Virus record (IMG/VR): IMGVR_UViG_3300022876_000178
Span: 1-37,194 of that record
Length of the DNA stretch: 37,194 nucleotides
Direction: 5' to 3' (one strand)
DNA from: a virus
Lineage: Duplodnaviria; Caudoviricetes
Positions 1 to 37,194 of the stretch are shown here, piece by piece (the first letter of the stretch is position 1; each line of letters begins with the position of its first letter). Under the pieces are notes generated by a model. It did not search any database, was not told where the DNA came from, and saw only the letters and a program-made list of their open reading frames with translations. The position numbers were made by a program, and so were the translations under genes.

Positions 1-237
1 ATGAATTTTTCAATGCATTCTACTGTTACTATACCTATTAATATTGATGAGTGGTGGCAGCATACAGTCCACCAATTGAAAGACTGGGAAATCCACCTGT
101 TTTACATAGCCTTAAAAAGCGCCATTAGTGATGGCCTCCTTAATGGTGAAATGACCTCTATGATGTTTAAAGAACTGGAAAAATATTTACTTAAAAAAGA
201 AGTCAATTTCAGCATGATTCTTTCAGACACTCTCTAA
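1..237 (+). CDS. Hypothetical protein, possibly 5'-truncated by the window edge
   Basis: 78-codon ORF convergent with the repressor and ending in a shared hairpin. No motif recognised. Confidence 0.55.
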   Translation: MNFSMHSTVTIPINIDEWWQHTVHQLKDWEIHLFYIALKSAISDGLLNGEMTSMMFKELEKYLLKKEVNFSMILSDTL

Positions 238-259
238 GTGAGAGTGTCTTATTTTTTTT
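225..259. terminator. Hairpin terminator between convergent genes
   Basis: AGACACTCTC-taagt-GAGAGTGTCT followed by a T-run. Confidence 0.75.
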
Positions 260-605
260 CATGTTTTATAATTTCCCAAATATCACGCAAGCGTTTAACC
301 GCATCTTCATTTGAAACAGGTAGTTCCTTATAAAACACTTGTAGTTCTGGACTATTTGCAAATGCTTGAAAATCAGCCTCATCTTGATCTTCAGTGGAAT
401 GCGTTGGTATGTCTGTACGCCCAAGAAGATAATCAGTACTGACTTCAAAATAATCAGCTAGTCTTTGTAAAGTATCTGTATCAGGTGTTCTATTTCCACT
501 TTCGTATCCTGAGATAGATACTTTAGTAACATTAACCTTTTCACCTAATTCGGATTGAGTTAATTTTCTTTCTTTTCTAAGCTGTCTTAGGCGCTCTCCA
601 TTCAA
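249..605 (-). CDS. XRE-family HTH prophage repressor (CI/ImmR-like)
   Basis: RLRQLRKERKLTQSELGEKVNVTKVSISGYESGNRTP...LADYFEVSTDYLLGR. Start moved to TTG 605, after the GAGGTG RBS. Divergent from a Cro-like gene. Confidence 0.93.
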   Translation of the reverse strand: MNGERLRQLRKERKLTQSELGEKVNVTKVSISGYESGNRTPDTDTLQRLADYFEVSTDYLLGRTDIPTHSTEDQDEADFQAFANSPELQVFYKELPVSNEDAVKRLRDIWEIIKHEKK

Positions 606-640
606 TAAAAACACCTCGTTCCTTCTGAGTCTATTATACA

Positions 641-760
641 AGTTAACTAATAGATAACATATAATTAACCATTAAAGTTAACTAAATAGAAATTTTTTTA
701 TTTAAATCTATTGACAGTTCCCTTTTTGTTAACTAATATATAGTTAACGACAGGTTAACT
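641..760. promoter_or_regulatory. Lysis/lysogeny switch operators (repeated GTTAAC palindromes)
   Basis: GTTAAC at 642, 677, 728, 743 and 754, with further copies at 823 and 977. Confidence 0.7.
711..739 (+). promoter_or_regulatory. SigA-type early lytic promoter
   Basis: TTGACA(711)-17 bp-TAATAT(734), overlapped by a GTTAAC box. Confidence 0.8.
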
Positions 761-781
761 TTATGTGGGAGGTGACTTAAA

Positions 782-976
782 TTGTCTCTTGAAAAATTGA
801 AAAAGCTTAGAACACGAGAGAAGTTAACTTATCAACAAGTTGCAGATTATGCAGGGATTTCAAAAGAATACTACTGGTTTATTGAAAATGGCAAACGTCG
901 GCTGACATATGAAATGGCAATTAAGATTGCAAAAGTTTTTAATAAAAAACCTGATGATATTTTTTTTGAACAATAA
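782..976 (+). CDS. Cro-like XRE HTH regulator
   Basis: LKKLRTREKLTYQQVADYAGISKEYYWFIENGKRR...IAKVFNKKPDDIFF; GGGAGGTG RBS. Confidence 0.92.
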   Translation: MSLEKLKKLRTREKLTYQQVADYAGISKEYYWFIENGKRRLTYEMAIKIAKVFNKKPDDIFFEQ

Positions 977-1062
977 GTTAACTGTTGGTGAATTTTAATT
1001 CTTTACTATTGTATGTCTCTATTTCGTTATTTTGTATGTATATAAACTTAAAAAGGAGGTTC

Positions 1063-1386
1063 ATGATGATACCTAGTCAAGTTAATGAAAGCACCCTTGT
1101 TAAATCACTTTTTGAAATGGCAGGAATCACTGAAGAATTTGTTATTCAAAAGCTAGACGATTTCATAAGAGAGCATGCGCGTAGAAAATTACTGTTTTGG
1201 GACCTAGAAGAAATGACTCAATACATTCCTTTCTGTGAAAAAACCATTGAAGAGAAAATTATTAAACAGGACCCACGTTGGAGACAATATCAGCGCCGCA
1301 GTGGGCCAAATGGAAAAAGAATTTGGTTATATGAGCCAACATCGAAATTCATGGTTGATTACATCATGAATAACTGGGACATCTAA
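1063..1386 (+). CDS. Putative excisionase-like / small DNA-binding protein
   Basis: AGGAGGT RBS before ATG 1063; winged-helix-like C-terminus (WDLEEMTQYIPFCEKTIEEKII...GKRIW); position after cro. Confidence 0.5.
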   Translation: MMIPSQVNESTLVKSLFEMAGITEEFVIQKLDDFIREHARRKLLFWDLEEMTQYIPFCEKTIEEKIIKQDPRWRQYQRRSGPNGKRIWLYEPTSKFMVDYIMNNWDI

Positions 1387-1505
1387 AAACTAAAAACAAA
1401 ACACCAGGCAGGTATGTTTTAGGAATTTAGATTAGCAAGAGTTATGGGCAAACGAGGTTGGGCAGTAACCTCATCTATATTTTAGTAATAAATGAAATTT
1501 TTAAC

Positions 1506-1540
1506 TATGCAATCCATGCATAATATGCACTATTTGCATA
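1506..1540. promoter_or_regulatory. Tandem 17-bp palindromic operators upstream of the second XRE gene
   Basis: TATGCA-atcca-TGCATA (1506-1522) and TATGCA-ctatt-TGCATA (1524-1540). Confidence 0.75.
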
Positions 1541-1558
1541 GTAAAGGCGGGAATCAAA

Positions 1559-1837
1559 ATGGACATTGATATTGGCGGATTAATTAAGAAGTGCCGTAAG
1601 AAGGCTAAATTATCACAAGAGGCGTTTGCTGACTTAATGCACACAACACAATCGACAATTAGTCGTATTGAAAAAAACATTGTGGCAGTTGAGGCGAAGT
1701 TTTTAGCAAGGGCAGCAGCGATTACTAATTCTCAAGATGTAGTAGTAGCAACATTATTTAGTTCAGATGCTGCTATTCAATTTTTACAAACAGTACCAAT
1801 GATTATCGTGTGGGGGATAGGAGGACTTTATGGATGA
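1559..1837 (+). CDS. XRE-family HTH regulator
   Basis: IKKCRKKAKLSQEAFADLMHTTQSTISRIEKN. Confidence 0.9.
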   Translation: MDIDIGGLIKKCRKKAKLSQEAFADLMHTTQSTISRIEKNIVAVEAKFLARAAAITNSQDVVVATLFSSDAAIQFLQTVPMIIVWGIGGLYG

Positions 1838-2204
1838 GATCAAAGCGTTTATTGACTACGCCTTAAAGATTGAGAAAGAAATAAAAGAGGATTTTGAATT
1901 AAGCCAACGCATGTATTTACTGGATGTAACTCCTAGATATATAAATTTACAGCAGGAACTGAAAGAACGAGGAAACAACATAGGTGTTCGTTATATTCGA
2001 AAGGAAGAAAATACTCTAGTGGTTCATTTGAGTATAGAACGATTCGATACGCTGAAATTCTCCAATATTGAAGTACGGATACAGAATCATCCTGGGCTAG
2101 ATAACACATGGGAGCATTACTATACAGAACTAGATGGCTTAAAATTTATTGCTTGTAGAAAAATAAAAAATGCAAGCGCATCAGCACCTGCATTTCTGAA
2201 CTAA
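1830..2204 (+). CDS. Hypothetical phage protein
   Basis: 124-aa ORF with AGGAGG RBS, overlapping the upstream stop. Confidence 0.8.
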   Translation: MDEIKAFIDYALKIEKEIKEDFELSQRMYLLDVTPRYINLQQELKERGNNIGVRYIRKEENTLVVHLSIERFDTLKFSNIEVRIQNHPGLDNTWEHYYTELDGLKFIACRKIKNASASAPAFLN

Positions 2205-2245
2205 TCTTGACGGAGATCAGTTCTGGACATTTGAGTATACACCTT

Positions 2246-2274
2246 ATTATGGACAATCATTCTAAAAAAGTCAA
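2246..2274 (-). promoter_or_regulatory. Leftward SigA-type promoter for a short antisense RNA
   Basis: Minus strand TTGACT-17-CATAAT; hairpin plus U-tract at about 2160-2195. Confidence 0.55.
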
Positions 2275-2289
2275 ATTAAGTAGGAATTT

Positions 2290-2382
2290 GAGCGAGATAG
2301 ACCTCGCTCTCATCCAGCAGTTTACAACTACCGTTCCTCCCCTTATCGGTGCGCTTTGCCTGTTGTGAACTGCTTGATGGGA
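2290..2382 (+). ncRNA. Putative structured RNA with C-rich anti-SD loop
   Basis: GAGCGAG/CTCGCTC hairpin; ~20-bp stem 2308-2328/2362-2382 with G:U pairs; inner hairpin exposing TTCCTCCCCTT. Confidence 0.55.
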
Positions 2383-2670
2383 CTTCATTTAATACATAAT
2401 TATTTTCACATCATGAGAACATGAATATCTTAATTTAATAGGACTAGCAATCTATTTATAAAGCCGAGCACAGTACGCCAAGACCTTTCGAGCGAGCGAC
2501 AGCCCTATTGTGGCCCAAGTTGCGAAGACCACTTTGTAAATAGATTGGTGGTTCTCCACTAGGAAGGAGGGGGAAGGTAAGCGTCTACGTGACGTCAGCC
2601 TAGTAGGATACAAAAAAAGCTTACAAGCACTGGCATGCGAGTAAGCTACATGAAAAAATACATTACCAAA

Positions 2671-2699
2671 ATTATAGCAATTAGTACGTCTGCTGACAA
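2671..2699 (-). promoter_or_regulatory. Leftward SigA-type promoter with extended -10
   Basis: Minus strand TTGTCA-17-TATAAT with TGn; hairpin plus U7 at 2612-2647. Confidence 0.65.
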
Positions 2700-2712
2700 G
2701 GGAGGTCAATGA

Positions 2713-3369
2713 ATGTCACAACTTATCGTACATGGCGGCACAAGGGTTCTAACAAGTGTACAACTCGCAGAATCCTACAACACAAACGCCAAAATTATCA
2801 ATCGGAATTTCAGTCGAAACCAAGACCAATTTATTGAAGGTGAACATTACTTTCAACTGTCGGGCGAGACATTAAAGGCATTTAAAGCCGAGCGTCCAGA
2901 AGACGCTAGCCTTAAATTTGCGTCTTCATTGAATTTGTGGACAGAAAAAGGGGCATGGCTTCACTCTAGCTTTCTTAAAGGAAAACGGGCGAAAGAAGCC
3001 TTTGCAGCACTTGTGGACAGCTACTACAGCATTTTAGAAGCACCACAACCAATTATGCAACAGGGACAAGCCCCATTAGCTATTACTCTAGAAGACTACC
3101 AGCAATTAGAAAGCAGGGTGACTACATTGGAGGACATGCTAAAACAACAGGTTACATTGCATTCAGGTGAGCAAAGCCGATTACGAGCAGCCGTAGGAGA
3201 GCGTGTACATGCTTTAGCGAAAGATAAAGGCGCACGTCCAGCTTTGTTCAGAGCAATCTATTCTGCGATTAAAGAACGCTATCAAGTAGGGTCTTATCGT
3301 GACGTTAAACAGCATGAGTTGCAGGATGCATTGAAGTTTGTTGCAACATGGGGAGGTGAAACTTCATGA
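2713..3369 (+). CDS. ORF6N/ORF6C-domain phage antirepressor-like protein
   Basis: VLTSVQLAESY...RNFSRNQDQFIEGEHYFQL...LWTEKGAWLH (ORF6N); IKERYQVGSYRDVKQHELQDALKFVATW (ORF6C). Confidence 0.88.
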   Translation: MSQLIVHGGTRVLTSVQLAESYNTNAKIINRNFSRNQDQFIEGEHYFQLSGETLKAFKAERPEDASLKFASSLNLWTEKGAWLHSSFLKGKRAKEAFAALVDSYYSILEAPQPIMQQGQAPLAITLEDYQQLESRVTTLEDMLKQQVTLHSGEQSRLRAAVGERVHALAKDKGARPALFRAIYSAIKERYQVGSYRDVKQHELQDALKFVATWGGETS

Positions 3370-3521
3370 AACGAGGTCGCAATTTGACTGTTAACGAAAG
3401 CAACTACGTGAAAAGCTTTCGCCTTAATCCTGCTAACTGGCTGATCAGTAAAAAGCAAGTGGATGCGTGGACAATCATACATCGTCTAACAGGAAAGCCA
3501 CGAGTAATTCCAGCGCCGTAG
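3366..3521 (+). CDS. Small phage protein (DUF6906-like), 51 aa, not in the ORF track
   Basis: MKRGRNLTVNESNYVKSFRLNPANWLISKKQVDAWTIIHRLTGKPRVIPAP; GGAGGTG RBS; ATGA overlap. Confidence 0.75.
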   Translation: MKRGRNLTVNESNYVKSFRLNPANWLISKKQVDAWTIIHRLTGKPRVIPAP

Positions 3522-3532
3522 GAGGAACAGTT

Positions 3533-4516
3533 ATGAATCTTTTAATTAATGAGCCACCGTTGCAAGTGTTACCTACGCTTGCGGTGGCAATTGGCTTAAA
3601 CAATGCCATTGTAGTCCAGCAGGTGCATTACTGGTTGCGTGTATCAAAGAATGAACGTGAAGGTAACAAGTGGGTGTACAAAACGATTGACGAATGGCAT
3701 GAGGAGTTTCCATTCTGGTCCAAACGCACTTTAGAACGTGTAATTGAAAGTCTTGAGGATATGAAAATCCTAGCTGCTGGCAACTACAACAAACTTAAAA
3801 TGGATCGTACTAAATGGTATCGGATTGATTATGAAATGCTCAACAAACGTTGTAAGGACGCATTCCGACAAAATGACGGAATGGAAACCGACAAAATGGC
3901 GGAATGGAACACGTCAAATTGTCAGAATGGAAACCGACAAAATGGCGTGAACGATTCCGACAAAATGGCGGTACCAATAACCAGAGAATACACAGAGACT
4001 ACTACAGAGACTACACAGAGAAAGAGCAGCAGTCGCAAACGAGTTTACGACGAATCTTCTGTGCACTATCAATTAGCTAATAGACTCTATCAAAAAATAT
4101 TGATTGATGACCCTAGTTTTAAGCAACCAAACATGAACACATGGGCTGATAGTATTCGCTTGATGATGGAGCAGGATAACAGAACAGTTGAGCAAATCGA
4201 ATATCTAATTGATTGGTCTCAAACAAATTCGTTCTGGAAATCAAATATCTTATCAACAAAAAAATTACGTGAAAAGGCTACAACGCTTATCCGTCAAATC
4301 AAGGCTGATAAAGCAAAAGAGAATAAGGCTAATTCAGCATCGACTAATAATTCGCGAAGACAAGGGCGTACAGAGGTTGTTCCTGAATGGTTTAAGAACC
4401 GTAATGATGAGCAGTCGAAAGCTGAGCCGACAGCTGTAGAAATCGGTATTGAAATGGATTTTGAGGCAGAGCGTCAAAAAATACTCGACATGTTAGGGAG
4501 GTCTGAGAATGCGTAG
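3533..4516 (+). CDS. Phage replication initiator
   Basis: MNLLINEPPLQVLPTLAVAIGLN...KWVYKT...FPFWS...DRTKWYRIDY N-terminus; FWKSNILSTKKLREK C-terminal domain; internal iterons; GGAGG RBS before ATG 3533. Confidence 0.9.
   Translation: MNLLINEPPLQVLPTLAVAIGLNNAIVVQQVHYWLRVSKNEREGNKWVYKTIDEWHEEFPFWSKRTLERVIESLEDMKILAAGNYNKLKMDRTKWYRIDYEMLNKRCKDAFRQNDGMETDKMAEWNTSNCQNGNRQNGVNDSDKMAVPITREYTETTTETTQRKSSSRKRVYDESSVHYQLANRLYQKILIDDPSFKQPNMNTWADSIRLMMEQDNRTVEQIEYLIDWSQTNSFWKSNILSTKKLREKATTLIRQIKADKAKENKANSASTNNSRRQGRTEVVPEWFKNRNDEQSKAEPTAVEIGIEMDFEAERQKILDMLGRSENA
3865..3973 (+). repeat. Five tandem 23-bp iterons, the likely replication origin
   Basis: CCGACAAAATG(A/G)CG-type units at 3865, 3888, 3911 (degenerate), 3934 and 3957. 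Confidence 0.9.
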
Positions 4517-4646
4517 TGAACTAGTTTTTATTTTGCACTTGATGACAGGGTATTCAGAGCAATACCTTGATAAATTGTCAGAAGATGAACTGAATCGTAT
4601 GTATGATGCTGAAATGGAAAAAAGCATGAACGAAAGTGCGGTGTAA
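4509..4646 (+). CDS. Small phage protein (BH0509-like), 45 aa, not in the ORF track
   Basis: MRSELVFILHLMTGYSEQYLDKLSEDELNRMYDAEMEKSMNESAV; GGGAGG RBS. Confidence 0.7.
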   Translation: MRSELVFILHLMTGYSEQYLDKLSEDELNRMYDAEMEKSMNESAV

Positions 4647-4672
4647 CAAAAAAGATGGTAAAGGGTGAAAAA

Positions 4673-5284
4673 ATGGAAATTACAGGGGTTGTATCAGTTG
4701 TAACAAAAACAATAAAAAGTTTAATGATCGAGTTGGAACCGCAATTTACAAATGGTCATGATTTCTGTGAATTAATCGTGGATGAATCAAGAAATGGATT
4801 TACAGCTCGTTTGTGTAATGAGACTTATTCATTCAGTTGGGGAGCACCTGGTAATGATTTCATACAGTTCTTAATCGATACATTTAGCAAACATAACGAT
4901 TATTTATTTGGAAAGTTAGAGGATTTCTCCAAACGCAATTATGTTGATAATGAGAAAACAGCACAAGCAATGAAGGTTATGTTGCTACAAGCTCGTCGGC
5001 ACAACCAGATCGATGAAGAGCAAGCACGAGAGATTTGGGAAGAAATTGAATCATTCGAAGGGAATGATGATGTTACCCAAAATCATCTTTATAGCGAATG
5101 GTCTCATTGGTTTGAACAAGCAATAGAGCAAGATATTTTTTCTAACGAACCATGGTTTGAGGATTTTATCCAGTATAACGAGGACTGGAGATGTCGAGTG
5201 TTTTGTGAAAAAGTAGCTCCTATTCTAGCAGAAGTATTGAAGGTGGAGTATGGGAAGGTGGATGTACTTAATGAGCAGCCCTAA
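4673..5284 (+). CDS. Hypothetical phage protein
   Basis: Long acidic ORF with AAGGGTG RBS. Confidence 0.8.
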   Translation: MEITGVVSVVTKTIKSLMIELEPQFTNGHDFCELIVDESRNGFTARLCNETYSFSWGAPGNDFIQFLIDTFSKHNDYLFGKLEDFSKRNYVDNEKTAQAMKVMLLQARRHNQIDEEQAREIWEEIESFEGNDDVTQNHLYSEWSHWFEQAIEQDIFSNEPWFEDFIQYNEDWRCRVFCEKVAPILAEVLKVEYGKVDVLNEQP

Positions 5285-5465
5285 TCCATTCCATGAATTT
5301 GTTGGTTTCTTAGCAAAAATCGGTGAAGCCTATAGTGAGGCTGAAATGAATAATCTTATCAATGATCTTGAGGCGTTTAACAAACGCAATTACAAAGATA
5401 CTGCAATCGATGTTGCTCTAGACACTAGGGATTATGAAGCTTTTTACAAACTAGTAGGGAGGTAA
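5271..5465 (+). CDS. IDEAL-domain protein
   Basis: C-terminal AIDVALDTRDYEAFYKLV. Confidence 0.75.
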   Translation: MSSPNPFHEFVGFLAKIGEAYSEAEMNNLINDLEAFNKRNYKDTAIDVALDTRDYEAFYKLVGR

Positions 5466-5469
5466 TGAA

Positions 5470-5877
5470 ATGAATCCACGAATTGAACTTTTAAAACAGC
5501 AAAAAACGCTACACAATCAGCATTGTGTCACATGTCCAAAGCGCAATGACCGTAACGCAAAGGGCTGTAAAAAATGTGATGTATTTATCCAATTCAACGA
5601 AATAGGAAAGTGCTTACTAGGTCTAAACAAATCACCAAATACGCCAGTCTCTCAAAGAAAGAGCAAAAACGATATTTTAGCAGAATCAAAGAGCGATTAT
5701 GGGATGGTTCTTACGATAGATCGATATTTAGACTTGCAAGAATTGGGCATGAAAAACTATGAAATAGCAGAGCAGTACGGCATTACAGATAAGGAATTAA
5801 ACGAATGGAAGGTATGGCAGGGGCTAACTGGAAAGCGTGGTCCAGTGTCCAAACAGGATTTGGTATGCAGCAGTTGA
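5470..5877 (+). CDS. Zinc-finger plus HTH-like phage protein
   Basis: HCVTC...CKKC; C-terminal GMKNYEIAEQYGITDKELNEWK. Confidence 0.75.
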   Translation: MNPRIELLKQQKTLHNQHCVTCPKRNDRNAKGCKKCDVFIQFNEIGKCLLGLNKSPNTPVSQRKSKNDILAESKSDYGMVLTIDRYLDLQELGMKNYEIAEQYGITDKELNEWKVWQGLTGKRGPVSKQDLVCSS

Positions 5878-6113
5878 GTATATTTGATTGTCTAGCGACA
5901 GAAAAACCATCTTTTCAAATACATGACAAAGTAAAGCTATTGTTAGTTGATGAGTCAACCAATTTTGAAATCTTTAATTATCGCAAATATTATCATGATC
6001 ATCTTATCGGAAAAATAGGCTCGGTGACAGAAGTTAAAGGAAATACAGTAACGGTATTAATTAACGGAGAAGTCATTCAATGTGAGGTATGTGAACTGGA
6101 ATGGATAGCGTAG
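5865..6113 (+). CDS. Hypothetical protein with N-terminal QLSIF motif
   Basis: ATG 5865 gives MQQLSIFD; beta-rich SH3/KOW-like remainder. Confidence 0.7.
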   Translation: MQQLSIFDCLATEKPSFQIHDKVKLLLVDESTNFEIFNYRKYYHDHLIGKIGSVTEVKGNTVTVLINGEVIQCEVCELEWIA

Positions 6114-6172
6114 CGCTACGGTGGCAGCCGTAGCCCTACAATTAAGCCCTTCGCTTAATAATAACTACAGTA

Positions 6173-6201
6173 ATTATAGCAGGAGGGGCTTATATGGGCA
6201 A
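6173..6201 (-). promoter_or_regulatory. Leftward promoter with extended -10
   Basis: Minus strand TTGCCC-17-TATAAT with TGn, pointing at the hairpin 6110-6139. Confidence 0.5.
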
Positions 6202-6373
6202 ACAGACTAGTTTAGAGGGCATGACAGATGGGGTTTATATCGTACAGCAGGGCGCTATCGTAGCAGTATTGCAGCCAAAAGAGTTCGGGCAGGATTCAAT
6301 CCAATGGCAGCATAAACGTGTTTTTGAAGTGAACGAAATGAAACGTACCCGTATAGGAGCTTCAAAAAAATAA
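6194..6373 (+). CDS. Small phage protein (DUF3954/XtrA-like), 59 aa, not in the ORF track
   Basis: MGKQTSLEGMTDGVYIVQQGAIVAVLQPKEFGQDSIQWQHKRVFEVNEMKRTRIGASKK; AGGAGG RBS. Confidence 0.72.
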   Translation: MGKQTSLEGMTDGVYIVQQGAIVAVLQPKEFGQDSIQWQHKRVFEVNEMKRTRIGASKK

Positions 6374-6401
6374 AATGATGTAATTCATAAGGAGCGATTT
6401 T

Positions 6402-6587
6402 ATGATTACCAAAACTAAGAAACCAATCAAGAAAATTATCGGAGCAAAAACAAAAGCAGCTCTTGAAAAACAAATCAAAGCAGAAGCAAAAAATCACTGG
6501 TATCCAATCAGTGAAATTAAATTCTTTGAATATGATCCAAGGCCATATCAGGTACTATTACGATTCGGGAAAGGGGTAAGGAAATGA
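6402..6587 (+). CDS. Hypothetical basic protein
   Basis: AAGGAG RBS; 61 aa. Confidence 0.75.
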   Translation: MITKTKKPIKKIIGAKTKAALEKQIKAEAKNHWYPISEIKFFEYDPRPYQVLLRFGKGVRK

Positions 6588-7282
6588 GTTTACAAAATAT
6601 TATTGATGCACAAAAAGAACTGGATGCTCGAATTATCAAAGAAAAAGGGTTGAAGGGTAATGATTTAACACCTAACACATTTTTAGCTCTAAAAGTGGAG
6701 TTAGCCGAGTTTGCTAATGAAGGACGTTGGTTTAAACATTGGAGCAATGACCAGGAGCCGAGAACATCTGTCATTTGTCTTTGCGCACCGTGCCAAGGTA
6801 CTGGCGATGAGAATTATGAAATGGTCACGGAAGATGCGGAATCAGGCTGTAAACATGAATTCATGAAATGCGAAGAATGTAATGGTACTGGTGAGGTCGG
6901 TGAAAGAAATCCTTTACTAGAAGAATTTGTTGATTCTGTTCATTTCTTTGTTTCTATCGCTAATCAAAAAGGCTGGGAAGATGCACTTTGGGTATACGAG
7001 GAACAACTTGATCCAGATGAATTTGATGGTGATTTAACAAGTTGGTTCTTAGAAATGGATTATTTCTTGAGCTTGGCATATATCCGAAAGTTTACGGATG
7101 AAGAAGAAGCTAAATATAAAGATTCATTCGGATATTTAAACAATGAATATTGCTTTAGAACTGCTTGGATATTGTTTTTAAACATTGGGATGAATGGTTT
7201 TGGTTTTACATGGAAACAGATAGAGGCAGCTTATTTCAAAAAGAACAAAGTCAATCATGAGCGTCAGGAGAGTGGATACTGA
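6584..7282 (+). CDS. dut: Dimeric (all-alpha) dUTPase with Zn-finger insertion
   Basis: ALKVELAEFANEGRWFKHWS, LLEEFVDSVHF and AYFKKNKVNHERQESGY motifs. Confidence 0.92.
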   Translation: MSLQNIIDAQKELDARIIKEKGLKGNDLTPNTFLALKVELAEFANEGRWFKHWSNDQEPRTSVICLCAPCQGTGDENYEMVTEDAESGCKHEFMKCEECNGTGEVGERNPLLEEFVDSVHFFVSIANQKGWEDALWVYEEQLDPDEFDGDLTSWFLEMDYFLSLAYIRKFTDEEEAKYKDSFGYLNNEYCFRTAWILFLNIGMNGFGFTWKQIEAAYFKKNKVNHERQESGY

Positions 7283-7312
7283 TAAAACTGTGTGGAAGAG
7301 GGTTGAAGCAAA

Positions 7313-7549
7313 ATGAATAGACCAGATTCAGAGCACTATCATGAAGGCAAAATTGATGTGTGGGCGTTTGCTGATGAAAACTTCAATTTAGATGAATGTA
7401 TCGGTTTTCACAGAATCAACGGTATTAAATATTTAACTCGATATGGGAAAAAGAATGGCTATAACGTTCGAGATTTAGAAAAAGCAATTACTTATATTCA
7501 AAAGTTAATTGAATTGAACCAATCCAAAATGAAGGAAATGCAAAAATGA
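7313..7549 (+). CDS. DUF3310-family phage protein
   Basis: EHYHEGKIDV...GFHRINGIKYLTRYGKKNG...DLEKAITY. Confidence 0.85.
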   Translation: MNRPDSEHYHEGKIDVWAFADENFNLDECIGFHRINGIKYLTRYGKKNGYNVRDLEKAITYIQKLIELNQSKMKEMQK

Positions 7550-7581
7550 ACAAAAATGTGTAGGAAAGGATGAAATGAATA

Positions 7582-7902
7582 ATGATGAAAATTGGAAGCG
7601 CAGAATGGTTTAAACAATTAAATGAAATGACGAAATTTCCTACGTATTTTGCTTTTTACCTTTTACAAAAGGACGATACGAAATCGATTGCTGTAAAAAT
7701 TGTTGAATCAAAGGCGAAAGATGCAGACGGCATTAAATACGGAGCATTAACACCTACACTAGCATTGCTTTTAACAGGAAGTAGTATCGCATTAATCGAT
7801 GTAAGTAACGTGAATGACGCAAATGAGTACCACAAGAAATTAATAACGTTGACCGACAAATGGGATATTGAAATCATCGACGAAAAAGATAAGTCAGCTT
7901 AA
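7582..7902 (+). CDS. Hypothetical protein
   Basis: 106-aa ORF with RBS, co-oriented in the early array. Confidence 0.75.
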   Translation: MMKIGSAEWFKQLNEMTKFPTYFAFYLLQKDDTKSIAVKIVESKAKDADGIKYGALTPTLALLLTGSSIALIDVSNVNDANEYHKKLITLTDKWDIEIIDEKDKSA

Positions 7903-7946
7903 CAAGTATTTGAAAGATTATGTTCAGTAGAGAGGGCGGAGATTAA

Positions 7947-8105
7947 ATGGGAAAAGAAGAGTTTGAAAAATTAATATCGGATTTAGATGATCGTGATGCT
8001 GCAAGAGTGCTTGCTTATCTTAGTGGTTATTATTCTAAAAATGAAGAATTTATGAGTGCTGTATTAAGTGCAATTGAGTCAATTAAAAAAACTAAGATTA
8101 ACTGA
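7947..8105 (+). CDS. Small hypothetical protein, 52 aa, not in the ORF track
   Basis: MGKEEFEKLISDLDDRDAARVLAYLSGYYSKNEEFMSAVLSAIESIKKTKIN; GGAG RBS. Confidence 0.65.
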   Translation: MGKEEFEKLISDLDDRDAARVLAYLSGYYSKNEEFMSAVLSAIESIKKTKIN

Positions 8106-8134
8106 ATACTTTGAGGAAAAGGAGCGAAAGAATT

Positions 8135-8326
8135 ATGAGTAATCAAACTTTATGTTGTGATTATTGCGAGAGTACACATTTTGAAATTCATATTCTTGAA
8201 AAGCCTAAACGATTCGCTTTGAATGCAAAAGTCCATGACTTAACACAAGTCAATTCGGATGGACGAGAAGTAGACAATATTTGCTTAGAATGTTTGAAAG
8301 AGCAAATCGAAAATTACGTTATCTAA
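8135..8326 (+). CDS. Small CxxC...CxxC zinc-binding protein
   Basis: CDYC...CLEC; AAGGAG RBS before ATG 8135. Confidence 0.7.
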   Translation: MSNQTLCCDYCESTHFEIHILEKPKRFALNAKVHDLTQVNSDGREVDNICLECLKEQIENYVI

Positions 8327-8437
8327 TTACACAATGTGAGGAAATCATTATTTTGATTGAGAAGTATTAGAATGAAAAATATTGCTGGTGTGGTAAAATA
8401 AATGTATATTGGATAATTTTGTGAAGGAGTATTTATA

Positions 8438-9220
8438 ATGCACGCTACAATTGTTCAAAATGCTTATAGACAAAACGAAGTTCAAGACATTGTTAGATAC
8501 TTGGAGGAATTATGTTCACCTAATGATTCATTTGGATGGGCATCGGCTGGTATTTATTCATTTTGGAATTATGAAACCAGAGAGGTGTTATATATTGGTT
8601 TAGCTGTAGATTTAGCTGATAGATTTAAGCAACATAATGGATTAAAAACCATGGATGCAAATGGTTGTAAATTTGAGAAAATTCAAGAATACTTTACTGT
8701 TAATGAAAAACTTGGATACAGTGTTTTTCTTCAATCATCAAATAGTCAACCTGTAACTCGAAAAAATATTAGTACATGGTTCAAACACGATTTATCAAAA
8801 AATATTAAGGATTTTGCAGATGAACAACCAAAGAGAGACCTTCGTCAAATTGAAGGTATATTGATTGAAGCGTTTAGAATGAAACATGGAAGACTACCAT
8901 TATGGAATAACATGGGTGGTAGTTTGATAGGACAAAGAAATGCAACAGAAGGGAATTATGATATTGTCTTTGATTTTTCTCATCAAAGAAATTCACCACT
9001 TGTTTCTCGTTCAACATTAAAAGAGCTATGTGAAAACGATATGTATGAATTATATGAAAGTGGTTTTTTGCATGGTGTAAGGCAATTAATGTTATATGTT
9101 GGAGTAGGTACTGGAATGACTTTTGATGAAGCATTAAAGTATAGTAGAAAATATGACACTCTAAATATTTATGAAGAAATTATGAAAGAAAATTATTTAC
9201 AAAAAGAATTAATATATTAA
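8438..9220 (+). CDS. GIY-YIG nuclease family protein
   Basis: AGIYSFWNYETREVLYIGLAVDLADRFKQH; later IEGILIE and LWN; AAGGAG RBS. Confidence 0.88.
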   Translation: MHATIVQNAYRQNEVQDIVRYLEELCSPNDSFGWASAGIYSFWNYETREVLYIGLAVDLADRFKQHNGLKTMDANGCKFEKIQEYFTVNEKLGYSVFLQSSNSQPVTRKNISTWFKHDLSKNIKDFADEQPKRDLRQIEGILIEAFRMKHGRLPLWNNMGGSLIGQRNATEGNYDIVFDFSHQRNSPLVSRSTLKELCENDMYELYESGFLHGVRQLMLYVGVGTGMTFDEALKYSRKYDTLNIYEEIMKENYLQKELIY

Positions 9221-9260
9221 TAGTTTTGATAAAAAAATATAACCTTTACGGAAATTACCG

Positions 9261-9310
9261 GAGGCACTAACAAGCAGGGAAAGACCTGTTTTGTTGGTGC
9301 CTCTTTTTTT
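9261..9310 (+). terminator. Long intrinsic terminator closing the early array
   Basis: GAGGCACTAAC...GTTGGTGCCTC followed by T7. Confidence 0.85.
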
Positions 9311-9324
9311 ATTTTATTAAAGGG

Positions 9325-9510
9325 GTGGAGAATATGAGAACGATACAAACTGAGTTGGTACAAAAGGGGTTAAGCAAAGAAGTTAAAGGGCAAGCGTCAA
9401 AAGGACGCCAACCTAAAAAGAAAATGAGTCAAAGAGAAATCGAAGAGTTAATGGGAGTTAGACGCAGCACATATAAACGAGTAAATGGAGCATTTAGACA
9501 GAAAGGGTGA
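9325..9510 (+). CDS. Small basic phage protein
   Basis: MSQREIEELMGVRRSTYKRVNGAFRQ tail, of a type I recall from Bacillus phages. Confidence 0.75.
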   Translation: MENMRTIQTELVQKGLSKEVKGQASKGRQPKKKMSQREIEELMGVRRSTYKRVNGAFRQKG

Positions 9511-9515
9511 AATAA

Positions 9516-10070
9516 ATGAACATCGTACAGCCAATACGTGATCCAGAAAAGGTAAATGCAATGCTTAATTACTTAAAAGGTACGAATGAACGAGATTATA
9601 TGTTGTTTTACATTGGAATATCTGCAGGTCTACGTATTTCTGACATGCTTCAACTACAAAAAGAAGATGTTCAATATACTCATGTAGATATAGTTGAGAA
9701 AAAAACTAATAAACGGAAACGATTTAAGTTTCCTCCATATATAAGAAAAGAAGTTCAGAGATATATTCAAGAATTAAAAGAAGGGGAGTATTTATTCAAA
9801 AGTCGGCAAGGAGGCAACAGGCCAATTGATAGATCAACAGCTTACCGTATTTTACGTAAAGCAGCAGAGGTTTGTGGAATCCGTGAAATTGGAACGCATA
9901 CATTACGAAAAACATTTGGGTACCATTTCTATTTAGATTCTAAGGACGTAGCGACATTACAAAATTTATTCAATCATTCAACACCAGAAACAACATTGAT
10001 ATATATAGGCATCAACCAAGATGCTTTAGATAAAGCGATGGATAAATTTAAACCAAGTTGGCTGAAATAG
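9516..10070 (+). CDS. Minimal tyrosine recombinase (catalytic domain only, 184 aa)
   Basis: GLRISD, KKT, HTLRKTF, FNHS and YIG give a complete R-K-HxxR-H-Y catalytic set. Confidence 0.93.
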   Translation: MNIVQPIRDPEKVNAMLNYLKGTNERDYMLFYIGISAGLRISDMLQLQKEDVQYTHVDIVEKKTNKRKRFKFPPYIRKEVQRYIQELKEGEYLFKSRQGGNRPIDRSTAYRILRKAAEVCGIREIGTHTLRKTFGYHFYLDSKDVATLQNLFNHSTPETTLIYIGINQDALDKAMDKFKPSWLK

Positions 10071-10096
10071 CTAACTAATTTTCTTTTTATCTATAC

Positions 10097-10210
10097 AGTA
10101 CAACATAAAAAAGTAAAGCGTTCACTCATTTTAAGAAGTGGATTAAAGCATTGATAATAAAGGGTTTGCGCTATAAGGCGAGTGCAACAGTCTATGTTTT
10201 GAAGTGCAGT
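10097..10210. other. Putative cognate recombination locus with two 30-bp subsites
   Basis: AGTACAACA-N14-GTTCACT (10097-10126) and AGTGCAACA-N14-GTGCAGT (10181-10210), directly after the recombinase gene. Confidence 0.5.
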
Positions 10211-10230
10211 AAGGAGGGGCAGAAGAGAGT

Positions 10231-10521
10231 ATGACCGTAGATGAAGCAAAAGAGCAAATAAAAAAGTTAGAGGATTACATCAAGTTGGTTGAGGGATATG
10301 TTCCAGAAACATTTGAGCAATATGCTATTAAGCTTTATGTCTTGTATGAAAATGTGGCAAGAGTAGCCAATTTGTTAAATGATTTAGGTTTTCGCATTGG
10401 CAGACGAAAAGTGATTGGAACAGACGTCTCGGACATACTACGTGCCAAACCAACAGATGAATTACATGAACTGGCAGTTAAGTTATTTAAACAAAACAAG
10501 AAGATGGTTAAGGGGCGATAA
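10231..10521 (+). CDS. Hypothetical protein, possibly recombinase-type DNA-binding HTH
   Basis: AAGGAGG RBS; VARVANLLNDLGFR...DVSDIL. Confidence 0.75.
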   Translation: MTVDEAKEQIKKLEDYIKLVEGYVPETFEQYAIKLYVLYENVARVANLLNDLGFRIGRRKVIGTDVSDILRAKPTDELHELAVKLFKQNKKMVKGR

Positions 10522-10522
10522 T

Positions 10523-10930
10523 ATGCTAATCATGGAGAGCTATGCGGATATATTAAAAGTAATCGAAATTATTAAGGCTGAGATTGAAGGTTTACAATTA
10601 GATTTAGATTATTGGTTAGGTAAGCATGATAAGCATTTAGTATTTAGTGAAGGTGCAAGGAAGTATGGGTTAGATGTAGCAACAAAGCGTGTAGACTTTC
10701 TCTATGAGCGTATGGAAAAGCTGGAAGGTCGGTTAAATGCATATCAAGAGATTGAAAAGGAGATTCGAGAGAATGTTGATAAGTTGGAGGGATTAGAATA
10801 TAAAGTAGCCAAACTACGTTTTATTGATGGCATGACATATCAAGAGATTGCAGATGAACTCGGATATTCACATGATCATATTCGTCGAGTAGCTTCTAAA
10901 AGTAATAAAAAAGATGCTGCATTTACTTGA
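10523..10930 (+). CDS. Late transcriptional activator (sigma-70 region 4 HTH; ArpU/RinA-like)
   Basis: VAKLRFIDGMTYQEIADELGYSHDHIRRV; last early gene before packaging. Confidence 0.85.
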   Translation: MLIMESYADILKVIEIIKAEIEGLQLDLDYWLGKHDKHLVFSEGARKYGLDVATKRVDFLYERMEKLEGRLNAYQEIEKEIRENVDKLEGLEYKVAKLRFIDGMTYQEIADELGYSHDHIRRVASKSNKKDAAFT

Positions 10931-10983
10931 ATGCCACAACCATGCCACATTATATATTGACAATATGAAGTACATTCATAAAT
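10931..10983 (+). promoter_or_regulatory. Probable late promoter with activator-binding direct repeat
   Basis: ATGCCACA at 10931 and 10942 (11-bp period), then TTGACA at 10957; -10 weak. Confidence 0.65.
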
Positions 10984-11117
10984 GAAGTAATAGAAAAGAA
11001 CAACCAAATTGAAATGAAGTGCACGGAAATGCACTAAACACAATTCGTTACAAAATAACGTGGTGTAAGCTCTACCACGAGTCGGAAAAGAGCACTCGAC
11101 AATTTACCACAATATTT

Positions 11118-11150
11118 AAGCTTTCATCTTAGGATGGAGGCTTTTTCTTT
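11118..11150 (+). terminator. Intrinsic terminator in the late leader
   Basis: AAGCTTTCATC-ttag-GATGGAGGCTT followed by a T-run. Confidence 0.75.
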
Positions 11151-11296
11151 TGCTTTGAAAACTGCATCAAACAGCCATACAAATAAAAAGGACTGGTTTA
11201 CGGGTGACCAAGTATATTAGGAATATTAGATACGGAGGAGCGCTGGCATGTACTAGTAACCGATAGGGCGGAGTTTGGTGTGGTTTTGATAGCAAA
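11149..11296 (+). ncRNA. Putative multi-stem structured RNA
   Basis: 15-bp closing stem 11158-11172/11273-11287 with three G:U pairs, plus internal hairpins. Confidence 0.5.
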
Positions 11297-11352
11297 AAGT
11301 TATTACATATATTTCATCTTCTGGTTTATGATTGGATTGGGAGGCGGTAATT

Positions 11353-12264
11353 ATGTCAAAAATCAAAATAGTAAAATACAATTTTTTCAGACCAACAATC
11401 AAAACAAATGAAGATGAGGCATTAATAGATCTATCTGGTGTTTTTGAACGTATCCGTAGGCAATATAGAGACGGTGTAGGAATGTATAAAATTATTTATG
11501 AATACAATGGAGAACCAGCTAGATTAGCAGATATCAATTTTGAAACAGAGACAGGTTTTTATCATCTGGTATTTGAACGTTTAAATTATCAAATACCAAG
11601 TCGAACTACTTTGCACGGAGAATCGCAATTAATTGAATTAGAAGATGATGAATATATTGGTATCGACGTTAATCTACTATACGATCCTACAAATCATATA
11701 TTAATGATTCAACGAAATCGAGATTCATTATCTACAACGGGAATTGAAAGTTTTATTAGTACTATTTTAAATAGAGATGTTGAAAATTTAGAAGGTATAT
11801 TTTGTTTAGCCATTGTATCAGATGAAAATATTAGAACTAGAGCTTTAAGACAATCAGCATATAGAAAATTACACTTTAAAGTGATTGGAACTAAAGCTGA
11901 TGATATTATATCGAGATTAACAAGAAATCAAGATGATTTAGGTATTGAAACAGTTGAAGTTATCTTAAGTTCTAAACCAAATAGAAGTTCAGAAATCGAT
12001 GGAACTTTTGCAAGACAATTATTACAAGAGTATAGTGAGGATCCTGAAGTTCAAAAATTGAGAGTGAGGGCAAGGAGCTCAGAAGAAAGTTCCATTGAAG
12101 CAATTGATTTGTTTGATTATAAAATTGAAGCTATATCTGAATTTGAATTTATAGAAAACCGATATTTGAATCCGATTTCTGTCTTTTATAAAATGCAGGA
12201 ATTATATTTAGATGAATATCAATCAATTATCAGGAGGGTGTGTGGAATGGTTGAAAACGTCTAA
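11353..12264 (+). CDS. Moron gene: soluble ~300-aa protein (DUF6731-like by recall)
   Basis: AT-rich non-structural ORF between late activator and terS; LLYDPTNHILMIQRNRDSLS motif. Confidence 0.75.
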   Translation: MSKIKIVKYNFFRPTIKTNEDEALIDLSGVFERIRRQYRDGVGMYKIIYEYNGEPARLADINFETETGFYHLVFERLNYQIPSRTTLHGESQLIELEDDEYIGIDVNLLYDPTNHILMIQRNRDSLSTTGIESFISTILNRDVENLEGIFCLAIVSDENIRTRALRQSAYRKLHFKVIGTKADDIISRLTRNQDDLGIETVEVILSSKPNRSSEIDGTFARQLLQEYSEDPEVQKLRVRARSSEESSIEAIDLFDYKIEAISEFEFIENRYLNPISVFYKMQELYLDEYQSIIRRVCGMVENV

Positions 12265-12739
12265 TGTTTTATTATTTGTATTTATAGGCGTTTCAGTTAT
12301 AATCTCATGTATCGTTTATTTTTATTGTCCATTTTATAAATTAACCGGATTTGATAAAGGATTAGAGGGCGTTTTATTATTTTCTAGTATTAGCTTAGGT
12401 TTTTATGGTGCATGCCTTAGTGTTATTGCATCAATATTTCATACAAAAATTGTTCAAACTATAATGAAGGAAAAAGATGAAAAAAAAGAATTTTCAATTG
12501 TTGTTTTTAGCACATTGATTACTGGTTTTATTACAGTATTTTCAACTATTTCTTACAGAGTTATTCTAGCAAGTAATGTTTTATTAGAACAACTGGATTT
12601 AGTAAATGCAATATGGATTTTCTTTGTCGTACTATTTGTTAGCATGAATGTATTGTTTATACTAATATCCTTTTTAATCTTTTTAAATAACAATGAAGGA
12701 AAAACGGAAAAAGTAATTGTGCCAACATTAAAAAATTGA
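12242..12739 (+). CDS. Moron gene: four-TM membrane protein
   Basis: Four hydrophobic segments; overlaps the upstream gene end; start at 12242 or 12251. Confidence 0.8.
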   Translation: MEWLKTSNVLLFVFIGVSVIISCIVYFYCPFYKLTGFDKGLEGVLLFSSISLGFYGACLSVIASIFHTKIVQTIMKEKDEKKEFSIVVFSTLITGFITVFSTISYRVILASNVLLEQLDLVNAIWIFFVVLFVSMNVLFILISFLIFLNNNEGKTEKVIVPTLKN

Positions 12740-12748
12740 TAGTAAGTG

Positions 12749-12787
12749 AAAGGGATATACTTAATAATTCTAAGTGTATCTCTTTTT
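12749..12787 (+). terminator. Intrinsic terminator after the moron
   Basis: AAGGGATATACTTA...TAAGTGTATCTCTT followed by a T-run. Confidence 0.75.
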
Positions 12788-12843
12788 GTTTGGCATAATT
12801 GAGTAATTACAAAACAAATGTTGGAGGTGGTGGTGTATGAGAT

Positions 12844-13803
12844 ATGGCTAGAGCAAGAGATCCAAATCGAGATAAAGCATTTGAAATTTATAAAGAACAT
12901 AACGGTAAAATTACAAACCGTGCAATAGCTGAAATGTTGAATGTTCCTGAAAAGACAATTGGCTCATGGAAGTCTAAAGCTAAGGATAATTGGAATGGAA
13001 AACTCAATGGAGTACTCCAATCAGACGAACGGAGTACTCCGATAAAAAAGCAACCGAAAAAAAGTAAAGAAAAAGTCGTTGAATCAGATGAAATTTCCAC
13101 TTTGGTAACAGAGGACGGATTAACTGATAAACAACGACTTTTTTGTATGTACTATGTTCGTTCACTGAATGCTACAAGTGCATATAAAAAAGTGTATGAT
13201 TGCAGCTATCAAACAGCGATGGCGAACGGAAGTAGATTGCTAAGTAATGCTAAGGTGAAAGAGACCGTTGCAGAATTAAAAAGGCAAAGGCTTGAGAACT
13301 TGGATTTGGATAAATTCGATGTGCTAGAGAAATATAAAGCTATTGCTTTTGCAGATATAACAGACTTCATAGACTTTACTCAAGTTGAGTCAGAATCCAC
13401 AGAAACAACATTAGAGTTTAACCCAGATGGTTCAAAGAAGTCAGAGAAAACAGAAATAGTACCATACACGTATACTAAATTCTCGATGCATCATTCAGAA
13501 GAGATTGACGGGACACTCATTACCGAACTATCAAAAGGAAAAGACGGTATGTTTAAGGTTAAACTCGCTGACAAGATGTCAGCACTGGCATTCTTAGCAA
13601 AATATACTGACTTACTTAATGAAAATGAGCGTAAGCAGCTACAGAATGAGCAATTGAAGTGTTCTAACGAAGCTAAACGCATCGAAATAGAACAATACAA
13701 AAAAGATAATGTTGTTGGTACAGAAGATAATAAATACTCCTATATGACACCAGAACAGCGTCGAGAAGCGATAGAACGATTGAAAGGAATGACGAAACAA
13801 TGA
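12844..13803 (+). CDS. terS: Terminase small subunit
   Basis: MARARDPNRDKAFEIY HTH; LTDKQRLFCMYYVRSLNATSAYKK...NGSRLL; VKLADKMSAL. Confidence 0.93.
   Translation: MARARDPNRDKAFEIYKEHNGKITNRAIAEMLNVPEKTIGSWKSKAKDNWNGKLNGVLQSDERSTPIKKQPKKSKEKVVESDEISTLVTEDGLTDKQRLFCMYYVRSLNATSAYKKVYDCSYQTAMANGSRLLSNAKVKETVAELKRQRLENLDLDKFDVLEKYKAIAFADITDFIDFTQVESESTETTLEFNPDGSKKSEKTEIVPYTYTKFSMHHSEEIDGTLITELSKGKDGMFKVKLADKMSALAFLAKYTDLLNENERKQLQNEQLKCSNEAKRIEIEQYKKDNVVGTEDNKYSYMTPEQRREAIERLKGMTKQ
13008..13041. repeat. Twin 12-bp palindromes in terS, candidate pac element
   Basis: TGGAGTACTCCA (13008) and CGGAGTACTCCG (13030), 22 bp apart. Confidence 0.55.
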
Positions 13804-15230
13804 ATGCTGAACAAGCTGAAATCGAACTACTCGATGCACTCATTGAAGAGCGTAAATACCTTTCTCGACAATCGTTTTGGGAGTATTGCAAGACAAGAGC
13901 ACCTGATTTCTACATTGATGGACGCACTCACCTAGAAAAGATTTGTGAGACGCTCCAAGCATTGTATGAAGGGCGTTTGCTAAATGAAGATGGTGTCCCA
14001 TATGAAAATATGATTATGAACATACCTCCACGTCATGGTAAGTCACGTACATTAATTCATTTTTGTGAGTGGGTGCTAGGAGATAGACAGGAAAACCGTA
14101 TTATCACAGCGTCATATAACGAAGATTTAGCAACTGTTTTCAGTCGTTATACTCGTGACGGAATCAGTGAAGAGAAAGTATATCCTCATGAAATTGTCTA
14201 TAGCGATATCTTTCCAGGAGTAAAGGTAAAAAAGGGCGATTCATCATACCGTCAGTGGGCATTAGAAGGACAGCATTTCAATTATAAAGGCGCAGGTCTT
14301 GGTGGTTCCATTACTGGTAAGGGTGGTAATATCCTTATCGTTGATGACCCTATCAAGAATGCTGCCGAAGCTCAAAACGAAAATGCCTTAGACAAACAGT
14401 GGCAATGGTTCACTGATACATTCTTATCACGGCAAGAGCAAACGGATCGTTCCATTAAAATCGTTAATATGACGAGATGGAGTAAAAAAGATATTTGTGG
14501 TCGTATCCTTGATGGGAAACGTGCTAGTGAATGGTATGTACTGATGATGCCAGCTATGGATGATGAAGGTAATATGTTATGTCCAGAACTATTGAATAGA
14601 AAAAACTTTGATGCCTTGGCCGATTTTATGGACGAGGCTATTTTAAATGCTAACTATTATCAACAACCACTAGATTTAAAAGGCCGATTATACAAAGCAT
14701 TTAAAACGTATGATGGAGATTTACCAACATTCAAAGTTATTCAGAACTACACTGATACAGCAGATGAAGGTGATGATTACCTATGTAGTATCGTATACGG
14801 TGTTACTTTTGATAATGAAGCCTATATTCTTGATGTGTTGTATACGAAAGCACCGATGGAAGAAACAGAGCCAGCTACAGCTAAAATACTATATGACAAC
14901 AAAGTAAACCATGCTTACATCGAATCAAACGGTGGTGGGCGTGGTTTTGCTCGTTCTGTAGAGAAAATACTGATGGAAAAATACAGTAGTAACTACACTT
15001 ATATTGAACCATTCCATCAATCCAACAATAAAATTGCTCGTATATTATCGAACTCTACATGGGTGATGAATCATATTTACTTCCCGATCAATTGGAAAGA
15101 TAAATGGCCCGATTACTATAAAGCGATGACAGAGTATCAGCGTGAAGGTAAAAATGCTCATGATGATGCACCAGATGCTACTACTGGCGTTGCGGAATTT
15201 GTGGGTAGTGGAAGTCCTTATGATTTTTAA
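13800..15230 (+). CDS. terL: Terminase large subunit
   Basis: Walker A IPPRHGKS, Walker B ILIVDDP, nuclease YTDTA and HDDAPDA. Confidence 0.96.
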   Translation: MNAEQAEIELLDALIEERKYLSRQSFWEYCKTRAPDFYIDGRTHLEKICETLQALYEGRLLNEDGVPYENMIMNIPPRHGKSRTLIHFCEWVLGDRQENRIITASYNEDLATVFSRYTRDGISEEKVYPHEIVYSDIFPGVKVKKGDSSYRQWALEGQHFNYKGAGLGGSITGKGGNILIVDDPIKNAAEAQNENALDKQWQWFTDTFLSRQEQTDRSIKIVNMTRWSKKDICGRILDGKRASEWYVLMMPAMDDEGNMLCPELLNRKNFDALADFMDEAILNANYYQQPLDLKGRLYKAFKTYDGDLPTFKVIQNYTDTADEGDDYLCSIVYGVTFDNEAYILDVLYTKAPMEETEPATAKILYDNKVNHAYIESNGGGRGFARSVEKILMEKYSSNYTYIEPFHQSNNKIARILSNSTWVMNHIYFPINWKDKWPDYYKAMTEYQREGKNAHDDAPDATTGVAEFVGSGSPYDF

Positions 15231-15249
15231 ATAAAGTGAGGTGAATAGA

Positions 15250-16761
15250 ATGGCAGGATATTTCCCATTTCAAGGTGCTAGCACAGAAAATGACAGATTA
15301 AAAAGTATCATTGAAGAAGGGGCCATGAAGGGAATCACGCATAAAAAACAGTTAGAAATTGAAATTGAACAATTTAAAACATCTAGAGAACGTGAATGGA
15401 TGTTTATTGGTGATAAGTACTTTGAAGGTGAACAGGATATTTTAACTCGTAAACGTAAAATTCTTAACGATCAGGGTGAATTAGAGGAAGTTGAGAACTT
15501 ACCAAATAATAAACGTTTGGATAATCAGTACGCTAAACTAGTTGATCAAAAAGTGAACTACCTTCTAGCAAAGCCATTAACAATTAAAACAGAAAACGAA
15601 AAATACCAAAAAGCCTTAAAACTTGTACTCAACAAGCGATTCCACAAAACATTTCGCTATTTAGGTGAGTATGTACTCAATCATGGAATATCGTGGCTTT
15701 ACCCATATTACAACCAAAATGGTCAGTTCACTTTTATGCTATTACCTGCTTATGAAGTTCTTCCTTACTGGAAGGATAGAGAAAAGACCATATTAGATTA
15801 TGCAGTCCGAATATTTAGTGTTGAGGTTTGGAAAGGTGACAAAAAAGAAACCATTGAAAAGGTTGAAATCTATACCTTGGATGGAATCGAAAGATATATT
15901 TTAGAAAATGGTGAGTTAGTTCCTGATGTTGAAGTTGGAGAGTTTGTAACATATCTTACAGCAAAAACAGAGGATAAGGTGACAGCACTAAATTGGGAAC
16001 GAGTACCACTAATTCCTTTTCGTTATAACAACCGTGAAATTCCATTGATAAAACGTGTGAAAAGTTTACAAGATGGTATTAACGAAATCCTATCCGACTT
16101 CAATAACAATATGCAGGAGGATGCTCGTAGCACTATATTGATTATCCATAACTATGATGGACAAGACCTTGGGCAATTCCGTAAGAACTTAGCACAATAC
16201 GGGGCTATTAAAGTGCGTACAACTGCTACAGGTAAAGACGGAAAGGTTGAAACTCTTCATATTGAGGTTAATAAAGACAATTATGAATCAATTCTAAGAC
16301 TATTTAAAAAAGCGATTATTGAAAATGGCCGAGGGTATGACGCAAAAGATGATCGCATGAGCAACAATCCTAATCAGATGAATATAGAATCGATGTATTT
16401 AGATATTGATCTTGATGCAAATGGTATTGAGACAGAATTTCAAGCTTCATTCGAGGAATTGCTTTGGTTTATCAATAAGCACTTGGAGCATAAAAAGCTA
16501 GGTAATTACGATGATGAAATAGTAGACCTCATTTTTAATCGTGATGTTTTGATAAATGAATCTGAGGTAATCAACAGTATAAATAAATCTATGGATTTAC
16601 CACTGGAATCACGCCTAGAACAACATCCTTATGTAACAGATGTTCAACAAGAATTAGATCGTCTAGAAAAGGAAAAACAAAAAGAGCAGCAGGCAGCCGA
16701 TGATTATCGTGCCAATTTCCCTAATCAATTAAAAGGCGGCGTTGGAAATGGCCAAGAGTAG
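15250..16761 (+). CDS. Portal protein, SPP1 gp6 type
   Basis: YAKLVDQKVNYLLAKP; WERVPLIPFRYN; position after terL. Confidence 0.94.
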   Translation: MAGYFPFQGASTENDRLKSIIEEGAMKGITHKKQLEIEIEQFKTSREREWMFIGDKYFEGEQDILTRKRKILNDQGELEEVENLPNNKRLDNQYAKLVDQKVNYLLAKPLTIKTENEKYQKALKLVLNKRFHKTFRYLGEYVLNHGISWLYPYYNQNGQFTFMLLPAYEVLPYWKDREKTILDYAVRIFSVEVWKGDKKETIEKVEIYTLDGIERYILENGELVPDVEVGEFVTYLTAKTEDKVTALNWERVPLIPFRYNNREIPLIKRVKSLQDGINEILSDFNNNMQEDARSTILIIHNYDGQDLGQFRKNLAQYGAIKVRTTATGKDGKVETLHIEVNKDNYESILRLFKKAIIENGRGYDAKDDRMSNNPNQMNIESMYLDIDLDANGIETEFQASFEELLWFINKHLEHKKLGNYDDEIVDLIFNRDVLINESEVINSINKSMDLPLESRLEQHPYVTDVQQELDRLEKEKQKEQQAADDYRANFPNQLKGGVGNGQE

Positions 16762-17797
16762 AGATTATTGGCAAAAGCGTTTTACATTGCTTGCTGATGC
16801 AGAAATGAGTAAGGGAGAAGCCTACTATAAGGATTTAGAGCGAATTTATCGTGATACCTTGAGGGCAATCGAAAAGGATATTACGTACTGGTATGTTCGC
16901 TTTGCTGATAATAACGAAATTACACTTGCTGATGCTAAAAAGTGGATTAAAGGCGCTGATTTAGAAGAGTTTAAATGGGATGTCCATGAATACATTAGAC
17001 GTGGTGAAGAATATGGAATAAATGCAGCTTGGGCTAAAGAGCTAGAAAACGCCTCTGCTCGTGTTCATATTTCACGTTTAGAAGCTATTAAGCTTCAAAC
17101 CCAACAACATGTGGAAATGCTTTATGGACAGCAAATCGAGGGCGTTGAGCGTTTAGCGAAGGAAGTTTATCATTCAGCTTATTATCATACAGCTTATGAG
17201 GTACAAGTAGGTTATGGAGTTGGTTATAGTCTTCACTCCATTGATAAACGACAGTTGAGTATGATGGTATCTAAACCTTGGACAACTGATGGTGCAACAT
17301 TTAGTACTCGTATTTGGCGAGCGAAGGACGATTTAGTCAATATATTGCATAAGGAGCTCACGCAAGCTACAATTCGAGGCGAATCATTGAATAATGTCAT
17401 AGCAAAGATTTCTAAACAATTTGATGTGAGTACGAAGAATGCTGGTCGTCTGGTCATGACGGAATCAGCTTTTTTTGCGTCTGCTGGACAGCAACAAGCC
17501 TTTAAGGAACTAGATGTAGAACGTTATGAAATTGTATCGGCTTTAGATCACCGTACAAGTGCTATTTGTAGACAGTTAGATGGTAAAGTACTGCCCATGA
17601 GTGACTATGCACCAGGCATTACAGCCCCACCATTTCATGCATGGTGTAGAACAGTCACAGTTCCATATTTCGATGATAATTATGGGGAGCGAGCAGCTAG
17701 TAGGGGAAATAATAGTGATCCAGATGACGTTTACTATGTGCCATCAAATATGACTTATAACGAATGGTTCCGTATTTTTGGTGTTAAGCAGCAGTAA
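16748..17797 (+). CDS. Minor capsid protein (SPP1 gp7/Mu F-like)
   Basis: LDHRTSAICRQLDG...APPFHAWCRT. Confidence 0.93.
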   Translation: MAKSRDYWQKRFTLLADAEMSKGEAYYKDLERIYRDTLRAIEKDITYWYVRFADNNEITLADAKKWIKGADLEEFKWDVHEYIRRGEEYGINAAWAKELENASARVHISRLEAIKLQTQQHVEMLYGQQIEGVERLAKEVYHSAYYHTAYEVQVGYGVGYSLHSIDKRQLSMMVSKPWTTDGATFSTRIWRAKDDLVNILHKELTQATIRGESLNNVIAKISKQFDVSTKNAGRLVMTESAFFASAGQQQAFKELDVERYEIVSALDHRTSAICRQLDGKVLPMSDYAPGITAPPFHAWCRTVTVPYFDDNYGERAASRGNNSDPDDVYYVPSNMTYNEWFRIFGVKQQ

Positions 17798-17844
17798 TTG
17801 TTATAACAAAAAGGTGGAAATGGGAAGCGAGGTTATTGATTGGC

Positions 17845-17961
17845 ATGGAACTAAAACCTTACTATACTTTGAAAATTCAATACTTAACGCCAGAAACAAT
17901 AGCTATTTTTATAGATGGAAAATTAAGTAGCATTATCGGAATCAATAAAGCTGTTCATTAG
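17845..17961 (+). CDS. Possible 38-aa ORF
   Basis: MELKPYYTLKIQYLTPETIAIFIDGKLSSIIGINKAVH, ending inside a terminator; a competing frame exists. Confidence 0.35.
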   Translation: MELKPYYTLKIQYLTPETIAIFIDGKLSSIIGINKAVH

Positions 17962-17977
17962 AATAGCTTTTTATTTT
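17947..17977 (+). terminator. Intrinsic terminator before the scaffold gene
   Basis: AAAGCTGTTC-atta-GAATAGCTTT followed by a T-run. Confidence 0.7.
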
Positions 17978-18060
17978 GGTCTTTTTAAAGGCTAGACCAT
18001 AAAGAGGCGTATACCACCAACAGGCACAGACCTGTATAAAAATGTATGGAGGTTATGGAA

Positions 18061-18669
18061 ATGGAATGGTTAAAAGAATTACTTAAAAATGCAGGTATTG
18101 CGGATGATCAGATTGATGATATTGTAGCGAATGCAGCGAAAGAAGCACCGAAACATGTGGTACCAAAAGCGAAGTATAACGAGTTATCTACTGCTAAAAG
18201 CTCGCTAGAAACTCAACTATCAGAGCGTGATACACAGCTTACGGATTTACAAAAGCAGGTAAAGGGCAATGAAGAGCTTGAAAATACGATAAAGGAACTT
18301 CAAGATGCTAACAAACTGGCTGCTACAAAACATCAAAAAGAATTAGAAGCATCAAAAATTGAAAGTGCTATTGATTTGGCTCTGACAGCTGCAAAGGCTA
18401 AAAACCTAACGGCTGCTAAAGCGTTATTAGACCGTGAAGGATTGGCTCTAGACAAAGACGGTAAAACAGTAGTTGGTTTGGCTGACAAAGTAAAAGCCCT
18501 TGTCGAAAGTGAAGAAACTAAATTTGTGTTCGAATCTACTGAAACTGTAATTGCTGGTGCTATTCCAGGAGGACAACCTAGTGGCGGTGGAGGTCCAGTT
18601 GATACATCAAAAATGACATATTCACAATTAAGTGAGTATATGGCTAAAAATCCAGATGCTCAAATTTAA
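18061..18669 (+). CDS. Head scaffolding protein (GP20-like)
   Basis: Coiled coil; VPKAKYNE, AKAKNLTAAKALLD; precedes the capsid gene. Confidence 0.9.
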   Translation: MEWLKELLKNAGIADDQIDDIVANAAKEAPKHVVPKAKYNELSTAKSSLETQLSERDTQLTDLQKQVKGNEELENTIKELQDANKLAATKHQKELEASKIESAIDLALTAAKAKNLTAAKALLDREGLALDKDGKTVVGLADKVKALVESEETKFVFESTETVIAGAIPGGQPSGGGGPVDTSKMTYSQLSEYMAKNPDAQI

Positions 18670-18694
18670 AAACTAAAGGAATGGTGGAAATTAA

Positions 18695-19858
18695 ATGACT
18701 AAATTACAATCAATTATTGCTAGTGCAATGCCTAAAATGTTAATGCCATTGAATATTCAAATGTTTGCAGGGGATAAATTTGATGCTAAATCATTTAATC
18801 CTCAAGCGTTCGGTGCTTACGTAAACCGTATTCCGAACCTTAAACGTAATGAATTATTAAAGTCTCGTGCATTACAACCAAATACAGAGATTCGTAACCT
18901 ATTCAGTTCTCAAACAACAACAGCTTATGGCCGTATCCCACTGTTTGGTAACCTTGATGGGACACCACTTAACTACGATGGTGTTACTGACATCACTGCT
19001 ACAAGTACTGTTACCTATGAACAAGGTGTTGTAGTAGTAGGTCGGGCTAAAGCATGGGTGGAAAGAGACTTCTCAGAAGATATTACTGGTGGTGTTAAAT
19101 TCATGGATAACGTAGCGCAACAAGTAGCGCAATACTGGGAGGAAGTTGACCAAGATACACTTTTATCAATTTTAAGTGGTATTTTTGCAATGACAGGCAC
19201 TAAAAACCTTGAATTCGTTAATAAACATACTTTTGATATCACTGATAAAGAAGGTAATGACGGACAAGGCAACCCATTAAATGCTGTAGGTCCAGCTACC
19301 TTAAATACAGCAATGCAACAAGCTTGTGGTCAAAATAAAGGGAAGTTTGCAATCGTAATCATGCATTCTGCCGTTGCCACTAATCTGGAAAACCTAAAGC
19401 TATTTAAATACATGCAGTATACTGATGCAGATGGTATTACACGTGATCTTACTATTGGAACATGGAATGGCCGTGTTGTATTAATCGATGATTCTATGCC
19501 AATCGAAGAGGTAGATGCAGCAGGAGAAGTACCTGCTTACACAAAATATACAACGTATGCATTAGGTGAAGGTGCATTTAGTTATGAGGATATTGGAGCG
19601 AAAGTACCTTACGAAATGGCTCGTGATGCTTCTAAAAATGGCGGACAAGACACATTGTACTCTCGTCAACGTAAAGTATTTGCTCCAACGGGTATTTCTT
19701 ATGAAAAATCATCTCAAGCTACGTTGTCACCTACTAATGCAGAGCTTGCAAATGGAGCTAACTGGACACTTGTTAACGATGGAAACAGCGTAGGTGCAAA
19801 CCGTAAGTACATTGATCACAAGGCAATTCCAATCGCTCGTATTATTTCACGTGGATGA
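18695..19858 (+). CDS. Major capsid protein
   Basis: 387 aa after the scaffold; IMHSAVATNL, GRVVLIDDSMP, PTNAELANGANW. Confidence 0.92.
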   Translation: MTKLQSIIASAMPKMLMPLNIQMFAGDKFDAKSFNPQAFGAYVNRIPNLKRNELLKSRALQPNTEIRNLFSSQTTTAYGRIPLFGNLDGTPLNYDGVTDITATSTVTYEQGVVVVGRAKAWVERDFSEDITGGVKFMDNVAQQVAQYWEEVDQDTLLSILSGIFAMTGTKNLEFVNKHTFDITDKEGNDGQGNPLNAVGPATLNTAMQQACGQNKGKFAIVIMHSAVATNLENLKLFKYMQYTDADGITRDLTIGTWNGRVVLIDDSMPIEEVDAAGEVPAYTKYTTYALGEGAFSYEDIGAKVPYEMARDASKNGGQDTLYSRQRKVFAPTGISYEKSSQATLSPTNAELANGANWTLVNDGNSVGANRKYIDHKAIPIARIISRG

Positions 19859-19864
19859 TAGGCG

Positions 19865-20269
19865 GTGAAACCTATGTTTGAGGACGTTAAAACACGTTTA
19901 AAATCTTTAGGCATTAGTATTTCTAGTGAACCTAATAGTCCAGATGAAGTGATGTTGTCCTTTTGCATCGATAAAGTGACAAGTCACATCAACAATCAAA
20001 CTAATCTATCTGAAATTCCCCAAGGACTCCATGAAATTGCAGTGGATATGGTCGCTGGGGAATTCTTATATGCCAAAAAAGCAATGGGTGCTTTAACAGT
20101 TGATACATTGGATTTTGAACTGATTGCAAAACAAGTTCAAGATGGAGACACCAATGTAATTTTTGCTATCGATGCTAATAATACACCAGAAGCTCAATTC
20201 AATAGTTTTTTATCCTATTTGCAACACAATGAGGTAGATTTTACTCGTTATAGGGTGTTTGTATGGTAA
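19865..20269 (+). CDS. Head-tail connector
   Basis: EIPQGLHEIAVDM, QVQDGDTNV; position. Confidence 0.8.
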   Translation: MKPMFEDVKTRLKSLGISISSEPNSPDEVMLSFCIDKVTSHINNQTNLSEIPQGLHEIAVDMVAGEFLYAKKAMGALTVDTLDFELIAKQVQDGDTNVIFAIDANNTPEAQFNSFLSYLQHNEVDFTRYRVFVW

Positions 20270-20628
20270 GTGCAAGACGTAAGGCATTGGAAAGACTTTG
20301 GAGGGGTAATTGCACAGTTAAGGTATGGAAAGAAGTAGAAGACCCAATAACCCATGTTACAACGCATAAAGAAGTAGCACTGTATGATGATGACCTTAAA
20401 TGTAAGTTGTCTCATGAAAAGTTAACGAGCGCTTCAACAAATGGTGGGCCAGCAAAAATATCTGAACAAATCAAGTTATCCTTAGGTAACGAATTTGAAA
20501 TACCTGCTGGGTGTAAAATTATCGTGACACAAGATAATGTAACAGAAGAATACACTCGTTCGGGCAAACCTGGTATCTTTATGAATCATCAAGAAATTGT
20601 CCTAGAGTTATTTAAGGGGTACGCATAA
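20263..20628 (+). CDS. Head closure protein (XkdH-like)
   Basis: CKLS...IPAGCKIIVTQ...HQEI; position. Confidence 0.75.
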   Translation: MVSARRKALERLWRGNCTVKVWKEVEDPITHVTTHKEVALYDDDLKCKLSHEKLTSASTNGGPAKISEQIKLSLGNEFEIPAGCKIIVTQDNVTEEYTRSGKPGIFMNHQEIVLELFKGYA

Positions 20629-21086
20629 TGAGCGTTAATTACCAACAGTTAAAAAGATTTGAACGAAAGTTAGCTAAGTTAGCAACTGCGGATTATCAAA
20701 AGTTTTGCGAAGCATGCGCTAAAGAACTAGCAGCTAGATTATTAGCTAAAGTTATTAAACGTACACCAGTTGACGATGGAGTATTAAGACGTGGATGGAC
20801 TTCTAAAAGTGAACAAGAAGCTATAGCTGGTGGTAAAAAAAGTACTGTAAGTTTTGCAGAAGAATTAAGTATTAAAGCTGTTGGAAATATGTATGAGATT
20901 GAGATTATTAATCCAGTTTCATACTCATCTTACGTTGAATTCGGACACCGTTTGCAAGGTAATATTGGGTGGGTTAATGGCCGATTCATGATGACGATTT
21001 CGGCAGACGAGCTTGAACAACAGGCACCTAACATCTTAGAAAAGAAATTGTTTACCATGTTAAAGGAGGTTTTCGATGGAAATTAA
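20628..21086 (+). CDS. HK97 gp10-family tail completion protein
   Basis: RTPVDDGVLRRGW; YSSYVEFGHR; WVNGRFMM. Confidence 0.9.
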   Translation: MSVNYQQLKRFERKLAKLATADYQKFCEACAKELAARLLAKVIKRTPVDDGVLRRGWTSKSEQEAIAGGKKSTVSFAEELSIKAVGNMYEIEIINPVSYSSYVEFGHRLQGNIGWVNGRFMMTISADELEQQAPNILEKKLFTMLKEVFDGN

Positions 21087-21519
21087 TGATATTCAGAATG
21101 CAATATCAGTTAAGCTCCATGAAGCTTTCGGAGCAGCTTACAAAAAATATATAGATGAAATACCGCAGGGGTTTGTGACTCCTGCTTTTTTTATTCAGTT
21201 TTTAAACCTAGAGCAGATCAGACAAATAGGTAAACGGTGGAAGGTGACAACATTATTCGATGTTCAGTATTTCCCTAAAAACAGCTTATCAGAGGCATCT
21301 AATATGACTCTGAAAATACAACAAGCAATCAAAGAAATAACGCTGTTAAATAGCTCTCTAATGCTTGGCACAGGAGCAAACAGTGAAGTTGTTGACGGTA
21401 TTGGACATAACTTTATTCATTTTAATTTCTTTCTACAGGAAGTTGAAGAAAAGATTTTCATGGGCTCATTAGAGCAATACATCAATAAACAAAGGGTGAT
21501 TCCAAATGGCGACAAATAA
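21076..21519 (+). CDS. Tail terminator protein
   Basis: IPQGFVTPAFFI, FDVQYFP; position before the sheath. Confidence 0.78.
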   Translation: MEINDIQNAISVKLHEAFGAAYKKYIDEIPQGFVTPAFFIQFLNLEQIRQIGKRWKVTTLFDVQYFPKNSLSEASNMTLKIQQAIKEITLLNSSLMLGTGANSEVVDGIGHNFIHFNFFLQEVEEKIFMGSLEQYINKQRVIPNGDK

Positions 21520-21733
21520 GATACAGGAAAAAATTGAACCTGTAAAAAGTGAAGATGTAAAAGAGGCTATAGCAGCAACATTGCAAACCTTCACAAAAGA
21601 ACAACTAGTCAAAAGTAAAAAATACGTTCATCGGCGTGATGCTTTGAATGCGTTGTTGCAGGACAACAAATTGTACTCATTCGCCGAGGTGGATGGCATA
21701 TTAAAACAGTTTGAAGAAGGAGGGAAAGATTAA
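21506..21733 (+). CDS. Small pre-sheath phage protein
   Basis: FTKEQLVKSKKY...RDALNALL. Confidence 0.75.
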   Translation: MATNKIQEKIEPVKSEDVKEAIAATLQTFTKEQLVKSKKYVHRRDALNALLQDNKLYSFAEVDGILKQFEEGGKD

Positions 21734-23061
21734 TGGCATTAGGTGGAGGCTTTTGGTTAACGCAAAATAAAGTGTTGCCAGGTACTTATCACAATTTTAT
21801 TAGTAAAGCACGTGCGTTCTTAAATTTATCTGACCGAGGTTATGCTGCATTACCAATTGCTCTTGATTGGGGAGTAGACGATGCAGTAATGACAGTGACT
21901 AAAGAGGACATGCAGAAAGACTCTTTAAAAATCTTCGGCTACGATTACACTCATCCAAAGCTAAAAGGTATTAGGGATTTATTTAAAGGAGCCCTTACAG
22001 TATTTTTCTGCAAACTAAACCTTGGAGGAGCAAAGGCAACTAATGAATTTGCTACTGCTAAATTCAAAGGTATGCGAGGAAATGACATTAGTATTGTTAT
22101 TCAAGCCAATGTAGATGAACCATCAAAATGGGACGTTAAAACACTGATTGCTGGCACTTTAATTGATGAGCAAAATGCTGTTTCAACAGCTGCTGATTTA
22201 AAAAATAATGATTTCGTTGATTTTAAAAAGGACGCTACCCTAGCAGCAACAGCAGGGACAAAACTAACAGGCGGAAATAACGGAGCAACAGCATTAACAG
22301 CAGGGACACCTCACCAAATGGCCTTAGATGAGTTAGAGGCATATGGTTTTAACACATTAGGCTGTTTATCAGAGGATTCCATTATCAAATCGTTATACAT
22401 GGAGTATACAAAACGCATCCGTGATGAGGTTGGCGGTAAGTTCCAGTTAATCGGCCATAAACTAGGCAACGCAGACCATGAAGGTATTATTGATGTGCAA
22501 AACGATGCTATTGGAGAAGATGAGGAAGTTTTTGGTGCTGTTTATTGGGTTACGGGTGTGCAAGCTGGAGTGGCTGTTAATCAATCCAACACTAACCGCA
22601 CGTATGATGGTGAGCATGTACTTGATATGTCTGAAACAAAAACACAACCACAATTAACTCTATTGCTAAACGGGGGTAAGTACGTTTTCCATCGTGTGGG
22701 TGATAACTTTAATGTATTAGAAGATGTAAATACATTTACATCATTCAGAACAGATAAGAATGAGGACTTCTCATTCAACCAAACGATTCGAGTTCTAGAT
22801 CAACTTGCAATCGATACAGCTCATTTATTCAATACTCGCTATCTTGGTAAAGTGCCAAATGATGCAGATGGACGTATTTCATTGTGGAATGATATTGGTA
22901 AACATCGCGGAGAAATGCAGCGTATTCGAGCTATCCAAAATTACGATAAAGAAAAGCTGTTAGTTGGACAAGGTGAATCGAAACGAGCTGTAGTTGTACA
23001 AGAGGAAGTAATAAATACACTAACGATGTCACAACTTTACGTGACGACGATGGTAGCGTAA
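21733..23061 (+). CDS. xkdK: Tail sheath protein
   Basis: MALGGGFWLTQNKVLPGTYHNF; NQTIRVLDQ; YLGKVPNDADGR. Confidence 0.95.
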   Translation: MALGGGFWLTQNKVLPGTYHNFISKARAFLNLSDRGYAALPIALDWGVDDAVMTVTKEDMQKDSLKIFGYDYTHPKLKGIRDLFKGALTVFFCKLNLGGAKATNEFATAKFKGMRGNDISIVIQANVDEPSKWDVKTLIAGTLIDEQNAVSTAADLKNNDFVDFKKDATLAATAGTKLTGGNNGATALTAGTPHQMALDELEAYGFNTLGCLSEDSIIKSLYMEYTKRIRDEVGGKFQLIGHKLGNADHEGIIDVQNDAIGEDEEVFGAVYWVTGVQAGVAVNQSNTNRTYDGEHVLDMSETKTQPQLTLLLNGGKYVFHRVGDNFNVLEDVNTFTSFRTDKNEDFSFNQTIRVLDQLAIDTAHLFNTRYLGKVPNDADGRISLWNDIGKHRGEMQRIRAIQNYDKEKLLVGQGESKRAVVVQEEVINTLTMSQLYVTTMVA

Positions 23062-23074
23062 GGAGGAGAAGCAA

Positions 23075-23590
23075 TTGGATAAAAACAAAGTATTAATTCC
23101 TTTAAATCTACAGTATTTTGCTGATGCTACCATGCATGCTCGTGATGCCATTCATGGTGCGCAAGGTGTAGCTTGGGTAACGATAGATGGGAATCGTTTA
23201 AAATTTGCACAGCTAATCAATCTAGAGGCTCGATCCGAAAAAACAAAAACGAAAATACCTATCATGGGTCAAGTAGGGAAGGGGAATAAGGCGACAGGTC
23301 TGGAATATAGCGGTAGTGCTACATTCCACTTTAATACGTCTATTTTTCGAAAAATGTTGTTGCACTATCAAGAAACTGGTGAGGATATTTATTTTGATAT
23401 CCAAGTTACTAATGAAGACGGTTCGTCTCAAGTTGGACGACAAACAACAATTTTAGTTGATTGTAATATTGATGGCGGTATAGTTGCGTTATTAGATGCA
23501 GATGCAGAGTATTTAGAGGATTCATTTGATTTCACATTTGAACGTTTCGAAATGCCAGAAGAATTTACAACTTTACCAGAAATGCAATAA
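23075..23590 (+). CDS. xkdM: Tail tube protein
   Basis: FDIQVTNEDGSSQVGRQT; DFTFE. Confidence 0.93.
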   Translation: MDKNKVLIPLNLQYFADATMHARDAIHGAQGVAWVTIDGNRLKFAQLINLEARSEKTKTKIPIMGQVGKGNKATGLEYSGSATFHFNTSIFRKMLLHYQETGEDIYFDIQVTNEDGSSQVGRQTTILVDCNIDGGIVALLDADAEYLEDSFDFTFERFEMPEEFTTLPEMQ

Positions 23591-23620
23591 AAAAGAGTTC
23601 ACAATATGTGAGCTCTTTTA
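23591..23620 (+). terminator. Hairpin terminator after the tail tube gene
   Basis: AAAAGAGTTCACA-ata-TGTGAGCTCTTTT. Confidence 0.75.
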
Positions 23621-23651
23621 ATTTTAATTAAAAAGGATAAGGTGATTATAA

Positions 23652-24086
23652 ATGACAAACTTAACTGCATTCTTTGCACACAATAAAAAGCAAAATGGAA
23701 ATATTAAGAGAGCTGTTTCTAAAAGTTTTGTGGATGAACAAGGCAAACCTATTGAATGGGAGTTTGCGCCAGTTTCTCCAGAGCGTGATGCTGAATTAAA
23801 GTCTGAATGTACAAAGCGTTCAATGATTACTCAGGGTAAACGTAAAGGACAATTTAACACGGATTTTGACCATTTTAAATACCAACGTTTATTAACGGTT
23901 GAATCTATTGTATTTCCAAATCTAAACGACAAAGAGTTACAAGATTCTTATAAAGCAATGGGTGCCGATGCACTACTTGGTAAGATGCTGACAATTGGTG
24001 AAATTGCAGATGCATCAGCTGCGGCACAAGAAGCTAATGGTTATGAAGCTGATTTGGAGGATTTGGTTGAAGAAGTAAAAAACTAA
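23652..24086 (+). CDS. xkdN: Tail assembly chaperone
   Basis: SFVDEQGKPIEWE; VFPNLNDKELQDSY; VEEVKN end. Confidence 0.9.
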   Translation: MTNLTAFFAHNKKQNGNIKRAVSKSFVDEQGKPIEWEFAPVSPERDAELKSECTKRSMITQGKRKGQFNTDFDHFKYQRLLTVESIVFPNLNDKELQDSYKAMGADALLGKMLTIGEIADASAAAQEANGYEADLEDLVEEVKN

Positions 24087-24280
24087 TTGAGGATGGTGAT
24101 GGTGACGCTAATATCATGCATTGGTGGGTCCATAAAATGCGTCGCTTACCATCTGAATATATGTCTCTATCGCTAGCAGATAAGGCCTGTATTATTGCTT
24201 CGCTACAGATCAAGATTGAAGAAGATAAAAAGCAGGAACGAGAGGCGAAGCGTGGAGCAAAAGGTAAACGAAAGAAATAA
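24077..24280 (+). CDS. -1 frameshift extension of the tail chaperone (G-T fusion)
   Basis: Slippery A AAA AAC at 24077-24083; -1 frame LIEDGDGDANIMHWWVHKMRRLPSEY...KRKK open to TAA 24280. Confidence 0.85.
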   Translation, partial: KKLIEDGDGDANIMHWWVHKMRRLPSEYMSLSLADKACIIASLQIKIEEDKKQEREAKRGAKGKRKK

Positions 24281-24300
24281 AACTAGCGATTTGTGAAGAG

Positions 24301-24360
24301 AAGTATGCAAATAGTAATAGAATTACCTCTATTATCCAAGTATATTTATGGGTAAGGAGG
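24301..24360 (+). repeat. 60-bp moron leader, copy 1 (promoter/RBS)
   Basis: 52/60 identical to 24983-25042. Confidence 0.9.
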
Positions 24361-24364
24361 TAGA

Positions 24365-24976
24365 GTGATGTTAGAGAAAATCTTATCAAGATCAATATCA
24401 ATATTTTTATATGTAGGTGCATTAATGTTTTTACTTGCCTTCATAAGTTCATTTACTAAAGATACATTTTCAATATTTACTTCTGTTATTTTCATTTTCA
24501 TTGCAATTTTGTTAACTTACTTTGGACAAAAACTTTGGAAGATAACAAAAAAGCAAGTAGCCTGTGCAAGTACGAGGATTATTAATCAAACAGAGCGTAC
24601 AAAAGAATCTAAAAGTCAGTCTTATAAAGGTGTAATAACAGATGAGTATTATGATATTGTAACAAGGCATATCGTTGATAGTAAATATTGCAATATCTCT
24701 AACGATGAAGAGGTATTTATAAAAGCTCTACTTTTAAAATTACATCAGAATAATCTGAAGTCAGTGAGTTTACAAAGGATGAGTACTAAAGATATTTCGG
24801 TAAATTATAGTGGCTACCCAATAGGGAAAGTGAAACTACAGGGTAAGAAAACATGGATGCAAATTCTAACGGGGTTACATGATCATAATAAACTTGAAAA
24901 TGCTTCTCTTGAAGAATATATAGACTCGATTGATTTATGGATTACTTATATTAAAAAATTAAAATTGAATAATTGA
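24365..24976 (+). CDS. Moron: two-TM membrane protein with soluble C-terminal domain
   Basis: Two N-terminal hydrophobic helices; AT-rich; inserted between chaperone and tape measure. Confidence 0.8.
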   Translation: MMLEKILSRSISIFLYVGALMFLLAFISSFTKDTFSIFTSVIFIFIAILLTYFGQKLWKITKKQVACASTRIINQTERTKESKSQSYKGVITDEYYDIVTRHIVDSKYCNISNDEEVFIKALLLKLHQNNLKSVSLQRMSTKDISVNYSGYPIGKVKLQGKKTWMQILTGLHDHNKLENASLEEYIDSIDLWITYIKKLKLNN

Positions 24977-24982
24977 AATTGA

Positions 24983-25042
24983 AAATATGAAAATAGTCAT
25001 AGAATTACCTCGATTATCCATGTATATTTGTGTATAAGGAGG
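24983..25042 (+). repeat. 60-bp moron leader, copy 2
   Basis: 52/60 identical to 24301-24360. Confidence 0.9.
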
Positions 25043-25048
25043 GTATCT

Positions 25049-25624
25049 ATGAAAAAACTTTTTAAATTTGGTTGTGGTGGTATTATTGGATTATTCATCT
25101 TGTTAGTAATTATTGGGTCATTGCTAGACGATGATAATCAGAGTACGAAGGAGAAAGAAAAGGAACCATCAACAACAATTAACTCCGATTCAAATAAAGA
25201 TGTACAAGATGAAGAGCAAAATGTAAATATTGGTGAAGAATTAAAAGTTGGAAAAGTAGCATTTAAAGTTAATTCTATCGCAGAAGTTAATGAGATAAGC
25301 GCTGCAAATGGTTACATGAAATACACTCCAGATGCAGATGGTGCAGTCTTTTTAAACGTAAATGTTACTGTTAAAAATGATGGTTCAGAGATGATTCAAA
25401 CCGATTCTAGTTTTTTTAAATTAAAAGCTTCAAATGGAGTATCATATACACCGTCAACTATTATAGTCGCTGATGATAAATATTTTGTTTTTGAGGGTAT
25501 AAATCCAGGGCTCGCATTAACAGGAAATATCGTATTTGAAGTTCCAGCAGGTTTAACAGATCTAGATTTACAAGTTCAAACTGGTTATTGGGGAACAGAA
25601 ACAGGACTAATAAATTTAAATTAA
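25049..25624 (+). CDS. Moron: membrane-anchored DUF4352-domain protein
   Basis: N-terminal TM; FLNVNVTVKNDG...FFKLK...INPGLALTGNIVFEVP. Confidence 0.85.
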   Translation: MKKLFKFGCGGIIGLFILLVIIGSLLDDDNQSTKEKEKEPSTTINSDSNKDVQDEEQNVNIGEELKVGKVAFKVNSIAEVNEISAANGYMKYTPDADGAVFLNVNVTVKNDGSEMIQTDSSFFKLKASNGVSYTPSTIIVADDKYFVFEGINPGLALTGNIVFEVPAGLTDLDLQVQTGYWGTETGLINLN

Positions 25625-25631
25625 TTTGTGG

Positions 25632-25657
25632 AGTCACTCATTTTGAGTGGCTTTTTA
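25632..25657 (+). terminator. Intrinsic terminator after the moron
   Basis: AGTCACTCA-ttt-TGAGTGGCT followed by a T-run. Confidence 0.75.
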
Positions 25658-25681
25658 TTATGCCAAAAAAGAGGTGAATTC

Positions 25682-27946
25682 ATGGCAACAATTCGTACCG
25701 CAATACAAATTGAAGATCGTTTGAGTCAACCCATCAGGGCTATGCATAATGCCATTTCAATGATGGTAAATCAAATGGAGCATATGAATGTGGCTTCTGG
25801 AAATATGTTTGATACTTCTACAATTGCGTTGATGCGTCGAGAGTTAGGTAACGCAGCGAACTCCATGAATCAAATAGAAGAAGAAATTCATGCTGCTAAT
25901 AACGCGCAAATAGGGTTAAATAACCGTATTCGTGATGGTACAGATGCGATGAATGGTTTACTTGGTAAAGTGATGGGGTTAATTGGTGCTTACTTATCTT
26001 TGCAAGGTTTGAGTAAAGTAATTGAGATTTCTGATGAGTTAACCAATACCAAAGCACGTGTACAACTACTAGTTGAAGATATGCCTGTAATCCCTGATCA
26101 GTTAGCTAAAGTTGATTTTGGACTAGGTGATATGAGTGACATTGACCTTGCGCAACAGATGATTCATGACGCTGCTCAACGCTCTTATTCATCATTTAAA
26201 GATACTGCTGACATGGTTTCGAGAATTGGTACTAATGCTCGTGATTCATTCAGCAACTTGGGTGAGGTAGTAGCATTTACTGAGCTTGTACAAAAACAAT
26301 TCGGTATTGCAGGGGCAAGTGCTGTTGAAGCGAGTAATGCAACTATTCAGTTATCACAAGCTTTAGCCAGCGGTGTGCTACGTGGTGACGAGCTCAACTC
26401 AATTTTTGAACAAGCACCAAACTTAATATCTACTATCGCAGACTACATGGGTGAACCTTTGGGGGCGATACGTGATTTAGCGGCTGATGGAATGATAACA
26501 GCTGACATCGTAAAAAATGCAATGTTTGCGGCTACGGATGAAATCAATAAAAAATTTGATAGCATGCCAGTAACATGGTCACAAATGTGGACTTATTTTC
26601 AAAACGAAGCTTTACGTGCGTTTGGTCCAGTCTTAAAACAAATAAATGACATTGCTAATAGTGATCGTTTCAAAAAATTTGTTACTGGCGCAACACAATC
26701 TTTATATTCCGTTGCAAGTGTTGCGGGGCAAGTTTTACAGACGATTTCAAATGTAGGAGCTTTTATTTATGATAACTGGCATCGAGCTGAGGCAGCCATT
26801 GTAGCAGGTACGATTGCATTGGGAGCTTATGCAATAGCAATTGCATGGACAAACAGAGAGATTGCTATTAACTTATTCATGACCGCAACTGCAGCAATAC
26901 GTAATTTGTGGTATGTTACAACAACTGTTTTAGCGACTTGGGCAACCTACGGATTTACAGCAGCTATGGCAGCTTTAAGCATTGCAATAGCTGCTAATCC
27001 AATCGGATGGCTGATTGGAGCTATAGTAGTTTTAATAATAACGTTCTATTTAGCTATCGCAGTAATAAACCATTTTACAGGATCTTCTATCAGCGCCACA
27101 GGAATAATTGCTGGAGCGTTTATGGTGTTAGGGGCTGTAATTTATAATGTCATAGCTTATATCTGGAACATGTGGGCTTCTTACGTTGAATTCTTTGTAA
27201 ATGCCAAACAACATGGAGTTTATGCAGTAAAGCGATTGTTAGGTAATTTAGCGAATAATGCGATTGACATGGCAACAAGTATGATTGGCAGTTTTGACAG
27301 TGCAGCTACGAATCTTGCGAATATGTTCATCAGTGGAGCTAATATGGCTATTAAGGCGATTAATTGGGTGATAGTTGCCCTTAACAAAATACCTGGTATC
27401 GACATTGGTAAAATAGGTCAGGTCGAGGCACGTACGTCAGTAGTTGCTGATTACTCTAAACTGAAGAAAAATATAAATGCATGGGTTGGCGATACACCCG
27501 AAGGTTATTGGGAAGCACCCAAAATGGAAATGAAGAATTTAGACGATGCTTGGGACACGGGTAAAAATTGGGGTGCTAATCTATTTAATTTCAACAAAGA
27601 TAAAACAGGCCCTAATACCGAAGCCCTTATGAAGTCTATTAACGATTCCCTTGGTTTAGGGGACAAACTTGATAAAGGCAATGAGGCAGGTAAGAAAACA
27701 GCTGACAATACGAAGAAGGCAGCTGATGGTATTAAAATGATGAATGAGGATTTAAAATACCTTCGTGACATTGCTGAACGTGAAGCAATCAATCGATATA
27801 CAACAGCCGAAATCAAAGTCGATATGAAAAACGAAAACCACATTAACAGCGATCTGGACATTGATGGAGTTTTCGATAAATTTGGTGAACGTGTAGAGGA
27901 AGTTGCTGAAATGCTAGCAGAAGGAGGGCCAACAGAAGATGTATAA
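25682..27946 (+). CDS. Tape measure protein
   Basis: QLSQALASGVLRGDELNSIFEQAP; ANPIGW; YLRDIAEREAINRYTTAE. Start moved to ATG 25682 after GAGGTG. Confidence 0.95.
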   Translation: MATIRTAIQIEDRLSQPIRAMHNAISMMVNQMEHMNVASGNMFDTSTIALMRRELGNAANSMNQIEEEIHAANNAQIGLNNRIRDGTDAMNGLLGKVMGLIGAYLSLQGLSKVIEISDELTNTKARVQLLVEDMPVIPDQLAKVDFGLGDMSDIDLAQQMIHDAAQRSYSSFKDTADMVSRIGTNARDSFSNLGEVVAFTELVQKQFGIAGASAVEASNATIQLSQALASGVLRGDELNSIFEQAPNLISTIADYMGEPLGAIRDLAADGMITADIVKNAMFAATDEINKKFDSMPVTWSQMWTYFQNEALRAFGPVLKQINDIANSDRFKKFVTGATQSLYSVASVAGQVLQTISNVGAFIYDNWHRAEAAIVAGTIALGAYAIAIAWTNREIAINLFMTATAAIRNLWYVTTTVLATWATYGFTAAMAALSIAIAANPIGWLIGAIVVLIITFYLAIAVINHFTGSSISATGIIAGAFMVLGAVIYNVIAYIWNMWASYVEFFVNAKQHGVYAVKRLLGNLANNAIDMATSMIGSFDSAATNLANMFISGANMAIKAINWVIVALNKIPGIDIGKIGQVEARTSVVADYSKLKKNINAWVGDTPEGYWEAPKMEMKNLDDAWDTGKNWGANLFNFNKDKTGPNTEALMKSINDSLGLGDKLDKGNEAGKKTADNTKKAADGIKMMNEDLKYLRDIAEREAINRYTTAEIKVDMKNENHINSDLDIDGVFDKFGERVEEVAEMLAEGGPTEDV

Positions 27947-28622
27947 CTTTTTTGTAGATGGTGTACAGTTTCCTGTTGCGCCTGCTGAATTGTCTACGAA
28001 GATTAATGGTAGAAACGAAACCATCGTATTGATGAACGAAGGCGAAGTCAACATAATAAAGAAAACTGGACTAACGGATATTGAGTTTGAGGTATTACTC
28101 CCAAACGTCAAATATCCGTTTTCTGTTTATCCGAACGGTTTTCAGCCAGCTACCTTTTATCTTGAAAAATTAGAAAAATTGAAGGTTGATGACAAACCAT
28201 TTCAGTTTATTGTCAATCGTATGATGCCGAATGGCAATCTGCTTTTTGACACTAATATGACTGTATCAATAGAAGAGTATGAAATAATAGAATCTGCTGA
28301 AAACGGTTTTGACGTCAATGTACGAATCAAATTAAAACAGTACAAAGCTTATGGAAATAAAAAGATCAATTTGAAAGCTACTACAAAAGCCAGTAATAAA
28401 ACGAATACTACAAAGACTGCAACTAAAGCTGTAGTAGAGCAAAAACGGCCAACAACAGGTAAGACGACACCAAAAACTCATACCGTAAAAGATGGAGAAA
28501 CACTATGGGCCATTGCCAAGAAGTATTTAGGTGATGGCTCGAAGTATACCGAGCTAGCAAAAATCAATAACATCAGTAATCCAAGCGTCATTAAAGCAGG
28601 GCAGGTGATCAAACTTGGCTAA
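27939..28622 (+). CDS. xkdP: LysM-domain tail tube initiator
   Basis: C-terminal LysM HTVKDGETLWAIAKKYLGDG...IKAGQVIKL. Confidence 0.92.
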   Translation: MYNFFVDGVQFPVAPAELSTKINGRNETIVLMNEGEVNIIKKTGLTDIEFEVLLPNVKYPFSVYPNGFQPATFYLEKLEKLKVDDKPFQFIVNRMMPNGNLLFDTNMTVSIEEYEIIESAENGFDVNVRIKLKQYKAYGNKKINLKATTKASNKTNTTKTATKAVVEQKRPTTGKTTPKTHTVKDGETLWAIAKKYLGDGSKYTELAKINNISNPSVIKAGQVIKLG

Positions 28623-29577
28623 ATCAAAACTATATATCATGAGTAGAGGGCAACTATACGAATGTGCTGTAGAGGAAGGGATTGAGTGGGAAACACATCG
28701 AAAAGGCACACCAGGTAAGTTGACATTCAAAGTAGTTAAGGATGAAGTACTTAACTTCCATGAAGGTGACGCAGTACGCTTTGAATATGACGGCCATAAG
28801 ATATTTTACGGTTTTGTCTTTACCAAGAAGCGTACAAATAACAGAGTTATCACAGTTACTTGTTACGATCAGCTGCGCTACTTTAAAAATAAAGACACTT
28901 ATGTATATTCCAAAAAAACGGCTGCTCAAGTACTTCAAATGATAGCCAAAGACTTTAGATTAAAGACAGGCACTGTAGATAATACAAAGCATGTTATTCC
29001 TTCAATGATTGAGGATAATCAAGAACTGTTCACGATCATGGCTAATGCTTTAGCTGAAACGACTCTACACACTAAAAGTTTATATGTTCTTTATGATGAC
29101 TTTGGAGCTTTGAATTTACGTGAAGCCAGAACACTTAAAACGGACTTACTGATTGATGAGAGCACAGGGGAGTCATTTGAGTACACGACATCCATAGACG
29201 AAAATACGTACAATAAAATTAAGCTGATACGTGAAGATAAGAAGAAAGGTAAACGTGAAATTTACATCGCTCAAGATAGTAGCAAAATCAACGAATGGGG
29301 CGTATTGCAACTTACTGAAAAGCTAGGTGAAAAGGATAACGCTAAAGCAAAGGCAGATGGTATGTTACAGCTTTATAATCGCAAATCACGTAAGCTCCAC
29401 ATTAATAAAGTGTTTGGCAATCCAATTGTACGTGGTGGCAGTCAGGTAGCTGTCCAATTGTATGTTGGTGATTTGACTGTAGCAAATTTCATGATGGTTG
29501 AATCAGTAAAGCATGTTTTCAAAGAGAGTGATCACAGAATGGATTTGAAGTTAATAGGCGGTGATTTCATTGCGTAG
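28615..29577 (+). CDS. xkdQ: Baseplate hub protein
   Basis: RKGTPGKLTFKV; CYDQLRYFKNKD; INEWGVLQ. Confidence 0.9.
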   Translation: MAKSKLYIMSRGQLYECAVEEGIEWETHRKGTPGKLTFKVVKDEVLNFHEGDAVRFEYDGHKIFYGFVFTKKRTNNRVITVTCYDQLRYFKNKDTYVYSKKTAAQVLQMIAKDFRLKTGTVDNTKHVIPSMIEDNQELFTIMANALAETTLHTKSLYVLYDDFGALNLREARTLKTDLLIDESTGESFEYTTSIDENTYNKIKLIREDKKKGKREIYIAQDSSKINEWGVLQLTEKLGEKDNAKAKADGMLQLYNRKSRKLHINKVFGNPIVRGGSQVAVQLYVGDLTVANFMMVESVKHVFKESDHRMDLKLIGGDFIA

Positions 29578-29959
29578 CATGGAGGACATTCTAAAGGAGA
29601 TTCAGAAACTAGTCCTTGGAGTCATCAATGCTCAAAAGCTCTCTACGGTTGTTTATGGCACCGTGTTAAGCGTAAGTCCATTGGAGATTCAAGTTGACCA
29701 AAAACTTACTTTAAAAGAGGAACAACTAAAGCTTACTCGTACTGTGATGGATTATGAAGTCGACATGACAGTGGACCATAAAACTGAGAATCGTTCAGGA
29801 GGTGCTGGTGAATCTGCTTTTGCATCTCATAATCACGATTACAAAGGGCGAAAGAAATTCTTAATTCATAATGGACTAATTGAAGGTGATAAGGTGACTA
29901 TGATTCGTGCTCATGGTGGTCAACAATTTTTAATCATAGACAAAGAGGTGGTTGGATGA
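29561..29959 (+). CDS. xkdR: Baseplate spike (DUF2577)
   Basis: YGTVLSVSPLEI; SHNH; GLIEGDKV...GGQQF. Confidence 0.88.
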   Translation: MISLRSMEDILKEIQKLVLGVINAQKLSTVVYGTVLSVSPLEIQVDQKLTLKEEQLKLTRTVMDYEVDMTVDHKTENRSGGAGESAFASHNHDYKGRKKFLIHNGLIEGDKVTMIRAHGGQQFLIIDKEVVG

Positions 29960-30366
29960 TTCCACAAAATAACTTTGAAGAAGAAATAACAGCTGATTTT
30001 GAAGAGGTCACTCAACCATCTCGTACTTACAAATTAGACTTGGAACGAAAGCGCATCGTTGGGTATGCAGATGGACGAGAAGCCATTGAGCAGGCTATAT
30101 ATAAAGCATTAAGTACAGAGCGATATGAACATTTAATTTACACATGGAACTATGGAGCCGAAATAGCAAAATTGTTTGGTCAACCTATTCCTTATGTATA
30201 CAGTGAATTAAAAAGACTTATAACCGAAGCGTTAACACACGATGATCGTATCGAAAGTGTTGATGCTTTTTCTTTTAGTCATGTAAAAAATAAAGTGCAT
30301 GTGCAATTTATAGCTCATACAATAGCAGGTGAAATTGAAATTACAAAAGAGGTGGTGGTTTCTTAA
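29956..30366 (+). CDS. xkdS: Baseplate gp25-like protein (DUF2634)
   Basis: EAIEQAIYKALSTERY...NYG; ITEALTHDDRI. Confidence 0.9.
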   Translation: MIPQNNFEEEITADFEEVTQPSRTYKLDLERKRIVGYADGREAIEQAIYKALSTERYEHLIYTWNYGAEIAKLFGQPIPYVYSELKRLITEALTHDDRIESVDAFSFSHVKNKVHVQFIAHTIAGEIEITKEVVVS

Positions 30367-31424
30367 TGTTTGAGCATCAAAGCTTTGAAGTGATTGTTGA
30401 ACGTATGTTAGAGCGAATCAGTAATGATGTAGACAAACGCGAAGGTGCCATTATCTATGATACAGGAGCAATGACAGCGAAAGAACTTCAAGAGATGTAT
30501 ATTGCGTTAGACAGTATTATCTTAGAGACATTTCCTGAAACAGCATCGCGTCCAAATTTAATAAGACGAGCAGAAGAATACGGTGTCTACCCTTATGAAG
30601 CAACCAAAGCCATATTAAAAGGTGTTTTCAGCAAAGATATTCCTATTGGTTCTCGATTTTCTCTTGGAGAGTTAGATTATGTAGCCATCCAACGAATTGC
30701 TCCAGGTGTTTATGAAATGCAGTGTGAAACTACAGGTGTTATTGGTAATACACAGTTCGGTTCCTTAATTCCAATTGAATACATTGATGGTCTTGAGACA
30801 GCAGAAATAACAGAGCTACTCATTCCTGGTGAGGATGAAGAACCTACGGAGGATTTCCGTAGACGTTTTTTTCTCACTCGTAAGCAAATACCGTATGGTG
30901 GCAATCGAGATGATTATATTCAAAAAGTTATGAGCATTCATGGTGTTGGAGGCGTTAAGCCATATCGTACTCCAACAGGTGGAGGAACAGTTGGGATAAC
31001 CATTATTGATTCTGATTTTAACCCTCCAACAGCATCATTAATTGATGAGGTACAAACTATATTAGACCCTGTTGTGAATAGTGGTGAAGGGTTAGGCGTT
31101 GCTCCGTACGGCCATCGGGTAACAGTGAGTGGCATTGAAACTGTCACTATTAATATTTACTTAAAATTAGTCATTTCAAATGTTACGTTAGGGCAGCTAC
31201 AGAGTGAAGTGGAAGAGACGATTAATGATTATTTCTTTTCACTCAGAAAAGACTGGCAAAACACCAACTTCATAATTATTAGGCAACTGCAAATTGAATC
31301 AAGGTTACTAGATATCGTTGGAATCAGCGATGTACTAGAATCAACGATTAATGGACAAGACAGCAATTTTAATCTAGCTCACAATCAAGTGCCAGTCTTA
31401 GGGACGGTGATTTTAGATGCTTGA
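30366..31424 (+). CDS. xkdT: Baseplate J/gp47 protein
   Basis: DKREGAIIYD; GEDEE; GGNRDDY; GVAPYGHRVTV. Confidence 0.93.
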   Translation: MFEHQSFEVIVERMLERISNDVDKREGAIIYDTGAMTAKELQEMYIALDSIILETFPETASRPNLIRRAEEYGVYPYEATKAILKGVFSKDIPIGSRFSLGELDYVAIQRIAPGVYEMQCETTGVIGNTQFGSLIPIEYIDGLETAEITELLIPGEDEEPTEDFRRRFFLTRKQIPYGGNRDDYIQKVMSIHGVGGVKPYRTPTGGGTVGITIIDSDFNPPTASLIDEVQTILDPVVNSGEGLGVAPYGHRVTVSGIETVTINIYLKLVISNVTLGQLQSEVEETINDYFFSLRKDWQNTNFIIIRQLQIESRLLDIVGISDVLESTINGQDSNFNLAHNQVPVLGTVILDA

Positions 31425-32028
31425 TAATCGAGTCGCACGAAATTTACCAGATATTTATGATGGCATAAAAGAAACAGATGAACTTACAAAGACGGTAGCC
31501 GTTGAATTAGATGAATTGGATAACGCTCGAAAACGAGTAGATGTTGAACAATTTATCATGACAGCTAGTGAAAAATTCATACGATTGCGTGAAAGAGGAT
31601 ATGACATACGTGCTGATCCAACAGCAGAATCATTGGATTTTCGAAGACGTAGAATCATAGCTCGTCAGTCCACAAGGCTGCCTATTACTCAGCGAAAAGT
31701 ACATGAAATATTAACTGAACTAGTTGGCCATTCAAACTTTGAAGAATATTTGGATATAGAAAACTGCACAGCCACGTTTACATTCGAAGCTACTGATACC
31801 ATGTTGAATCGTGAAATTGATCTTACACTAGAACGAATTATTCCACTAAATATGGGTTTAAAAGTAGCAAGGCGTTTATTGACAAAATTATATCTACCAA
31901 GCTACTTAGCTACAGGATCAGAGATTACGCTGCATCCAATGAATATCGGCACAATTGAAACACAAACACGGAGTAATAATTTAGTTGGTGTTAAAACAGC
32001 ATCAACGATCACTATAACACCACTATAG
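31417..32028 (+). CDS. xkdU: Baseplate wedge protein (DUF2313)
   Basis: ESLDFRRRRI; LERIIPLNM. Confidence 0.85.
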   Translation: MLDNRVARNLPDIYDGIKETDELTKTVAVELDELDNARKRVDVEQFIMTASEKFIRLRERGYDIRADPTAESLDFRRRRIIARQSTRLPITQRKVHEILTELVGHSNFEEYLDIENCTATFTFEATDTMLNREIDLTLERIIPLNMGLKVARRLLTKLYLPSYLATGSEITLHPMNIGTIETQTRSNNLVGVKTASTITITPL

Positions 32029-32043
32029 GAAAGGAGCGATATT

Positions 32044-33255
32044 GTGGCTCAATATGGAACAATAATTACAAACATCGGACTTGCTCAAATCGCCAATGCC
32101 CAAATCACACAGACGAAGGTTGGACTAGAGTACATTGCGCTTGGCGATGGAAATGGTGCTCATTATGTACCAAAACAAAACCAAACAGCTTTAGTACACG
32201 AAGTTTGGAGAGGTCCAATTGCTGAACTTTCAAGCGATCCAACTAACAGCAATCGTATTATTATTGATGCTGTGATCCCCGTAACAGCAGGAGGATTTAC
32301 GATTCGTGAGATTGGTATTTTTGACGATAAAAACAACTTAATAGCCGTTGGACAATATCCAGAGAAATATAAACCTCAGTTAAGCGAAGGCGTGTCAGAG
32401 GAGACATTAATTCATTTTGTTATTGAAACCAATAATGCTGATGTCGTAAAACTAACGATTGATCCTACAGTTATTATTGCTTCACGTAATTATGTTGATG
32501 GAAAAGTGGCTCAGGTGCAAACTGCACTTACTGAACATTCGGGACAAATTGCAACTACTGAAAAGTTAGGGCATATCAAGCCTGATGGTACAACTATTAA
32601 AGTAGACCCAATCACAGGTGTAGCATCTGCTTCAGAAGCAGGATATCAATTAACTGAAAGTAATGGGTACGCTAAAGATATTACTGGAATAGACTTGAAT
32701 ACAGTAATCGAGAGTGGCTTTTATAAATCTGTTGACGGTGTTACAGCTAACAATTTCCCGAAAGATTTTATCGGTGGATATAACTTAAGCATCGAAAATA
32801 TTCAGACAGCTAATAATTGGACATATCAAACATTAGTTTCATCTACTTTTGCAGGAACTACTATTTGGAAAAGAGCTAGAGTATCAGGGAATTGGAATAC
32901 TTGGAAGGAAATATTCCCCAACAAAGGGGATAGTGGAAATGTAAATTTAACTCCAGGTACTGGTTGGAAAGTGGATTTACTCACCTCATCATTAAGTTTC
33001 CGAGAGGTAAATGGTATTGTTTTTGTTAAAGCTTATAATATTGTACCTCAAACAGGATATGTAAACGTAATTACTACACTACCATTAGGATACAGACCTC
33101 TTAACAGAACAATTGTTTTTTCATACGACGCTGGCGGCGTGCCTTATCAAGCAAAGATACTAAATACAGGTCAAATTACATTATACTCTGCTCAAAATAC
33201 AACTCTAGTAAACAAGGCTGTAGACTTTGAGTTTTCTTTCAGTATTTTTGAATAA
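32044..33255 (+). CDS. Tail fibre: tail-collar N-terminus plus variable receptor-binding C-terminus
   Basis: IALGDGNG...GGFTIREIGIFD...YKP...ASRNYVD; DLNTVIESGFY...WNTWKEI; TLPLGYRP. Confidence 0.92.
   Translation: MAQYGTIITNIGLAQIANAQITQTKVGLEYIALGDGNGAHYVPKQNQTALVHEVWRGPIAELSSDPTNSNRIIIDAVIPVTAGGFTIREIGIFDDKNNLIAVGQYPEKYKPQLSEGVSEETLIHFVIETNNADVVKLTIDPTVIIASRNYVDGKVAQVQTALTEHSGQIATTEKLGHIKPDGTTIKVDPITGVASASEAGYQLTESNGYAKDITGIDLNTVIESGFYKSVDGVTANNFPKDFIGGYNLSIENIQTANNWTYQTLVSSTFAGTTIWKRARVSGNWNTWKEIFPNKGDSGNVNLTPGTGWKVDLLTSSLSFREVNGIVFVKAYNIVPQTGYVNVITTLPLGYRPLNRTIVFSYDAGGVPYQAKILNTGQITLYSAQNTTLVNKAVDFEFSFSIFE
32527..32550 (+). repeat. Left copy of the inverted repeat bracketing the fibre tip module
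   Basis: CTTACTGAACATTCGGGACAAATT; 18/24 identical to the reverse complement of 33761-33784. Confidence 0.6.
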
Positions 33256-33277
33256 TTAAAAGGTTGGTGAATTATTA

Positions 33278-33592
33278 ATGGAGGAATCGAGTAATGATAA
33301 GTTAATAGGCTATGCTATTGATGATAATGGCTTCATTATAGACACAGTATTAGTTGGAGGGAATTTCGATTACATTTATTCGAATGTAATAACAGTTCCA
33401 TATAATAGCGAATATCATCGCAATCGTTGGGATGGCGAAAAATGGATTGAAGGCGAAACTGAGGAAGAAAAAACTGAACGTGAATCGCAACAATTACTAG
33501 AGTCATTAAAACCTTCTCCTGACGAAATTGCTGATGCTGAATTAGAAATTAAAATGTTAACCATGCTTACAGATTTGGGGGTTATACAATGA
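33278..33592 (+). CDS. Putative tail fibre assembly chaperone
   Basis: RWDGEKWIEG motif; directly after the fibre gene. Confidence 0.7.
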   Translation: MEESSNDKLIGYAIDDNGFIIDTVLVGGNFDYIYSNVITVPYNSEYHRNRWDGEKWIEGETEEEKTERESQQLLESLKPSPDEIADAELEIKMLTMLTDLGVIQ

Positions 33593-33759
33593 CAGATGTA
33601 CATCTTGAAGGATTGACATTAGTGCAAAAACGTTTGGTAAAAGCTTATGCTACAAGTGTCATGGGTGAAGTAAGAGCTGTTGAAGATGTGAAGCCAGTAG
33701 AGTTACAACCCTATGTAAAATTAGAAATAGCAGAGCGAGAAATAACTGCTCTGACTTGA
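33589..33759 (+). CDS. Small post-fibre protein (CD1375/XkdX-position), 56 aa, not in the ORF track
   Basis: MTDVHLEGLTLVQKRLVKAYATSVMGEVRAVEDVKPVELQPYVKLEIAEREITALT; ATGA overlap. Confidence 0.75.
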   Translation: MTDVHLEGLTLVQKRLVKAYATSVMGEVRAVEDVKPVELQPYVKLEIAEREITALT

Positions 33760-33760
33760 T

Positions 33761-33784
33761 AATCGTTCCATATTGTTCAGTAAG
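33761..33784 (-). repeat. Right copy of the inverted repeat bracketing the fibre tip module
   Basis: Minus strand CTTACTGAACAATATGGAACGATT. Confidence 0.6.
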
Positions 33785-33812
33785 CACTCTCAATTCGAGG
33801 GTGCTTTTATTA
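33782..33812 (+). terminator. Intrinsic terminator before the lysis genes
   Basis: AAGCACTCTC-aattc-GAGGGTGCTT followed by a T-run. Confidence 0.75.
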
Positions 33813-33858
33813 TGCACTATTATTATTTATTCAAAAAAGGAAAAGGTTAGGTGATTGA

Positions 33859-34107
33859 ATGGATATTGTATCCACAGTAACAACAGCAAGTCATATAGCA
33901 AACTCACAAGTTGTATGGTCAATCTTGTGTATTTGCTTAGTCGTATATGTATTTTGGAATTCCAACAAACGCGAAGAACGACTAATGAAAAATTTAGAGA
34001 CGTTGACAGAAGCACAAGGTGAACAAGCAAATGCAATGCGTGAAATCAGCAAAAGCTTAACATCACTTGAAGGACGTATGGACCGTATGGAAAAACACAT
34101 CTTTTAG
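33859..34107 (+). CDS. BhlA/UviB-family holin-like protein
   Basis: One TM, then NKREERL and a coiled coil. Confidence 0.82.
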   Translation: MDIVSTVTTASHIANSQVVWSILCICLVVYVFWNSNKREERLMKNLETLTEAQGEQANAMREISKSLTSLEGRMDRMEKHIF

Positions 34108-34119
34108 GAGGAAATATAA

Positions 34120-34380
34120 ATGAAAATTAACTGGAAAGTACGTTTAAAACACAAGCCGTTTTTGGTTGGAGCATTTGCATTGTTGCTACTAATTATCCAA
34201 CAAATCGGGGCGTTATTCGGCATTGATGCAACAATTTACAACGAGCGAGTTACAGAGTTATTTAACACTGTGCTCGCTTTTTTAGTGCTGATTGGTGTGG
34301 TTGTTGATCCAACTACTCCAGGTACTAATGATAGTGACAGAGCAATGAGTTATGAACGAAAGGGTGATAATAATGACTAA
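34120..34380 (+). CDS. Phage holin (phiLC3 type)
   Basis: MKINWKVRLKHKPF...GVVVDPTTPGTNDS. Confidence 0.92.
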   Translation: MKINWKVRLKHKPFLVGAFALLLLIIQQIGALFGIDATIYNERVTELFNTVLAFLVLIGVVVDPTTPGTNDSDRAMSYERKGDNND

Positions 34381-35089
34381 AAAATTTGTAGGGTCAAGTG
34401 GACATGGGCTAAAAATCCGGGGTGCCAAACATTTTATCGATGAAGTTGATGAAGCCCGGAAAGTAACTAATGAGGTACATCGAATTCTAACTAGTGAATA
34501 CAACGGTGCTGGCACAGTGTTCCATGACAATAGTTCAACAACTCAAAATCAAAATTTACAAACGATCGTTACCTATCATAATGGACAACAACGTGATTTG
34601 GATTGGAGCATTCACTTTAACGCAGCAAGTGCTATCGATGGACCCAGAGGTGTAGAGGTCCTTTATTATGATGTAAAAGATTTATCAGCTAGGATGAGTG
34701 CTGCTATTGCTAAAGCATCTGGTTTGAAAGACCGCGGAGCAAAACAACGGAAAGAATTATACTTCCTTAAAAATACGAGTAAACCAGCTATCTTAATAGA
34801 AGTGTGCTTTGTAGATAGCAAAGCAGATGTTGAGTTGTATTATAGTAACTTTAATGCTGTTTGTGCGGCTATCGCAGAGGTTTTAGCTGCACATTTAGGA
34901 TATACAAAAGCACAAACAGAACAGGCGTATGATTATGCAGAAGCGAAAGTTATGCTTAATGATACTAAAGCTATATCTGCGAGGATTCTAGAAGGTAGGA
35001 CGTATGTACAAGTGCGAGAAATTGCTGATCTGTTAGGTCTTAAGCTCGTTTATAACAACGAGAGCAAAATAACAAAATTGTATAAGTAG
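34373..35089 (+). CDS. Endolysin, N-acetylmuramoyl-L-alanine amidase (Amidase_3)
   Basis: SSGHG, SIHFNA, AILIEVCFVDS; C-terminal GRTYVQVREIADLLG wall-binding domain. Confidence 0.94.
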   Translation: MTKKFVGSSGHGLKIRGAKHFIDEVDEARKVTNEVHRILTSEYNGAGTVFHDNSSTTQNQNLQTIVTYHNGQQRDLDWSIHFNAASAIDGPRGVEVLYYDVKDLSARMSAAIAKASGLKDRGAKQRKELYFLKNTSKPAILIEVCFVDSKADVELYYSNFNAVCAAIAEVLAAHLGYTKAQTEQAYDYAEAKVMLNDTKAISARILEGRTYVQVREIADLLGLKLVYNNESKITKLYK

Positions 35090-35092
35090 ATG

Positions 35093-35136
35093 AAATGCCT
35101 AGGTACTCAATTTATTTTGAGCCTGGGCATTTTTTC
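35093..35136 (+). terminator. Terminator after the endolysin
   Basis: AAATGCCTAGG...CCTGGGCATTT followed by a T-run. Confidence 0.8.
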
Positions 35137-35215
35137 ATTTATAAATAATAGAGTTATGTTTCTGAAGGTTTAAAGATTATTATTTCACAGCTATAATACA
35201 CGTGAAAATGTACTT

Positions 35216-35259
35216 TAAAAAATAAATGACCAAGAAATAGTTTTTCTTGGTCATTTTTA
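35216..35259. terminator. Bidirectional terminator of the reverse-strand insert
   Basis: AAATGACCAAGAAA-tagtt-TTTCTTGGTCATTT. Confidence 0.8.
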
Positions 35260-35280
35260 TAAATTGTTTTTATTACTTCT

Positions 35281-35469
35281 TTATGATCTAACGACCAAAC
35301 CTACTCTTCCTTCAGTAGAGGAATTGGATTTAATACCAGTAATTTTATTAATTTCCTCAACTGAGGAACCTTTGGATGCAAAATGTTTATTAATTAAAGA
35401 ATACATTTCTCTAAGTTGTTCTGGATTCACTTTAGAAAGTTGTCTATTTAAAGCGCTTTGTACTGTCAT
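35281..35469 (-). CDS. Small hypothetical protein, second gene of the reverse moron
   Basis: AAGGGGGAG RBS inside the upstream gene; followed by a terminator. Confidence 0.7.
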   Translation of the reverse strand: MTVQSALNRQLSKVNPEQLREMYSLINKHFASKGSSVEEINKITGIKSNSSTEGRVGLVVRS

Positions 35470-36703
35470 ATAAAACTCCCCCTTCTATGTAACTATTTGA
35501 ACTTGTATAAACTAATCCATGGGCGTTCAATAGTGAAATAAACTTTTCTCGAACAACTTGTTCAATGGATGTTCCTTTTTTATAAAGGATATCTTTTGGG
35601 TTTATAACTATTAGATAGAGTTTTGTTTCTCCTTTGCTTGTATTAGCTTTGAAAAAAGAATAAATTCTACCTTCTTTATGTGGATTATTGCCTGTATAAG
35701 AAAAACTAAACTTATCATCTACATTAAGTATATCAGAAATTACAATTGAACAAAATAGTCCAGTTTTATCATTATTGTTTAACCGGTTTAATTCCAAATC
35801 ATTTTCATTTTGTTTAGAATCGTCATTTTCTACCACCTCAGTTGTAGCAGCAACTTCATTATATGAAGTTTGTTCTTTTACCTTTGAAGGTGAAGAAAGG
35901 AGAATATTGTTGATTTCGTTTGCGAACTCATCTAATTTAGTGTATAAAATGTTGACAAACCCAATTGAGGCAGGAGAGTAATCAGACTTTACTACTTCAG
36001 ACTCCAATTTTTCCAAAGAAGTTAGTACCTGGGTTATGTCCTCTAGTGTTTCGATTCGTTCTAATCGCTTAATAGCATTTATTAAAATCTCTTTTGAATC
36101 TCTGTTAAATTCATAGTACTCTTGAAGAACTGCATTTAGATAAGTCCCTTCGCTTACACAACCAAATTCGTATTCAATTTTAATACACTCTGTATTTACT
36201 TTTGATAATAAGTGGTAATTATAAACTTGTACACCAACAATCCCAGAAGTATACCGAGTGAAATCTTCGAAAACTTTTTTGTGTTTTTTATTTATTTCAA
36301 AACTTTTTAGTTCATCATATGAGTACATTAAATCTTTAGTATCGCTATTTAATTTTGTAATTAAATCATTTGTTTTTTTAGCTAAGCGATCATATGAAAT
36401 TGTAGAAATGAGACAAAGTGTGAAAATTATTGCTACAAAAAGTTTTAAATCTATAGTGCTACCATCTCCTACTATAAAAGAAACAATTGTTCCTAAAAAA
36501 GCTATTGCAGAAATTAAATATCCTATAGTAACGGGCACATAATATCTTTTTTTGATTAAATATGGTGAATTTAAACGTGAAAAATATAAAATATCAAGAA
36601 TGTACTGGATTAGTAAATTAAATCCACCGTTGTTCAACTTAGCAAGTTTAAATGTAAGGATTGCTGTAACAATTATTGAAGATAACACTAAAAATATAGT
36701 CAT
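35444..36703 (-). CDS. Membrane protein (about 3 TM) with large unknown soluble domain
   Basis: 419-aa AT-rich ORF; GGGGG RBS; TATAAT at 36742-36737. Confidence 0.85.
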   Translation of the reverse strand: MTIFLVLSSIIVTAILTFKLAKLNNGGFNLLIQYILDILYFSRLNSPYLIKKRYYVPVTIGYLISAIAFLGTIVSFIVGDGSTIDLKLFVAIIFTLCLISTISYDRLAKKTNDLITKLNSDTKDLMYSYDELKSFEINKKHKKVFEDFTRYTSGIVGVQVYNYHLLSKVNTECIKIEYEFGCVSEGTYLNAVLQEYYEFNRDSKEILINAIKRLERIETLEDITQVLTSLEKLESEVVKSDYSPASIGFVNILYTKLDEFANEINNILLSSPSKVKEQTSYNEVAATTEVVENDDSKQNENDLELNRLNNNDKTGLFCSIVISDILNVDDKFSFSYTGNNPHKEGRIYSFFKANTSKGETKLYLIVINPKDILYKKGTSIEQVVREKFISLLNAHGLVYTSSNSYIEGGVLYDSTKRFK

Positions 36704-36874
36704 ACTGTCCCCCGATAATAGTAATTTGTCCCAACTATTATACGATATTTACCAATATACAACCAGTGTTTTAATTTTTTGAAAAAATTTAAGTTAATAC
36801 TAAAAGGAAGGATTTAGCGTTATTTTAATCTTTTATTTTATGTTTCTTGCTGATTAAATATTAGAATTAATTAC

Positions 36875-36923
36875 TTGTCAAAATACAAACATCTGTTCTA
36901 TTATGTATACAAACAAGTGTTCT
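36875..36923 (+). promoter_or_regulatory. SigA promoter with two LexA (Cheo)-like boxes
   Basis: TTGTCA(36875)-18-TATTAT; CAAACATCTGTTCT (36886) and CAAACAAGTGTTCT (36910) resemble CGAAC-N4-GTTCG. Confidence 0.75.
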
Positions 36924-36969
36924 TGTATAGATTATAAATGAGGAACATTTCATGTATTAGGAGGAAACA

Positions 36970-37194
36970 TTGATGAGAGAACAACTGGTTAAAGCTATGC
37001 AGTGTAATCAATTAGTAAACATGATGTATGTATCTAAAAATGGGTCTGTAACAAAAAGGCGAGTAAAAATCATTAAAATCGTTGGTGATTCATTTCAAGC
37101 ATTCTGTTTCATGAGACAAACAAAGCGTACATTTTTAATCAGAAATATACTCGCTGTTACTCCTGTTATTCGAAAAGAGTCTGATGTTGTATGA
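36970..37194 (+). CDS. Small stand-alone WYL/YolD-like protein
   Basis: MMYVSKNGSVTKRRVKI...FQAFCFMRQTKRTFLIRNI. Confidence 0.75.
   Translation: MMREQLVKAMQCNQLVNMMYVSKNGSVTKRRVKIIKIVGDSFQAFCFMRQTKRTFLIRNILAVTPVIRKESDVV

What the first reader, a model, noticed from the sequence alone, without database searches (positions are those of the whole stretch)
32527..33784. Tail-fibre receptor-binding module bracketed by an inverted pair of recombination-like sites
Seen: CTTACTGAACATTCGGGACAAATT lies in frame inside the fibre gene (codons LTEHSGQI, about residue 162). That is just past the conserved tail-collar domain. An inverted copy (11/11 core, 18/24 overall) starts 2 bp after the stop of the last fibre-associated ORF. 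The pair encloses exactly the fibre tip, the chaperone and the small ORF. Inversion would give a stop after about 41 codons, so this is not a Gin/Cin-type shufflon. Inference: it is an exchangeable host-range cassette, analogous to pdif modules, possibly served by the 184-aa tyrosine recombinase. Caveat: 11-bp inverted matches occur by chance in 37 kb, so the argument rests on the position at both module boundaries.
Basis: partly seen in the sequence, partly recalled or inferred. Interest (0 to 1): 0.8.

Follow-up and report, generated by a model that had tools for sequence, protein, structure and literature searches.

The report
Phage tail-tip swap sites in Lysinibacillus
The two short DNA words that bracket this phage's tail-fibre tip are real, recur at gene-swap joints in prophages and chromosomes across the genus Lysinibacillus, and likely serve an as yet unidentified site-specific recombinase that trades host-range tips and accessory genes between unrelated phages.

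Summary
Confirmed and extended. Alone, the 18/24 inverted match is chance-level (37 such pairs in the window). Relatives show it is real: both copies are 12-6-12 dyads with one strong arm (TACTGMACAWTW). The core occurs in 43 of 49 genus genomes (123 matches, 7 control). The in-gene copy is fixed at synonymous positions (third bases 27/27 versus 9.5 expected) and joins at least 5 tip-module classes to 10 N-terminal clusters. One public contig replaces the whole segment between the two sites; the window's tip sits, 93-95% identical, on two unrelated fibre N-termini. The same arm, with other spacers, bounds accessory genes in prophage early regions and chromosomal arrays. It works like Acinetobacter dif modules (like-with-like exchange, no inversion) but is not dif (arms 5-6/11). 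The 184-aa recombinase is not supported: 5 of 13 near-complete related prophage records lack any tyrosine recombinase. Against: a second breakpoint cluster lies 65-80 bp past the in-gene site, its spacer varies, and no enzyme or recombination was shown. Earlier scan notes describe similar Lysinibacillus junction-site systems on other DNA; no paper was found.

The parts
32044..33255 (+). Tail-fibre gene, 403 aa; N-terminal tail-collar domain (residues 1-148), variable C-terminal part
   Evidence: PF12571 E 2e-53; PHROG tail-fibre hits
32529..32540 (+). In-gene site (class F), strong arm TACTGAACATTC, in frame (L-T-E-H-S)
   Evidence: Arm with <=1 mismatch, same frame, in 23 of 30 fibre loci; third-base fixation
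32541..32546 (+). 6-base spacer GGGACA of the in-gene site; likely crossover region
   Evidence: Arm variants travel with the N-terminal flank; contig joints at 32546-32549
32547..32558 (+). Weak second arm (5/12 to the inverted strong arm), start of the IATTEKLGH module
   Evidence: Class mean 5.79/12, peak at a 6-base spacer, shuffled 4.21
32547..32640 (+). About 30-codon linker (IATTEKLGHIKPDG...) shared by one module class; second breakpoint cluster at 32609-32625
   Evidence: BLAST ends, contig joints, P0002 versus window
32989..33252 (+). Beta-rich C-terminal head, likely receptor-binding
   Evidence: Low-confidence model (pLDDT 51); best folds are lactococcal and Listeria phage RBP heads, E 0.004-0.04
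33278..33592 (+). 104-aa ORF, chaperone-like by position only
   Evidence: No Pfam, NCBIfam or PHROG hit; function inferred
33589..33759 (+). 56-aa ORF ending the fibre module; its stop lies inside the weak arm of the downstream site
   Evidence: site within 6 bases of the stop in 16 of 30 loci
33753..33782 (-). Downstream site (class D): weak arm 33753-33764 (7/12), spacer 33765-33770, strong arm 33771-33782
   Evidence: contig joints at 33759-33760 and loose ends at 33783
33782..33811 (+). Terminator-like hairpin with T run directly after the site
   Evidence: Read from the sequence; not run through a tool
7912..7929 (-). Class Q copy (arm + TCTTTC) in front of a small early-region gene
   Evidence: 1 mismatch to the arm
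8100..8117 (+). Degenerate class P copy (arm + TGAGGA) at a stop codon
   Evidence: 3 mismatches, class spacer exact; weaker call
8325..8342 (+). Degenerate class P copy at the next stop codon
   Evidence: 3 mismatches, class spacer exact; weaker call
9516..10070 (+). 184-aa catalytic-domain-only tyrosine recombinase; not shown to belong to the system
   Evidence: PF00589, R/HxxR/H/Y visible in the alignment; co-occurrence negative

Best explanation
The two words are members of a Lysinibacillus-wide family of 12-6-12 DNA dyads that mark module joints in prophages, and they are likely crossover sites of a tyrosine recombinase, probably supplied from outside the phage, that would swap the fibre tip and accessory genes between phage genomes by two like-with-like crossovers. 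Shown: the dyad anatomy; four spacer classes with fixed places and orientations (Q before and P after early accessory genes, F inside the fibre gene, D after the fibre module); DNA-level conservation; exchange points inside or at the sites; natural swap products. Inferred: a crossover F x F between two resident or co-infecting phage DNAs makes a cointegrate, a crossover D x D resolves it and leaves a new tip, chaperone and cargo in frame on the old shaft. Because F and D are inverted and differ in spacer, the module would neither excise nor invert. Homologous recombination in a shared 90-base linker adds finer tip swaps. The enzyme is unknown; a chromosomal Xer-like gene is the likelier source than the 184-aa phage gene.
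For: Core in 43 of 49 genus genomes, 123 matches versus 7 control. Second arm peaks at a 6-base spacer in all four classes (6.98, 5.79, 6.51, 6.39 of 12; shuffled maxima 5.1-5.5); 7 compact 30-base dyads. Junctions picked by peptide only: 24 of 26 within 1 mismatch; third bases 23/27, 27/27, 27/27, 24/27 against 8.7, 9.5, 17.4, 3.9 expected, across different amino acids; TAHL/TAQL variants follow the A/C degeneracy of intergenic arms. 10 N-side x 5 C-side clusters in 13 combinations. 63 downstream-type sites fall into 48 left and 38 right flank clusters. BLAST ends on sites: 125 of 926 versus 15.7 shifted (max 31); 108 of 274 arms versus 71 of 851 armless stop-codon windows. Crossover maps into the spacer for P and F. 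Run X7: one contig follows the window to 32562, has 1542 other bases, resumes at 33759; X11 joint 32546 to 33759; X4 joint at 32546. Same cargo ends at the site in prophage and non-prophage contexts (L081/L098, L094/L108). The 18 shared bases are below the 23-34 bases cited as minimal for Red-beta or RecA (PMC3945230, passage).
Against: No enzyme identified and no recombination shown. F spacers vary (10 variants in 33 sites), awkward for spacer-matched exchange. Four of the closest relatives break at 32609-32624, not at F, as do 4 contig joints; the differences between the window and P0002 sit in the linker, so the best tip swaps need not have used the site. Alternation is incomplete (96 alternating, 47 same; dyad self-pairs inflate the first number). 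Second arms are weak (5/12 and 7/12 in the window). Sequences are related by descent, so counts are not independent; one flanking codon also reaches 24/27. 7 of 30 fibre loci lacked a good in-gene copy (several truncated or mis-picked) and homologues L006, L008, L009, L011 lack it. P spacers resemble a ribosome-binding site.
Confidence: 0.62

Rival explanations
1. The sites are conserved boundary (linker) sequences used by phage single-strand annealing proteins; modules swap by short-homology recombination and the words spread by that process, without a dedicated recombinase.
For: Breakpoints also cluster in longer shared stretches (32609-32625, 33441-33524, 34101-34167); no cognate recombinase found; relaxed homologous exchange among temperate phages is documented (PMC3945230, abstract start and passages).
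Against: One 12-base arm recurs in both orientations with four different spacers and a second arm at exactly 6 bases; homology alone does not predict that. Shared length is 18 bases, under the cited minimum. Flank identity drops to background within a base or two of the site.
Confidence: 0.2
2. The arm is the operator of a regulator (host or phage, perhaps of recombinase fold); genes carry it as a control element and breakpoints near it are a by-product.
For: Q copies sit before ribosome-binding sites, P copies after stops, D before a terminator; many cassette genes look sporulation-related (names recalled from sequence, not tested).
Against: A codon-locked copy at the exact domain joint of unrelated fibre genes has no evident regulatory use; it is shared by unrelated prophages with tyrosine or serine integrases.
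Confidence: 0.1
3. F and D are the left and right junctions of a circle that integrates into an 'empty' strong-strong dyad (integron-like insertion and excision) and not two independent exchange sites.
For: Strong arms lie outside and weak arms inside the module; compact strong-strong dyads and 39-45-base P-Q composites exist; forward spacers GGGACA and GTTCCA share G...CA.
Against: Spacers match only 3/6; no joined empty form among the joints of 8 runs (contigs drop rare forms); D spacers are nearly fixed (44 of 47) while F spacers vary.
Confidence: 0.07
4. Chance match plus a protein-constrained junction peptide.
For: 37 comparable inverted pairs in the window.
Confidence: 0.01

Closest known systems
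dif modules bounded by pdif sites on Acinetobacter Rep_3/OrfX plasmids (PMC13141974; abstract and passages read)
   Same: Asymmetric two-arm sites with a 6-base spacer; modules between inverted sites; single modules replaced, by the cointegrate-and-resolve model; no recombinase gene in the module; confined mostly to one genus.
   Different: Arms are not the host dif arms (5-6 of 11); one arm type plus a degenerate copy, not XerC and XerD arms; carried by prophages and chromosomes; one site is in frame inside a structural gene; spacers act as fixed positional classes.
Rin shufflon of Bifidobacterium prophages (PMC6109161; abstract and passages read), and Gin/Cin/Min
   Same: A short site at the constant/variable joint of a receptor-binding gene and a second after the gene; tyrosine recombinase family proposed.
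   Different: No spare tips and no adjacent invertase here; inversion gives a stop; in Rin the two sites of the full gene are direct, here inverted; change is between genomes, not within one.
Mosaicism by Rad52-like phage recombinases; invertase-driven exchange of side tail fibres (PMC3945230; passages read)
   Same: Tips move between unrelated temperate phages; the linker breakpoints fit this route.
   Different: A fixed dyad at the joints, also used for non-fibre cargo, is not part of that model.
Integrons (from my own knowledge; search listings only)
   Same: Co-oriented arrays of one- or two-gene accessory cassettes; a Cass2/GyrI-like cargo gene.
   Different: No integron integrase (184-aa protein 49.6 bits against cut-off 265); sites are 30-45 bases with short arms.

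Membership tests
pdif / dif modules | XerC and XerD arms resembling the host dif | tested here: not met
   Host dif found once in each of 5 genomes; arm matches 5/11 and 6/11
pdif / dif modules | Two arms around a 6-base spacer | tested here: met
   Peak at 6 in all four classes
pdif / dif modules | Modules between inverted asymmetric sites, alternating | tested here: inconclusive
   F and D inverted in the 23 loci with both; tandem > < > < in L150; overall 96 alternating, 47 same
pdif / dif modules | Replaced modules keep near-identical spacers on each side | tested here: inconclusive
   D: 44 of 47 TGGAAC; F: 10 variants in 33
pdif / dif modules | Recombined by host XerC/XerD | not testable with these tools
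   Needs genetics or biochemistry
Tail-fibre shufflon or invertible switch (Rin, Min, Gin, Cin) | Alternative tip read in frame after inversion | tested here: not met
   Stop after 202 codons; no spare tip in the window
Tail-fibre shufflon or invertible switch (Rin, Min, Gin, Cin) | Invertase next to the locus | tested here: not met
   Only recombinase-like ORF seen lies 22 kb away
Tail-fibre shufflon or invertible switch (Rin, Min, Gin, Cin) | Inverted forms in sequence data | tested here: inconclusive
   No strand-changing joint listed for 8 runs, but contigs drop rare forms
Integron | IntI integrase beside attI | tested here: not met
   TIGR02249 far under cut-off; no recombinase ORF recognised beside the 8 arrays mapped
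Integron | attC hairpin with R and L boxes | not tested
   No folding or attC model run

The most novel reading that the evidence does not exclude
A chromosomal Xer-like recombinase of Lysinibacillus runs an addressed exchange network: one arm, several 6-base spacers as positional addresses, so unrelated prophages and the chromosome trade receptor-binding tips in frame, anti-defence and detox cargo, and sporulation genes slot by slot. The common fibre-junction peptide T-E/A-H/Q-L would then be the translation of a recombination site, and other Bacillota genera would have their own versions.
Probability: 0.35. Interest if true: 0.88.

Novelty: new variant of a known kind. Interest (0 to 1): 0.74.

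Why it matters
How temperate phages swap modules precisely at gene and domain borders is a long-standing question; most evidence favours chance or relaxed homologous recombination. Here a defined 30-base site sits at the joints, including one in frame in a fibre gene, and can be tested with a two-plasmid assay. If real, host range and accessory content of Lysinibacillus phages are shuffled by one site-specific system, the first dif-module-like system I found described for phage structural genes in a Gram-positive genus, and the site marks swappable modules for annotation.

Tried and rejected
Host dif identity: rejected. 184-aa recombinase: frames of 180-190 aa in 4 of 42 related records; 5 of 13 records >=90% complete have no PF00589 match, 3 of those 5 have a serine recombinase; classed arms within 1.5 kb of 4 of 30 homologue loci; in 27 of 49 genus genomes, core counts 2.96 with versus 1.95 without, p 0.21. 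Action in trans is not excluded. 280-aa XerA-like recombinase: sits beside a sister dyad with different arms, in 24 of 49 genomes, p 0.053; 9 of 12 genomes with neither query match still have cores. Chromosomal 321-aa Xer-like gene: in 63 of 121 family genomes, no arms within its 18-kb locus; outside the genus the motif is only about 2-fold over control (86 vs 45 with the gene, 26 vs 19 without), inconclusive. Wider range: TAQLAE/TAHLAD-type pattern gave 7 viral stretches, in-frame in fibre-like genes in several but with no downstream arm found; full P pattern gave 0; annotated phages gave only holin hits. 15 of 49 viral hits lay in unrelated genes and were dropped as chance; metagenome hits were used only where the filters passed them, and chance hits contaminate the class D baseline. 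PDB sequence search of the tip: nothing. Paper searches found no description of the motif or system; the library lacks most subscription papers, and no supplements were read.

Full report
Observation. The window is a 37-kb phage record; its fibre relatives are in Lysinibacillus (87% to a record titled L. contaminans; named hits in L. fusiformis and L. capsici). On its own the match is ordinary: 37 such inverted pairs in the window, 4 within 2 kb.

The downstream copy is a conserved site. An exact 18-base pattern gave 49 stretches in viral contigs; I judged 34 to be Lysinibacillus-type prophage tail regions (some duplicates) and dropped 15 as chance. In them it follows the last fibre-module gene or variable cargo and usually precedes a terminator-like hairpin; in 16 of 30 fibre loci it is within 6 bases of the small ORF's stop. 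A 17-base pattern hit 19 of 49 genus genomes with 0 control hits, and 23 of 301 family genomes, 19 of them the same genus genomes. The 14-base core hit 43 of 49 genomes, 123 matches against 7 controls, often in clusters 0.2-2.5 kb apart. 63 distinct sites fell into 48 left and 38 right flank clusters and 61 combinations. Cargo next to it includes HxlR/RidA-like, GyrI-like, Tad2-like, trypsin-like, acyltransferase and Mrr-N genes (8 of 20 tested had a Pfam hit); the acyltransferase and HxlR units end at the site both in prophages and elsewhere in chromosomes.

Anatomy. Twenty regions chosen for having sites held 59 cores within 1 mismatch against 1 control. The unit is a strong arm TACTGMACAWTW, a 6-base spacer and a weaker inverted arm. 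Similarity to the inverted arm peaks at a 6-base spacer in each class: D 6.98, F 5.79, P 6.51, Q 6.39 of 12, shuffled means 4.2-4.7 (47, 33, 59, 46 sites); for F the peak is shallow (5.45 at 5). Seven compact 30-base dyads and several 39-45-base P-Q composites occur. Spacers sort by place: Q (TCTTTC family) before and P (TGAGGA family) after accessory genes of the prophage early region and of chromosomal arrays, P and Q in opposite orientation within an array; F (GGnnnA) in the fibre gene; D (TGGAAC, 44 of 47) after it. The window itself has a Q copy at 7912 and two degenerate P copies at 8100 and 8325. The arms match the host dif arms at only 5-6 of 11. The strict P pattern hit 19 of 201 order-level genomes, all from the genus set.

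The in-gene copy is constrained as DNA. 23 of 30 fibre loci upstream of a D site have the arm within 1 mismatch in the same frame and orientation. Picking junctions only by the peptide that follows, 24 of 26 are within 1 mismatch. In a stricter set of 27, third bases across the arm are T 23 (8.7 expected from codon usage), T 27 (9.5), A 27 (17.4), T or A 27, G 24 (3.9), spread over different amino acids; flanking codons mostly reach 9-20, one 24. The sequences are related, so these are not independent draws. Among homologues picked by the N-terminal domain, 7 of 19 junction rows had an exact arm, 6 had 1-2 mismatches (more distant records), 6 had none.

Exchange at the sites. Ten N-side and five C-side clusters occur in 13 combinations. 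Against the window, L001 and L019 keep the left flank of F (0.87, 0.78) and lose the right (0.32, 0.45); L199, L145, L038 and L153 do the reverse; at D, four loci keep only the left flank and L177 only the right. Arm variants travel with the arm-side flank and identity falls inside the spacer for P and F. Over 63 loci, 125 of 926 BLAST ends lie on sites (shifted control 15.7, max 31), 108 of 274 arms carry an end versus 71 of 851 armless stop-codon windows. In public contigs, X7 replaces 32563-33758 by 1542 other bases with close flanks on both sides, X11 joins 32546 to 33759, X4 leaves at 32546, and loose ends fall at 32547, 32549, 33759 and 33783; no inversion joint was listed in 8 runs. The window's tip is 95% and 93% identical on two unrelated N-termini (P0002, P0003), and a second tip is found on three. 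A low-confidence model of the tip is closest to lactococcal and Listeria phage receptor-binding heads.

Against. L002-L005 break at 32609-32624, four contig joints leave at 32609 or 32625 and five rejoin at 33441-33525, and the window differs from P0002 mainly in the linker after the site. So within one module class tips also swap in a 90-base shared linker, probably by homologous recombination; only swaps between module classes need the site. F spacers vary. Alternation is partial.

Enzyme. The 184-aa protein has a full catalytic set by alignment but is not tied to the sites. A 280-aa XerA-like gene lies beside a sister 12-6-12 dyad with different arms and is in 24 of 49 genomes. A 321-aa Xer-like chromosomal gene is conserved but has no arms near it. 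Since 9 of 12 genomes without either mobile candidate still hold cores, a core chromosomal enzyme is my inference; relic sites could also explain this.

Mechanism and comparison. The best fit is the cointegrate-and-resolve route described for dif modules (PMC13141974, passages): F x F then D x D between two phage DNAs. It works like that system but is not a member (arms not dif). It is not a Rin/Gin-type switch (PMC6109161, passages). Eight searches found no paper on this motif or system; searches served background (listings only, apart from the paper read). The iLund4u preprint (passages) notes fibre swaps and cargo in one P2-like hotspot but names no such site in the passages seen. Earlier scan notes (unchecked, sequences hidden) report similar Lysinibacillus junction systems on other DNA; none overlapped this window by sequence.

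Verdict. Real feature, larger than reported; new variant of a known kind; interest 0.74.

Noticed in passing
window 7912-8342: Three more copies of the arm (one Q, two degenerate P) at the junctions of two small early-region ORFs; these ORFs may be cassettes.
   Followed up: partly
L271:11140-11170, L272:8287-8317, L287:142-172: A sister family of 12-6-12 dyads (spacer TGGCCC/GGGCCA, arms TAYTCMACAAT) beside a 280-aa XerA-like recombinase and accessory gene rows.
   Followed up: partly
L150:5084-9522; L145:1922-7660: Tandem fibre modules, each with its own in-gene site; L150 alternates > < > <.
   Followed up: partly
L116, L120, L124, L133, L135: Dense arrays of site-bounded one-gene units, many resembling spore-coat or sporulation genes (names recalled, not tested), often next to prophage remnants.
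   Followed up: partly
window 36883-36928: Two AAAC-N4-GTTC words 24 bases apart, like LexA boxes (consensus recalled), upstream of the WYL/YolD-like ORF at 36970.
   Followed up: no
window 35444-36703 (-), 8438-9220, 11332-12739: Accessory genes: a 419-aa ORF with no family hit after the lysin, a weak GIY-YIG hit, and DUF6731 with a 175-aa neighbour; possible defence cargo.
   Followed up: no
L269:5224-6099 and 10727-11692: Two extra Xer-like genes 4.6 kb apart near the chromosome terminus; the longer is conserved in 63 of 121 family genomes and has no known site.
   Followed up: partly
L278:1-3579: Three adjacent secreted-protein ORFs that look like components of a tripartite haemolysin BL-type enterotoxin (resemblance recalled, not tested) in a genus genome.
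   Followed up: no
L248, L249, L252, L253 (position 5001): The arm-like word lies in frame (TAHL/TAQL) in fibre-like genes of other Bacillota phages, with no matching downstream arm found.
   Followed up: partly
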